Shown piece by piece: positions 1 to 64,000 of a stretch of 64,000 nucleotides of DNA (its first letter is position 1; every line of letters begins with the position of its first letter). Made by a program: the position numbers and the translations under genes. Source of the stretch: Octopus bimaculoides (Eukaryota); NCBI RefSeq assembly GCF_001194135.2, contig NC_068984.1:82495270-82559269 (forward strand). The letters run 5' to 3'. The notes under the pieces are model-generated. The model was not told where the DNA came from and did no database searches. It worked only from the letters and a program-made list of their open reading frames with translations.

Positions 1-659
1 TTAGACACACTGTCTCTAATGACTGGGTTGTTATGACTGGAATGGCTTTGATCAAGGCTTTAAAAAGTTATTAACCAATAATCTAAGTTTCAGGTTTTCC
101 AACAAAATTCCCAACATATAATAGGCACATGCCTCTACAATTCAAATTTCAACCTTTATTTAGAGGTTTTTGCCTGAAATTTGGCATTTTTGCTTACCAA
201 TTTATTGAATTACTATAGAAACTGATTTAACAATTTTGCTGTTCTAGTCAGTTCTTCTCATTCTCCTCTTCTCTATCTGTTGTGGCTTTGACATAACTAT
301 AACCGTCAGTTGTATTGGCTGCTAACTTAGTGTAAATTAGAACAATCTTCTCCAACTCTGTCAGTTTATCTGTTGAGCATTTAGTTTGTGTTTAATGCAG
401 AAACACTGCAAAATTGAACACATTTCCAAATGTATTAACAATGTATTGTGTTCATACTCTTTGGAAAATCAAATCTAGGTATGTTTAGCCTAATGATTGA
501 GGTAGATGCCTCAAAAGCACCAAAAATTGGGTCCTGAAATGACTGTTTATCACTTTTGCTTTATATATCTTTCCTTCTCCAAATCTTGCGCTTTCCATTA
601 CATTATGGTTTTGATCCACCCATCCTGGCATGCTAAGTTTAGTATTGTGTATTTTAAAG

Positions 660-709
660 GTGTCCCTCACTATATGTCTGCAAAAAATAGTTTTGCACCA
701 GAAGCTAGT
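660..709 (+). CDS. Candidate small CAD linker exon (GVPHYMSAKNSFAPEAS)
   Basis: Acceptor attttaaag and donor GTAAGT at 710 flank an open frame. The 3' phase (0) does not match the phase-1 start of the 3138 exon unless the alternative donor at 714 or another exon is used. No conserved motif is recognised. Confidence 0.25.
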
Positions 710-1479
710 GTAAGTAAATATTTCCTGTTCTATCGTGAGGACCCTTTTATAGGATCTAGATTGCTCTCCAGAAAGGCATGCCTGTTACTTCATCCCACAT
801 CCTTTGCCTTAAATATGACGCTTTGTGCTAGTAAAAGAAATAATTATGGGTGGTACAAAGTCAAAAGGTGAGTCACTTCCATTTTAGCTTGTAATGTTTA
901 TTAAGCCATGACATCACATCTAAATGCTACCTTTAAAAATCTTATATTCTTTGGATTATAACTAATTTTTTGAGGGGATGGGGAGTAGGGTTTCCTTTTG
1001 TTTTAATTCCTGTTCCCGAATTCCATTTACCTTATTTCTCTCTCCCCTTTTAATTTTTGTATTTTTATCATTTTCATGTCTTAAATATATTTAAAAATAA
1101 ACTCTGTTTTAGTTTTTCTGTATTTCACAAAATTATAAAAATTTCTATTTTTATTTGATTTTATGTTCACTAATGAATTTTTTTTAAAATTTCATACTAA
1201 TTATTTAATATTCCATTCACCAATCCCATCTAGTTTGGTATTGGAGATTTGGGGGACAGGGAAATATTGTAGTAGCTTATCTTTATACCGCAACAAGTCT
1301 CATGTATGTTGTTTGCCAGTGAAACCACTTGGTTGGAGCTTCCTTCTTTTACACACTCAATAGGGGAGAAAACATACTTAGTAAAGTATTCGTGTAACAT
1401 GGTTCTTTTCTACTCCACTGTTAAACCTGAGGAGGAAATCATTAGAGAGGCAGGTATTAAACTTAGATAAAGGACTAAA

Positions 1480-1735
1480 GTGGAGGTGCATGGCCTAGAG
1501 GTTAGGGTATTGGATGCATGCTCATAAGATTGTGGTTTCAATACCTTGACTAGGCAATGTATTGTGTTCTTGAGCAAAACACTTTATTTCGCGATGCTCC
1601 AGTGCACTCAACTAGTATGAGTAATCTTGTGACAGACTGGCATGCCGTCCAGATAGGGAATATATACACCATGGAAACTAGGAAGCTAGCCCTGTGAGTC
1701 TATCTGACTTGAGAAGGATCTTTATCCTTTATTGT
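1480..1735 (+). mobile_element. tRNA-derived SINE (decayed) in CAD intron
   Basis: Head gtggaggtgcatggcctagaggttagggt...ggtttcaatacc with A/B-box-like motifs. Same head family as the 46867-47184 copy, with CpG-to-TpG/CpA changes. Confidence 0.7.
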
Positions 1736-3137
1736 TTGTTAAAGGATTAAAACTCAATACTATATAAGATGTAGTTTAACCCTAGCTCAGCCTGATCTTT
1801 GAAATATGCTTCAGCCATGACCATCCCGTCTTTTTCCAGACTGTATACCCAAGTTTGATTCTTCCTGTTTTGTTTTTTTTAAGATGGTAGGGTGTAGCTT
1901 AAGGGATACTTGGCAGCTTTTTCTAACAGATCTAGTAACTGCATAAAAGTTTCTTTTTGGCTCATGTAAGAGGTGTTTATCACTGTTTGGAATATATTCA
2001 TTTGTATATGGAGTTAGCTTCTCTGTCCACTTCCATTTTCACTCTTACCTCTTAGCTTCTCCCACAAACATTTATGTAGATAAGCTTAGTTGGGAAGGGG
2101 TGAAGTAATAACTGTTTAAATGTCTTTTAATTCTCTAAGCCAAACTAGATTGGAGTTCTTAAGCTCCAAGTCAAACAGTCCTATATGTTCAAAGATGTTC
2201 CATTCGGGACTATCATTTTGTTTTTTTCTTTAGATACCATACTTGGGACAGTTATTCAGTGTATTCTTTGCTTATTTTAAGACAATGGGGTGTAGTTTGA
2301 GGGTGATTTGGTTGGCATATTTAGTTTATTAGCAACCATGTAGAAGTTCCTGTGAGAAGATTAGACTAGAGTGATTTTATAAACCTTTAGGTTTATAGAA
2401 TATGTAAATAGGACGACCTTGAATAAAATTTGAATAAATATAAGGTGCATATTTTGTAACACATTTGAGATTGCTGCTATTTTATGTATTCCAGACATTA
2501 TTGCATTTTGCTGTTGCTGCTATGTAATCACTGTGCTACTTTTTTTTTTCTGTACTTTTAGAAATCTTATTTATTATTAATGCTAAAGCAACTGTTACTA
2601 ACCTATTTTCATTTGATTTAAAAATGCTTTCATTATGATTGGTGCCATTGTAAATCCACTGCTAACATTTGCTGTTGTAAACTGCATTCCTACAGTCACT
2701 CATCCACACCAAGTTATTTTGCCAAGTTTTTGACAAAGTCAAATCACAGTGGCATGGACAGCATATTTTAGTCATTTTCTAATAGGCTCATATTAACTGC
2801 TTTGAGCCAAGGATCTTGTATGTAAAAGCTTCAAAGCAACTGGTAAGCAGAGGTAATTTCTTAATACAAATTTAACAAGGCTGGCTTTCAAATATCTTCT
2901 ATATTTTCTAACCAAACGATTTTTGCAGTTTTAATTTTAAAATGCTTTGACATTTTGTGTAATGTCTATTCATTTATTTGAACTTGTTACTTTCCATTTC
3001 TTGTTTCTGTTTGTCTTGGTAAACTGAAACTAACAATGGAAAGAAGCTTCATCTTCAAATGAATGAATAAGTGTATGTATAATATATGTCCTTCCAGTGT
3101 GTACATAAATTTTTTTTTATGCTTTTGTTTTTAACAG

Positions 3138-3304
3138 AACCTATCCTCAGAGAGTATACTGGAAGTGCATTGCCTTGTAGCGATCTTCTGGCCAAGAAAG
3201 ACCAGGCTGTTGCTCAACCTGCTCCATACTTGTTCACACCCCCTGTTCACTCAGGTTTGACCGGTCATCATATTCTTAATGTTCAATCATTCCACAAGGA
3301 ACAG
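3138..3304 (+). CDS. CAD: CAD exon (linker end / ATCase start: ...[17 protein letters not shown])
   Basis: Acceptor ttttaacag ends at 3137 and donor GTAACT starts at 3305. The peptide matches CAD L.G.HILSV.QF.K.Q. Confidence 0.9.
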
Positions 3305-6300
3305 GTAACTTCTAATTGTTATATAAAATGTTTATAACCTATTGTGACACCATCTTCCTTCACTCTCTGTCTTACTGCCTCATTTTTCTGACATTTAAGC
3401 TTTCAATTTAACACATTAATTTTCTAGAGAAACAACCCCCTTTGAAACTTGGGGTGTTACACCCCAAGTTAAATGTTGGAAACCAGTATGGAATTTAAAG
3501 ATGGTTTTTACTCGATTATCCTTCACTTCCAGTTTACATTTTTACAATTACATTCATTAGTGTTGGTCGTTAACAAAAATGTTATTTGAATTCTAGCATA
3601 ACACTAGTTACACTAATAATAATAATAATAATAATAATAGATCGCCACCCTAGCTATGTTGATCAATTTATTTCTGGAAAAAATACTCCAATTTTTCTGT
3701 TTTATGGTTGGGGAAGTTTAATGTTAAGAAGGACATCTGCACAATTGTCAGCTCAACCTATACTGTTAATTACAAATTCAACTTAAGGTGTGTAGTTTCT
3801 AATTCTTAGTAATGTCTATAAAATAGATTCTTATATTCACACAAGTGTGTCATCAGTATTTGAATTAATCCTATGTGCTGGATGTGTTTTATTGTTTTGG
3901 GAGATTTTAAAAGTAAAATCAACCTCAGAATATAGAGACATGTATCCGGATACACAAAAGCCCTTATCTAACAACCCAGTGTGTCTACCATTGACTATTT
4001 TTTTCATATATATACTATCATTAAACAAATTTTTAACATTAGTATGATATTGTAAACATTTGGAGAATGTCGTCAATTTAATTGAACCTGGCATTTGACC
4101 AGTACATATTTAATCAGTTGTGGAAGATTGAAATATAAAATCATTCAAACAAAGTTCCTTAGGATTTGGACCCACTATACATAGGGACATACCAAAGCAT
4201 ATTTTAAATGTGTTCTTAAACAATTTCTGCAATTAGCTGTATAACATATATTGAGATTACAATTTTGGTGCTTTAAAGTTGTAATATTCCTTCCATCAGT
4301 GCCTAGCAGCATTGCTTTCCTGCGAGCTATGTACAAATGTTTAGCAGAACCTATTTCAGTTTGTCACTTTTAATCTTTTCCTTGCTTGTATAACATTTTC
4401 AAGACTGTAAGCTTTTATTTTGTCTAATTTCAGTTGCATCAACTGTTTAATCAGGCTCATAATTACCGGATGTCTGTACAGAGAGATAGGGCCCTTGATC
4501 ATATACTTAAGGTATGTAAACTTTTGTTGTTCAGTCCTGGGTCTCTCATGGTACATTAGACCTTGTAATCCAAGGCTATCCAATCAAGACCAACTCTTTT
4601 TTTTCCAGGTATAGTGTGATTAGAAATTATCTAACCTGCTTAAGTTATCCAGATTTAAATGATAAAATGGCTTCTTTTCTTTAGCTCTTATTCTCCTTTT
4701 CTCTTGTGTGTATATATTTACTTATGTTAATTGATTCCTTTTAACCCACAGGGTAAGGTGATGGCTTCCATGTTCTATGAAGTCAGCACTCGGACCAGCT
4801 GTTCCTTTGGTGCCGCCATGCAAAGACTTGGTGGGTCAGTGATCACATTCAATGAAGCTACTTCCTCAGTACAGAAGGGTGAAACTCTTGAAGACACAGT
4901 GCAGACCATGTCTGGTTATGCTGATGTTATTGTGTTACGACATCCCAAGCCTGGTGCAGTTATGAAAGCTGCTCAGCATTGTCGCAAACCTGTGATCAAT
5001 GCAGGAGATGGCACTGGAGAACATCCTACTCAAGCACTACTCGATGTTTTTACCATCCGAGAAGAAATTGGTACTGTCAATGGCCTTACTGTAAGTATAC
5101 TTTATGTTGCAAATACAATAATCCTGCTTTCTTTGTTGAAATGGTCAGATATTTTGGAAAGTTTCGTGAATATCCTGAAGATTAATCTGACTTGTTTCTG
5201 GCATTGTACAAAAAAAAAATCATTATTGCCATGACATAACAATCGAATAGTGTTGTTTAATCCCAGATCAACCTTGATTGAGCAAACCTATGATCGAAGG
5301 CATTCCTTATTGGCTTGCCAGTTGAATAGTAGAAATCTGTGTGCAGTAATAAATGTATTGCTACATTGTATTAAATTCTGATGTGGGTGATGAAATATAT
5401 AAGAAGTACCATTAACATACTATGGTTGATTCAGTTGGACTAACTTTTCATCACAGCAAAAATTGTGGGCTGTACTAATGTGAAAAGTTATTAGAATTGT
5501 GAGTAGGATTGGAGGTGAATGAAACAAGAGTCCTAGTTAACCCATTTTGTAATGGGGAGATAAAGAGAGATTGTGGTTAATTACTACTTTTTGAGTACTG
5601 TGTGCCTATGATCTGAATTCAAAATAAGTACTAATAATGTACTAGATGGTTGATTCAACAGTTCTCTTGTTGTTTTCTTGCATAAACAAAGCGCAATGCC
5701 TCAGATTTAGGGCTTAACTAAATACCACAAGGCATTTTGTCTGCCAGTCCATCACCTTCCTGGAATAAGCAATTATTTTAACTTTTTCATTACTAACTCG
5801 ACTGTAGCCAGCTGAGAAATTTTCTGGCATATGTTACCAACCCAGCCAAGATAACTTTGTCATATTTAAATGAGAATTTTAGTGCAAATCTTGTTAGTAC
5901 ATTCATGAACACGTGATTTTATTATGTAAGCAATTTTGGTGCACTGTATATATCTGAGTGCTGCAAATTTTTGGAGAAATTTTTTTCCACTTCAATTTTC
6001 TAAAATGTTTCACTATGGCTGAAAATTTAAAATAAAATTAGCTGTTTTATGAAACCAATCTAAATGCACAATTATTTTAGAATTTAATTGAAACACATAA
6101 GAGATGTATTTTGGTTAGAAATGTATTGATAAATAGTAGTTAGTTATTGCTAGTTTGCTGTAGTTGGTTGTAGGGGAAAAGTCTTCAGAGATAAAGAACC
6201 TTTTGTCCTTTAGTCACCCAACCAATATCCTGGCATTACTTTCTGAACTTCTTGATACTGTTCATGTTGCCACACTTGCAACTTAACTTCAGTGAAATTA

Positions 6301-6348
6301 CCTGATAAGTATCTGTTCATACTTCATGACTGACTGAATATCAAAAGT

Positions 6349-6409
<61 letters not shown>

Positions 6410-9400
6410 AGCTTGAAACCTGCTCATATATGATGCCAAAAGTTGAATCGTACTATGTTTCAGTAATCCATGAATGAATGGTTTTTTTTTTTTTTTTTTC
6501 CCCTCCATTTCAGATTACCATGGTAGGTGATTTACGAAATGGCCGTACTGTCCACTCATTAGCTCGAATTTTGACCCTCTACCGTGTCAATCTCTGTTAT
6601 ATTTCCCCACCAACTCTTGAAATGCCAACCGATGTACAAGAATATGTTAGATCCAAAGGAATCACTCAGGTATACTTTTTTTTCTTTTTATCATGCCCCA
6701 TAAAAGTATACTTCTAGGAAAATTTCAAAAAATATGGTTGTGAATGACTGTGCTATAGTGGCTTTTTATATATATCAAATTTCAAGCAATTAAGCACAAA
6801 AAAGTAGATGCCTTTTTTTTATTGAAAGTAAAAATTCTATAAAAGAAATAAACTATAGAAATACTATGAAAAAGAAAATCACTGTCATCAAAAGTACATG
6901 AATATTAAAACTAGATCATAACAAATAACCATTTTAAAAGAAACAAACTCGATAAGGTTCATAGCTCTTCCTTTCCCAAATTGAAGCATTGTTTGAATAA
7001 AAATTTGTAAATGAATGTGCCATGAAAGATTGCATAAAATTATGTTGTATAATTTTGAAAAGTTTATCAAAGAAATATCTGTAGTAAAAGTCAGGAGCAT
7101 CCCAACGATGTAAAGAAAAGCAAACGATACAAAACAATTTTTCTTTATTTGTTTAAGCTTCATATCTGATGTAATTTGCATGTGTTCTCTCATTGCAGAC
7201 AGCCTTCAATTCTTTAACTGATATAATTGCCGATACAGATGTTCTCTACATTACCCGAATACAGAAGGAACGTTTCAGTAGCCTTGTAGATTATGAAAAG
7301 GTATGTCATTTTCAATTTTCTTTTTAAGTCTCAAGTCTGCTTACATTTAGACTTAGTATATTTAGGACATTATCTAATGTATATTTTTTTAGTGTAGCTT
7401 GGAGGGTAATTTAGCTGCTGTTTTTAACAAATGAAATGATCGTTTTTGGAGTTTTTGTCTTTGTGCTATACAGAAGTTAACTAGATTTTCAGAGTTTAGT
7501 CTTATCCTCCTGCATTTCATCCATATTTTGTTAGTGAGTAAGTTGACTTTAAAAACCTTGTATGGGTGCAATGGATATTACATAAGGACAAAAACTCTAT
7601 TAATTTTGTCCCTTCTCCTTCTTCCTAGAAGAATTACCTTAGGCTTGTGATGTTCTGATTTCAGATCCATCTTAGGTTGACTGTCTTTCATTATTTTCCT
7701 GAAACTGGTGATTCTGTGCCTTTCGACAGAATCATTTGCTCATCAGACAAACCCGTGAGATATTTCTTAGGTTCTGAGTTCAAATCCCACCAAGATCAAA
7801 TTTGTCTTTCATCCTTCCAGGATCAATAAAATAAAGTATTAGTCCTTCTTTTCATATGCCATATTTATAGGTATTACCAATCACGGATCCCCTCCCCTAC
7901 CTAAGCCTGAAGATTAGTATTTTTCTTGGGAAAGCTAGAGCAGTGTTTTCCAGTTACCCTTTACCAGTTTATGTACAGTTTATTCTGCAAGTCTTCTGTT
8001 TGCCTAAGCTTACTCTTGAGATACATGGCCTATTTAATCTTTAGGCAGTGGTAACTAAGGGATAACTCTGAATTCCTGTTGTGGATCTGCATCACTAGAT
8101 GCAGTTTAATCTCTTACCCAGCACAATCAAGTCAAGGGTTTGATATAGTCAACTATTACATTCCCCAAAATTTCTAGTTTTATACCTTTATCTGAAATTG
8201 TAACAACTGGGAAGATATTGTGCTAGAGAAAACCTCTCCAATCCCTACAAGCTTGGAAAAAACATTAAAAATGGTGTTGCTGTTGCAAATGGTAAAATAC
8301 CAGAGTAAAAATGTTTTTCAAAATATACCGTATTTTAACATGTATAAGGAACCCTTTTTTAGGTTAAAAAAATATGGGAGTTTCTTATACATGGATAGTA
8401 TTACAAAAACTTTTTTCCAAATATTAAGCCCCCAAAATTAGGGGGTTCTTTATACACGTTAAAATATGGTAGCTCTGAGTTGAAATTCTGACATGTTTGA
8501 TCTAGTATGTTGTGTTTTGAGAGTGATATAAATTGGCTTGTCATATATTACAGTTTTAATTGACTAATGCATTCTAATGATACAATATGTACCTTTTAAT
8601 TGATTTGCAGCAGCTGTAGACTCAGGCACACTTAACCCCAAATAGTGTGATGGATACAGTTTATATTTAATTTAGAATTTCTGGGTGCTTAGACTAGTTA
8701 TTCTTAAACTTTTTCCACTGGCTACGGCAAAACTTTTAAAATGAAGTTTAAAGTGGGTGGGTGTGAGTATTTTGGGTGTATTGAGTATTTTGGGTGAGCT
8801 TGGTATTCAGTTCAGAGGAGCAGGAACTTAAATAATAGTAAAGATAACTAAACTAGAAAGTGGATACTGTGTATAAGTAAATTAGTGATTAGATGTTGAG
8901 TGAATGTTAACTAATCTTTTTAAAAATCTAATCTAAAATGTTTGCATGTGTGCAGTAGTTGCTGCATTCAAGATATAGAAACAAAATGTTTTCCATGATT
9001 GAATTTTTCCTATTTTTCCTTTGTAGGCATGTGGACAGATTATTTTGACTCCAGAACTAATGACTAAAGCTAAAAAGAAGATGGTGGTTATGCATCCCTT
9101 ACCCAGAGTTAATGAAATCAGGTTAGCATCTGTTTTGTTTCTTTCCTTTTCTATATAGTCCAGTTGCAGTTGGCCATGTGGTTAAAAGTTTGCTTCATTA
9201 TTACATGGTTTCATGTCCAGTCCCAGTGTGCAGCATCTTGGGCAACTTACAACTTAGTTTTTACTGTGAGTGAATCTGTGCAGACGAATTGTGTAGTAGC
9301 TTGTTGGATGAACTGTAACTGTTCATACCCTATCCCATTTTCTGAAATAAGCTATGCCACACCCCACCTTGAGAAACACTACTTTAGATATCTTCAGAAG

Positions 9401-10180
9401 AAATAAAAGCTTTCATTGACTTGCTGAACTCCAATATTACTGTACGTTTAGTTTAAAGAGGAACTCACCTAAAGTCAATAAGACTAATTACCCTTTGAGG
9501 GATACATGGTTCTAGCAAAATTGCAGACTGAGAGATTAATTTTGGTTGAGTATGTTTTTTTAGAGGGCCAAAATATACTGCTAGCAATTTTTAAATTACA
9601 AAATTCCTGTCAGAGAGCTTTATGGTGTTGGAGTTTTATAAGACTTGCATTTTCTGAGTTAATGATAATTTAGCTAGCTGTATTATTAGATTTAGTAAAG
9701 CTGCTGATCTTGCCATGGGTATGGACTAATTGAGAATGTGTATTGGCTTGTGTTGAGTGTACAGGTGTTGCATTTTGGTTTACTCTTTATACAAAAAGAA
9801 TTGCCAATAATTATACAAGAACTACTTCTTGTCTGGATCAGATTATAGGGTAAAATATTTGAGCTTCAAAAGTTTGATCGCATGTAGTGAGGTAAGGACA
9901 GAAGTGAGTAATTAATGTTTATTCTTAGGAAGTACCAAATCCAGTACGGGTGCTTGACATTATTGACTAGTCATCCCTCTTTTCAAAACTACCAGCCTTG
10001 TGCCTAAGCTAGAAACAATTGATGTTTGTTCTTATATAACATTATTGATTTTTAATGTCATCATTCTTGCATTTCAGTACTGCTCTGGATTCTGACCCGC
10101 GTGCTGCATACTTCCGCCAGGCCGAGAATGGTATGTTTGTTCGGATGGCTCTTCTTGCCATGACACTTGGAAGGGCTTAA
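3138..10180 (+). CDS. CAD: CAD (CPS II/ATCase/dihydroorotase) 3' part, spliced: join(3138..3304,4434..4511,4752..5090,6514..6669,7199..7300,9027..9121,10078..10180); 5' exons not identified
   Basis: Seven GT-AG exons join in frame (junction phases 0,0,0,0,0,2) into a full ATCase domain with the motifs [65 protein letters not shown] and [10 protein letters not shown], ending at TAA 10178-10180. The upstream linker-like sequence (EPILREY...TPPVHSGL) indicates the multifunctional animal CAD rather than a stand-alone pyrB. Confidence 0.97.
4434..4511 (+). CDS. CAD: CAD exon ([26 protein letters not shown])
   Basis: Acceptor aatttcag, donor GTATGT at 4512; 78 nt, phase 0/0. Not represented in the supplied ORF track in this frame. 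Confidence 0.92.
4752..5090 (+). CDS. CAD: CAD exon ([15 protein letters not shown]...GTVNGLT)
   Basis: Acceptor cccacag, donor GTAAGT at 5091. Contains the carbamoyl-phosphate-binding STRT and HPTQ motifs. Confidence 0.97.
6351..6406 (+). repeat. Poly(T) tract (about 55 nt) in CAD intron
   Basis: Uninterrupted T run read directly. Confidence 0.9.
6514..6669 (+). CDS. CAD: CAD exon ([16 protein letters not shown]...SKGITQ)
   Basis: Long polypyrimidine tract plus cag acceptor, donor GTATAC at 6670; 52 codons. Confidence 0.96.
7199..7300 (+). CDS. CAD: CAD exon ([34 protein letters not shown])
   Basis: Acceptor cattgcag, donor GTATGT at 7301; 34 codons. Confidence 0.96.
7738..7850 (+). mobile_element. 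SINE fragment
   Basis: gttctgagttcaaatcccacc...tttgtctttcatccttccaggatcaataaaataaagta matches the SINE family seen at 58320 and, reversed, at 14935, 18981 and 42920. Confidence 0.65.
8328..8469. mobile_element. Tigger/pogo-type MITE (142 bp) with TA TSD
   Basis: TIRs CCGTATTTTAACATGTATAAGGAACC / GGTTCTTTATACACGTTAAAATATGG, flanked by TA on both sides. Confidence 0.8.
9027..9121 (+). CDS. CAD: CAD exon ([32 protein letters not shown])
   Basis: Acceptor cctttgtag, donor GTTAGC at 9122; ends in phase 2. Confidence 0.96.
10078..10180 (+). CDS. CAD: CAD terminal coding exon ([33 protein letters not shown])
   Basis: Acceptor atttcag; the phase 2 start completes Ser; canonical CAD C-terminus; stop TAA. 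Confidence 0.97.
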
Positions 10181-10544
10181 AACTATTATATATACACACA
10201 TGCATATATGAATTTATAAATTAGAGCTTACAACAATGAAACAAAGTGACCTAACCTGATTTATTTACTGTTATACTACCAAATTAACACTTCTATTTCA
10301 AAAGATCATGATGATAAAAAAAAATTATGAAAAAATTACATACTGGGATCAGTTGTTTCTTGTATTTTTTTATTTGTTAACAGGTTGAATGTTCCCACAT
10401 TTTTGCACATTCATTAAATCATTTTTTTTATTTGTGCCCACTCCCACACACGTTTTACTCCTTTACTGATTTGAACCTGTTGGTTGTGGTCATACTATGG
10501 TACTGCTATATATGTACATATTTTTAAAGATGCTTGTACAACTA

Positions 10545-10869
10545 CAGGGTGGTCACCAGAAAAGTGGAAAATTTGTGAAATGCTGATTTATATTTTCACA
10601 AGATCTATTTGAGGTAAAAAAAAAAGTTGCAAAGTTGCAACAACAGTATCAAATTGATGCCTTGTGATAGTTGAAAAAAAAAGTTCAGTAACATAACTAA
10701 ACAAGTCAGATTTGATGTGAGGTTCACTCAGAAGCAAATGACATCAATGCTTATGATTACGCGCTCATTCGATAACAGAAACCACCTATCATCAAGCAAT
10801 TTATTGATGACCTAATTAATGCTTGTTAGTTTTGCCTTCAAATTTTCTGCTTTTCTAATGACCACCCTG
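10545..10869. mobile_element. Tc1/mariner-type MITE (325 bp) with TA TSD, just 3' of the CAD stop
   Basis: TIRs CAGGGTGGTCA...TGACCACCCTG, with TA immediately outside both ends. Confidence 0.8.
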
Positions 10870-13800
10870 TATATATGGCTTGCTATGAAATGAATGTAAC
10901 CAATATGGCACCTATTTAAAAGCTGGGCTGATGAATGACAAAGTATCATAATGTACCTTGTATCAGTTGGCTTAACCAAAATGCCATTATTGCCTTAGTA
11001 TGCAGAGAAATAATTTCATTCCAAATGTATCTTACATTGTTATCTATGGTTCAGCAGACTTAATGTATGAGAGAAGACTGTTGAAACACTAACATAAAAT
11101 AGTTATAGCTGACTGCTTGCTTACTAGGGTCAGCAGTTCACATTGCTAAAAACGCAAGAACATTTTTACCTTGGACAGAGTTCACTCTGTTGCATGCAGT
11201 TTTCCTGCCCATCCACCTGTTACCCAGGATAGTTGAGCATCAATCGCATCAATCTAGAAGACACTGATATGATTATGGAGCTTTGCTTCTCATTCTCTAA
11301 TAAATTTATTTAAAATAAAACAAACTTACACCTGCAGATTTACACAAGTACTTACAGAACATGTCTTGGAAATATTAAATTTAAGATTATAAAAGGATAA
11401 CATAGTAAACTGGTTTTCAGTAGAGATGAATAAAATGAGTAGTGAGCTGATAGTGTTGATATAATTGAAAGCCCAAGACCTTTGAAAAAAGTACAGCATG
11501 CTACTGTAAAAAAGCAGGAAAACATGTATAATTGATGCATGATGCTTATTTGTTTAGAGTTCTAAAACTAAAATCCTGCAGTAGGCTTAATTAAGAAAAT
11601 GTATGAAGTTTGCCATGTAGAATTGCTTCACATGAAGTTTGTGATTAGTCTTCAGAGATGTTCTAACAGCATCAGTTCTATAAAAATGAAACCTGAACAA
11701 TAACAGAAACACTAGCAGCAGAGATACTTGTTGGACATCATTCTCTTATATCCTCAAAGTTATCCTTCAGCAGCACATATCAAGAAAACATCATTAAACA
11801 ACAGCATGCAACTGGATATTGGATGCTAAAAATGCAAGGTGTTATTGTCTCTTATGGTAAGCACACATCCTTAACTTTAGCAAAAAGGCTGAAGTATTTC
11901 CAGTAACTACAAACCTATAAATTCCAGGCTAGATCTACCATGAAGTACTGATCCAATATCTCTAAAAATAAATAAATAAATGGCCATCCAACTGACTAGT
12001 ATAAAAATGCTTTACAGTGGCTCCTTGGAGTTGGCTGGTGATGATCATACCTGTGTTAAGGCCCTAGATTAACCACTACCCAGAATGTCAGTCCTTTGGA
12101 ATTCCTTTACATACTAGTATCTACTGTAACCATTGACTTAGAACTATTCAAGAACATAATTGTGTTCATCTTCCAGACCAAACCAATGTAAAATATATAT
12201 CATACTTTTTATCAAAATTTCAAGTTAGTGTTGTGGTAACTTTATGAAAATATATTTCTCAAGTTAAAAGAGGATCTAACTAGATAAAATATTAAACTTA
12301 GTGAAGCAGCTACCCTGGACACTAGTAATGACTGGTAACCAAAGTTGATCGACCAGTACTGAGGGCACATCATCTCTTATATTGTGGACTGCTCCCTAAG
12401 GAAATAAGCTGCAAAAGGATAATCAGGAAATTGTTTATATACTAAGCAGCTACATACACAAAACAGTAGTCTCAACTCTATCAATCAGCACCTTGAAAGC
12501 CACATCATTTAAAAATTAATAAGTAACAAAACAATAGACCACAGAAGGCACTGCTTGCAAGCAGATTGCTAGATACATGCCTTATAACTTGGGACTCAGC
12601 AGATGCTTTGAAGGGGACTTTATGCACCTGTATCACAAGAAATGTAATGCTCACAGTGGTCATTACCTCTTTATGGTGTCCAGACTATAACATAGATAAG
12701 GATATACTTTGATCCTGTAGTAGTCTTGAAAAAGAAGAGATCCACCCATTGGATAATGCCCAAGATATGCAATGCCTGATAGAAAAGTCTTGGAGTGTAA
12801 TAGATGGTAGTTAAGTTAGTTTTAGGTTGCATATAATGAATGCTCAACACTTGTCACAATTCTTAATTCAAGACCAACTTATTTGTGTGGTAAAATAAAA
12901 TTCTGGAAATTGTTCACAACAAAGTTTACACTCTGGAAAAACAATTATGTAGCTCTTGCAAAAGGCTCTATAATTAAACTGCCATGGTGAGAAAATATAC
13001 ATACTGGGTTCATGTCAGCAAACTGTAGCTGCATGTCTAGGTTGAGTGAGAGTTATAATAATGACTGTTAAAAGCAGCAAAATGAATGCTATTTCCTTAT
13101 GGAGGGAAGTTGTTGGTTGGCTGGAAACAAGGTGCAAGAGCATGGAACGTGTTCCTTCTGTGTGCACTCAAAGTATGCAGATAAACTTCCACTTCGGACT
13201 TTTGCCATTCTTGTGGTGGTGGTGGAGTTCTGATGAACAGGAAATGGTGGTCACAGGAAAAGATAAAAAATTCTGGCTGTTAGTGAATTGGAAGAAAAGG
13301 ATTCTCTTGACATTGCTGAGCAGATTTAACTAATTTGAGGAAAATGAAAGGTAAGCTCTTAGTCAATGGAAGTCATTGTCATTGCGGTAAGAAAAACATG
13401 TAGGCTTCTTGCACCTCTGACTTGACTTGATTTCTTGGACAGGCTGTTACTATACAAATTTTTGGATAGTGGCTGAAAATTTATGCAGTAAAGAAAACTG
13501 GTTTTCAACAATTCCAGTTAGACATTCTTGAATGGAATAGCAGTAAAACTGATTTGTCTAGGTTACCAGGACTGTACATAGCTATTGTTACTGGTATATA
13601 GAAATGGTTTACAACTCTGGTCACCAATTACTCATGATTGCTGGTTGTTGGCTTCAATGGGTGCCCAGTACTTAATATATCTACATGTTTGCTTTGTTGT
13701 AGGACACCAGTTGTCATTATGTGTAATAGATGGGATGGTTGTGGCTGTAGTGCTTTTGATCATAGGTCTGCTGTGGCAGAGCTGACCTGGGCTAAACAAC

Positions 13801-14919
13801 AGATCTCTTCTGCTAGGCCAATGTCTAGAAATAGGAGCCAAACTTCTTCAAATCCCATCCTACCATCTTGATAAAAAGATGTCTTGAAACATGCAGTCCT
13901 TAATATACAAAAGGATGAAATGGGATGATGAGTACTGCACTGTTTTTCCAATGAAGATTGCAAACTCAAGAACAATGGAAAGATGTCTACCTTTTCATCT
14001 ATGACAGCATGTAAAAAAAATAATCAAATAAGTATAGTTGCACATCCTACAAGAAATAGCAGCCAAATCTTCAAATGATATCTAATTATATTGGTTAGTT
14101 CAGTTTTTAAATCCACTTGTACCTCAGCTTTTTGGGGTTTTGTGGTTGGTTTCTAAATCTGATTCCAGCAATTTACTTAAAAGGTCTGGATTTGATAACT
14201 ATATTAGCAGGTTTATGTTGTAAATTCCCATGTTTTTGGGTTATGTTGATCAGAGTATGTGAGTAATAATTTCATCTACTCAGAATATACTGTAGTTAGA
14301 TGTCATAGCCTGTGAGAAAGTCTCTCTCTCTCTGGGTACAGATTAAAGTTGTATAAAATAGTTCAATTATGACAGCAATAGAAACTTTACTTTTTAGTGA
14401 ACAGTGGTGTGACCGAGTTCATGTAATATGTTGGCTTCATTTCACTTATATTATTAATGAACTTCACTGGTAATATATGTATATGTTCTCTTTATACGGA
14501 GTGTAAAAAAACAATATTTTATGGTTTTGTCACGATAAGAGATACTACTGATTGCAGATAGTCAGGTAGAAAATATAGAGAGTAGATATTTTCCAGCCTT
14601 ATTTCCTTTCAGTGTGAAATAATAATACTTTCTACTATAGGTACAAGGCCTGAAATTTTAGGGGAATGGGACCTGATCAGCAGAATACAAAACGTGGAAG
14701 TGCAAAATGCTCCAGTTTGGTCAGACAAACTGAGATTAGGCAAGATGGTCAGACAATCATGGATGGGAGCTATCTGGGCATTCACCACTTCAGATATCCT
14801 TTCAAGAAAGATTCCCCTCAGCTTTTCTTGGTAAGGCAGGCCATTCTGCTCATCTCATCCCTGTTCTGGCGATCTGGACCAAACCAGACCCTTAGCAATT
14901 TCATTAGTCTATCTGTAAA

Positions 14920-15140
14920 AAATGGTTTCAAATTTTTACACAAGGCCCAGTAATTTTGAGGGGAGGTGTGAGTTGATTACATTAATCCAGTGCTCAACTG
15001 ATACTTTATTTAATTGACTCCAGAAGGATGAAAAGTAAAGTTGACGGTGGGATTTGAGCTCAGAACATAAAGAGCTGGAAGAAATGCCATTAAGCATTTT
15101 GTCTGACATACAAATGATTCTAAAGCAGGTTTCTTTCTGA
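14920..15140 (-). mobile_element. tRNA-derived SINE
   Basis: acaaggcccagtaattttgagggg...ccagaaggatgaaaagtaaagttgac...gagctcagaac; same family as 18981-19440, 42920 and 58320. Confidence 0.75.
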
Positions 15141-15325
15141 CTTGACAAAAAGACATGTCTTAGTGCAAGTGTTAATATGTAATTTTGTGATACTTGTACC
15201 TTTTGCAAAAGCAACAAAAGTAAAGTGAACTAACATCAACTAAGAATTGGAACCAATTCATCAAGAGTTTTACCTTTTACTCTCAGGTGCTCTTACCAAA
15301 GAAATAATTCATCAGTTTCCTTCAG

Positions 15326-15356
<31 letters not shown>

Positions 15357-17008
15357 GCAAATCAATCCTAATTTTAGAGGTCACCAACTGTAATTACTTT
15401 TGGTAAGTAATTATGTTAACTATAGAAACAGGGCTGTTGGTGTTCCAAATGTGTTAATTTCAACCGTTGGTATTAAATGTTAAGTCATTTGATACATTAC
15501 CTTGGCTGAAGGTATTTTAAACATGTGCTAAAACAGTCTGCTCATAATAAATTCTTACATTCATTCTTTTCACATTGATAGAAGTATATTGCTGCTCTGT
15601 ATATCACTTCTGTGATATTTCGCCATCTCTCTCAACAGCACTAACATACAGGATGGATGGTCAAGACAACATTTTTACTGGATGGCCAGCTGAGAGATAA
15701 AGTACTTCAAAATAACTTAGCTATAAATAGGTTCTGCAGGATAGGAACACCACTTACTGCTGAAAGCAGTAGCAGCTCTGTAAAATTGTGTGTTGAGTCT
15801 AGTCTCACATATGAAATATAGTTTTGAGAGGAATGTGCTGATTTATTTCAGTTTCCATAAGAGGTAGTCAACTAGGTGGGAATTCTTATGCACTCAACAT
15901 GCCAAACCACTTTCACCATTAATCCCTATTCATAAACATGATCAGCTTTACTAAATCTAATATTGCATCTGGCTAGATGCCTGTTAACTTGTGAAATGTT
16001 ATGTATGGCTTTGACCTAGCTCTGACACAACGTCTTTCTAGCCTTAAAGAAGGAGCGGTTAAAAGTATATGTGGTCTTCTCAAAACATGCTCAATTAGCA
16101 TTATTTCACATAAAATGCAGCTCAAAGGTGTTTGGCATTTATCTCTTCTACTAATGTTTTTGTTAATATCCAAACCTAGCTCACTACTATAGAAGGGTTT
16201 GGTTGCAAGATTTGGAACAGTAACTTTATAATTTTAACACTTAACCAAGTAAAATAAAGTTTGTTTAGGAATAACTATACAACCCAAAAGGTTATGATGT
16301 TCGCCATGAAACTTTCAGCTAAACCCATTAAGGGCTTTTTCAAATTCTAGACTTAATGACATCTGATGATATTTCATGATAACTGCACATGCATATTTCA
16401 AGCTGCAGTTTAGTACAAATTGGGTACCTTTTAGGAGATCATAGAATGCCTCATCTCTGAACAACTGCTGATCACATAAGATGCAAATTTGCCTAACACT
16501 GCTCATGCTTCCAATGGTTCACATCCAAGACACCAACACAAGATTTAATAGGTAAGCAACAACTGTAATATGGATGGTAGAGGTATACTCTTAGCAGAGA
16601 AGTGGGTAAATAGAATGAATGGGATAGCCAAGATCCTACAAGTTTGAAATTTATGTGATAGTATTTGTGATGATTTATTCTGGAGCATAAGCTGGTCCTG
16701 AAGTCACTGGGAAATCTATTTGGAAAATTGTTGGACTGTAATTGCATGAGCAGAACTATAAAAAAAAAAAAAAAATGGTTTTGCTGGGAACATCCTGCTT
16801 TTTCAGAGAATGCATATCGCATAACATTAGTGTGGGTTTTTATATATATATATATAAGTTTGACATGGGCAATTCTTTCTTGTCCTGGGATTCATGGTCA
16901 AATGACTGGGTGGAATTGCACGAAAATCTATACATATGTAGAACGATCCAGTGGTGATGCTGGGCTTTGTATTTTTTTTTTTCATAGCTTCCATGGTTAC
17001 CGAAATAA

Positions 17009-17947
17009 TCTACTATAATCATAATCTTGTGTTTATGAATGATAAAAGAAGGGGCGAAACATAAATAAGGAAGGATGGGGTGATATCATACTTGATAGTG
17101 GGATGAAAATTGTACGCTGAAAAAATAAATGAAACAGCGTTTAAAATGTGTGAATGTAAAAGGAGGGATATGTGATTGCGTGTGCGAATGCAATGGAAGT
17201 GGGATGGTTGGGGTATGTGTTTGTGTGTGCGCAATGGAAGTGTGATGGTTAACATTCAACGCTGAAAAGAATAATCAAACAGCATTTCAACTGTGTATTT
17301 GGGATGTTTCACTTGAGTAAAATCTGTTCTCTATAAAGGTACATGCCTGTTTTTTGTTGATATAATTTCTTTGGTAATTCTCGACCAAATTTTATTTAGT
17401 GTCATTATTATTAAATTTATGCATTTCTAATCAATTTAGAGATATTTGCTATCGAGTTGCAGATTTTTTACAATGCATTTGGTGATTATTTGCTTTGTTT
17501 CTTGGGCAAAATCTACAACTTACAATAAAAAAATTAAATTATTTCATTTAAAAATTGATTAGCTTTGTTTTTAGTGATGACTCGAAATGGCAAATATTTT
17601 TTCTAACTGTATTTGCTTGAAAAAAGATACTTTTCTTTATATTTAGCAATTCTTTATAATTACTTTTACGATGTGCCTAAATAAAAACCATCATTATAGA
17701 TCAGCATTTCTCAACCTTTTTCACAATTCAGCTCGCCATGTATCTGAGATAGACCACCCAACCCATGAAAAATCTGACAAAGGGGTGGGGGGGAGTTAGG
17801 AAATTTTCATACAGCTGGAGGCTCCAATCGAAACAAGGGACCCGAAATGACATGGTTGAGAAACGCTATTATAGATTATGCCTAACCGAAAACGATTACA
17901 ACCACATCATTTAAAACAGACTGGGTGAAACCAGGCTTAGCTACTAG
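17009..17947 (+). mobile_element. Probable non-autonomous Helitron
   Basis: 5' A|TCTACTATAAT at 17008/17009. 3' short hairpin (ctgg gtgaaa ccag, 17921-17934) followed about 9 nt later by CTAG|T at 17947/17948. No TSD, as expected for Helitrons. Confidence 0.5.
17702..17868. mobile_element. hAT MITE (167 bp) with perfect 8-bp TSD, nested in the putative Helitron
   Basis: TIRs CAGCATTTCTCAACC / GGTTGAGAAACGCTA; TSD TTATAGAT at 17694-17701 and 17869-17876. Confidence 0.88.
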
Positions 17948-18980
17948 TATATGTATATAAAGGTGGCATAGTAAACTTCTGAAACAATGAAAGACTCAAA
18001 CACTTATGAAAATAGAAAACACACATTATGAAAAATATTTCAATTTAAATTATATTTTAAAGACTCCAATTACTGTGTTTTTGGACAGATGTAGTTACAG
18101 ATGCCATTTGAAGCAACTGCAATAAAAATTCTTAGCTAAAACAAACCTGTTTACATTCATCAATTTAGACAAGGATAGCAACTCGTACATTGGTAGTGTC
18201 CTAGATGTTTATATAGTCAGAATGCCTGAAGGTGAAGGAAACAAGTTTCAACATCTAACATATGGCCTTGCTCAATATACAGGAATTAATAGGAATTTGA
18301 TACTATGACTCCTACATATAAGCAGGCATAAATATGCATTTAATTTTAATTAGGAACTAAGATCAGATGTTCTAAATGTAAAGGCACCAATGAAATAAGA
18401 TTAAGAAACTTCCTATAAGTCTGACTACTCAAACTTAGATATTACCTGATATGACTATAGCATGCAAAAATGGACAGAGTGACAGTCAGAGAACTATTAG
18501 TTCATTTGGTAAGAAAACATTTCTTTCTTGAACTTCATAAACAGTTTGGTGTGGTGAGATAAGCAATGGATGTAGATCTGTAGCAGGAGAGAAATTAGCC
18601 AGTTAGGAACCATCGGTTGAGTAATATTAGTTTGCATAACCAACAGTTGTATTCCTTTCTATTAGCAGTCTCAGGAAGTCCTATAAAAATGTTGGTGCTT
18701 CCTTCCCCCTCTAAGCTATTCATTAAAGAAAAGAAGTTACACTTCACTTTCTGAAGTATACAATATAACAAAAAAATATCCATTCCAAATAACTGATTTT
18801 AACAGATGCATCCATCTGGCATTGGAGATAAAAAAAAAGCTGGAATGTCAACTGCTAAAATATATTGTTTTAGGGAACAAATAAATGAACAGCTACAAAG
18901 AATTCAAGTGTGCATCGATATTCAACTTGTGAACATTATCAATATATTTACTTTAGTAAGGGTACTTCAAAATAATTCTA

Positions 18981-19440
18981 ATTTTGATACAAGGCCAGTA
19001 ATCTTAAGAGGAGCGGGCTAGACAATTATATCTATCCCAGCACTTGACTAGTACTTTATTTTATCAGCCCTGAAAGGATGAAAGTCAACCTCAAAAATTT
19101 GAACATGGAAATGCAAAGAACTGAAAGAAAAGTTGTCAAGCAAATAATAATATAATGGCTTCAAATTTTGGTACAAGGCCAGCAATTTCAGGAGAGTGGC
19201 GATAATTATATCAATTGATACTTACTTTTTCGACCCTGAAAAGATGAAAAGTAAAGTGAGTCAACCTTGGCAAATTTTGCATTTTATCTAATGTGCTAAC
19301 TGACCTGTTAGCTCACCACCAGTGATAACAACATGGTTTTAAATTTTAGAACAAAGCTAGTAATTTTTTGGGAGGTGAGGATTGATTACACTGACTCCAG
19401 TATTGGACTGGTATTTTATTTTATCAACCCTGAAGTACAA
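18981..19440 (-). mobile_element. Three head-to-tail SINE segments (period about 180 bp)
   Basis: Units start attttgatacaaggccag (18981), aattttggtacaaggccag (~19165) and aaattttagaacaaagctag (19341). Each contains ttttatc..ccctgaa. Confidence 0.7.
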
Positions 19441-19627
19441 TTCTGACTAGTGTATAATTGGGATATTGTAACCCTTTTGCAACCATACTTCAAACAAGAA
19501 TACATTCTACTTTTGTTTACATTTTCAAAATAGCAAAGAATTAAAAGGTTTAGTGAAATAAATAGAAGAAAAGACATGGAAATCACTATTTTACATTGAC
19601 AATGATATTTAAGTTTGAATTTAAATT

Positions 19628-20130
19628 TCAACACTTTAATAGCAGCATGTTGGTTCCAGGAGTTAACATAAACACTAGTTTTTTTTCCATAACATATTTG
19701 CCCTTGGAACAGTTGATTATACTGCAAGACCAGTCATTAAATATGACACCTTGTATGACGTGGCTGACCAACTTGAAATCTATTTTGCCAGATATTTTCA
19801 GCATCTTATTAACTATACCAGATCGACCAGTTGCTTTCCTCAACTTCATATCCTTGGTCATTTCAACCATATAACTATTCTGATACTCCTGGCTCTGAAC
19901 ACCTGTGTACCTTTCAGCTTCTCTCCATGCTAAGTACACTTGTCATCTAGAAATAGTGTTCTGCTTCATTGCCCACTTTCTTCCATTCCTCATTATCCAG
20001 TCATCTTTCCAGAACCTACGATAAAGCCTTTACAATATAGTGGTTACCTGAATTGACATAAGTCAAAGCTAGCAGTCATTCTCCTATTTCAGAATTCTTC
20101 CAATTTATTCAATATCTGGCTTAACTGAAT
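19628..20130 (-). mobile_element. RTE-clade LINE reverse-transcriptase fragment (decayed)
   Basis: KDMKLRKATGRSGIVNKMLKISG...QGVIFNDWSCSIINCSKGK corresponds to the LINE RT-proximal motif K.GKAPGP.GI.AEMLK...IP.DW..S.I...YKGKG. Confidence 0.7.
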
Positions 20131-20629
20131 ATGGTTTAATGAGGATTCTTTGTGAGTGTACATTATATATATATATATAATAAACAAAGTCGAATGGACC
20201 ATGACAGTTCACATGCCACAAATGTTTCAATAGCTTGGTAATTTATTAGCAATAAGGATATTATGTAGGTAAAAGTCACCAGCTATTTCTTTGGACATTT
20301 TAGAACCATTGGAAAAAAAATAGTCTTCCCAAAACTTCAATTTTGAGAAAAACCTCAGAAGAGAACACATTGAACCCATCAATCTTCATCTATTATAGTT
20401 CTTCACCGCATGGCATGTAGCTAATGTTGATGTGCAGAATATTTGAGAACATTGAACAATTGAAATTGCATTAATCTTATGATCTGATGATAAAAAAGGG
20501 ATATTAATTTATTGGGTGTCCCAGCAATGTACACCGATAGCTAATATGATCAGTAAAATTCAAGCCAAATGATAACTTTGTTCTATATCAGTTTTCCATG
20601 CTAACAGGGGTTAGACATTATTATTAAGT

Positions 20630-21520
20630 AGACACTCAACAGCCACTGAATGGAGGGCTGGGCATGCTGTGGTTGCTGATGTGCAGACATATGCTGAGGT
20701 TGCAGCATCTCCAGCACTTCCTTGACAGTGAGCAGTTGTGGTCACTGTAAGGGGCTTTTCTGCAGCTCGTCTCTTTCACTGAGCTGCAATCCTGGATTAG
20801 GCATAGACCGAGGAGGAGCGCTTGGCACCTCAAGTTCTGTCAAGTGCTCACAGCCTTCCGCCAGGTGGGCAATGCGATCGGTGGTAGTTCCAATCTAGTG
20901 TTCTATAGAGGGCTAGTGGAGGGCAAGTGCAACAACGTTCTTGGAGAAACTCTGGGCATTGATAAAGATCAACTGACTGGTCTGTTTCGGAGAACTTTCA
21001 GGCCTGGGCCTATAGATAGTTTCCAGAAATGCCTTGCTTGGCAGTGCTATTGAGGGGCGCTGAAACTTTAAAGGCATGGAAGTGCCATCTACCAGGCCTG
21101 CCCAAGGTGCGGCCAGAACGATGAAAGTGTCCTACATGCCCTAGTCCAGTGTCTGAGTATTGCTGACCTGTGAGTTTATGTTGAACACCTGCTGCCCCAC
21201 CACCCTCTTTTGGCCTGGAGGGGCAGGCAATTTTTGTTTCGTGGCTGTAGCGAAAGAGGTAGTATGGTGGACCCGTTTGAAAGGGCTAAAGACAGACACT
21301 TTCCACTTTAGCCAAGCTCTCATCAAGGGTAAAGGGGGAAGTGTTGCCTTGTAGCAAGTTTGTTGAAAGGTGGGTGAATGTTGGAAGAATGGCCAGTGTG
21401 AAAGGACCAATTCTGAACGTGCACCTGTAAAATAAAGGATTCTTGCCCTGTTGTTCAGGCACCTGTGGCTTTTGTGGGTTTTTCCATAAGGACCCTTAAA
21501 ATGCACCCCCTATTGGGAGT
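20630..21520 (+). mobile_element. Tx1/L1-clade LINE ORF2 C-terminal fragment (pseudogenised)
   Basis: GGLGM motif, then the zf-RVT-like LAWQCY..AL...RHG...CPRCGQNDESVLHALVQC and AVAKEVVWWTRLKG. Several stops/frameshifts; GC-richer than the flanks. Confidence 0.8.
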
Positions 21521-22798
21521 TTTTAATTTGTTCAATTTTTATTATTATATTGTGTACATGCAAAAACCTATTGTATCGTCCTGTTTTTGTCTGATGTAGT
21601 TGTATGTCGTGAGCCCTTGTAGCTAATAAAAGAATTAATTATTAAGTGGACAACCATACTATAAGTTATTCTGGCTTGATTTTCATTAGTAGTAATTAAT
21701 GGTTTCATTCCGCATAACTTTATATGTATTTTCTTTTTATTACTTCCAATTTTTTTCCTGTAAGCCTGCATTTTGTGTTACATTTAAAAATTTTCACTTG
21801 ATATGGAAAGAATCTTTTTATGTCATGTTAACATTTGCCTGAATACCAAAGCTAACAGACAACTTATTGACAGAAAAATAAACAACTGTCACTATTTCGG
21901 CAAATTTTCATGCTAAATGGAAACATTTACAGACATATGTACCTGGGGAAGTAATAAAACATTTGCCCAAGTGGGACTGAACCCCCAAATCATACAGTGG
22001 AGAAGCATACTCCTCACCATTGTTATCTGCACTGTTTCTATTAACCAAATAGAACACTGAACTAGAAGACACCCTGGGCCAGACAACAGATTAAGTTTGC
22101 TACCAATTGTTTTTTTTTAAATTTCTGTCTTAACCATTCACCCACTCAAAATAAGAATATTTTTATTTGAGCGTTTCTGCTTTTGTTTAGCAAAAGACAC
22201 TCATCTTACACCGATCTGGTTCAACTGCACCATAGTCATAAAGCTTATTGTTAAATTCTTGAATAACAACTAAGAGTAAATTGAGCTGAGCCAAGGCATT
22301 CAGTGAATGCTGTAAATAGATAAAAGTACACATTACAAACGAATAGTTGATAGTTAAAGTGACAAAGAGATCAGCTTTATAACCTAACAGCATTATAAAT
22401 ACAAAAACCTTGGATATAGTGAACTGAAACCATTACATTGACAATTAAAAAGCAGGCTATAATAAATAGAATGCAAACACCTGAAAAGAGTTAAATCAAA
22501 TAATCAAATTTATTTACAGTTTCCCCAATGTATTTACAAGTTTCTTTAGGATGCATAGCATCAACAGTAAGTTGTCTTCCAGTAATATTGCAGTCGGCAG
22601 AAATTACTTGTATCTGATGATTGGTTGATATCAGTGGACAACAACTGCCATATAAACTGGAAGGCAACAAATGTTTCGATTATTGGTTTTTCTGTCCTCT
22701 ATTTCAGAAAGATCACATAGCAAAGGACTGTTTTTACAGCCATAAGACTGGCTGTCAAGCCCTACATCCCATCCCAAAGCCATTTTTACAACAAACCT

Positions 22799-23029
22799 TC
22801 AAGGTGGTAAACATTCCATCAAAGTTTGTTTAGCATAAGCACTTAGGCTATCAGGGAATTTGACATCAAATTCAACAATTAAGTCCCCTCTGCGCATTGG
22901 TTGTTTAGCTAAAGGTAGTCCTTCACCCTGTATTCGTTTCGTTGTTGAAGGTTTGATGATTTCTGTGAGACGGAAAGGGATTGTTCGATTACTGATGGTT
23001 GGAATTTGAATAGTGGTACCACAAAGAGC
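22799..23029 (-). CDS. DNAJB1/4/5: DNAJB exon 2 coding part ([18 protein letters not shown]...MECLPP*)
   Basis: Manual translation gives 76 codons plus TGA, completing CTD-II and the dimerisation helix. AATAAA on - at 22509-22514 is a plausible poly(A) signal. Confidence 0.95.
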   Translation of the reverse strand, partial: ALCGTTIQIPTISNRTIPFRLTEIIKPSTTKRIQGEGLPLAKQPMRRGDLIVEFDVKFPDSLSAYAKQTLMECLPP

Positions 23030-23254
23030 CTAAAAAAATTTTTAAAAAGAGTTATTAGATTATCTCAAAGTAATATTCACAAAAAAATCTAAACATTGGT
23101 TTTTAAAAGGTCAACATTTCAAAATTATTCAAAATAAAATGCAACCAAAGAAATAGTGTGTGTACACACAAATGCACTAAAAGAATGTGTTACAAATCTA
23201 CATTCCCCAATATTTTTGTGCACTAACATTACCAATACTCACATATGTGTGTGT

Positions 23255-23318
<64 letters not shown>

Positions 23319-25814
23319 AAGAGAGAAAGAGAGAGAGAGAGAGAGAAAGAGAAAGAAAAAGTGTATGCAAGCACGCACACACACATTTCTATATGTATAC
23401 ATACACACTGTTTAATATTCACTTTTCTATGCAAGCATGTGTCAGATGGAATTTCCAACCAGATGCCCTTTCTGTCACCAACCCTCACCAGTTTCAAAGT
23501 AAGATGTATATGAAAAAAAGGCAAGAATGTTAGCACTGAGTAGAATGCCTCACAATATGTATTTAAAATTTTGCCAAGGTCAACTTTGCCCTTCAGGGCT
23601 GATAAAGTAACAGCCCAGAGCAGAATAATTAGAGCAGGCAGGATGCCATGTATTATCTGTACCAGCTCTGTGCATCCCAAGTTTAAATCCTGCCTCTTCA
23701 ACAGGAAAACAGTGACACTTCTGTAAGTTGTGATCAGATAGTATTAAGAATTTGGAAAACCAAAAGAAATAATTTCCTTTGTTCAGTTGGAAGATGACTG
23801 CCACCACCACCACCAAAATTGGGTATAAGGAAACTGCATGAAAACTCATTGGATGATTGTACCGGTAATTGCCACATCTGGCCTGTGGGACTTTTCAGCC
23901 ACTGACACACTACTGTGGTAAATGAATTGCTGAAAATCAGAAATTCTGACCAAGGAATGTAGCTATGTGGTTAAGAAATTTATTTTCCAACAATATGGTT
24001 GGGTTCAGTAACATTGTGTGACACATTGGGCAAGTATCTTAAGCTCCCAAGTCACTGGCTTTGTGCTCTCAAGGATATGTGAAACACAAGGCCCTTTTTT
24101 GAAAAACCATCATCTGAACGTGGCCAATGCCAGTACTCCCCAACTTCCATGTCAGTGGCATGTAAAAAGCACTATCCGAACCTGATCGATGCCAGGTATG
24201 CCCGACTGGCTCCTGAGCTGATGGCACAGAAAAAGCACCCACAACACTCTCGGAGTGGTTGGCATTAGGAAAAGCATCCAGCTGTAGAAGCATTGCCAGA
24301 TCAGATTGGAGCCTGGTGCAGCCACTGGCTCCCCAGACCTCAGTCAAACCATCCAACCCATGCCAGCATGGAAAACAGATAGTAAACGATGATGATGAAA
24401 TAAGGGTTAGTATGAAAATGAACATAAAAACAATATACATGCACATGCACACACAAGCATCATCTTGATATCCACTTTTCGATGCTTGCATTAAGAAAGT
24501 TGGAATTTGTTGACAGCTTCATTTTTCCTGTCTCTGACCCTCACTTGTTTCCAAGCAAGGTAAAATGGGCTCATTGCTTAGAAATGAACACAATCACTTA
24601 AATGATGCTAATTCTCATTGACAACTATTACATGATGTCAAGACAAAACACACATCTCTGTGTATGATGAGCGACTTTCAGTTTCTGTCTATCAAATCTA
24701 CTCAAGGATTTGGCTATATAAAATAACAAAGATACCATGTAGAACTGAACCTGAAACTACATGGTTGGAAAGCAAATTTCCATAACTATAGAGCAATACC
24801 GATAACTAAAAAGTGATCTTCCCAAGATTTGCACAGAAATTTGAAACAAATACTGCATGACATCCTGCCCAATACTAACAATTCTGCCAACTTGTTACCT
24901 GTGTGTATGCGCACACACATATACAAGAGGAATTTACTACATCTGTAAAATGAAAGAGGTGGTAAGCACAAAATGTGATCATAATTCAATAGCAAGCCAA
25001 TAAGCATCACCATGCTTGTTTGTTGTAGATTGGTTTGTCCATGCTAGAATAGCTTGGACGAATACATATTCAGTAATTGTTTTACAGCTGAATGCCTTTT
25101 TGTCCACTAATGCTTGCTTACCTGTAGAGGATTTTTTTTATTCTACATATTTGAAAGTGCAGAGCAAGTGAATGATTTATTGACAATGTCAAACTACATA
25201 CACGGTGCATGGGACCTTGGGCAAGTGTCTTCTGTTATAGCCCTAGGTTATGGGAATAGTTTTGATGAATAGAAACTAAAGAAGCCTGTTGTGCATGTGT
25301 GTCCTTGTCTTAACATCACAAAACAAATATGTATGCACGCATACAAGCAGTTCTCGTTTTCACAGTAATTTATGAGGACACAACTTCACAAGAATTTTTT
25401 ATTTTTTTACATATGGGGTTGGGGGGAAATGGGATCATTTGAAGTGGGCGTGAAAGCGAAAGAGACAGAGAGCGCGCGATTGTATGAAGATAGTTCTTTT
25501 GAAGTTGGCGTGAAGCAGAAGAATTGATGTGCGTGTGTGTGTGTTTGATGGGGTGTGCGAGACAAAGTGTGGTGTGTATGTGAATTGCTTTTGTTAGTGT
25601 TTGTGAAGAGAGAGTGAGTAATGTTGCTTGTGTGTGTGTATGTGAGAGAGAGAAAGAAAAAAAGAGATAAATTTTTTTATTCACTTTTTGTAGTGAGTGA
25701 TTGACAGAGAACAAGAGAGTGAGAGATAGGTTATGTATGTATGTATGAATGAATGAATGGCTTCAGTGACACACACGCACGCAGGTTGTTATGTATGTAT
25801 ACATAGATGTGTAT

Positions 25815-25850
<36 letters not shown>

Positions 25851-26041
25851 TCTATATATGTGTGTGTGCGTCACTGAAGCCATACATACATACATACATA
25901 ACCTCTCGCTCTCTTTTTCTGTCAATCACACTCACACCCCATCAAACACACACACACACACACGAAATATGAATATTCCCATGTCAGGAATGAAACCCTG
26001 GTCACCTGGGCGAAAGCCAAGAACCCTGAACACTAAATCGT

Positions 26042-26086
<45 letters not shown>

Positions 26087-29000
26087 TTGCGTGCGTTGAC
26101 ATTCTATACTCTGTCACCGCTTAGCGCATCGGTGTTGTAATGTTTACTTCCTATATTGTCCACACAACCGGTTGCTCTTCAAGTCATAAAATGCTACCTC
26201 AAATAAGTTCAACCCATGCAAAGAAAAGAACGAGGAGTTTCTTTAGAAGCGCACCGCTCCAAGAAAATTACGCTTACTTGTAAAAAAAAGTTACGAAAAT
26301 GGGAAATATATCCAAAATAAATGAAGCATGCAAAAAAAANNNNNNNNNNNNNNNNNNNATAAAATACGGGAAACAGGCACTCGCGAATATAAACAAACAT
26401 GCCGGACGATAACTTACTTTTACCAGTCATATTATTAATGATACAAGGGGCCCGACATGTTTGTTTATATTCGCGAGTGCCCGTTTTCCGTGTTTTATTT
26501 TTTAGAATAAAATATTTAAAAATAGATGAATCTAATTTTTTGCATACTTCATTTATTCTGGATATATTTCCCATTTTCATAATTTTTTTTAGAAATTAGG
26601 CCTCATTTTCTTGCAGAGGTGCGCTTCTTTCGAAGCGCTAAGAACCAATTAATATATATATATATATACACACACACACATACATACAACAAAACCTTCA
26701 CAAACTAGAACTTCCTAAAGAAGTATTGCTCTTACCAGAATTAGAATCCCTGTATGAAGGTCAATCTTGCAATATACTGTTTGGTATAATATGTAAAACA
26801 AAATCATCATAAACCAACCAACCAAGAATCCCCAAACTCTCAGAAGTAGAATTTCAAAAGACAACTCAGAACCACGAGAACATAGGATACAAAAGGTTAA
26901 CAGTCAACAAGCACAACAAACATATATATACATGCATCTGCTGACTAACGGCTACCATTATGGTTTCGACATCTGGACAGTACCATTTAATCTGGTAGTG
27001 TCAACAGCGTTAAACACTGCTTGAGGATTACTACGAAGCAGCAGCAGCGAAACATTAGCGCAATATGTCCATTACGTCTACACCTTATCATTACAAATAC
27101 AAACAACAAATCTTTAACTTAAATCGCAACATATAGCTATGAAGCTCAATCATAGAAAAGAGAAATATCCTCAATATGGACACTTACATCAAAAAATTAT
27201 GGTACTGAAAAACAGAGATCATTAAAACAAACCAGCGAATGTACTGAATAAAAGTTATTGAACACATTCAGAGATACACGTTGCCGATAGATAAAATGAA
27301 AAATAACCAAGGGAATAATCAACTTAGAACTGTAAATCGAAGAACATTAACCAATAAACATTGCTATCCTACAATTTATGACACGTATTTAAAACACGAA
27401 CCAAACGTTAACTAGCGTGTGCATGTATGTATGTATATATCTATTTATCTTTCTATACACATACACACATTCATGTGACTAGAAGAAATTTGACAAAATC
27501 GTATTTGAACACATTATGCAGACTACATGACGTGAATAAATTGAACAAGAAGAAAGATTGATGCCGAGTTCCTTTTAAGATAATTGGCAATAATTTTGTT
27601 TTGATGAGGAATATTCGAAACAAGTATTTCCTCTTCCACAGACAGCACATATTCAAATCACAAGAAAATGATTCACCAACATATAAACAAATTTTTCACT
27701 GAATAGCGTATGTCTTCCTTATCCGTTGGGTTTGGGTTTCGTAAGTTATTACAGAGACAGACGTATTACTGTCTACATTCACATATATGGTAGAGCTGTA
27801 GTCACTAGCTAACCAGCTGAAAATAACTCTGGTATATATGCTTGCTTAGTAGAGAAAGGGTGGAGGGGGTTCACTGGGTGTTGCCACCGACTCCGAACAC
27901 TAGACGAAACATAATTTAGACTTGTAATGTACAATGAATAGCAGACACGCAAAACAATTGATGACCTGGACATTTAATTCAATACAAGCACACATTAACG
28001 TCGTAGGAGAAAATACACTAGCAAAGCGAGTCAAAGACCAAATAACCCATTTCAAGAATTTGCGGTCTATGCCCGAAATCATTCTAACAACCTGTGGAAG
28101 CTATGACGGTACGCAGTAGTTCAAGAAGGGATGCAGTTGTCAGCCACGAAATTAGGCCACCTGATTTTTGAGAGTTGACATGCTGTCAGAATGAGATCAA
28201 TTGATGTACATCCTTACCTTTCCCTATAATGTTACAGGCATTAAAGTATCTTAAAATTACATAAATATATAACAGCCAATGAATCAGAGCTACATATACA
28301 CACATCTATTCACAAACTGCATGAGTGCCGATATACGTGACATTTGAGAGAAGGCGGAATGCCGAAATTATCAATCACCCACCATAGTATAGTAGTAGTA
28401 ACAGCAAAATGGTTTTCTAGAACCATCTTACAACCATCCTTTTTAAGCCCAACAGTTGTTATAAACGTGTATATAGAGACTTATTACAAGATCAGTATCA
28501 TTTTATCGACGCAAGAAATATGTAAACTAACGTAGAAAACCAACAGTATTTAGTCCGACACCGAGCATTCCTATAGACAAGCGTCGTAAATTATCTAGTG
28601 CTCTATAAACCGTAATTAGTTCGGATGTGTATGTTACAAATAAACATCGTAACTACGATTCTACAAAGAATTTTAATTTTCTTCCATGGAGGTAGATTTT
28701 TGCTCTTCCACCCTTTATGATTATACAGTGCCCCATCTTTTCTTTTTGGGTTGTGTTTTTTTAACAAAGACTATTCTAATTCTTCAAAAAATATGCGTCG
28801 CATAAATCTGAAAAAAAAAAAAAAAAGAATTCGAAAACCAACACTGGGTGGGGAACAGAAATCTACCTCCCCCACTTTTTTCCTCAGTACCGTTATTTCC
28901 GATGCTTGAAACTAGCATCTAAAGAAATCACAGCTTTTGCACTAATAGTCCACTTACGACGCTATTCCATAGAAATACCCAGCAAGGTTTCCCAGAACAC

Positions 29001-30742
29001 TAAAACAAAAGAAAAAAAGTTAACATTTCTCTACGATCTANNNNNNNNNNNNNNNNNNNNNNNNNNNNNNNNNNNNNNNNNNNNNNNNNNNNNNNNNNNN
29101 NNNNNNNNNNNNNNNNNNNNNNNNNNNNNNNNNNNNNNNNNNNNNNNNNNNNNNNNNNNNNNNNNNNNNNNNNNNNNNNNNNNNNNNNNNNNNNNNNNNN
29201 NNNNNNNNNNNNNNNNNNNNNNNNNNNNNNNNNNNNNNNNNNNNNNNNNNNNNNNNNNNNNNNNNNNNNNNNNNNNNNNNNNNNNNNNNNNNNNNNNNNN
29301 NNNNNNNNNNNNNNNNNNNNNNNNNNNNNNNNNNNNNNNNNNNNNNNNNNNNNNNNNNNNNNNNNNNNNNNNNNNNNNNNNNNNNNNNNNNNNNNNNNNN
29401 NNNNNNNNNNNNNNNNNNNNNNNNNNNNNNNNNNNNNNNNNNNNNNNNNNNNNNNNNNNNNNNNNNNNNNNNNNNNNNNNNNNNNNNNNNNNNNNNNNNN
29501 NNNNNNNNNNNNNNNNNNNNNNNNNNNNNNNNNNNNNNNNNNNNNNNNNNNNNNNNNNNNNNNNNNNNNNNNNNNNATATATATATATATATATATATAT
29601 ACGAGACAGGAAGAAAGGACTATTAAGATATTTACAGAATGTTATCTTTTCACTTATGTAAGGATCGTTACTTCGGCCAGTTTTCAACCATGAATTAACA
29701 TAAGTATTTATGTACACACATTGCATTAGAAATATATTTGTGGGACATACTCGTGACTATGAAGAAACAAATATTTAATAAAAAGATTTTAAGACAATAT
29801 AATTTAGGACAAAAAAAATGACCGACAGATTCTATATCGAGAATGAATAAGCACTTAGAAAGCAAGGCATACAAGAAAAATGTAGTGGCCCTGCTTCCAT
29901 TTACCAGTAATGGTTACGAACAGAGGTTCGAGAGTGGGGGCACTTCCTTTCCAGACAACCATGAAGTAGAAGTGTCTGAAGTAGGAGTTTTCATTCAAAA
30001 TTAAAACTGAATGATAGATGGTGGATAACAGAGTGCCGGTCTCGACATGCTAGAAACAGCAGTCAAATCTTTTCAAAATCACATCTTGCCATCTTAAAAA
30101 CAGACAGGACAATGCAGACCTATCTAGGTTTCACTTTTCTTGAGATTTTACCTCCGTAATTTATAAGCTTCCACGTTCTATTCATGAAAAATATTCTGTA
30201 ATTTTTTAAGTCCTTCATAGCTTTGCTGTTCGATAATATAAAAATTACTTCAATTTGGATGCAAGCAGTCATCCAAAAATTTTCTGCATTTATTAAAAAT
30301 TCTCATTGAGCATTATTACTATTGCCATCAGTCATTTGTACTCGCGAAACTGAAAAGGGTACGTTATACTCCAAGATTGCGCAATATAATCCTAAATACA
30401 TAACGTCTGCATAACTAATTGGTCACAATGGGACTGCATTGGAAACAGGTCAGCTAAAAATAAAAAAAAACTTTAAAGACTTAAAATAGGGCGATCCTAT
30501 TGTTTATTTATTATTATTATTTTTTTTGCCTAAGGACAAAGTTTCGGATATTACTCTTTTACTTGTTTCAGTCATTTGACTGCGGCCATGCTGGAGCACC
30601 GCCTTTAGTCGAGCAAATCGACCCCCAGGACTTATTCTTTGGAAGCCTAGTACTTATTCTATCGGTCTCTTTTTGCCGAACCGCTAAGTTACGGGGACGT
30701 AAACACACCAACATCGGTTGTCAAGCGATGTTGGGGGGACAA

Positions 30743-30775
<33 letters not shown>

Positions 30776-31982
30776 ACGGGCTTTTCAGTTTCCATCTACC
30801 AAATCCATTCACAAGGCTTTGGTCGGCCCGAGNNNNNNNNNNGCCTAGTACTTATTCTATCGGTCTCTTTTTGCCGAACCGCTAAGTTACGGGGACGTAA
30901 ACACACCAACATCGGTTGTCAAGCGATGTTGGGGGGACAAACACATACATATATATATATATATATATACGACGGGCTTTTCAGTTTCCATCTACCAAAT
31001 CCATTCACAAGGCTTTGGTCGGCCCGAGGCTATGGTAGAAGACACTTGCCCAAGGTGCCACGCAGTGGGACTGAACCCAGAACCATGTGGTTGGTAAGCA
31101 AGCTATTTACCACACAGCCACACCTGCTATAATAATAATAAGTAATAATAATTTTAAAAAAAGACGAACTCTTGACTGACTCACCTCTCTCAATGATATT
31201 TTTGCTTTATATCGTATATCATTTCCATCACGCGTGAAGACAGGATGCCGTTTGTCCCTGATGACAAACACAACATCTGCTGGTATATTATAAGGGGTCT
31301 GATCTCCTTCTTTTGGAAAAGTGATCTTCGTACCGGCTTTCCAACCGGGTTTGATATCTACTGTTAAGATTTTCTCTTCTCTGACTTGTTTATTCGACTG
31401 GACCATTATCGTTCGTGTGATTTTCATTTTCTTCGTGCAACCCGTGCAGATATCCTCAAGACTGACAGGTAGATCCTTGACAATCGGTTTGTCTTGTTCC
31501 TTCTGTCGCCGGAACGACGGTCCACCCATATTAAAACCATGTCTACCGAAGTGCGAGAATGGCTCATCCACATCCATATCATCGCCAACAAAGCCGCCAG
31601 ATTGGTGCTGCGATCTTTGATCACCTGGGAATGAACTAAACATGAACGAATTGAACGGGCCTTCATCCCCGAAAAACATCCTGAACGTTTCGTGCGGGTC
31701 ACAGTGGAATGAGTAAGAGAAGTTTGCACCTTGTTCCCCACCCATACCACCGGGAACATTGCCCCTAAGTCCTTCTTCTCCATAAGAATCGAATACTTTC
31801 CTTTTTTCTTTGTCGGACAGGATTTCATATGCTTCGGCTACCTCTTTGAACTTTTCTTCGGCTCCAGGAGATTTGTTTTTGTCCGGATGGTATTTCAGAG
31901 CCATTTTCCGATAGGCTTTCCTGATGTCATCTTCCGTTGCATTTTTACTTATACCTAAGATTTTGTAATAATCTTTCCCCAT
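22799..31982 (-). CDS. DNAJB1/4/5: DnaJ homolog subfamily B (Hsp40, DNAJB1/4/5 type), 342 aa: complement(join(22799..23029,31185..31982))
   Basis: J domain [10 protein letters not shown]...YHPDKNK (HPD motif), G/F region with [11 protein letters not shown], no CXXCXGXG zinc finger, and C-terminal substrate-binding domains ([17 protein letters not shown]...[13 protein letters not shown]). Phase-0 intron with donor GTGAGT (31184) and acceptor ttttttag (23030). No signal peptide. Confidence 0.97.
23255..23358. repeat. (AG)n-rich microsatellite
   Basis: Interrupted GA repeat read directly; it generates the spurious RERERE ORFs. Confidence 0.9.
23955..24400 (+). mobile_element. SINE with RTE-like 3' tail
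   Basis: tRNA-like head (agctatgtggttaagaa...gggttcag), body ...gcatccagctgtagaa..., tail catgccagcatggaaaacagatagtaaacgatgatgatg. A related copy lies at 61760-61985. Confidence 0.75.
25532..25964. repeat. Imperfect fold-back centred on (TA)n, in DNAJB intron
   Basis: Paired arms: ggttatgtatgtatg..ggcttcagtgac / gtcactgaagccatacatacatacatacataacc; gtgattgacag / ctgtcaatcac; gtgtttgatggggtgtg / cacaccccatcaaacac. Confidence 0.8.
26245..26628. mobile_element. Fold-back/MITE-like element (about 380 bp, contains a 19-N gap), in DNAJB intron
   Basis: Outer arms agaagcgcacc..caagaaaat / attttcttg..ggtgcgcttct. Middle arms gaaaatgggaaatatatccaaaataaatgaag / cttcatttattctggatatatttcccattttc. Inner arms ggcactcgcgaatataaacaaacatg / catgtttgtttatattcgcgagtgcc. 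Confidence 0.82.
29041..29576. other. Assembly gap (N run); other gaps at 26340-26358, 30833-30842, 51488-51587, 57396-57405, 59454-59887, 62457-62532
   Basis: N characters in the sequence; several gaps abut (TA)n tracts. Confidence 0.99.
30548..31126 (-). mobile_element. Full-length tRNA-derived SINE with internal (TA)n, about 60 nt inside the DNAJB intron 5' end
   Basis: The - strand reads gtggctgtgtggtaaatagc...ggttctgggttcagtcccactgcgtggcaccttgggcaagtg...ccagcatggccgcagtcaaatgactgaaac. An internal segment is duplicated across a 10-N gap (see rejected). Confidence 0.85.
31185..31982 (-). CDS. DNAJB1/4/5: DNAJB exon 1 coding part (266 codons)
   Basis: The ORF-track entry 31107..31982 runs past donor GAG|GTGAGT after ...KISLRE. 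Confidence 0.97.
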
Positions 31983-32204
31983 CGTTTATATTTTGCGTTT
32001 TAAATCAATTTTTAAAACAAAATTCTATCAAGCCTTCTATTTATAAAAGAAAAAGGGAGTAATGGGACTGACTGTTTTTTTCTCTCAATGTGTATAAATA
32101 TATATGCAACAATTAAAGTATATTAAAAAAAAAATCCTAAATTGTTTACCTAGAATAGTTAAAAAGTGAAAGCTTCACAATCCAATTACACGACATAACA
32201 TCGT

Positions 32205-32215
32205 AAAATGGCGGC
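32205..32215 (-). promoter_or_regulatory. YY1-like motif near the predicted DNAJB TSS
   Basis: AAAATGGCGGC (GCCGCCATTTT on -), just downstream of the TSS predicted at about 32221 from the TATA box. Confidence 0.45.
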
Positions 32216-32242
32216 GTGAAAGTGTGTAGTCAGACGCCGAGG

Positions 32243-32256
32243 CTATTTATAAATAG
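32243..32256 (-). promoter_or_regulatory. TATA box (palindromic CTATTTATAAATAG) of DNAJB
   Basis: TATAAA on - at 32251-32246, about 20 bp downstream of the HSE and about 270 bp upstream of the ATG. Confidence 0.75.
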
Positions 32257-32269
32257 TCTGTGACGTGTA

Positions 32270-32299
32270 CTTCTAGAACATTCGAGAACCATCTAGAAA
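32270..32299. promoter_or_regulatory. Heat-shock element, six alternating nGAAn pentamers
   Basis: cTTCt aGAAc aTTCg aGAAc cATCt aGAAa: five perfect units and one single-mismatch unit, upstream of an Hsp40 gene. Confidence 0.92.
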
Positions 32300-32300
32300 G

Positions 32301-32322
32301 CCAATCAGAACACGCCACGTCA
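32301..32322 (+). promoter_or_regulatory. ER-stress response element (CCAAT-N9-CCACG) overlapping a UPRE/CRE-like TGACGTGG
   Basis: CCAAT(32301-05) cagaacacg CCACG(32315-19). 32315-32322 CCACGTCA equals TGACGTGG on -. A second TGACGTG lies at 32261-32267. Confidence 0.7.
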
Positions 32323-32718
32323 CAGGTGATGTTTTTGTTATTTTATTACGACAGTAGAAACAAAAAACAATGACAGATAACCTCCCTTTAATTAAGTTTA
32401 AATGCTGAACAGAAAAGCGGTAATTAGCAGCAAAACTGGTTAATTATCATGTTAATAGTTTCTTATACAAAGGTTGGAAATATCAGATCTAGTGGTGGTG
32501 TCGGAAGACATTGCGAGTGGAAAAGAATGAAAATGATTACTGAAAAAATTGCCGGTTCGTCACAAACGGATAAAATATGAATTATAACACAACCAACGAA
32601 TAATATTTCTTTTAACAAGGTATAAAGCATCCTGTGTATCATACTTAAGGTGGGTATACTGTAGAAAGCCACATAACTGTGGTATTCGTCTCGAGAAAGC
32701 ATCTTGTACAGACATATT

Positions 32719-33122
32719 GTGCTAAAAAAAAAAACAAGCACAGAAGAACATCAGTAGCAGACGAAAAGCGTCCAGCAGTGACGGTGGAATGGCTAATCTA
32801 GATTTCCGGGTATTTGAACGTTATCAATAGCAAGCATTCACTAGCAACCGCATGCTTAGACAAATTTAGCTTCTACTGACAGACAAAAACAGTAATTAAC
32901 AAATCATTAACATCAACGAATTTTTACCAAGCCTTGCTGGCTATTGGTGACACAAATGATTTGTTAATCTCTGTTTTTGTATAGCAGCAGAAGCTAACTT
33001 TGTCTAAGCCTGCGGTTGCTGCTGGTGGCGTGCAAATACGCAGAAATCTAGATTTAGCAATTCTACCACTATTGCTGGGCGCTTTTCGTCTGCTACTGAT
33101 GTTTTTCTGTGGTTTTTAGCAC
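32719..33122. mobile_element. Fold-back element/MITE, 404 bp, near-continuous imperfect palindrome
   Basis: Arms pair from gtgctaaaaa / tttttagcac through acatcagtagcagacgaaaagcg / cgcttttcgtctgctactgatgt, aatctagattt, gcttagacaaa / tttgtctaagc and attaacaaatcatt / aatgatttgttaat. Loop at about 32912-32953. Confidence 0.88.
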
Positions 33123-34256
33123 TATACGAGACTCTTTCTCGGGGCGAATAATGCAGTTATGTGATTGTTTACAGTTTATCTACCTTGAGTAAGATAGACT
33201 GCAATTTTTAACCAATACTGTTTCCGTCACTGATGACGAATTTTTTGACAAAAAGTTTCAGATTCAACAGTTATGACAACGAATCAACCCATTTTATTCT
33301 ATAAAACAAAACCGGATCGCAAACTTTGTTTGTAGGATGTTCCCAACAGGACCCGACTTAATTATATTTGTTTGCCAAATATTTCATTTTGTGATATTTT
33401 ATGCCTTTTCCTGCAGAGGTATTAGCGAAACTAACTGGCTGCTAATGCGAATCGAATACCTCTTTCTTGACTCGGATAGCAAGGCGTTTACTTTCACTCT
33501 ACAGCAATTGCTGTCACTATTAGTGATAACAGTAGGGTCCTTTACATGATTGCTCGACTTGCTACAAATTGTAGCTAATACATCTCCGCAGCGAACCAAT
33601 AGTTTTCACATTTCTACTATTTATAATCATCTAATCTAAGCTGTATAATTTTTCATGGTTCAAGGCCAAATGTAAAGATACCTTTGACCAAGAAATCCAA
33701 TGGTTTAAAGAAGTTTACTGTCTGGTTTTCTTCAGGTTAAGTGTTGAAATTGGAAATATATGTTTGATGTCCCGTCATGTACATACCGAAAGCTACCGTT
33801 TTTATCCGGGCTAGGCAAATCCGTTGCATCTATTTTTTCCCTTGAAAGTTTCTTTACTAACAAGAAGAATCAAATAGAAGCTTGCCCGTGAAATACGAGT
33901 GTTGAATGCACTGGTGAGCCCTTACTCTGATGTTGCTGTGGAACCAACAGCACTGTTAAGTTCACCTTGAAGGACAGGGAGTTTAAGGAAGCAAATGCGT
34001 ACGAAAGAAATTACATCTGCGATTAGAAAATCAGAGAGGCTCGGACGTTTCATGCGTGCAATTGAAGTTTGTAACAATGCGGTATTGTAGTAATGTTCAT
34101 AGAAGATGAAGCAGGATCAACAATTAGATTACTGACACTAGATAATTAACCTCGACTATATTAGCTGTTAACTCAGTTATTTGTTTTACATTGTCTGTTT
34201 TTTAGTAGATGCAGAAATAGCTGGTTTCTATTCGGGTGACAATTTAAAATAAGATT

Positions 34257-34290
<34 letters not shown>

Positions 34291-35224
34291 CGTGTAACCA
34301 ATGAATAAATTCAAATATCAAAATGATGTAGAAAATAAAAATAAAAGCAAATAATTAAATCTTTCAGCAATTTAACAAATTAATTTTTCAAATATAAATA
34401 ATGTCCCATACTTAGTCATTCATACTAGTCCGATGAAGGAAGGACTTGTACGAACATAATAATGGTCACAAAAATTTCAGTGCCTGATCCTTGAAAAAGA
34501 ATTGATATTGCAATATTTTCTTCCTTTTGTAAGAGAAAGGGCATGTTAAATACAACGCGACAGATGAAAAAGAACCGATACAAAGCCTTTCAAAATGTGA
34601 ATCAGCTCAAGCATGTGCTAAAAGAGGCAATCAATTGCATTTTTCCTGTACTTGGTAGATATAAATAACGAGTCACTGTAGTACAAATATAAAGCTATTC
34701 TCATGAAAAGGAATGATAAATGTACTCAATGAGAGAAATATACGTTTGTATGTGTAAGTTGTTATAGTCCGTCTGACGAAGAGAATTCACTCATGGTTCC
34801 ATTCGTCGCAGTTGTGCTGTCAGCAACTGATCCGTTTTTAACTGCATGGCACAATGTATTTGACTGGGAAAATTTTGACACCACTTGGCAGTGTCTCTAA
34901 CTAATGTCACGGCAAAATAAGCTAACTAAAGAGGACAGTCACATGACTATCGGGTGTATATCTCGTTGAACAGACGAAACATTGTGACTTTGGTACTGCG
35001 TGCACACACATATTTATAAATACGCGCAAGTACGAAACACCCTACAAGGTGAGGATATTGCGATGTTTGTATGAAGTAGTTGAATTTTTATTTTCATATA
35101 TAACATATAAACATGTACATCTTTTAGAAATTGTCAATTTATAAAATTTTGCTGATTTTAAATTAACATAAACATTTACTTACACGAAAGAAAATTTCCA
35201 GAGAACTTTCATCTAATTCTTCCA

Positions 35225-35671
35225 AATCTTTCCCTTAAAACTGTATTAAAACCATTGGTCTCTTTCCATCACTTTGGTATAAACCCGACGGCTCCAGAAC
35301 TGAGGGGATATTAATCCGAGCCAGGGCCCGCTTAATGATTGGGTTTAGCTTGGTGTGACGAGAGAAGCATGTAGGCTGCAAGATAGACCGTGAAGGCTTG
35401 TGGGGTCGAGGGGCCTACCACAGCGACATCTCAGTCCCCTACAAACGTCAATTCCCACTCTGAGTGCGATGGAGATGCGGAGTTCAACTTGAGAGAAATC
35501 CACTCTAAGAGGGCCTACGTCATAGAAGAACTCCGACTTTATCCGTCCGTAATCCTTCCGGCCTATCGTATATAAGATAAGGTCTTTAGATGATTTCTTC
35601 TCTAACCGTTTGGCAGATGACATAGCTGCCAAACGGCTTATGAGTCTGTTATTAATTGCCTTAATAGCCAT
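35225..35671 (-). mobile_element. Non-LTR retrotransposon fragment with zinc knuckle + restriction-like endonuclease (RLE) signature
   Basis: [17 protein letters not shown] followed (after a frameshift) by [35 protein letters not shown], the CCHC-RH-(P)DG arrangement of RLE-clade (CRE/NeSL/HERO-like) elements. Confidence 0.78.
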
Positions 35672-35699
35672 ATAGTTCGTATCTCTCTTTTGTATTTTT

Positions 35700-36500
35700 T
35701 ATGCTATTTCTTATTTTGGATAGGGTGGTCTGTGTCTTTTTCTTTCTTTTTCTTCAAGAACGTCGACCACCCCTCCTCTTTTTCATTGTCTTCACATTCT
35801 TCTGCTGTTGTTGTAGGTGCCGCTTCCACTATCTCAGCATTATTTTCTTTGTCTTTCTGTACTTTTTCCTCCTCGGCTTGCATTCAGACCTTATATGGCC
35901 CTTCAATCCACATTTAAAGCACATTGGCTTCTTGCCTTCGACGAATACGATTAGTCTCTCTTCGCCGAATCAACAAGTTTAAGCATTGACCTTTCCAGTT
36001 TCCTTCCTCCACCACAGAGGCTTGGATGATGGATATTTCATCCTCCTGATCCATAATTATTGCTGCTACGAGCCAGGTAGCATCTACTTCTGGAGGGATG
36101 TTAGTTATTTTTATTTTAGATGTTCTTCTTCCCATATATATGGGAAGAAGCACCACCTCCTCCGTTCTCAAAGTTTCAGAGGAGTGCCGCTTGGCCACCT
36201 CTTCTGATATGAATCTTACTTCCACCGTACCAAATCTTTTACCTCTCGTCATGAAAGTGATATCTGACCATATCAGTTCGGTTTTAAACATTTTCCCACA
36301 GTTTTCTCTTCCATTTTATCGATCTTCTTTTTTGCCACATTATACGTTTTATAAATGATTCTCTTCTTGGTCACTTGTTTCATGGTTTCTGTCGGAGGGG
36401 CCACTTGAATCTCCGTCCCCTCCTTTTTAAGCATTGGCATACACTTCCTTAGATTCTCAATTTCAATATTTATTTTGCTTTCCTTCCTCCCGGCTACTTC
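35700..36500 (-). mobile_element. Gag-like/LINE ORF1 remnant with CCHC zinc knuckle
   Basis: ORF MFKTELIWS...KITNIPPEV (RRM-like), then CFKCGLKGHIRSEC (CX2CX4HX4C, 35880-35921) in a shifted frame, followed by a charged low-complexity tail. Confidence 0.72.
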
Positions 36501-36715
36501 AGCAAAGTTCAGTTTTTTTGGGTGCTACTTTTTGAATTTTTTCTTCTTCACCTGTTACAAACACAGGCATATCCAATACTGTTGAAAAACAGTTTCGGCA
36601 CAACGCCGGACACAAAAATAATTTGGTTTACACAGTTCAACAATAATAATTCCCCCGCAAGCATATTTAAAAATATTCTGAAGTTAACAATGGATCTATT
36701 TGGAAATATTGAAAA

Positions 36716-38327
36716 TTAAACTGTTGAAAACATGAATAGAAGCCTCGTATGAGTAAATAATGTCCTTGAGCATTTATGGTAGAATAATAACCGAATAGTT
36801 TCAAGCCAGATATCACAAATTTCTTCATTTGTTGCTTGGCCATAATTCACATCAGAGCTAATTTCATTTACTTGTATCTCATCTTCTTCTTCAATTTTGT
36901 CATTATGTGCATCTGGCACATTTACCTCAAGGCCAGACAAAACATCCTGTAAGCGAGAGTTTAAGAGGCTAGGTTCTACAGTCTGTCCATGAGGAGCAAT
37001 TCCACAACATTCAAAGGCATGCTTTATAGTTTCTTTATTTAAAGTGGCAACGGCTTGGGTCACAAAGTTCACTATCACTTGATAAGAAGGTCTTTTGCAA
37101 TAACCTTTATTTGTAAACTCCTTTTTGTCATTTGAAAACCAATTCTCCCATTCAGTACGAAGGGCTTTCTTGAAAGGACCAATAATTGATACATCTAACG
37201 GCTGCAAGTAAGATGTTGTTTTAGGAGGTATAAGTTTGAGAATTGTATTCCTACGTTTGAACACTTCTGTTTTCTTGTGCACTGAGCATTCACACTGAAT
37301 TTTGAGCATGGAATAGTTGTGCTGTTCTCTGCCCAAACACTTTGTCAGCCCACAGCTACATGAGTTCATATGTGATTGATCCCTTGTTGGAGACTGTTAA
37401 GTAAATATTCTTTAGGACCTTGATTTTAAGCACGTTTTTTCAATCCTTTAAGGATAATCATTGTTTTCAACACCTTTCCTGCAGCATTAACACACAACAC
37501 AGCAGTAAAACAAGCTTTGGTAGCACCACGGTGGCTAACATCTACATTTGTATTGCCAACAAAGTCTATGGTTGTTGAACTCAACATGTCAACGTATACA
37601 GGTGTTTCATCCATATTATAAATCTGGTCAGCATCCTTATCTGCTGTTAATACTGGAATGCTATCTTGATGGTCACTGGCGATTTGTGCCTTTTCTCCGA
37701 GTGTTTTATTGTCTGCTTGACCAACATGTGTAATCTTTCTCACAGTCAGTTTATTCCGTTTCATGAAATTGAAAATCCATTTATCAGAACATCTAAAGCT
37801 GTTCATTTCAATTCCGAACCTTTTTACCAATTCAAAAGTATATTCCCGTAAACGGCGATAATTTGCAATTATATTGTTTGCACGTTGAACAACAATCCAT
37901 TGCAAGAGTTCAATCTCTAGATCTCTATGTGCTGGTCTTATACCTCCAACAATTGATCTGCGCCTCTTGTCTGACATATTGATTAACTCAGTTACTTTTG
38001 TACACCATTCTCTCAATTGTCTTCTATCGATACCAAAGTCTCTTGACGCAGCAGATAAATTACCAGAATGTTCTTTTACTCGTTTAATAGCACTCAATTT
38101 TTCACTAATGGTATATGATTGTTGAACAAATTTTGATATATTTTCTTTCGACTCCATTATTGGGAATTAAGATCCTTTGAATTTATCTACAGACGTAGAC
38201 CAAATGAACTTCTAAATAGAATGCAAACAATAATACTATGTTTCAACTTTTAACCACAAATAACCGCCCATCCAAATAAACGTCCGTGGGCGATCTAATG
38301 GATGGGCGGATTTTCGGAAAACCCCGG
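36716..38327 (-). mobile_element. pogo/Tigger-family DNA transposon, disrupted transposase
   Basis: HTH-psq/CENP-B-like N-terminus (EKLSAIKRVKE...FRCSDKWIFNFMKRN), DDE_1 motifs NMDETP and QPLDV, and frameshifts/stops between ORFs 37426..38157 and 36716..37369. One end TA|CCGGGGTTTTCCGAAAATCCGCCC at 38327; no matching second TIR was seen. Confidence 0.9.
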
Positions 38328-38466
38328 TATTGTGCAGACAGATTAACTTGGTAAACTTGCACTTTCTTTTACACTGATTTTTAATTTCTCCAAATGAACC
38401 ATTGATCAGAACTACCAATGCAAAAATAATTAATGATTGTATTATAAAGGAAAAGAATACAACTTT

Positions 38467-39600
38467 TTAATGAGAGCCATGTATCTGGTGCGATCCAGCT
38501 AGTGCAGATACATTCGGTTTCAACTTGTTGACTTTTAGCCACAAGTCCCTTCGTTGTATCACATCCAATTCAATTCTTTTATGGGAAAGTAAAGTTCCAG
38601 TATGACTAAAACCAGATTCAACCAGGTACGAGGAAGGGAAGGCAAGCAAAAGTAATTTCAGATGTTTCCGCAGATTGGAGTAGGAATTCAATATACTTTG
38701 ATGTTACCACAAACCTTTGCCATTACGGCAATATCACATTGTGGCGTCATTATCATTTTGTAATTCTATCAGTTCCTCCCGAACGTCGTCCTCACAATCG
38801 ACTGCATCAACCTCAAATGGAGTGCTATACCAATTTGGAATATTCAGTGCAATAACATCTTCAAATCACTCCATCATGTCATCGTGCAATGATTGTAAAT
38901 AGTTGCGATATGTAGTTAAATCCTCATCAACCAATTCATCTTTCAAAGAGTCAAGTTGTAGAAATTGATGGAATGTTAGCCTTATACAGCACCAATTTTT
39001 AAATGAAAAGGTAGTGGTAAATGATTTACAATCAATGAGAGTTTTTCTGTTTCCTTGCAATAACATATACGAATCATTTAATTTTGGAAATATATCACAA
39101 AGAAAAAAGATATCGCACCTTACAACCATCAATGAAGCGGATAGTGGAGTATCTTCATAGAAATATATGATTATATGAAATAGTTCAACAAAGCGTAAAA
39201 TACAGTTTCCTTTTGACATCCACCACACTTCGGTATGATATAAGAGTTTAGTATAGTCCTCATCATTTCCCAGACAGAGTTGACGGAAAATTCGATCAGA
39301 CAAAGGACTGGACTTCAATTTGTTCACAGTCTTGATAACTAACTGTAGCGCATCATTCAATCTACCATTCATATTGTTTGCCATTAAATGCTGCTGGTAT
39401 GCCAAGCAATGAACAGTTAGTATCTGGTGGGAAATTTCACACTTTAGGAGAGATGAAAAACCTCTGTATCTTCCTATTATTGAAGGGGCCCCATCAGATG
39501 CACAGGCAAGAATATTACTGAGTGGGATATTATGTTCAAAAAGGATAGACTTGAGAGTGTGAAAAATAGTTGCGCCTTTTGAATCAATGTATTTGATATC
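38467..39600 (-). mobile_element. hAT (Buster/Charlie, FAM200/ZBED5-like) transposase fragment
   Basis: ACASDGAP, QQHL...NKLKSSPLSDRIFRQLC, LLYHTEVWWMSKG and dimerisation domain AFPSSYLVESGFS; several stops/frameshifts. Confidence 0.88.
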
Positions 39601-41249
39601 TAGTAACTTAATTGATTTCTGGTGCAGCTGTACTGTACGAAAGCTGCTTATTAATTAGTTTTGAATATGTAATTTTTACTAAAAGAAAGCAATTAGTAAA
39701 GTCTATGCTGTCTACAAAGTTCTTACAAATTCTAATTTTCAAAATATTCTTTTTTTATCAAATGTTTTTCAAATTTCTTCTGTTATTGAAGATTTCAACT
39801 GCAGAAAATTAATGTAAGTTCACCTTGAGATAGAGTTTCCTCCTTGTCTTCTCTGCCTGCAGAAAGTATGCAGCACATCTGTGTGTAGTAGTTGTGGTGA
39901 GTAAATCTTAGCCAATCAATCAGTTAGCTTTCTTTTGGATGTAATCTAAAACCCTTGTATGTGTGTTTGTGTGTGTGTGTGAGTGAGAGTAAGAGAGAGA
40001 GAGAGAGAAAGAGCAGTACCATCTCAGATATGTAAGCAGTACTCTTCTGATACAGATCTGAACTTTGCTTAAGATCGAATTTTATTGCTCTAAAGAGAAA
40101 AGCTATTGTTGTGTTACAATGTGAAGATGCTTTGCTTCCTCTGACCTGGACATGTGAACAGCCAAGGTCCATTAGGCCTTGCCTAGGCCCACCAGATCAA
40201 CTAGCCTCTCTCCTTCTCCTCATTCTTATCAGGTCATATTCCTCTTCACTGAAAATTTTGCACTAAGCATTTCACTAAATCACTCTTCTCCTGAGCACCC
40301 TCCTTGCTTATATTTTCTCTAAACTTCCAAAGTTAAAAAGAGTCTCCATGCATTTATTCAACCTGCTAGAAATAGCAACCAAATCTCCCTTAACTCTCAC
40401 TCTGTCAAAGGTTACATCTGGCAATATGTAATGAAGTCTTATATACAGTATACCTAGCTAAAAGAAGGATGGTTATAGTTGGAACACCAACTGTAACCAT
40501 CTTTCTGATTACAGGACTAATTGATCAAGGCTCACCTGGAGCTAAACATCAACAACAAGCCAACAAGGAACCTCTTTTGTTGCCTGACCTGCTAGAAAAA
40601 ACAGTCAAATTTCCCCCAAATCACACTGAATCTTCAAAGAGGAAGAATACATTAAATAGTGTAACTCCATAAGACAATTTTTTTTGCAGCTCAAATGGCC
40701 AACAAGGCTGTTGTTCACAGATGCATGGAGTAGATAAAAAAAAATAAGGATACATTATTCCTATAAAAAAAGATTGGATAGTCACAGCTGGAATGATTTT
40801 GATCACATATTTGCTAACTCAGAGTTACTCTGGGTCTAAATAACAACAGTTACTTCACAGTCTAAGAAAGCCTGAAATGGTTATGGTCCAGGTTCTTCTT
40901 CCTTAGACCAAAGAATAAAATAAAAATAACCAGGAAACCAACCAATGAAAATCATTTTTGGTTAAGGATTGATGTGCCTATAGATTAGCTGTAATAGTAG
41001 TAGCAGCAATAATAACAACTCTTTTACGTCATTCATTATCTCCAATTACATAAGTAATATCCAACAGCTTTACAGTAGCAATAGTTGCTTTGTACCTGCA
41101 GCAGTTTTCCTCCAAGTAAAAGCTATCATCATTATAGTAAGATTGCTCAGATAGACCTAAACTTAAAATAGGCTATTTGTTAGGTTGGCTACAGTGGCTT
41201 AAAAATGTATACATACAAACACACATACGCACAGACACAGACACACACA

Positions 41250-41375
41250 CACATATGCAGCATGGTTGTGTATTAAGCAGTTTGCTTTCCAACCACATGC
41301 TTCTTGGTTCCCATTCTAACGAAAGCCTTGTGAGTGGATTTGGTAGATGGAAACTGAAAGTAGCCTGTTGAGTGT
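41250..41375 (+). mobile_element. SINE fragment (same family as 30548-31126)
   Basis: gctttccaaccacatg...aaagccttgtgagtggatttggtagatggaaactgaaag followed by (TA)n. Confidence 0.7.
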
Positions 41376-41376
41376 G

Positions 41377-41410
<34 letters not shown>

Positions 41411-42914
41411 TATGGATATCTCTGTGTGTACCCATATATGCATGTATCTCTGTCCTGTACCCATATATGCATGTATATATACATATATATGTAGGTATGT
41501 ACATATATGTATTAATATATGCATATATTTATATATTATTTATATTATTATGATATATATATCCATATATATATATATATATATATCATCATCATCATAT
41601 ATATATATATATATATATATCATCATAAATCATCATCATCATCGTTTAATTCTACATATTCAAGAATATAAACACATTTTTAAGCACAACACACACGGAG
41701 TCAAAAAGAAACACTACCTTTCACTAGAACACCAGGGTCAGCACTGTTGTTCATGCAGTGCTCTCTCTCCCTAGCATGAAGCTTCCTATCTCAGACATGT
41801 GAGCATGTGCACAACAGCCAAACACTGTGTCACTGGAATTATGAAGTGCACAGTTCTATACAAGGATTTTTGTATTTTTTTCATGAACTAGGGGATGGCT
41901 ACCAACATTAAGCTTAAAGGTTATGTAATGTACAAGTATAAAGAAAGAATTAAAGAAAAAAGGACTCATTATATTGAATGTTATCGATAATATTGAATGG
42001 AAATAGGGGATGCTGCAGTTCCACAGTACCTATACATGAGCCGCTACTATCTCTGGCTTAACAGTTTTAGTCAAACTGCCTAACCCATGCCAGCATGGAA
42101 AACAAATGTTAAATGATGATGATCACACACATGCATGCAAAAAACAAGATATCACTTTCAGAAAAGTGTGACAACAATACAATGTTAATATCACTTACAC
42201 AACATAAATTACAGTGAGTGACTAATGACACTTAGCAAGCTAAAGAAGAAAGAACAGCTGAGAAATATCAGGATAGATAACTATTTTGACATTATGTGTC
42301 TCATTCAAGTGTGAGCATGCACACATGCACATACATATAGACACTATACTAACAGATGGAAAGTTTTGATATAAAATTATTAATGCTATTAATTTGACAA
42401 CCCCATCTCTCCAGAAGTTGTCCAACGTAGTTAAAATCAGCTGACCTATCTCTAAACATGTCTGACATAATTTAGATTTTTTAAGAATTTAGAGTTTTAT
42501 GAATAAAATTGTTTCTGTAGATTTTTAACCTTTTGCCTGTCCTGTATATCACATGTGATACACAGGAAATACTTTCCTGATGTCTCTGCACCATATATGA
42601 TACATATTCACAATTTATTGATCATCAGAGTAACTGAGGACTTATGAAAGGAGATCTTTATATTACCTAGAACATATGAAATAAAGGTTAACTAAAAGTC
42701 TGAAAACAAGCATGGACATTTAAGACAAACTTATGAAAATGCTTTGGACAGGCAAAGGGTTAACAGGAGGAAATTGGGAATTTGAGATATCCATGGATTT
42801 GCTAAGTGTATTGGTTATTTAAGAGATACAAATTGGTTTTAACTTGGAAGGAAGAACAATGTTATAAGAAATTTACACAGATTTCTGATTTAGAAATCAA
42901 TAATATAGATTTTT

Positions 42915-43045
42915 AATATAGGCACAAGGCCCTAAATTTTAAAGAGAGGATATAGGCAATTCAGTTCATTCAAATACTTGATTGTTACTTATTTAACTAA
43001 CTCTAGAAGGATGAAACAAAGTTGATCTCAGCAGAAATTAAAAGG
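42915..43045 (-). mobile_element. SINE fragment
   Basis: ggcacaaggccctaaatttt...ctagaaggatgaaacaaagttgatctcagc; family of 14920/18981. Confidence 0.6.
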
Positions 43046-44351
43046 ACATTTTTTTAATATATATTTTAATCAGAAGAAAAGGCAGTGTCCATGACCCTTT
43101 GCAGGGCCTCCAAAACTGATGGGAATGGAGAGGAAGGTATTCTCAAATTGAAGAACTGGCACAAATGCTGACTATGGTTTTAGAAAATGGTATTAAACTG
43201 GGTGATAGAATAAGTCTACATGAAAAAGTAACTAGAAAATGGCTAGAAATTAACTAATGTTAGCAATGCCTTTGACTGGAATGGTAAGATTGATGCAGAT
43301 AATGCGCAAGTCAACCATCTGCAGAAAAAAAAAAGAGGGGCTTGAAAGGGAGCTATGATGATTGCATTATTCTGAATGCTTGCTACAGAATGAAGCCTGC
43401 TAAACGCATGCAATGATTGCATTATGGTGTTAAAGTAGATGATGTTTAAACACCTGTCATTCAAAGTTAAGCCTAACCAAATTTAGTAATGCACAATTTC
43501 ACAAGGGAACTTCTATTTATTTGTTTAATATGTATAAAGTGGCACCCCCCAAAATTTCTTATCAAGCTCCTTACTGTCTTTAAAGTAGGAGAGTACATTT
43601 GAAATTCTAAATGTTATAACCTATAAGCTCTTAATAAACATAGGATAGCTATTAGAAAACATCATATGAATGTATCTGTTTTCTTTTTGGATAGTTACCT
43701 TCAAACATTTGAAATCCAGAAGAGGTGATAAGGGCTACCCTACAACAAAGAATGAGGGGGCAGCTCTACTGTCTAGAAAGAACACTCAAATTTCTTTCAA
43801 ATCACACCATATCGTCTTCAAAAACAGGATGTACTGGAGAATGCAGTCCTAGATATATAAGATGATATAAAAGATATATAAGATAGTTGGTCATATCTGG
43901 AATGCTTCCGATCATTGATCTGCTTGATCAAGGAACACCTGTTATTAAACAACAAAAGCAGCAGCACTAATTTTCAACCCTTAGCAGAGTTAAAATGTCC
44001 AGGTAGTTAATATATTTAGACTTTCACTGTATGGATCCAGAGTTCATAGGTTTCTATGTTAGTGTTAACCATTGTAGGTTAAAAATCATGCTGGAGCCCT
44101 GCTTGACACACTGCATCTTGTGCTTAGTTAATATCTAGTTTTTTTATGTTTATGTGTGTAGTTAGAAAATCAGTGTGTTGCTGGAAATTGCTCAAAGTGA
44201 TAATGACCTGAAATTGTTGGTCTGGCACAAGACAAAACCCTATCCAGATGATGCTTAAAATCCTTAATACAGGCCATAATCAGGTTTCTAACTTCTTTAG
44301 GTAAAGAATTAAAGCCCTAGGATTCCCTAAAGAGAAGACTGTTTTGATATA

Positions 44352-44588
44352 CAGTAATCCCTCGACTATCACGGGTGTTATGTTCCAGAACCCCCAGCGA
44401 TAGGTGAAAATCCATGAAGTAGAAACAGTGTTGTACTGAATATTTTTTAAAACTATTTTTATAATTTGTATATATTTATTTTACTATAAATGCAAAACAA
44501 CACTACAGAGGAATTGACGTAAGCTTAAATAATAAACCGCAATAGGTGGACTGCGAAAAGCAAAATGCGATATGGCGAGGGATTACTG
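44352..44588. mobile_element. Tigger-type MITE (237 bp) with TA TSD
   Basis: TIRs CAGTAATCCCTCG / CGAGGGATTACTG, with TA on both sides. Confidence 0.9.
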
Positions 44589-45617
44589 TAATGCTTTTGT
44601 TGTTGTTCAATCCTAAGTCAACTTTAATTAAGCAGACTTACCATTTTTCAAGATGGTACAATTCAATTTTAGTGAGATTTGGCTGCTATTTCAGGCAGCT
44701 TGAGTGACCATGTAAAAGCTCTCTCATTTGCTTTTCAGCTAAGAGATTGCTTCCTTGTATTAATCCAGTTTTTGTTGTTCACATTTGGTAAACTACAAAC
44801 CACACCATTTTTAGGAATGTCATGAAAGCAAATAAAGTACTATCAAATGTTATGACTTATAAAATAATATAATTTTATTGCAGAATTAGCAAATTATTTG
44901 ATGTTATGGTACACCAAATTGTAGCTGCTTTATGCATATCTTGACCAACAGGTAGTTGTATAGTGCACTTTACCTCACTCTGACGTTTATATCATTCCTC
45001 TGCCATCATCATCAATTTAGCATTTACTTTTCCATGCTTGCATGGGTCTTGTAATTTTTTTGGTGGTTGTTACTTAAGATGAAAGGGTGAGATTTCACTG
45101 AGATTATTAGCTGGTTGAATAAATATCGAAGGTACCATCATGATGCAAAACAGTCACATTAGAAATGTTGTCAATGCTGCTAACTGCCATGCATGCACAT
45201 AGATCCATTTGGCCAAAAAAAAAAAAAAAACTAAGTGGACGAATGTTAAATGCTACACCTGAAAGAAAGTTTCTTGAAAGAATTTGAGTGGAGATGGTCA
45301 AGGCCTTGGTGAATCATTTAGGCAAGGGAAAACTAAACTAGTTTTGAGCTCCAAGGTGGAGCCTTTTCTCAAAATGTCAAAATGTAAAAAAGTGTTGTTG
45401 AATTTTTTTTATTTTTTTTTAGAGGGGCTGGCAGACAGTCTTGGGCACACAACTGATGTACTGGCTAAACATCCCTTGTATAGGCTCTTGAGATCTGGTG
45501 ATAGCATAGTAAAATGACACATATGAGCATTGTGGTGGTTGAGTATTTTAAAAGATATTGATTACAGTTCGTGAACAATTTGCTGTTCTACAGGACAAAA
45601 TTATACTTAAGATTTGG

Positions 45618-46668
45618 GCATAACTACAGATGTATATCTCACCAACCTTGTTGCCTCATAACTTCCAGAGAAATGGATACTTTTTAACGTCATTTTCAAC
45701 AAAGACCACTTAGATGCTGTAGATTCAGAGTATATAGGGATTTATGGGAAAGAATTTTTCTGAGGGGTGGGGAAAGGAGTTTCGGAAAATTCTCACGATC
45801 CAACTTTTCTCCCACATAACCTTCAGGAAAATGGTTATCTTTTCATGAAATTTTATACAAAAATACCTTTCAAAGAAATTTGTGGAGAAAATTTTTTCCA
45901 AGGGAGTGGGGAGAGGAGTTTCGGATTAGGAAGACCAATTAAGTTGGAACTACTACATTTTTTTTTATTTCACCACAGCCTTCGAAATTGTTGATATTTT
46001 CAGAGGAAAAAGTGTGTGATTTAATGGAGATTTGGCAGTTGTTTCTAGCACATCTCAGACAACCCTCCTCGCTTTATATGCTTTAAAAAAAAAAAAAATT
46101 GTAGAACCTGAGAAGGTCATTGCTGGCATTTATCCACAGTGATAAGTTGGCCAAAATCAATCCGGGTGGTATGATGAGAGGGTGGGGGAATTGTAAAAAC
46201 AAAAAAAAAAAAATTCAAAACTTTTTTTTCATAAAAAGATATTCCCTCACCTATCATTTCGAATGGTGTGGTTAAATAAAAAATGGGGGAAAAATTATTA
46301 TTTAAACGGAGTAGTTCCAACCTATTTGGTCTTCTTGATCCGAAACTCCTCTCCCCATTCCCTCGGAAAAAAAATTCCCCACAAATTTCTTTATAATCGT
46401 AATCTATACCGTTTGAAAGGTATTTTGTATGAAATTTCACTAACAGATAACCATTTTCCCTGAAAGTTATGAAGGGAAAAAAATCGGATCGTGTGAATTT
46501 TCTTCTCCTCACCCCCTCGGAAAAATTCTTTCCCCATAAATCTCTATATTCGCTGAATCTACAGCATCTAAGCGGTATTTGTTGTAAATGTCGTTAAAAA
46601 CGTATCCATTTTTCTGGACGTTATGAGGCAAAAAAGTTGTGGGGGAGGGACTACACATCTAGTTATGC
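45618..46668. mobile_element. Large fold-back element (about 1.05 kb, arms about 370-420 bp)
   Basis: Arms gcataacta..gatgt / acatctagttatgc; ttgcctcataac.tccag.aaatggatac / gtatccatttttctggacgttatgaggcaa; cttagatgctgtagattcag / ctgaatctacagcatctaag; ggggagaggagtttcgga / tccgaaactcctctcccc; gttggaactact / agtagttccaac. Confidence 0.88.
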
Positions 46669-46866
46669 TAAGATTTGTCGTAAATACCTTGGTCAAGCAC
46701 TGACGAATAATTTCTTTCATTTGTTTAGAATTATCATTGATATGACAAAATACCGTTCAAATTTGTCTTCCCTCGATGACGTTTACAAAAATGTTAAAAC
46801 AATCTAATACAACCCCCCCCACACACACACACCGTCAACTAAACCATAAAATGTCATGACATGGTC

Positions 46867-47184
46867 GTTTGTTGTTGTTGGCACTCCGTCGCGGGTTCCA
46901 GTTGATCCAATCAACGGAACAGCCTGCTCGTGAAATTAACGTGCAAGTGGCTCAGCACTCCACAGACACGTGTACCCTTAACGTAGTTCTCGGGGATGTT
47001 CAGCGTGACAAGGCTGGCCCCTTCGAAATACAGGTACAGCAGAAATAGGAAGAAAGAATGAGAGAAATGTGTGGTGAAAGAGTTGTCGCTCAATAAACAC
47101 TCACAACGCCCGGTCTGGAAATCGAAACCGTGATCCTATGACCGCGAGTCCGCTGCCCTAACCACTGGGCCATTGCGCCTCCAC
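46867..47184 (-). mobile_element. tRNA-derived SINE with intact A/B boxes and conserved core
   Basis: - strand head gtggaggcgcaaTGGCCCAGTGGttagggcagcggactcgcggtcataggatcacGGTTTCGATTtcc. The core is related to 62010-62250. Confidence 0.85.
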
Positions 47185-49625
47185 GAAATGGTCGTAGTAC
47201 AGCGTCAATTAAAAGAGAGAGAGAAAATATCTTCCTCTTACACTAAAGCTTGAAAAAGTGAAACTGGTACGTTAAACTCGAATAACGTCTAGTCCTAGAA
47301 ACACAGGCGTGAAAAAATGGCATAAAAAAAAACATTATGGGTCCAGAAGAATGTTCTCGATCAGAACTGAGCCGGCTCACAAAGCAAAACACGTCTTTTA
47401 ACAGTGTCAAGCGGTTATTCTTTATACATTTTCTTGTAATTAAAGGCTAAAATTTTGTTAGGCCGTATTATAAACAACAGGAAGTTAGCCCCTTTCACTT
47501 TTCCTCTTCCTCCCCTTCATCCCACTTCAACGGTCTCAAAAAATGGGTCGGTGGTGATTAATTTCTGTAGATCATTATGAAAATGCACTTTAATTATAGT
47601 AATTAACAGTAAAATATTTTTGCATAAAACAAAACTATTAGAAATAAAAATCTATAATCGAAACAATGCTAATATTTTAGTAAACAATTGATGGCAATTA
47701 ATAATAAACAAAAAGCTGATAGCTAACGCCAGTGAATAATAGATTTTAGAATAAGGTTAAATATATGTCAATTTCTATCAGTCCTTAGCTTTGCGCAGAG
47801 GCGGTACCATGGCCAATGAGGTAAATCCGAGGCGTGGTTATTGCTAGTTGAAAACTATTCCCAATACCCCGCGTATAGCATCCTTCGAGGTGCTGTGCGC
47901 AATTTTTGCGCACCTCTAAGGAGGTGTAGAAGTCAATATAATAACAGATTGTATTTTAGCTAGGAAGTCTCAGAGATGACAATTCAGGTAAATCTGTAAC
48001 GAAGTTGTCGTTTGTTTTAGAATTTGTTTACTTGTGTCCCTACTAATTTACGCATGGCCGGTTATGCAGTATAACAGAATTGGCTGTTATATCTAGCACA
48101 TCGAATAACCATACTAAAGGCCTCTCGATTGTAAAAAGTGGAGTGTCATTATTTATTACAATCCGGTGGATCAGTACAATACAGATAAATGCATTTCATT
48201 AGCTGGTAACACAACCGCATTTTAATTTCGACTTCCAGATTATTGGAATACTGATTAATTTGCGTAGATGAAAAGGGTTATACGTCATCTGAAGTGATTT
48301 CTGGAACTATGCCAACGTATGCAATCATCATTACTATTATGGATGTTGTGAAGCGAAGTGATGGTTCCGAACAGAAGTACACCGGTGCATACGTCCGCAG
48401 GAGAAATGCTTTTTAATCTTCATCGGGATTTGAATACGGCGTAAGGCTAAATAACGTAAGGCATATTGTTCGAAGCCTTATCAGTTCCATCATTCACTGC
48501 TGGCTTTCTGGACGTGGGTATACTTTACTATAGCGACTGGAAAACAAACGTTTTAAAATGGAAAATAAATCACCTGATTCATTTGCGTCTGTGCGAAAAC
48601 ATGTCTTTTATCAAATGTTCGTCATTTATTAAAAGTGTTTCAACCATGACTAGGAATTCAAATGTAACCATCTAGTCTTTTGTAAGAGTCTTTCAACAGT
48701 GACCTTTCCATCTTTTTTTTTTTATTTTTAAGCCAAATAGGACTAATATTAACGACGAAATATATGTATTGAAGATAAATGAAGCTGTTATTTCTAGCAT
48801 GTTGAACAGCAAGAGTACATAAACATTAACACACATAAGTTTACCATTTGAAATTGTTTTTAGCTCCAGGTCGGTTCTGATCCAGCAACCTCATGATCCA
48901 AATACACGACTACACTATCCAATGCGGGAGATTTTGACTATTTTCTGAATTATCACAATTGGAACGTAAAAAACATAAATGTAAAAATGTGGAACTCGCT
49001 TTACTAAATAATTTATTACTATTAAAGAACATATTCATGCGAAGAAAATGTTTCGGAAAATGAATATATTATTTAATATTATTAACGATAAATCATTCTT
49101 TAAAACAGTTAAATAATGAAATAGATTACCCTTCTTTCCAGGTACGTAGAAGTAACTGAAAACGAAAAGAAAGTGTGACGCCGAGATTGTATAAAATTAG
49201 GCATGGGTATCCCAAAGTGAGCGAAACGAATTTGTAAATACTTGGAAGTAGTTTTATTAAGCGTCAGTTTAATAAATTTATATCTCCCTATCTGTCTGAC
49301 TGTCTGTTTATCTATCTGTCTATTTATCTATCTATAAGCCTATCTACCTACCTATATTCTATTTATCCATCTCCATTGTCATGGAACCTCACCCCAAAAA
49401 ACAAAAACAATGTTCTCTTCTAAACACTCCTCCCCCCCAAAAAAACATCTGTTTTATATAAATGAACAAGCTGTTAGTACATTCACAACATCTTATTTGA
49501 TAAGTTCGAGAAAAGAACGAAAGCGCTAATAATAATGAAGAAATAAAAAGATTTTTTTCTAAAATTCTAACGACCTTTCTTCTCAATATTCAATTTTTGT
49601 ACATCACACCTACCACACACACACA

Positions 49626-49689
<64 letters not shown>

Positions 49690-49759
49690 GTATAGGTGTA
49701 AGTATGTACATATACGTATGTATATATACATATATATTATTTATATTATATGTATGTGT

Positions 49760-49985
49760 GTTTGTAGCTGTTTGGTTGAGAAGCCTGCATCTCAAACGTG
49801 GTCTTAGATTTAATCCCACTGCGCGGCACATTGTGCAAGTGTCTTTTGATATGTGTATTAGTGTATGTGTGTGTCTATCTGTATGTCTAGCTGCCGTTTG
49901 ACAACCGGTACTAGTTTGTTTACGTCCCAGTCCCGCAGAAGAGATCGGACTTAGCAGATCCTATCAAACCGTCCAACCCAGCCCT
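49760..49985 (+). mobile_element. SINE (decayed), preceded by a compound (CA)(CT)(TA) microsatellite at about 49612-49690
   Basis: gtagctgtttggttgagaagc...aatcccactgcgcggcacattgtgcaagtgtc...tgacaaccggtactagtttgtttacgtccc; family of 30548-31126. Confidence 0.65.
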
Positions 49986-52195
49986 GAAAACACACACAAT
50001 GTAGGGAGGGAGCCTGTTTCCCTTCTCAGCAAGTTAGAAAAATGCTCTCACGTGGTTAAGAGTTGTTTTGACTCTTATTTCTAGCAATGTTGGTGCTTAC
50101 TAGCACCCCTGTCTCTTTAGTGACAGCTGTACTTGTATATTGGTTCTAAATTGCGAATAGCCACCTAAATAATTTATAATTCTCACTAAATCATTTTCGA
50201 AATTAGTCGATGTTTCCTATCAAGCATGACAAAATGAAACTGGTTTTTTTAATCGTCGGTGATGGAGTAATGGGTTACTAATGAAAATTGATTGACTCCA
50301 TCTACTTGTCGTAGGGGTAGGAGCCTGTCTCTCTTATCAGCTCTCGCGTGACTATAAGCTGTTTTGACTCTTATTTCTAACACTGCAGGTGGTAACTAGC
50401 ACCTTCTGTCCCTATAGTGACAATTGTGCTTATTGCCTATATATATATAAAATATATTTACCAACTAAACGTGGGGGGTATCCTATAGAGGACGGTGTTA
50501 CTGTTGTTTTTAGCCCAATGAAGACATCTTCCGCCAATGACACACAGTTTGTGTCCGATTAGTATTAGTATATATATATGTAGTGGATCTTGCGTGCATG
50601 AAGTGGATTCGATCCACCATAGCCAAATTTAAATTAACGCTGCAACAGAACTTTTCCCACGGTGGAACAATGGTTTTTCTGCTACAGCAGTTTTACATTT
50701 TCCAGATGCTTTTAGCTCGGCCGAAATAATGTCTTCACCACTTGACCCTTTCTAACCTCTTCTACTTCACCAAAAGCTAGAATTAAGATAATAAGACCAC
50801 CAACTAAATCTATTGTTCTCAATGATATGTCTATCCTTCTGGATAGTTATAAAAATAATAAACCCCAAGCAAAAAGAATCCAGTCACCAGTCGGTGACGA
50901 CTCAACGAGTCCAGTCATATGTTGACGGCTCATTGAGAACGAAGTCTGGCTAACCAGCTAGAACCTTGGTCAGAGGGAGAAATGAAATTTACTGTCAGCA
51001 ACTGTGAGACAATGTCCCACACCCTACAACTCTCGCTAGCTCTAATTCTGTTTTCTTACAACAGAAGACACGCATACACACATATATGTGCCCGCGTAAT
51101 TTCAATGCATTCTCTTTTTTTTTATTATTATTATTAAATTTAGTGTTACATTGAGTACTTTTCTTTGATACTTGTCACTTTTATGTTTTAATATTTAGTG
51201 TATAAAACCTATGCACAGCCACTAAAGAAATCTATTACATGAATTGATGAATAACCATAAAGTGAAAAGCAATATCAGTGATTGTATACCTATCACTTTT
51301 ATGTTTTAATAATTAGTGCCTTTTAGCTATCGAAATAGTGAGTTATAAAATTTTGAATTGGCAAAAGTGACGACGATACGCACTATTGAGAGGGAACCAT
51401 TTAAACAGAGAACGACTGATACGACAGTTGCAGTAGATTTTCCGATTAAAAGGATATATTAATGTCTATTCTTTGATTGATATTGCANNNNNNNNNNNNN
51501 NNNNNNNNNNNNNNNNNNNNNNNNNNNNNNNNNNNNNNNNNNNNNNNNNNNNNNNNNNNNNNNNNNNNNNNNNNNNNNNNNNNNNNNATGTAGTTTTTAT
51601 ATCATATTTCTGTTTTCATATGTTTGGTGTATGACTTCATACAGAAGTGACCTTTGGTGATGTCAAGGCCATTAGACTGACGTTTATTTTTTTCTGTTTA
51701 TGCCTGCACAAAGCTATCGGCAGCTCATCCAGAATTTAATTCCCGGTCCTCGACAAAACTCATACACTGACAAACACACATACATACGCACGCAAACACA
51801 CGCGCACGCTTACGTAATTTCAGTGCTTTCTCTCTTTTTTTAATTATTATTATTAGTTGTACCTCGGGTAATTTTACACTAAAGTGAAATCAGAATTTGA
51901 TTTGGAATTTTCTTACCTAAATTTAGGCTGCATGTTACTTCGACTACGCACTCAGAATTTTCCATGGTGCAAATTTCTGCATTTCTACATGAATGTTAGT
52001 CATCATCAAAAGATTAGAAACAAATGAAAATCGTCATAGATTTGAAATATTCGTAGGACAAATATCACTCAATATAAAAATAATTCATTTTTATAAATGT
52101 TTTTGAAATACTTTTAATTCCTTCATAATATACAACTCAAAAACCCGCAATCCACGCAAATTCTTATGTTTGTTCCCGCGGAGAATTACTTATGC

Positions 52196-54242
52196 CAGGG
52201 GTGCCCAGTACGTTGATCGCGATCTTCCGATCGATCGCAAAGGCAGTGTGGGTAGATTGCATGGCATTAAGAAAACAGACGTCAGACTATCATCCATCGC
52301 TATGAAATGTGTCACTTGATTGGCACACAGGGCAGCCAGTCTGACATCTGACCTTCTCTGACACATGCGTCACCTCGCATATGCATACAACGGTGCTAAG
52401 TGCTGCAAAACTCTCGCAAGATAGTTAGTGGGGGAGCTAGACCAAGTAAGAAACCAAAAATTTATCATTTCCATACGGAATGGGAGGAGGACTTTTTTTT
52501 TCACAATGTCATATTCGAAGTGCGTTTGCCTCATCTGCCAGTCTACCATTGTTATTCCGAAGAAGGGAAATGTGGAGCGGCATTTTCGGACCTTTCATAA
52601 AACTATGACACTGACTCCCCTCCGAAAAGTAAGCTGAGAAAGAGAAAGGTGAAGCAACTAAAATCCCAGCTGTCCGGACAGTAGTTATTTTTCACACAGC
52701 TAACTTCAAAAGCAAAGGCAACCACCGAAGCATCATTCCGGGTGAGTCACTTCATCGTTAAGAACAAAAAATCCTTCCAAGATGGAGAGATGTAAAAGAG
52801 GCATTCGTTGAAGCAGCTGACTCGTTGTTCCGAGACTTTAAAAACAAACCAGAAATACTATCTTCAATCAAAGTTCTCCAGCTATCATGAAGTACGGTTA
52901 CACGGCGCAGTGAAGCTATGGCCGAGGATTTGAGCCAGCAACTTTGGAAAGACATCGCGAACTGCGAGTGTTTTCCACTGCAGTTGGACGAGTCTACAGA
53001 GTGACACGGCCCAGTTGTGCATTTTTATTCGGATGGTGTTTACCGATATAACTGCAAAAGAGGGGCTGTTAACAGTACTGCCCTTGAAAGAACACAAGCG
53101 AGGAAAGGACATATTTTAGTCTTCCAAAAACTTTATCGAGAAAATTCAGCTTCCAGTGTGCAAATTGGTGTCCATCACCACGGACGGAGAGCCCACGATG
53201 GTTGGCCGGTCAAATAGATTTATTGTCAAGTGCAGAGAGTACAATGCTTTCCCGGACTTCCTCAATTACCACTGTATAATACACCAACAAGCGTTATGCA
53301 CAAAAATGCTCAACATGAAAGAGATAATGAATGTGCCAGTGAAGATCGCCTATTCTATTCGTGCCAGATCTCTTCAAAGACAGCAATTCCGAGCGCATCT
53401 GGAGAAGGCTGACTGCGACCACTTTGAGTTGTTGCTACACACTGACGTGAGACGGCTTGGTTGAGGAAAATTCCTGCAATGATTTCGAGAGCTCTGTCCG
53501 GAGATTAAGGAGATTTTCTGTGAAGTTAAACATGAAGAATACAACCAACTCTAAATGACGATTAGTGGCTGCTAGACTTAGCATTTTTAACCGATCTCAC
53601 CATGCTGAATGACTTTAGTGTAGAGCTGCAAGGAAAAGATAAAACCGTGACCAATATGATCAGCTCAGTTAATGCTTTCAAACGAAAAATGCAACATCTC
53701 TCCTCAAAGCTGCAGCGCCATGATTTGGCAAACTTAAAGAACCTCACATCAGAACTAGAGACCCAAGAGAAGGCGTGTGTGCAACTTGAAAGTGCACGCT
53801 ACACAGAGCAGATTGACAATTATCTGTCAAAGTTTAACAAACGCTTTCAAGACTTTGCTTTACTCGAGCCAGTCGCTGCATTCATGTACTACCCTTTTCG
53901 GGAAGATGCTGAGGTTGATTCACTCGCATCAAAAATTGTAACACTGCTTCATCTGAACTCTTCTAGAGTGGAGGATGAGATTTTGATACTACAGCTGAAG
54001 TCCAGGGCCCATGAACAGTTCTGGAACTTACTCACACAGGAAAAGTACCCCAACATGAGGAAATGTGCTACCTCCTTGACTGCATTATTCGGCTTCACTT
54101 ATTTATGTGAGTCAGCCTGATGATCATTTGGAAGTGTGCCTGAGGCTAGCTACCAGCAGCTACTGTCCGGACTATGCATCCCTGGCTGATTCCATCCAGT
54201 GCAAGTCATCAGAGTAAGTGTGAAAAAATGTGTGCACCCCTG
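52196..54242 (+). mobile_element. Near-full-length hAT (Charlie/SPIN, GTF2IRD2/EPM2AIP1-like) transposon, 2047 bp, transposase disrupted
   Basis: Termini CAGGGGTGC / GCACCCCTG. Peptides: BED-like FHTEWEEDFF..CVCLIC..GNVERHF, LQLDEST, SITTDG, YHCIIHQQAL, LLHTDVR, LAFLTDL...LQGKDK and LFGFTYLCESA. Multiple frameshifts/stops. Confidence 0.93.
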
Positions 54243-55739
54243 CTGTAGAGCTATGATATATGGATTCACATTATAGCACTGGAATTAGATATCTTATATT
54301 GTATGAATAGAAGGATGTCGCACAGCGTGGACTTGGATAAGCAGGTGTACACTGCAGGGTAGGAAGTAACGGAAGCACACTTATACTGCCCTAAGGTGCT
54401 GAATACCCATGATTACAGGTCGTGCAGAGAATATAGACACAAAACAAAAATATTTTTTTAAAAAATCAAGAGACCACTTGGACACGCAAGAGGAACCGAT
54501 AGTTGTAGCAACAAACTCCCATACTCACAGTATCTGTCATTACATAAAACATCACTTCGAATACATTTCAACACCCATCCTAGAACAGAATCACCATCAC
54601 ACAAAAACAACATTATAATAAACCTCTCTATTTTGTCTCCAATCCAAAATACTGCAACAACAATAACCTAACCAACCATCAAACTGTGCTGGAACGTACA
54701 CCATCGACAGTAAACGCAAAGTAATTGCAACAGTCGCAAGGTTACTGGGTTCGGCTTGCCCACCACCTCTATGGCCACCATCAGAATCCTCAGATATACA
54801 AAAATACACAGGTCAGTGGTGAGGAAGTAACGTGCCCGAAGTGTTTGATGTCCCAATACGATTCATTACTGCTCATAGGAGTGTGCATTATATTTAATGT
54901 TGACAGAGGTATAGTATAACTTATAAAAGATGGATTTGGTCTTATGACTATCTGGGTGTCGTAAGTCTACTCGATCACAGCTGGCCTGGGGCCTCACAAC
55001 TAACAATATCAGTATAAGAGCTAAAACTATTTGGTGAAAGTAAATTTTTCTTGTTAAAATCAGTGTTTATTAATCTTTATTTTACACATCTGTTTATCAA
55101 ATATCAGGAAACCACTGAGAAAACTAGTATTTGTTGATCATGCAATGACAAAAATTCAAGTACAATAAACGGTTACTAGCTAAAAATGTCGATTATAGAG
55201 AAATGGTATGTTGAGGTTGATATGTAATAGTGAAGTGTTGTTAGGAACACGTTATCTTCACTGATGAAATGTATGCGTTTTTTCTTGACACATTGTAAAT
55301 GCAGATGAAATCGTAAAAACCTCAGTTTGGAGGAGCTCATTTTACTATTCCATAAAAGATAACTTTATAAATTTTGGTTTAAAATATATTGCCTTGAAAT
55401 TATTTTTCAGTGAAAGAGGAGAGTGTAAAATAGTTACACTAAACGATAAAAAATTTATTCTTCATAATATATTTTAAGTATTTGACATATTTTCTCTTTT
55501 AATTTCCATCCACGTTTTAGAAAAGTTATCATAAGGTTTCAATTCCGACACGAGCAGGAGATAAATACATATAAACAGAATAGGTTGAACCAAGTTTATT
55601 GTATGCTTCTTTGAACAGAATGTGCGCACGCGTGCATGCTTGATACATCTATACAGAAGAATTATTTTTGTCGAAAAATTAGGCATATAAAGAAGTGTTT
55701 ATTTGAAATAAAAACGGTTGAGGAATGATGGAATCGGAG

Positions 55740-57011
55740 TTAAAAGACTGCATTACATAACAATGGTCTTCCTTCAAGCTGGTTTAAGTCGATTGTAAAT
55801 GATTTGACTTCCTTCTGCCAAGTTTTTGCATTAAAGTAAAAGTAACACCCCCGTTCCCAGTCACTGCCGGTGGCATCGGGAATGACACCAGGAATTCTGG
55901 ACATCCATATTTTTTCCATTTTGTTATAACGCCATTCTCGTTTGAAGAGTTCAAACGAAGCCGCCATTTGCATCAAATCTCCAACATACACGTAAAATAG
56001 ATAAAACAATACATCATCGGGGTATCTTGAAAGCTTTACTGGAGGCAATTGCTCCTTTATTCTGTAATTGATTATGTATTCGGTGGGATTATATTGATCA
56101 ATGTTTTGTGGTTGAGCAGGAACCGGTGTCCAAGGATTTTTGAATTTGTCCAATTGACTTCCATTTTTCTGCGGTAACAATTTATTTAAATTCAGGCCAG
56201 TCAAATGCTCGTTACCTGGTGGCAAACTTCGTTTTAATTTTAAGTCTCGAAAGAAAGACGAGAGCCCAAAATCACAATCAGCATTAGTGTTTCGATTTTT
56301 TGTAGCACTGTACCTAGATTCCGGCATACTACCTCGCACATTTGGAGGAGGTTTCTTTCTACTCTTTACTGAAATTCCGTCGGTGATACTTGGATGTCCG
56401 TGTGGGAACTGCTGTACTGGTGTAACTCCTGATAACGCTGAATGATCACCAGCAAGTGAGGAAGTCGTGCCTTTTGGAGTCACATAATCGTCGAGGATAG
56501 TATTAGTGAAAGGAATTACGTCCTCCTGCTTCACTATCCACTGCCACGTTGATGCATGAGTGCTTGAATTCATCCAAGTTTGGGAAACATCGTCATAGGT
56601 ACAGTCTATTTCTCTTGAAGCATTGAATTGTGCACGTCTTTCTTGAATTTCGCGAGATGTAGTCGATTTGAACTCGGTTTTGTTTTGTTTGTGCGTTATA
56701 CTGGGTTGATGACTAACAGTTTCAGAGTCTGGTATTTTATTACATATTCTGCCACTTGATAGATCCCTGGCGATATTTAAATCTAGGTTTGGTTTATCGT
56801 CTAAAAGCGGTAACAATAGATTAGAAAATGCAGTGGAAGATTGTAGATTTGACTCGTTTTCATTCAGCTGAACATTGTCCTTATGTGTTGTAGTCCCATA
56901 TTTCACAACGTTTGAATACAGGCATGGATTGTTTGCAGTTCGTGGACGGTACGTATAATTTCCTTCTCCGAGAAACAAAGAAACATTTTCTCTGTTTTGA
57001 TTATAATTCAT
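55740..57011 (-). CDS. CNOT2: CCR4-NOT subunit 2 (CNOT2/Regena)-like protein, 423 aa, single coding exon
   Basis: C-terminal NOT box (KFKNPW..PAQPQNIDQYNPTEYIINYRIKEQLPPVKLSRYPDDVLFYLFY...MQMAASFELFKREWRYNKMEKIWMSR.PG...ERGCYFYFNAKTWQK) aligns by eye with CNOT2 KFASPW..RPQDIDFHVPSEYLTN..KLGRYGEDLLFYLYY..DWRYHKEERVWITR.PG..ERGTYYFFD. In-frame TAG 3 codons upstream of the ATG; AATAAA on - at 55698-55703. Confidence 0.9.
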   Translation of the reverse strand: MNYNQNRENVSLFLGEGNYTYRPRTANNPCLYSNVVKYGTTTHKDNVQLNENESNLQSSTAFSNLLLPLLDDKPNLDLNIARDLSSGRICNKIPDSETVSHQPSITHKQNKTEFKSTTSREIQERRAQFNASREIDCTYDDVSQTWMNSSTHASTWQWIVKQEDVIPFTNTILDDYVTPKGTTSSLAGDHSALSGVTPVQQFPHGHPSITDGISVKSRKKPPPNVRGSMPESRYSATKNRNTNADCDFGLSSFFRDLKLKRSLPPGNEHLTGLNLNKLLPQKNGSQLDKFKNPWTPVPAQPQNIDQYNPTEYIINYRIKEQLPPVKLSRYPDDVLFYLFYVYVGDLMQMAASFELFKREWRYNKMEKIWMSRIPGVIPDATGSDWERGCYFYFNAKTWQKEVKSFTIDLNQLEGRPLLCNAVF

Positions 57012-57030
57012 TTTTATCTAGGCAGATATT

Positions 57031-57240
57031 CTGGAAGCACAGCACAGTTACATCTGAATATGGCAATGCCTATAAAAGACTGTATAAACTAACCAAACTT
57101 TCAAATTTTTATAGTGCTCAAAGTTTTTACAACTTTTTTGTACAGATTTTTATTGGTCATAACCAAAGAGGAATATCAAACAGCCGACAATTTTGCAATC
57201 CGGTTTCGATTTCAGTTGAAACCAGTTACTTTTTCTTTAC
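57031..57240 (-). other. Candidate 5'-UTR intron of the CNOT2-like gene
   Basis: Acceptor ...ctgtgctgtgcttccAG at 57031, 19 nt before the ATG; donor CAG|GTAAAG at 57240. An alternative donor GACG|GTGAGT lies at 57963. Confidence 0.4.
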
Positions 57241-58299
57241 CTGGTAATGTCTTTAGATAAAGCAGGAACATAACATCCTATTTACGTACCTAAAATATTG
57301 GGCCTTCATACCAGTTTTTAAATGTTGTTGTTTGTTTAATCCCAGATCGAACAAACCTATGATCAAAGGCGTCCCAACCCGTTTTTTTTTTTTGTNNNNN
57401 NNNNNCCGTTTTTTTTTTTGTATATCCACAACTAGATTTCTCAATGTATTCACCACCTTTTTTACGAAAGGATTAGTTGCTATTTCTAGTAGGTCGTCCT
57501 CGGTCTTTTCGGTCGTACCCAGAACGCAACATCTTTCTCCATAGCCATTAGATAGAGGAAAAACACTCGTGCTTCCTGGTCAAAGGAAGGTAGCGGGGCA
57601 ATTCACACGATTGATCTGTTCTGTATGTGAGTACAGCTGTTTGATAAAAATTCAAAATTCTTAAATGTTCGGACAATGGACGAGTACGGGTAGAATGATT
57701 TCATAGTTCTCTGGGCGCATCTCAGATCGGCCCAGCTAATGGCACTTCCAGCAATGCCCACAGTGGATTCTCGTCGATGCCTAAAGTTTTTTTCTGTAAA
57801 TATCGCTCTTCCTTCGGTCGTATTGCTCGATTTGAAAGGGCTCTGAATGCCTGACAATATACCAGATACCAAACACCAGTTTGGGTTTTTGCTTCACTCA
57901 GGGCTACAGTTCTGTCAAAGGGACAAGCTGTGTGTGATGTGTATGTAGAGGGAACCCACTCACCGTCCAGGAATCTCTCGCAAATGTCGCAGCCTCGGCA
58001 TATCCTGAACCTCACCAACCATAGTATCTAGAGCCCGCTAAGCTGATGATTTTAGTGGTAGTCCGCTTGACCAATGGAACACCCCGCATTGACAAGAAGC
58101 AAATGGCAGACATTCCAATGTGATCAAACGAAAACTAGAACAAAGCATAACGATGGCGATGCAGCGTTCGCCACCATTACCCGATCTTTCAAGGATAGAT
58201 TCATTTCAGCCCAATTCCAGGCGTGACAGGATACTCTGTTCGTAGTCTCACTCCAATTCCTATCTGCACAGGTCACAGATTTTAAAGAAGGGTATAAGT

Positions 58300-58470
58300 C
58301 AAGTTTGGCAGTGAGCTGAAAGAATCGTTAACACGTCGGACAAAATATTCATCGGCATTTCTTCCGGCTTTTCATGTTATAAGTTCAAATCCTATCGAGG
58401 TAAACTTTGCCTTTCATCCCTTCGGAGTCGATAAATTAAAGTACCAGTTAAACGCCTGGTCGACGTAATT
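58300..58470 (+). mobile_element. tRNA-derived SINE
   Basis: ggcagtgagctgaaagaatcgtta...aagttcaaatcctatcgaggtaaactttgcctttcatcccttcggagtcgataaattaaagtaccag; CpG-retaining copy of the 14920/18981 family. Confidence 0.78.
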
Positions 58471-59405
58471 TCTTTGGTCCCTCCCCTCCCCTCAGAATAG
58501 CTTGCTTTGAACTCTGCAACTGATCGGCGTCTCGTTCAGAGGAATACTGCGATCTAGAAACCGGGTAACCGGCCTCATGAGTTCTTGGGCTAAATAAAAA
58601 TTTAAGCCTAAGTCAATTAAATCGAACTCTGTAACTTTATTGGTATTTTATTTCATGGACTCAGCAAGGAGAAAGGCGAAGTTGAGTTCGGCAGTATTTG
58701 AAGGAAAATATCTTCCTCTTTCGTGCTTTTCTCAACGTCATTAGCATTGTATGTTACACAATGTTATAATTTCTATATATGTGCAGAGACTAGCAGTATC
58801 CTTGGAAATTACACTGTTATTTTGAAAACTGAGGTGGTCGGAAGTTTATAAAAAACCACGAAATATGTATAATTTCTTTTCAAATGATATTTTGTTTCAA
58901 ACATCTGATCAGAGAGTGAAAAGATCCACGTAAGTAGTATTGAATGTTCAGTCTTAGGAACCATCTCTGAAAGTTATTGCGCCTCGTTATAGTTACCTCT
59001 TCTACTTTGAGAGTTGTTATTTATCATTTTCTAATTTACTTCAAGAAGTAAACAATCTTAATTAATAAACGAAATCAAAGACATAATCTAACTATATCAT
59101 TCAATGATTACATTGGTAAAGCTTCAATAAATCTTAATACGCTGCATTTTATCCTAATAATCATTCGAGAGAAAGGTTCATGTGCCTACACCCAAAACTA
59201 CAGTCTCGGTGAACGAAGTATGGTAGGTACCTCACCGAATTGTGACTTATAATTAATACAAGCTTATCAGTAGTACAAGCGCAGGTGTAGCTATAGCTTA
59301 AAAAGGTTTGCGTCGTAACCATGTGGTCTTAATTTAAAATATTCATTTATATTATTATTTCAACAATTACTTTACGTTTACAAAAATGCTAGACATGACT
59401 GCGCG

Positions 59406-59453
<48 letters not shown>

Positions 59454-60090
59454 NNNNNNNNNNNNNNNNNNNNNNNNNNNNNNNNNNNNNNNNNNNNNNN
59501 NNNNNNNNNNNNNNNNNNNNNNNNNNNNNNNNNNNNNNNNNNNNNNNNNNNNNNNNNNNNNNNNNNNNNNNNNNNNNNNNNNNNNNNNNNNNNNNNNNNN
59601 NNNNNNNNNNNNNNNNNNNNNNNNNNNNNNNNNNNNNNNNNNNNNNNNNNNNNNNNNNNNNNNNNNNNNNNNNNNNNNNNNNNNNNNNNNNNNNNNNNNN
59701 NNNNNNNNNNNNNNNNNNNNNNNNNNNNNNNNNNNNNNNNNNNNNNNNNNNNNNNNNNNNNNNNNNNNNNNNNNNNNNNNNNNNNNNNNNNNNNNNNNNN
59801 NNNNNNNNNNNNNNNNNNNNNNNNNNNNNNNNNNNNNNNNNNNNNNNNNNNNNNNNNNNNNNNNNNNNNNNNNNNNNNNNNNNNNNNTACTATTTCAACA
59901 ATAATAAAACCAGGTTTCATTTATGCCTTAGTAAGCAATTATAAGAAACCAAGAATAAACAATATAATAATTAAACTAAGCACGTAGATCACACAAGTTT
60001 GGCAGCCGCGAGTTTTGCAATGTAAAGAAACTAAAAACTAGTCTAAAGTAATCGCCCTTGAAGTTGTAGATCACATGCCAAAGTAGCACC

Positions 60091-60128
<38 letters not shown>

Positions 60129-60153
60129 TATATTCAACTGTACGTAAATACAT

Positions 60154-60496
60154 TGCTGCACTATCCTTTAGAGGGTGCTTCTTTTTCGGATATATGATCC
60201 ACTGACGATATATATAAATATATAATTAGATAAAGATAGTTATGGCCGGTCTATGGAGTTACTCAGAGTTTCATGTCCATATAGCGCTTAGCTTTACACC
60301 GTCTTTTCAGACCCTAGTGGTCAGTAATCCACCGGCCACTAGGGTCTGAAGAGACATTGTAAAGCTAAGCGCTTTATGGACGGGAAACCCTAGGCAACCC
60401 CATAAACCGGCCATAGCTATTTTTTACCTAATTACTCTACTGCTCTATAACTTAGAGTGTGCTTCTCTTTTGGATTTATGATTTACTAACGATATA
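60154..60496. repeat. 210-bp imperfect hairpin (60224-60433) flanked by about 45-60 bp direct repeats
   Basis: Arms aattagataaagatagttatggccgg...gcgcttagctttaca..gtcttttcagaccctagtgg / ccactagggtctgaagagac..tgtaaagctaagcgc...ccggccatagctattttttacctaatt. Direct repeats tagagggtgcttctttttcggatatatgatccactgacgatata (60169-60212) and tagagtgtgcttctcttttggatttatgatttactaacgatata (60453-60496). Confidence 0.85.
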
Positions 60497-60648
60497 CATT
60501 ATCTATCTATCTGTGTGTGTGTGTAGCCTGTTCCTTGCACATCCACACTCGTTTGATACTTGATACTTCAACGTTGTTCAACACGAACTTGTGATGAGGC
60601 AGGTTGTATTTTGTGTGCTTGTGATCACCCTAAAAATGAAGGACCAAA

Positions 60649-60948
60649 ATGAACATTATCGATGTGATACATTTTTTAAATTTCAAAAATGGTAAGAAAG
60701 CAGCGGAATCCTGCAGGAAGATATGCGCTGTATACGGAAAGAATGCTACAATGAAACTTGTGTGCCAGGAGTGGTTTTCAAGATTTCGATCGGAAAATTT
60801 TGCGGTTCAAGATGCACCTTGTTCTGACCAGCCAACTGAGATTAACAACCCCCGTTATACGACCAGGATGATTGCATATATTCTCCAAATAGCCAAATGG
60901 AGTGTTGAAAACCATCTGCATCAGCTTTGTTATGTCAGCAGACAATGA
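60649..60948 (+). mobile_element. mariner transposase N-terminal fragment (HTH)
   Basis: FKNGKKAAESCRKICAVYG...CQEWFSRFRSENFAVQDAPCSDQP...TTRMIA.IL.I....VENHLHQL, typical of the mariner/SETMAR HTH region. Confidence 0.85.
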
Positions 60949-60949
60949 A

Positions 60950-61300
60950 TTTTAGGTACTGGTGTGTATCTGCTTTTGTAATAAATATCAGTTGTGATTG
61001 AGGTGTTGTTTTTAATTACCATTATGTCAAGAAATGGTAATTGTGTGTTGCTCATTTCTCTTGTGAATTTAAGACTAGGGTGTATATTATTGAGGAGGGT
61101 GCTGAATTCTTCCAGATTTTCTATGGATTTGGTCCAAATTAGGAAACAATCATTGCGGTATATTTTCCATGTGTCCTCTATATGTCTGTTAGAGGTCATG
61201 CCGTAGTTCTCTTCAATTTTTTAAATATAGGTTTTGTTCCAAGTATCCCAATACTGAGTTCACGAAAACTGGAGCAAATCATGTCCCCATGTCAGTTGAA
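60950..61300 (-). mobile_element. Penelope-like retroelement RT fragment
   Basis: MGT.FAPVFVNSVLGYLEQ then WKIYRNDCFLIW...LEEFSTLLNNIHPSLKFTREMS...LPFLDIMV...TDIYYK; this corresponds to the PLE RT pattern RY.DD.F.IW...LN..HP.IKFT.E...LPFLD. Confidence 0.82.
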
Positions 61301-61423
61301 CACATTTGAAATCTGATGAGTACACTATGTATGAAAGCACTGTGTTAAAATACCATAATAGAAAACGTGAAAACCAGACTATGTTTTAACTTTATTCAAC
61401 TGATATATACATATATATACACA

Positions 61424-61640
61424 TAGTACTGTGAAAAAGTCTTCAGCCACTTTAAACTTTTGTAAATTTTTACTAATTGCCAACTTATAAGTGGATGTTT
61501 CGCATCGCGTTTTTACAGATGAAACATTGGCCCTGTTGGAGTCATTTCAATACCTCATATTTTGTAGGAGTTCTCAATGAGAGGGGAAGATGAGAGAAGA
61601 CCACCAAAAATGGCTGGGCAAAAGCCTTCGGCCACCTCAC
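61424..61640 (+). mobile_element. Possible Tc1 5' end fragment
   Basis: tagtactgtgaaaaagtcttcagccac resembles Tc1 TIRs (CAGTACTGTGCAAAAGT...). No partner TIR was found. Confidence 0.35.
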
Positions 61641-61759
61641 ATAAAATGATCAAGATACAGTGTTTTAAAACAGAAAAATGTCTATAATGAAAATTTATTA
61701 CATAAAGTTCATTTCAAGAAGTTACTGTACATTGTTAAAATTTGTGTGGTATGTGCTGG

Positions 61760-62250
61760 TGGTATGTAAAAGTACCCTGGTGTCATACAAATGGCATCTG
61801 TGCCAGTGACATGTAAAAGCACCCATTGCACTCTCAGAGTGGTCAGTGGTAGGAAGGGCATCCAGCTGTAGAATACTATGCCAAATCAGACTGCAGACTG
61901 GTGCAGCCTTCCAGCATGCCATCCCAGTCAAACTGTCTAACCCATGCCAGCATGGTCACTGGATGTTAAATGATGATGATGATGATGAATTCCTGGTGAC
62001 GCATTGTGTCCCTGTGCTGACACTTTATTTCATGTTGCTCCAGTTCACTCAGCTGGCCAAAATTATTAGGACCTGTATTTCAAAGGGCCAGCCTTGTCAC
62101 ATTCTGTGTCACACTGAATCTTCCTGGGAACTATATTAAGGGTACATATGGCTGTGGAGTGCTCAGCCACTTGCATTGTTAATTTCATGAGCAGGCTGTT
62201 TCATTGAATGAATCAAGTGGAACCATCGCCATCACAACCAATGGAGTGTC
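61760..62250 (+). mobile_element. Two adjacent SINE segments (RTE-tailed type 61760-61985; core type 62010-62250)
   Basis: Similar to 24150-24400 and to the reverse complement of 46867-47040 respectively. Confidence 0.7.
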
Positions 62251-62281
62251 AGATGCCTGTCTGTCTGTGTGTGTGTGTGTG

Positions 62282-62330
<49 letters not shown>

Positions 62331-62532
62331 TCATGATATTCATGGATGAATTCAATAATTGTGGGTTTTTTCTCTAAATTATATTTTATATATTGTGAAA
62401 TTTAATTTAATTTTAATAAATTAAATTAAATTGAATTTTTCCCTGTAAATTTTTATNNNNNNNNNNNNNNNNNNNNNNNNNNNNNNNNNNNNNNNNNNNN
62501 NNNNNNNNNNNNNNNNNNNNNNNNNNNNNNNN

Positions 62533-62563
<31 letters not shown>

Positions 62564-63223
62564 ACAGTCTAAGGAAACTGGTGACATTGGTAAAAATTGT
62601 TTTTATTGATGTAGATCATTTAAACTTGAATAATTTTACCTTTATCCAATTGCACATGCATGCACACACACACACGCGTGGTAGTGGTAACTGGAAAGTT
62701 CAATGCCTCAAAGTGATCAGTGATGAAACTCTTTTGACTAATGAAGAATTGAGAAAAAAATACAAGTGAATTTATAGGTTGTGTGTTTTCTTTTTGGTGG
62801 TGGGGGATTAGAGATCTTTTTATTTTTATTTATTTATCATCTGCTGGTGCTGGTGGTGTCTGTATACGTATGAAAAAGGCAATGCTCACACTATCCATCC
62901 ATACACGAAACTGATACAGATTTTGCACTGCTGGCTAATTCCTTACATGATGTACAACAAGTAATCTCCCTTGAGATAAGAGCTAACTGCATAGTGCTCT
63001 CCCTGAATGATAAAAAAAAACAGGAGGCTAGGAGACATATCTACGTTTGGGTCTGTTGCTCAATATGTCCCTGTAAAATCTCCATCTCTACTCCAATTTT
63101 TTTGATAAACTCATGTTTATTTCTCCCATTTACTATGTCAGGCTGCCTATGTAATGAGAAATGACAGTGTTGTCTCTTCCATTCATTGAACCATGTAACA
63201 AGGGGTAGCATTGGAACTGACTA

Positions 63224-64000
63224 CACTGGGCAACAAAATATTGTTGCTATCCAGACAAATGGAGCTGTACTAGACTAAATTAAGTACACCGATTCCAAAT
63301 CTGAACTCAGAATTGTTGTAGCACATCAGGATTCTGAGTTATGTGCATAATTATATATTAATACTATATTAGTATCAGAAATAGTTCAGTTCAAGGTAAA
63401 TAATAATTATAATAATACATTAGTACTGTATATAGCATATTTATGTTTAAGGCAAATAATATCATAATATAATGGTACATAGTATATTTATGTTAAGGGA
63501 ATACTCACTCAGCTCATAAATGTTTGAGACGCTTGCTCTTGTGCTTATGCATCATACTGGTCTCCTGTTGTAGGAACCAGCAGTAGTCACCCATCATGTG
63601 TGGATTGAACCAGCCTTGATACCTCATTTCCATCTCAGATATGTCCTGGTAGAACCTCTCCCCATGCTTATAATTAACAGCACCAAGATTTGTCAGAAAA
63701 AAAATTGAGATGAGAATGCAAGAAGTGTATTTTAAGGGACATTTGGCATCCCATTCTTTCATATGCTGTCAGCATGTTGTTTATCAAATCAGCATAGTTT
63801 TCAGCTCTATGATTTCCAAGAAAGTTCTGTACAACTAACATGAATGAATCCCATGCCATCAGCTCAACTGGATTCAGTTTACCTCTGAATTTGCTATCAG
63901 GCATCAGTTCTCTGATCTCGGGTCCAATGAAAATATCCGCTTTCAGTTTTGCTTCACTTTTCTCTGCATCAAATTTTACACATAGGTACTGGAAGCCACA
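63224..64000 (-). mobile_element. CMC/Chapaev(3)-like DNA transposon 3' part, running off the window end
   Basis: EAKLKADIFIGPEIRELM...FLGNHRAENY...CQMSLKIHFLHSHLNFF, then (frameshift) NLGAVNYKHGERFYQDISEMEMRYQG.....MMGDYCWFL. CAC-starting terminus (CACTGGGCAACAAAA) at 63224. Family assignment is from memory of this motif set. Confidence 0.7.

What the first reader, a model, noticed from the sequence alone, without database searches (positions are those of the whole stretch)
55740..57011. Intact, intronless, strongly diverged CNOT2 (NOT-box) paralog: candidate functional retrogene of the CCR4-NOT deadenylase
Seen: a 1272-nt ORF with no stops or frameshifts, in a neighbourhood where every transposon ORF is broken. 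It has a poly(A) signal about 37 nt after the stop. Known: animal CNOT2 is normally a multi-exon, slowly evolving gene, and its C-terminal NOT1-anchoring region, connector and NOT box bind CNOT1 and heterodimerise with CNOT3. Here those modules are recognisable (DFGLSSFFRDL ~ QFGMIGLLTFI; KFKNPW ~ KFASPW; full NOT box) but heavily substituted, and the N-terminal ~240 aa is Ser/Thr/Asn-rich with no similarity I recognise. Inference: a retroposed duplicate kept under selection that could assemble a variant (for example germline-specific) CCR4-NOT complex or act as a competitor subunit.
Basis: partly seen in the sequence, partly recalled or inferred. Interest (0 to 1): 0.72.

Follow-up and report, generated by a model that had tools for sequence, protein, structure and literature searches.

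The report
Ancient intronless CNOT2 paralog of cephalopods
The window holds an intact, single-exon, fast-evolving extra copy of CNOT2, a core subunit of the CCR4-NOT mRNA-decay complex; the same extra copy is kept in other octopods and in cuttlefish, so it is an old, selected, undescribed variant subunit rather than a dead retrocopy.

Summary
Window 55740-57011 (minus strand) is an uninterrupted 423-codon ORF, the longest in the window. Its C-terminus is a CNOT2-type NOT box (Pfam 9e-26; human CNOT2 in PDB 1e-39; AF2 pLDDT above 90).

The gene is much older than a recent retrocopy. Single-exon relatives exist in a second octopodid (75% aa identity, collinear flanks), in Argonauta hians, in Sepia (Acanthosepion) pharaonis and in one more decapodiform contig. 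The five group together in 300/300 NJ bootstraps. Sepia also has a separate canonical CNOT2. A canonical mollusc CNOT2 gene spans 40 kb in about 15 exons.

Selection signals:
- Cuttlefish pair: dN/dS 0.20, and 0.08 in the C-terminus.
- Octopus pair: dN/dS 0.63. The CDS has only 2 in-frame indels against 31 in 1.5 kb of flanks. P(no stop) under neutrality is 0.002.

The CNOT1-anchor segment keeps only about 25-30% of the canonical consensus. The N-terminal 245 aa are disordered and match nothing.

Not shown here:
- expression in any tissue;
- binding to CNOT1 or CNOT3;
- a canonical CNOT2 in this particular genome;
- direct marks of retroposition.

Verdict: a conserved coleoid CNOT2 paralog, probably derived from a retrogene, and a new variant of a known family.

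The parts
55740..57011 (-). Complete single-exon CDS of the CNOT2 paralog (423 aa plus TAA)
   Evidence: ORF listing and sequence. Pfam NOT2_3_5_C. PDB CNOT2 match. The protein is already present in UniRef/MetaClust as a predicted protein.
56277..57011 (-). N-terminal region, aa 1-245: Ser/Thr/Asn-rich and predicted disordered. It is specific to the octopod paralogs and lacks the canonical CNOT2 N-terminal motifs (LDLSEFP, EDFPALPG, KRGIQ..DG.VSNIP.GMV).
   Evidence: AF2 pLDDT below 50 over residues 11-282. hhalign E 0.55 against canonical N-termini and E 0.55 against decapodiform paralog N-termini. Conserved at 73% and 27% identity within octopods, with invariant patches such as YSNVVK.
56028..56276 (-). 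Diverged NOT1-anchor-like segment and connector, aa 246-328 (DFGLSSFFRDLKLK ... KFKNPW ... PQNIDQYNPTEYIINYRIKEQLPPVKLS)
   Evidence: Collinear with canonical DQFG..PW..CRPQDID..EYLTN. Identity to the canonical consensus is 29% in the anchor part and 43% in the connector, against 76-95% for canonical CNOT2 across Bilateria. There is a six-residue gap after the first helix. Low pLDDT as a monomer.
55776..56027 (-). NOT-box domain, aa 329-412 (RYPDDVLFYLFYVYVGD ... TIDLNQL)
   Evidence: pLDDT 89-96, with helices 332-341 and 346-357 and four strands. Foldseek top hits are CNOT2 chains. The NOT box superposes on yeast Not2 at 1.4 A and on human CNOT3 at 1.4-1.7 A. 45% identity to the canonical consensus.
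55740..55775 (-). C-terminal tail, aa 413-423 (EGRPLLCNAVF) plus the stop. This tail is cut off in the sister species by a GAA to TAA change.
   Evidence: Nucleotide alignment of L001 to the window. Protein alignment.
57018..57020 (-). In-frame TAG three codons upstream of the ATG. It fixes the N-terminus unless an upstream exon is spliced in.
   Evidence: Read from the sequence. A TTCCAG 22 nt upstream of the ATG is conserved in L001 and could be a 5'UTR splice acceptor; this was not tested.
55698..55703 (-).
   Evidence: Present in the window. It reads AATGAA at the aligned position in L001, so it is not conserved.
54901..58337 (-). Block collinear with the orthologous locus of a second octopodid (Logan SRR11869390 contig L001): CDS plus about 1.3 kb upstream and 0.8 kb downstream
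   Evidence: blastn. Substitution identity is 87.4% in the CDS and 87.8% and 87.3% in the flanks. Indels: 2 in the CDS (3 and 6 nt) against 10 and 21 in the flanks.

Best explanation
The ORF is the octopodid member of an old paralog family of CNOT2 that is restricted to coleoid cephalopods. Most likely a processed CNOT2 mRNA was reverse-transcribed and inserted once, before octopods and decapodiforms split. Since then the copy has been kept as a protein-coding gene while evolving much faster than the nearly invariant canonical CNOT2.

Shown here:
- The gene has a single exon in five sources.
- It has a CNOT2-type NOT-box fold.
- It is under purifying selection: strongly in cuttlefish, and by protection of the reading frame in octopus.
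- A canonical CNOT2 coexists with it in Sepia.

Inferred: the protein still pairs with CNOT3 through its NOT-box helices and connector, and it docks on the CNOT1 C-terminal HEAT repeats through a remodelled anchor. This would give an alternative NOT module. Its different disordered N-terminus lacks the canonical short motifs and would change which partners or regulators the complex meets. Such a module might be restricted to a tissue or developmental stage, but that is speculation.
For: - ORF and domain.
- Fold: AF2 NOT box with pLDDT above 90. Foldseek best hits are CNOT2 5fu6_B and 4c0d_B (6e-14), with 1.4 A rmsd to yeast Not2.
- Octopodid ortholog: P0002, 75% aa identity, on a contig collinear with the window including its flanks.
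- Argonauta hians: P0006 (GAB1597619.1), 39% identity over aa 27-421. The gene range of 1143 nt equals the CDS, so it is single-exon.
- Decapodiforms: P0164, annotated 'CNOT2' in Acanthosepion pharaonis, is a single 1467-nt ORF. P0003 is a single ORF on an ENA contig.
- Canonical copy in Sepia: P0175, 582 aa, 56% identical to a gastropod canonical CNOT2 over 100% of its length. It lies on a different contig and appears in 62 Logan runs as contiguous CDS contigs of about 3 kb, that is, spliced transcripts.
- Canonical gene structure: the Gigantopelta gene spans 40,040 bp with about 15 tblastn exon blocks, at least 5 of them in the C-terminal 200 aa.
- Tree: paralogs monophyletic in 300/300 NJ bootstraps, and the internal topology matches the species tree. 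In 8 of 26 jointly diverged conserved columns the two lineages share the same derived residue.
- dN/dS: cuttlefish pair 0.20 (0.15-0.27), C-terminus 0.083. Window against Argonauta, C-terminus about 0.24 with dS saturated.
- Octopus pair, reading frame: 2 in-frame indels in 1227 bp of CDS against 31 in 1542 bp of flanks. Expected stops 5.9, and P(no stop in 409 codons) = 0.002.
- Lineage asymmetry: polarised C-terminal changes are 4 in the window lineage and 17 in the sister lineage, so the window copy is the better conserved of the two.
Against: - No expression evidence could be secured. I could not establish whether the Logan runs carrying the paralog are RNA-seq or WGS.
- No binding data exist.
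- The anchor segment that holds CNOT2 on CNOT1 is the most diverged part, at 25-31% of the canonical consensus with a six-residue gap in octopods. CNOT1 docking may therefore be lost or changed.
- Within Octopodidae dN/dS is 0.63 with an upper bound of 0.91. CDS substitution identity equals that of the flanks. The sister species has a nonsense change that removes 11 residues. Constraint is therefore weak or recently relaxed in at least one octopodid lineage.
- Monophyly of two long branches could be long-branch attraction. The N-termini of the octopod and decapodiform paralogs show no detectable similarity (hhalign E 0.55).
- No poly(A) tract or target-site duplication is present, so retroposition rests on intron absence alone.
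- A canonical CNOT2 was not demonstrated in the window's own genome.
Confidence: 0.62

Rival explanations
1. Decoy or competitor. The paralog keeps the NOT box and connector, so it still dimerises with CNOT3 or with canonical CNOT2. It has lost productive anchoring to CNOT1. It would then titrate CNOT3 away from the complex or act outside CCR4-NOT.
For: The anchor-like segment is the least conserved part: 25-31% of the canonical consensus, against 43-54% for the NOT box, with a six-residue gap in octopods. The NOT-box fold is predicted confidently while the anchor is not. Published work reports that isolated NOT boxes form homo- and heterodimers (PMC4032980).
Against: The anchor is an extended peptide that folds only on CNOT1, so low monomer confidence says little. 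The hydrophobic pattern F-G-L-x-x-F-F and the LTGLNLN and F-x-x-PW motifs persist. In cuttlefish the whole C-terminal half, anchor included, has dN/dS 0.083, so the anchor-like segment is itself constrained.
Confidence: 0.2
2. Two independent retrocopies, one in the octopod stem and one in the decapodiform stem, that group together only because both are long branches.
For: The Sepia paralog is closer to canonical CNOT2 (distance 0.86-0.88) than to the window paralog (0.96). The two N-termini are not alignable. The decapodiform copies still keep DG.x.x..SGMV.DQFG, which the octopod copies have lost.
Against: Monophyly in 300/300 bootstraps. Eight of 26 jointly diverged columns share the same derived residue, including non-conservative changes: A to I in RAPG, A to P in LAP, G to S in VGLL. 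Further shared states occur at less conserved columns: Y to W in YERG, N to T in NWRK, YF to FY. An exhaustive HMMER search of the representatives library found no such copies outside these three clusters.
Confidence: 0.12
3. A retro-pseudogene, or a gene on its way to being lost in octopodids, whose open frame is a leftover.
For: dN/dS is 0.63 with a CI reaching 0.91. Substitution identity in the CDS equals the flanks. There is a nonsense change in the sister species. A rough split of the C-terminal changes (4 against 17) implies omega near 1 in that lineage. No expression has been shown.
Against: Under neutrality about 6 stops and about 19 frameshifting indels are expected between the two octopodids. 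Observed: one stop at the very end and no frameshift. Intact orthologs exist in Argonauta and in two decapodiforms, which diverged long ago. Selection is strong in cuttlefish. The window lineage itself changed little in the C-terminus.
Confidence: 0.06
4. A DNA-level duplicate of CNOT2 (segmental or tandem) that later lost all its introns, rather than a retrogene.
For: No poly(A) remnant or target-site duplication is present, so the retroposition marks are missing.
Against: About 15 introns of the canonical gene are all absent in all five copies. Retroposition removes them in one step; serial loss would not. In Sepia the paralog and the canonical gene lie on different contigs.
Confidence: 0.08

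Closest known systems
Canonical animal CNOT2 (human CNOT2 in PDB 4C0D/5FU6; Drosophila NOT2/Regena; mollusc CNOT2 such as Gigantopelta XP_041351693; Sepia pharaonis CAE1307430)
   Same: A C-terminal NOT box with the same fold. The order anchor-like segment, then connector, then NOT box is collinear. Many core residues are kept: F290, P293, W294, E311, Y312, R329, Y330, L335, F336, D345, Q348, E354, L355, R358, W360, R361, Y362, E366, W369, E386, G388, Y390 and F393 are invariant or nearly invariant across 27 sequences.
   Different: One exon against about 15. The protein is 423 aa against 500-600. The canonical N-terminal motifs are absent. The C-terminal 185 columns are 41-47% identical, whereas canonical proteins from mammals to molluscs are about 80-95% identical. 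The anchor segment is remodelled with a gap.
CNOT3 / Not3 / Not5 (the other NOT-box subunit)
   Same: The same Pfam family, PF04153, and a superposable NOT box (1.4-1.7 A).
   Different: Sequence matches are far weaker (1.5e-9 against 1e-39). There is no Not3 N-terminal coiled-coil domain. The paralog branches with CNOT2.
Known paralogous CCR4-NOT subunits (CNOT7/CNOT8, CNOT6/CNOT6L, yeast Not3/Not5; Arabidopsis NOT2a/NOT2b from my own knowledge)
   Same: The idea of interchangeable paralogous subunits that give several CCR4-NOT complexes (review PMC12746107).
   Different: That review lists CNOT2 as a single gene in every model organism it tabulates. This would be an animal CNOT2 paralog. It is intronless, evolves much faster than its parent, and has a replaced N-terminus.
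Functional retrogenes of housekeeping genes in animals, such as testis-expressed retrocopies (general class, my own knowledge)
   Same: An intronless copy of a multi-exon, slowly evolving parent, with faster evolution and long retention.
   Different: This copy is very old, and the retroposition marks are erased. No expression pattern is known.

Membership tests
NOT2/CNOT2 family (Pfam PF04153 NOT2_3_5_C, CNOT2 branch) | C-terminal NOT-box domain recognised by the family profile above its curated cut-off | tested here: met
   90.9 bits against a cut-off of 27, E 9e-26, profile positions 3-126 of 126.
NOT2/CNOT2 family (Pfam PF04153 NOT2_3_5_C, CNOT2 branch) | NOT-box fold: three helices followed by a bent beta-sheet | tested here: met
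   AF2 pLDDT 89-96 over aa 330-410. Foldseek hits CNOT2, Not2 and CNOT3 NOT boxes at prob 1.00 and rmsd 1.4-1.7 A.
NOT2/CNOT2 family (Pfam PF04153 NOT2_3_5_C, CNOT2 branch) | CNOT2-type rather than CNOT3-type | tested here: met
   PDB phmmer gives CNOT2 1e-39 and CNOT3 1.5e-9. No Not3 N-terminal domain. All 150 best library hits align as CNOT2-like C-termini.
NOT2/CNOT2 family (Pfam PF04153 NOT2_3_5_C, CNOT2 branch) | NOT1-anchor region and connector sequence directly upstream of the NOT box | tested here: inconclusive
   A collinear segment with residual motifs is present. It keeps only 29% (anchor) and 43% (connector) of the canonical consensus and has a six-residue gap.
NOT2/CNOT2 family (Pfam PF04153 NOT2_3_5_C, CNOT2 branch) | Physical assembly with CNOT1 C-terminal domain and CNOT3 | not testable with these tools
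   No multimer prediction or experiment was available.
NOT2/CNOT2 family (Pfam PF04153 NOT2_3_5_C, CNOT2 branch) | Canonical N-terminal short motifs (LDLSEFP.L, EDFPALPG, KRGIQ..DG.VSNIP) | tested here: not met
   Absent from the octopod paralogs. hhalign of the N-termini gives E 0.55. These motifs define canonical metazoan CNOT2, not the Pfam family.
Retrogene (processed, retroposed gene copy) | Intronless CDS where the parental gene has many introns | tested here: met
   Single ORF in the window and in L001, L002, L003 and L004. The canonical Gigantopelta gene spans 40 kb with about 15 exon blocks.
Retrogene (processed, retroposed gene copy) | A separate parental gene in the same genome at another locus | tested here: inconclusive
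   Met in Sepia pharaonis: P0164 lies on a 190-kb contig and P0175 on a 2.9-Mb contig. It could not be tested for the window's genome, because no tool gives access to the rest of that genome.
Retrogene (processed, retroposed gene copy) | Poly(A) tract remnant and flanking target-site duplications | tested here: not met
   There is no A-rich tract after the 3' end. The only bracketing direct repeat (21 nt, 81%) overlaps the stop codon and is judged a chance match. This is expected for an insertion that predates the split between octopods and decapodiforms.
Functional (selected) gene as opposed to pseudogene | Purifying selection across orthologs | tested here: met
   dN/dS is 0.20 overall and 0.083 in the C-terminus for the cuttlefish pair. 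The octopus pair shows a strong deficit of indels and stops. The octopodid pairwise dN/dS is only 0.63.
Functional (selected) gene as opposed to pseudogene | Transcription and translation | not testable with these tools
   The type of the Logan runs could not be established. The contig index numbers of the cuttlefish runs resemble those of runs proven to be RNA-seq, which is only a hint.

The most novel reading that the evidence does not exclude
Coleoid cephalopods have carried a second, retrogene-derived NOT2 subunit since before octopods and squid/cuttlefish diverged. Its CNOT1 anchor is rewired and its disordered N-terminus is lineage-specific. It would build a distinct NOT module, or act as a CNOT3-titrating regulator, giving this clade an extra layer of control over deadenylation and translation. 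That could plausibly act in the germline, in early development or in the nervous system. It would be the first conserved CNOT2 paralog described in animals.
Probability: 0.35. Interest if true: 0.72.

Novelty: new variant of a known kind. Interest (0 to 1): 0.52.

Why it matters
CNOT2 is one of five universally present CCR4-NOT subunits. It is treated as single-copy in all model organisms tabulated in a 2025 review (PMC12746107), and its C-terminus is almost invariant across Bilateria. A paralog retained since before octopods and decapodiforms split would be a natural experiment. It evolves many times faster than its parent, has a remodelled CNOT1 anchor, and has a replaced disordered N-terminus. 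It could show which parts of the NOT module are essential for assembly and which are used to recruit partners. It would also add a post-transcriptional regulator specific to cephalopods, a clade already known for unusual RNA biology. In practice, genome annotations currently call it 'CNOT2' or 'hypothetical protein', which hides the distinction between the two genes.

Tried and rejected
1. Expression from public assemblies.
- I looked for the SRA/ENA run numbers in the paper library. The only finding was that the neighbouring accession ERR3431204 holds Mytilus genome reads.
- The contig ends of the cuttlefish paralog contigs fall in homopolymer runs, so they do not mark transcript ends.
- No run was shared with runs that carry the spliced canonical transcript.
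- Result: undecided.

2. Homology of the N-termini by profile-profile comparison, for octopod against decapodiform, octopod against canonical, and decapodiform against canonical (E 0.55, 0.55, 0.052). Nothing was significant.

3. Retroposition marks. The direct-repeat scan found no credible target-site duplication. The AATAAA near the stop is not conserved.

4. Synteny between the window and the Argonauta locus. Only the CDS and a U4 snRNA gene match, and their relative orientation differs. This is too weak to use.

5. The bacterial-type promoter and terminator scan gave chance-level counts and is irrelevant for a eukaryote. The tRNA scan found nothing.

The 'only CNOT2 in this genome' test therefore remains open for octopods.

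7. The Boland et al. 2013 structure paper is not held, so residue-level interface mapping was not done.

8. The Biopython bootstrap timed out. I replaced it with my own NJ and Kimura-distance bootstrap.
Full report
**1. Observation**

Window 55740-57011 on the minus strand is an uninterrupted ATG-to-TAA ORF of 423 codons. It is the longest ORF in the 64-kb window. The next real one is a 291-aa DnaJ-like ORF, and several 'long ORFs' are only runs of N. An in-frame TAG lies three codons upstream of the ATG.

The product matches Pfam NOT2_3_5_C over the whole profile (E 9e-26, aa 289-412). Its best solved relative is human CNOT2 in the NOT-module crystals 5FU6 and 4C0D (E 1e-39, aa 270-418). CNOT3 is a much weaker match (1.5e-9). 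An AF2 model built on a 27-sequence alignment gives pLDDT 89-96 for aa 330-410 and below 50 for aa 11-282. Foldseek returns CNOT2, Not2 and CNOT3 NOT boxes only.

**2. Relatives**

- A word-indexed search found one close relative, P0002 (409 aa, 74-75% identity), on Logan contig SRR11869390.
- An exhaustive HMMER scan of 1.84 billion cluster representatives added P0006 and P0003 as the only hits clearly above the canonical level. P0006 is 380 aa and 39% identical over aa 27-421. P0003 is 485 aa.
- Ordinary CNOT2 proteins match only aa ~262-421, at 44-47% identity.
- P0006 is a 'hypothetical protein' of Argonauta hians. Its gene range of 1143 nt equals its CDS.
- A profile search added P0164, annotated 'CNOT2' in Acanthosepion (Sepia) pharaonis, which is a single 1467-nt ORF.
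- P0003 is a single ORF on an ENA contig next to a LINE reverse transcriptase. It is 75.6% identical in DNA to the Sepia gene.
- The window protein itself is already in UniRef/MetaClust.

**3. A canonical gene exists beside the paralog, at least in cuttlefish**

Searching with a gastropod canonical CNOT2 retrieved P0175 from Sepia pharaonis. P0175 is also annotated 'CNOT2'. It is 582 aa, 56% identical over 100% of the query, and lies on a 2.9-Mb contig.

The exact P0175 protein is carried by about 3-kb contigs in 62 Logan runs, with the whole CDS contiguous. For a multi-exon gene this means spliced transcripts. The paralog P0164 lies on a different, 190-kb contig.

The canonical Gigantopelta gene spans 40,040 bp. 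tblastn splits its 547 codons into about 15 blocks, at least five of them in the C-terminal 200 residues. The paralog lacks all of these introns in all five sources. That is the argument for retroposition.

No poly(A) remnant or target-site duplication is left. The AATAAA 37 nt after the stop reads AATGAA in the sister species.

**4. Phylogeny**

On 185 C-terminal columns the five paralogs form one clade in 300/300 NJ bootstraps. Inside it, (window, L001) joins Argonauta, and the two decapodiforms pair, which mirrors the species tree.

Both lineages are long branches, so I also counted shared derived states. Among the 108 columns that are at least 90% conserved in 28 canonical sequences, 26 have diverged in both lineages. 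In 8 of these the two lineages share the same new residue, including A to I in RAPG, A to P in LAP and G to S in VGLL. More shared states are visible at less conserved columns: Y to W in YERG, N to T in NWRK, YF to FY.

A single origin before octopods and decapodiforms split is the better reading. Literature estimates I recall put that split at roughly 250-300 Myr. Two independent retrocopies remain possible; I give that about 0.12.

**5. Selection**

*Cuttlefish pair (P0003 and P0164).* dN/dS is 0.20 (bootstrap 0.15-0.27), 0.083 in the C-terminal half and 0.29 in the N-terminal part.

*Window against Argonauta.* About 0.37 overall and 0.24 in the C-terminus, with dS saturated.

*Octopodid pair.*
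- dN/dS is 0.63 (0.44-0.91).
- Substitution identity is the same in the CDS (87.4%) and in the flanks (87.8% and 87.3%).
- The CDS has two indels, of 3 and 6 nt. The 1542 bp of aligned flanks have 31, of which 77% are not multiples of three.
- At the flank rate about 19 frameshifting indels would be expected in the CDS.
- Simulating the 155 observed substitutions with the flank transition bias gives 5.9 expected stops and P = 0.002 for none in the first 409 codons.
- The one stop that did arise, GAA to TAA in L001, removes only the last 11 residues.

*Which lineage changed.* I polarised the amino-acid differences using Argonauta, the decapodiforms and the canonical consensus as outgroups. In the C-terminal region, 4 changes fall on the window lineage and 17 on the L001 lineage. 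Over the full length, with Argonauta alone as the outgroup, the split is 10 against 23 (p = 0.035). The high pairwise ratio therefore comes mainly from the sister species, and the window copy is the conservative one.

**6. Anatomy of the protein**

I compared each segment with the canonical consensus.

| Segment | Paralogs, identity to consensus | Canonical proteins, mammals to molluscs |
|---|---|---|
| Anchor-like (DQFG ... PW) | 25-31% | 76-95% |
| Connector | 37-63% | 80-87% |
| NOT box | 43-54% | 82-93% |

- The octopod copies have a six-residue gap after the first anchor helix. They keep F-G-L-x-x-F-F, LTGLNLN and F-x-x-PW.
- The N-terminal 245 aa are predicted disordered.
- The N-terminus lacks the canonical motifs LDLSEFP, EDFPALPG and KRGIQ..DG.VSNIP.GMV.
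- It shows no significant similarity to canonical N-termini or to the decapodiform paralog N-termini.
- It is still conserved within octopods: 27% identity to Argonauta, with invariant patches.
- The decapodiform copies still keep DG...SGMV.DQFG.

**7. Mechanism**

Shown: a selected, intronless CNOT2-type protein with an intact NOT-box fold, coexisting with a canonical CNOT2.

Inferred from the published architecture of the NOT module (PMC4032980): the paralog most likely pairs with CNOT3 and docks on CNOT1, forming an alternative NOT module whose N-terminal tail offers different contacts. In that architecture, the NOT-box helices and connector make the CNOT2-CNOT3 heterodimer, and the extended anchor ties it to CNOT1.

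The heavily altered anchor keeps a decoy or titration model alive (about 0.2). Decay toward a pseudogene in octopodids is unlikely (about 0.06) but is the direction the L001 lineage hints at.

**8. What is known**

A 2025 review lists paralogs for CAF1, CCR4 and Not3/Not5, and shows CNOT2 as single in every tabulated model organism (PMC12746107). Full-text searches found no paper that discusses CNOT2 in cephalopods or as a retrogene parent. Plant NOT2a/NOT2b are known to me from memory only. The proteins exist in databases as 'CNOT2' or 'hypothetical protein', without recognition as a distinct clade.

**9. Limits**

- Expression is not established.
- The canonical gene was not shown in this particular genome.
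- There is no multimer modelling and no residue-level interface mapping.
- The trees are NJ trees.
- dN/dS values are pairwise Nei-Gojobori estimates.

Noticed in passing
window 47787-47924 (+); L003 15227-15362 (+): A U4 spliceosomal snRNA gene (Rfam RF00015, 118.5 bits) lies about 7.9 kb beyond the 3' end of the paralog. The Argonauta locus also has a U4 gene about 4.1 kb beyond its paralog, 98.9% identical over 87 nt. The relative orientation differs, so this could be conserved linkage or just dispersed snRNA copies.
   Followed up: partly
L004 6113-6230 (+): In Sepia pharaonis a 5S rRNA gene (Rfam 93.3 bits) lies 4.4 kb downstream of the paralog.
   Followed up: no
window 31107-31982 (-): A 291-aa single ORF with a complete DnaJ domain and a truncated DnaJ_C domain (DNAJB1/4/5-like). 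It ends in nonsense residues next to assembly gaps. It may be a second intronless copy of a housekeeping gene, or a large exon.
   Followed up: partly
window 4731-5234 (+): An ORF encoding the carbamoyl-phosphate-binding half of an aspartate carbamoyltransferase domain (OTCace_N, 1.7e-40). It is most likely an exon of the CAD gene.
   Followed up: partly
window 36716-38157 (-): A pogo/Tc5-type transposase split over two ORFs: HTH_Tnp_Tc5/CENP-B_N in 37426-38157 and DDE_1 in 36716-37369. This is a broken DNA transposon.
   Followed up: partly
window 38866-39405 (-) and 53602-54120 (+): Two ORFs of 179 and 172 aa have no Pfam hit. By eye they resemble C-terminal parts of hAT-type transposases. 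The collinearity with the sister-species contig ends at window 54901, close to the second ORF.
   Followed up: no
window 55741-55761 and 57073-57093: An imperfect 21-nt direct repeat (17/21) brackets the CDS. One copy overlaps the stop codon and the other lies 62 nt upstream of the ATG. I judged it a chance match, not a target-site duplication.
   Followed up: partly
P0175 (Sepia pharaonis canonical CNOT2), between KLP and PVKLNRY: The canonical cuttlefish CNOT2 form seen in 62 runs carries an eight-residue insertion (FHAFLQLS) in the connector just before the NOT box, relative to other animals. Annotated isoforms of 574-590 aa exist, so this is probably alternative splicing at that point.
   Followed up: no
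L002 15633-18455 (-): A 940-aa LINE ORF (Exo_endo_phos_2 plus RVT_1) lies 4 kb downstream of the decapodiform paralog on the ENA contig.
   Followed up: no
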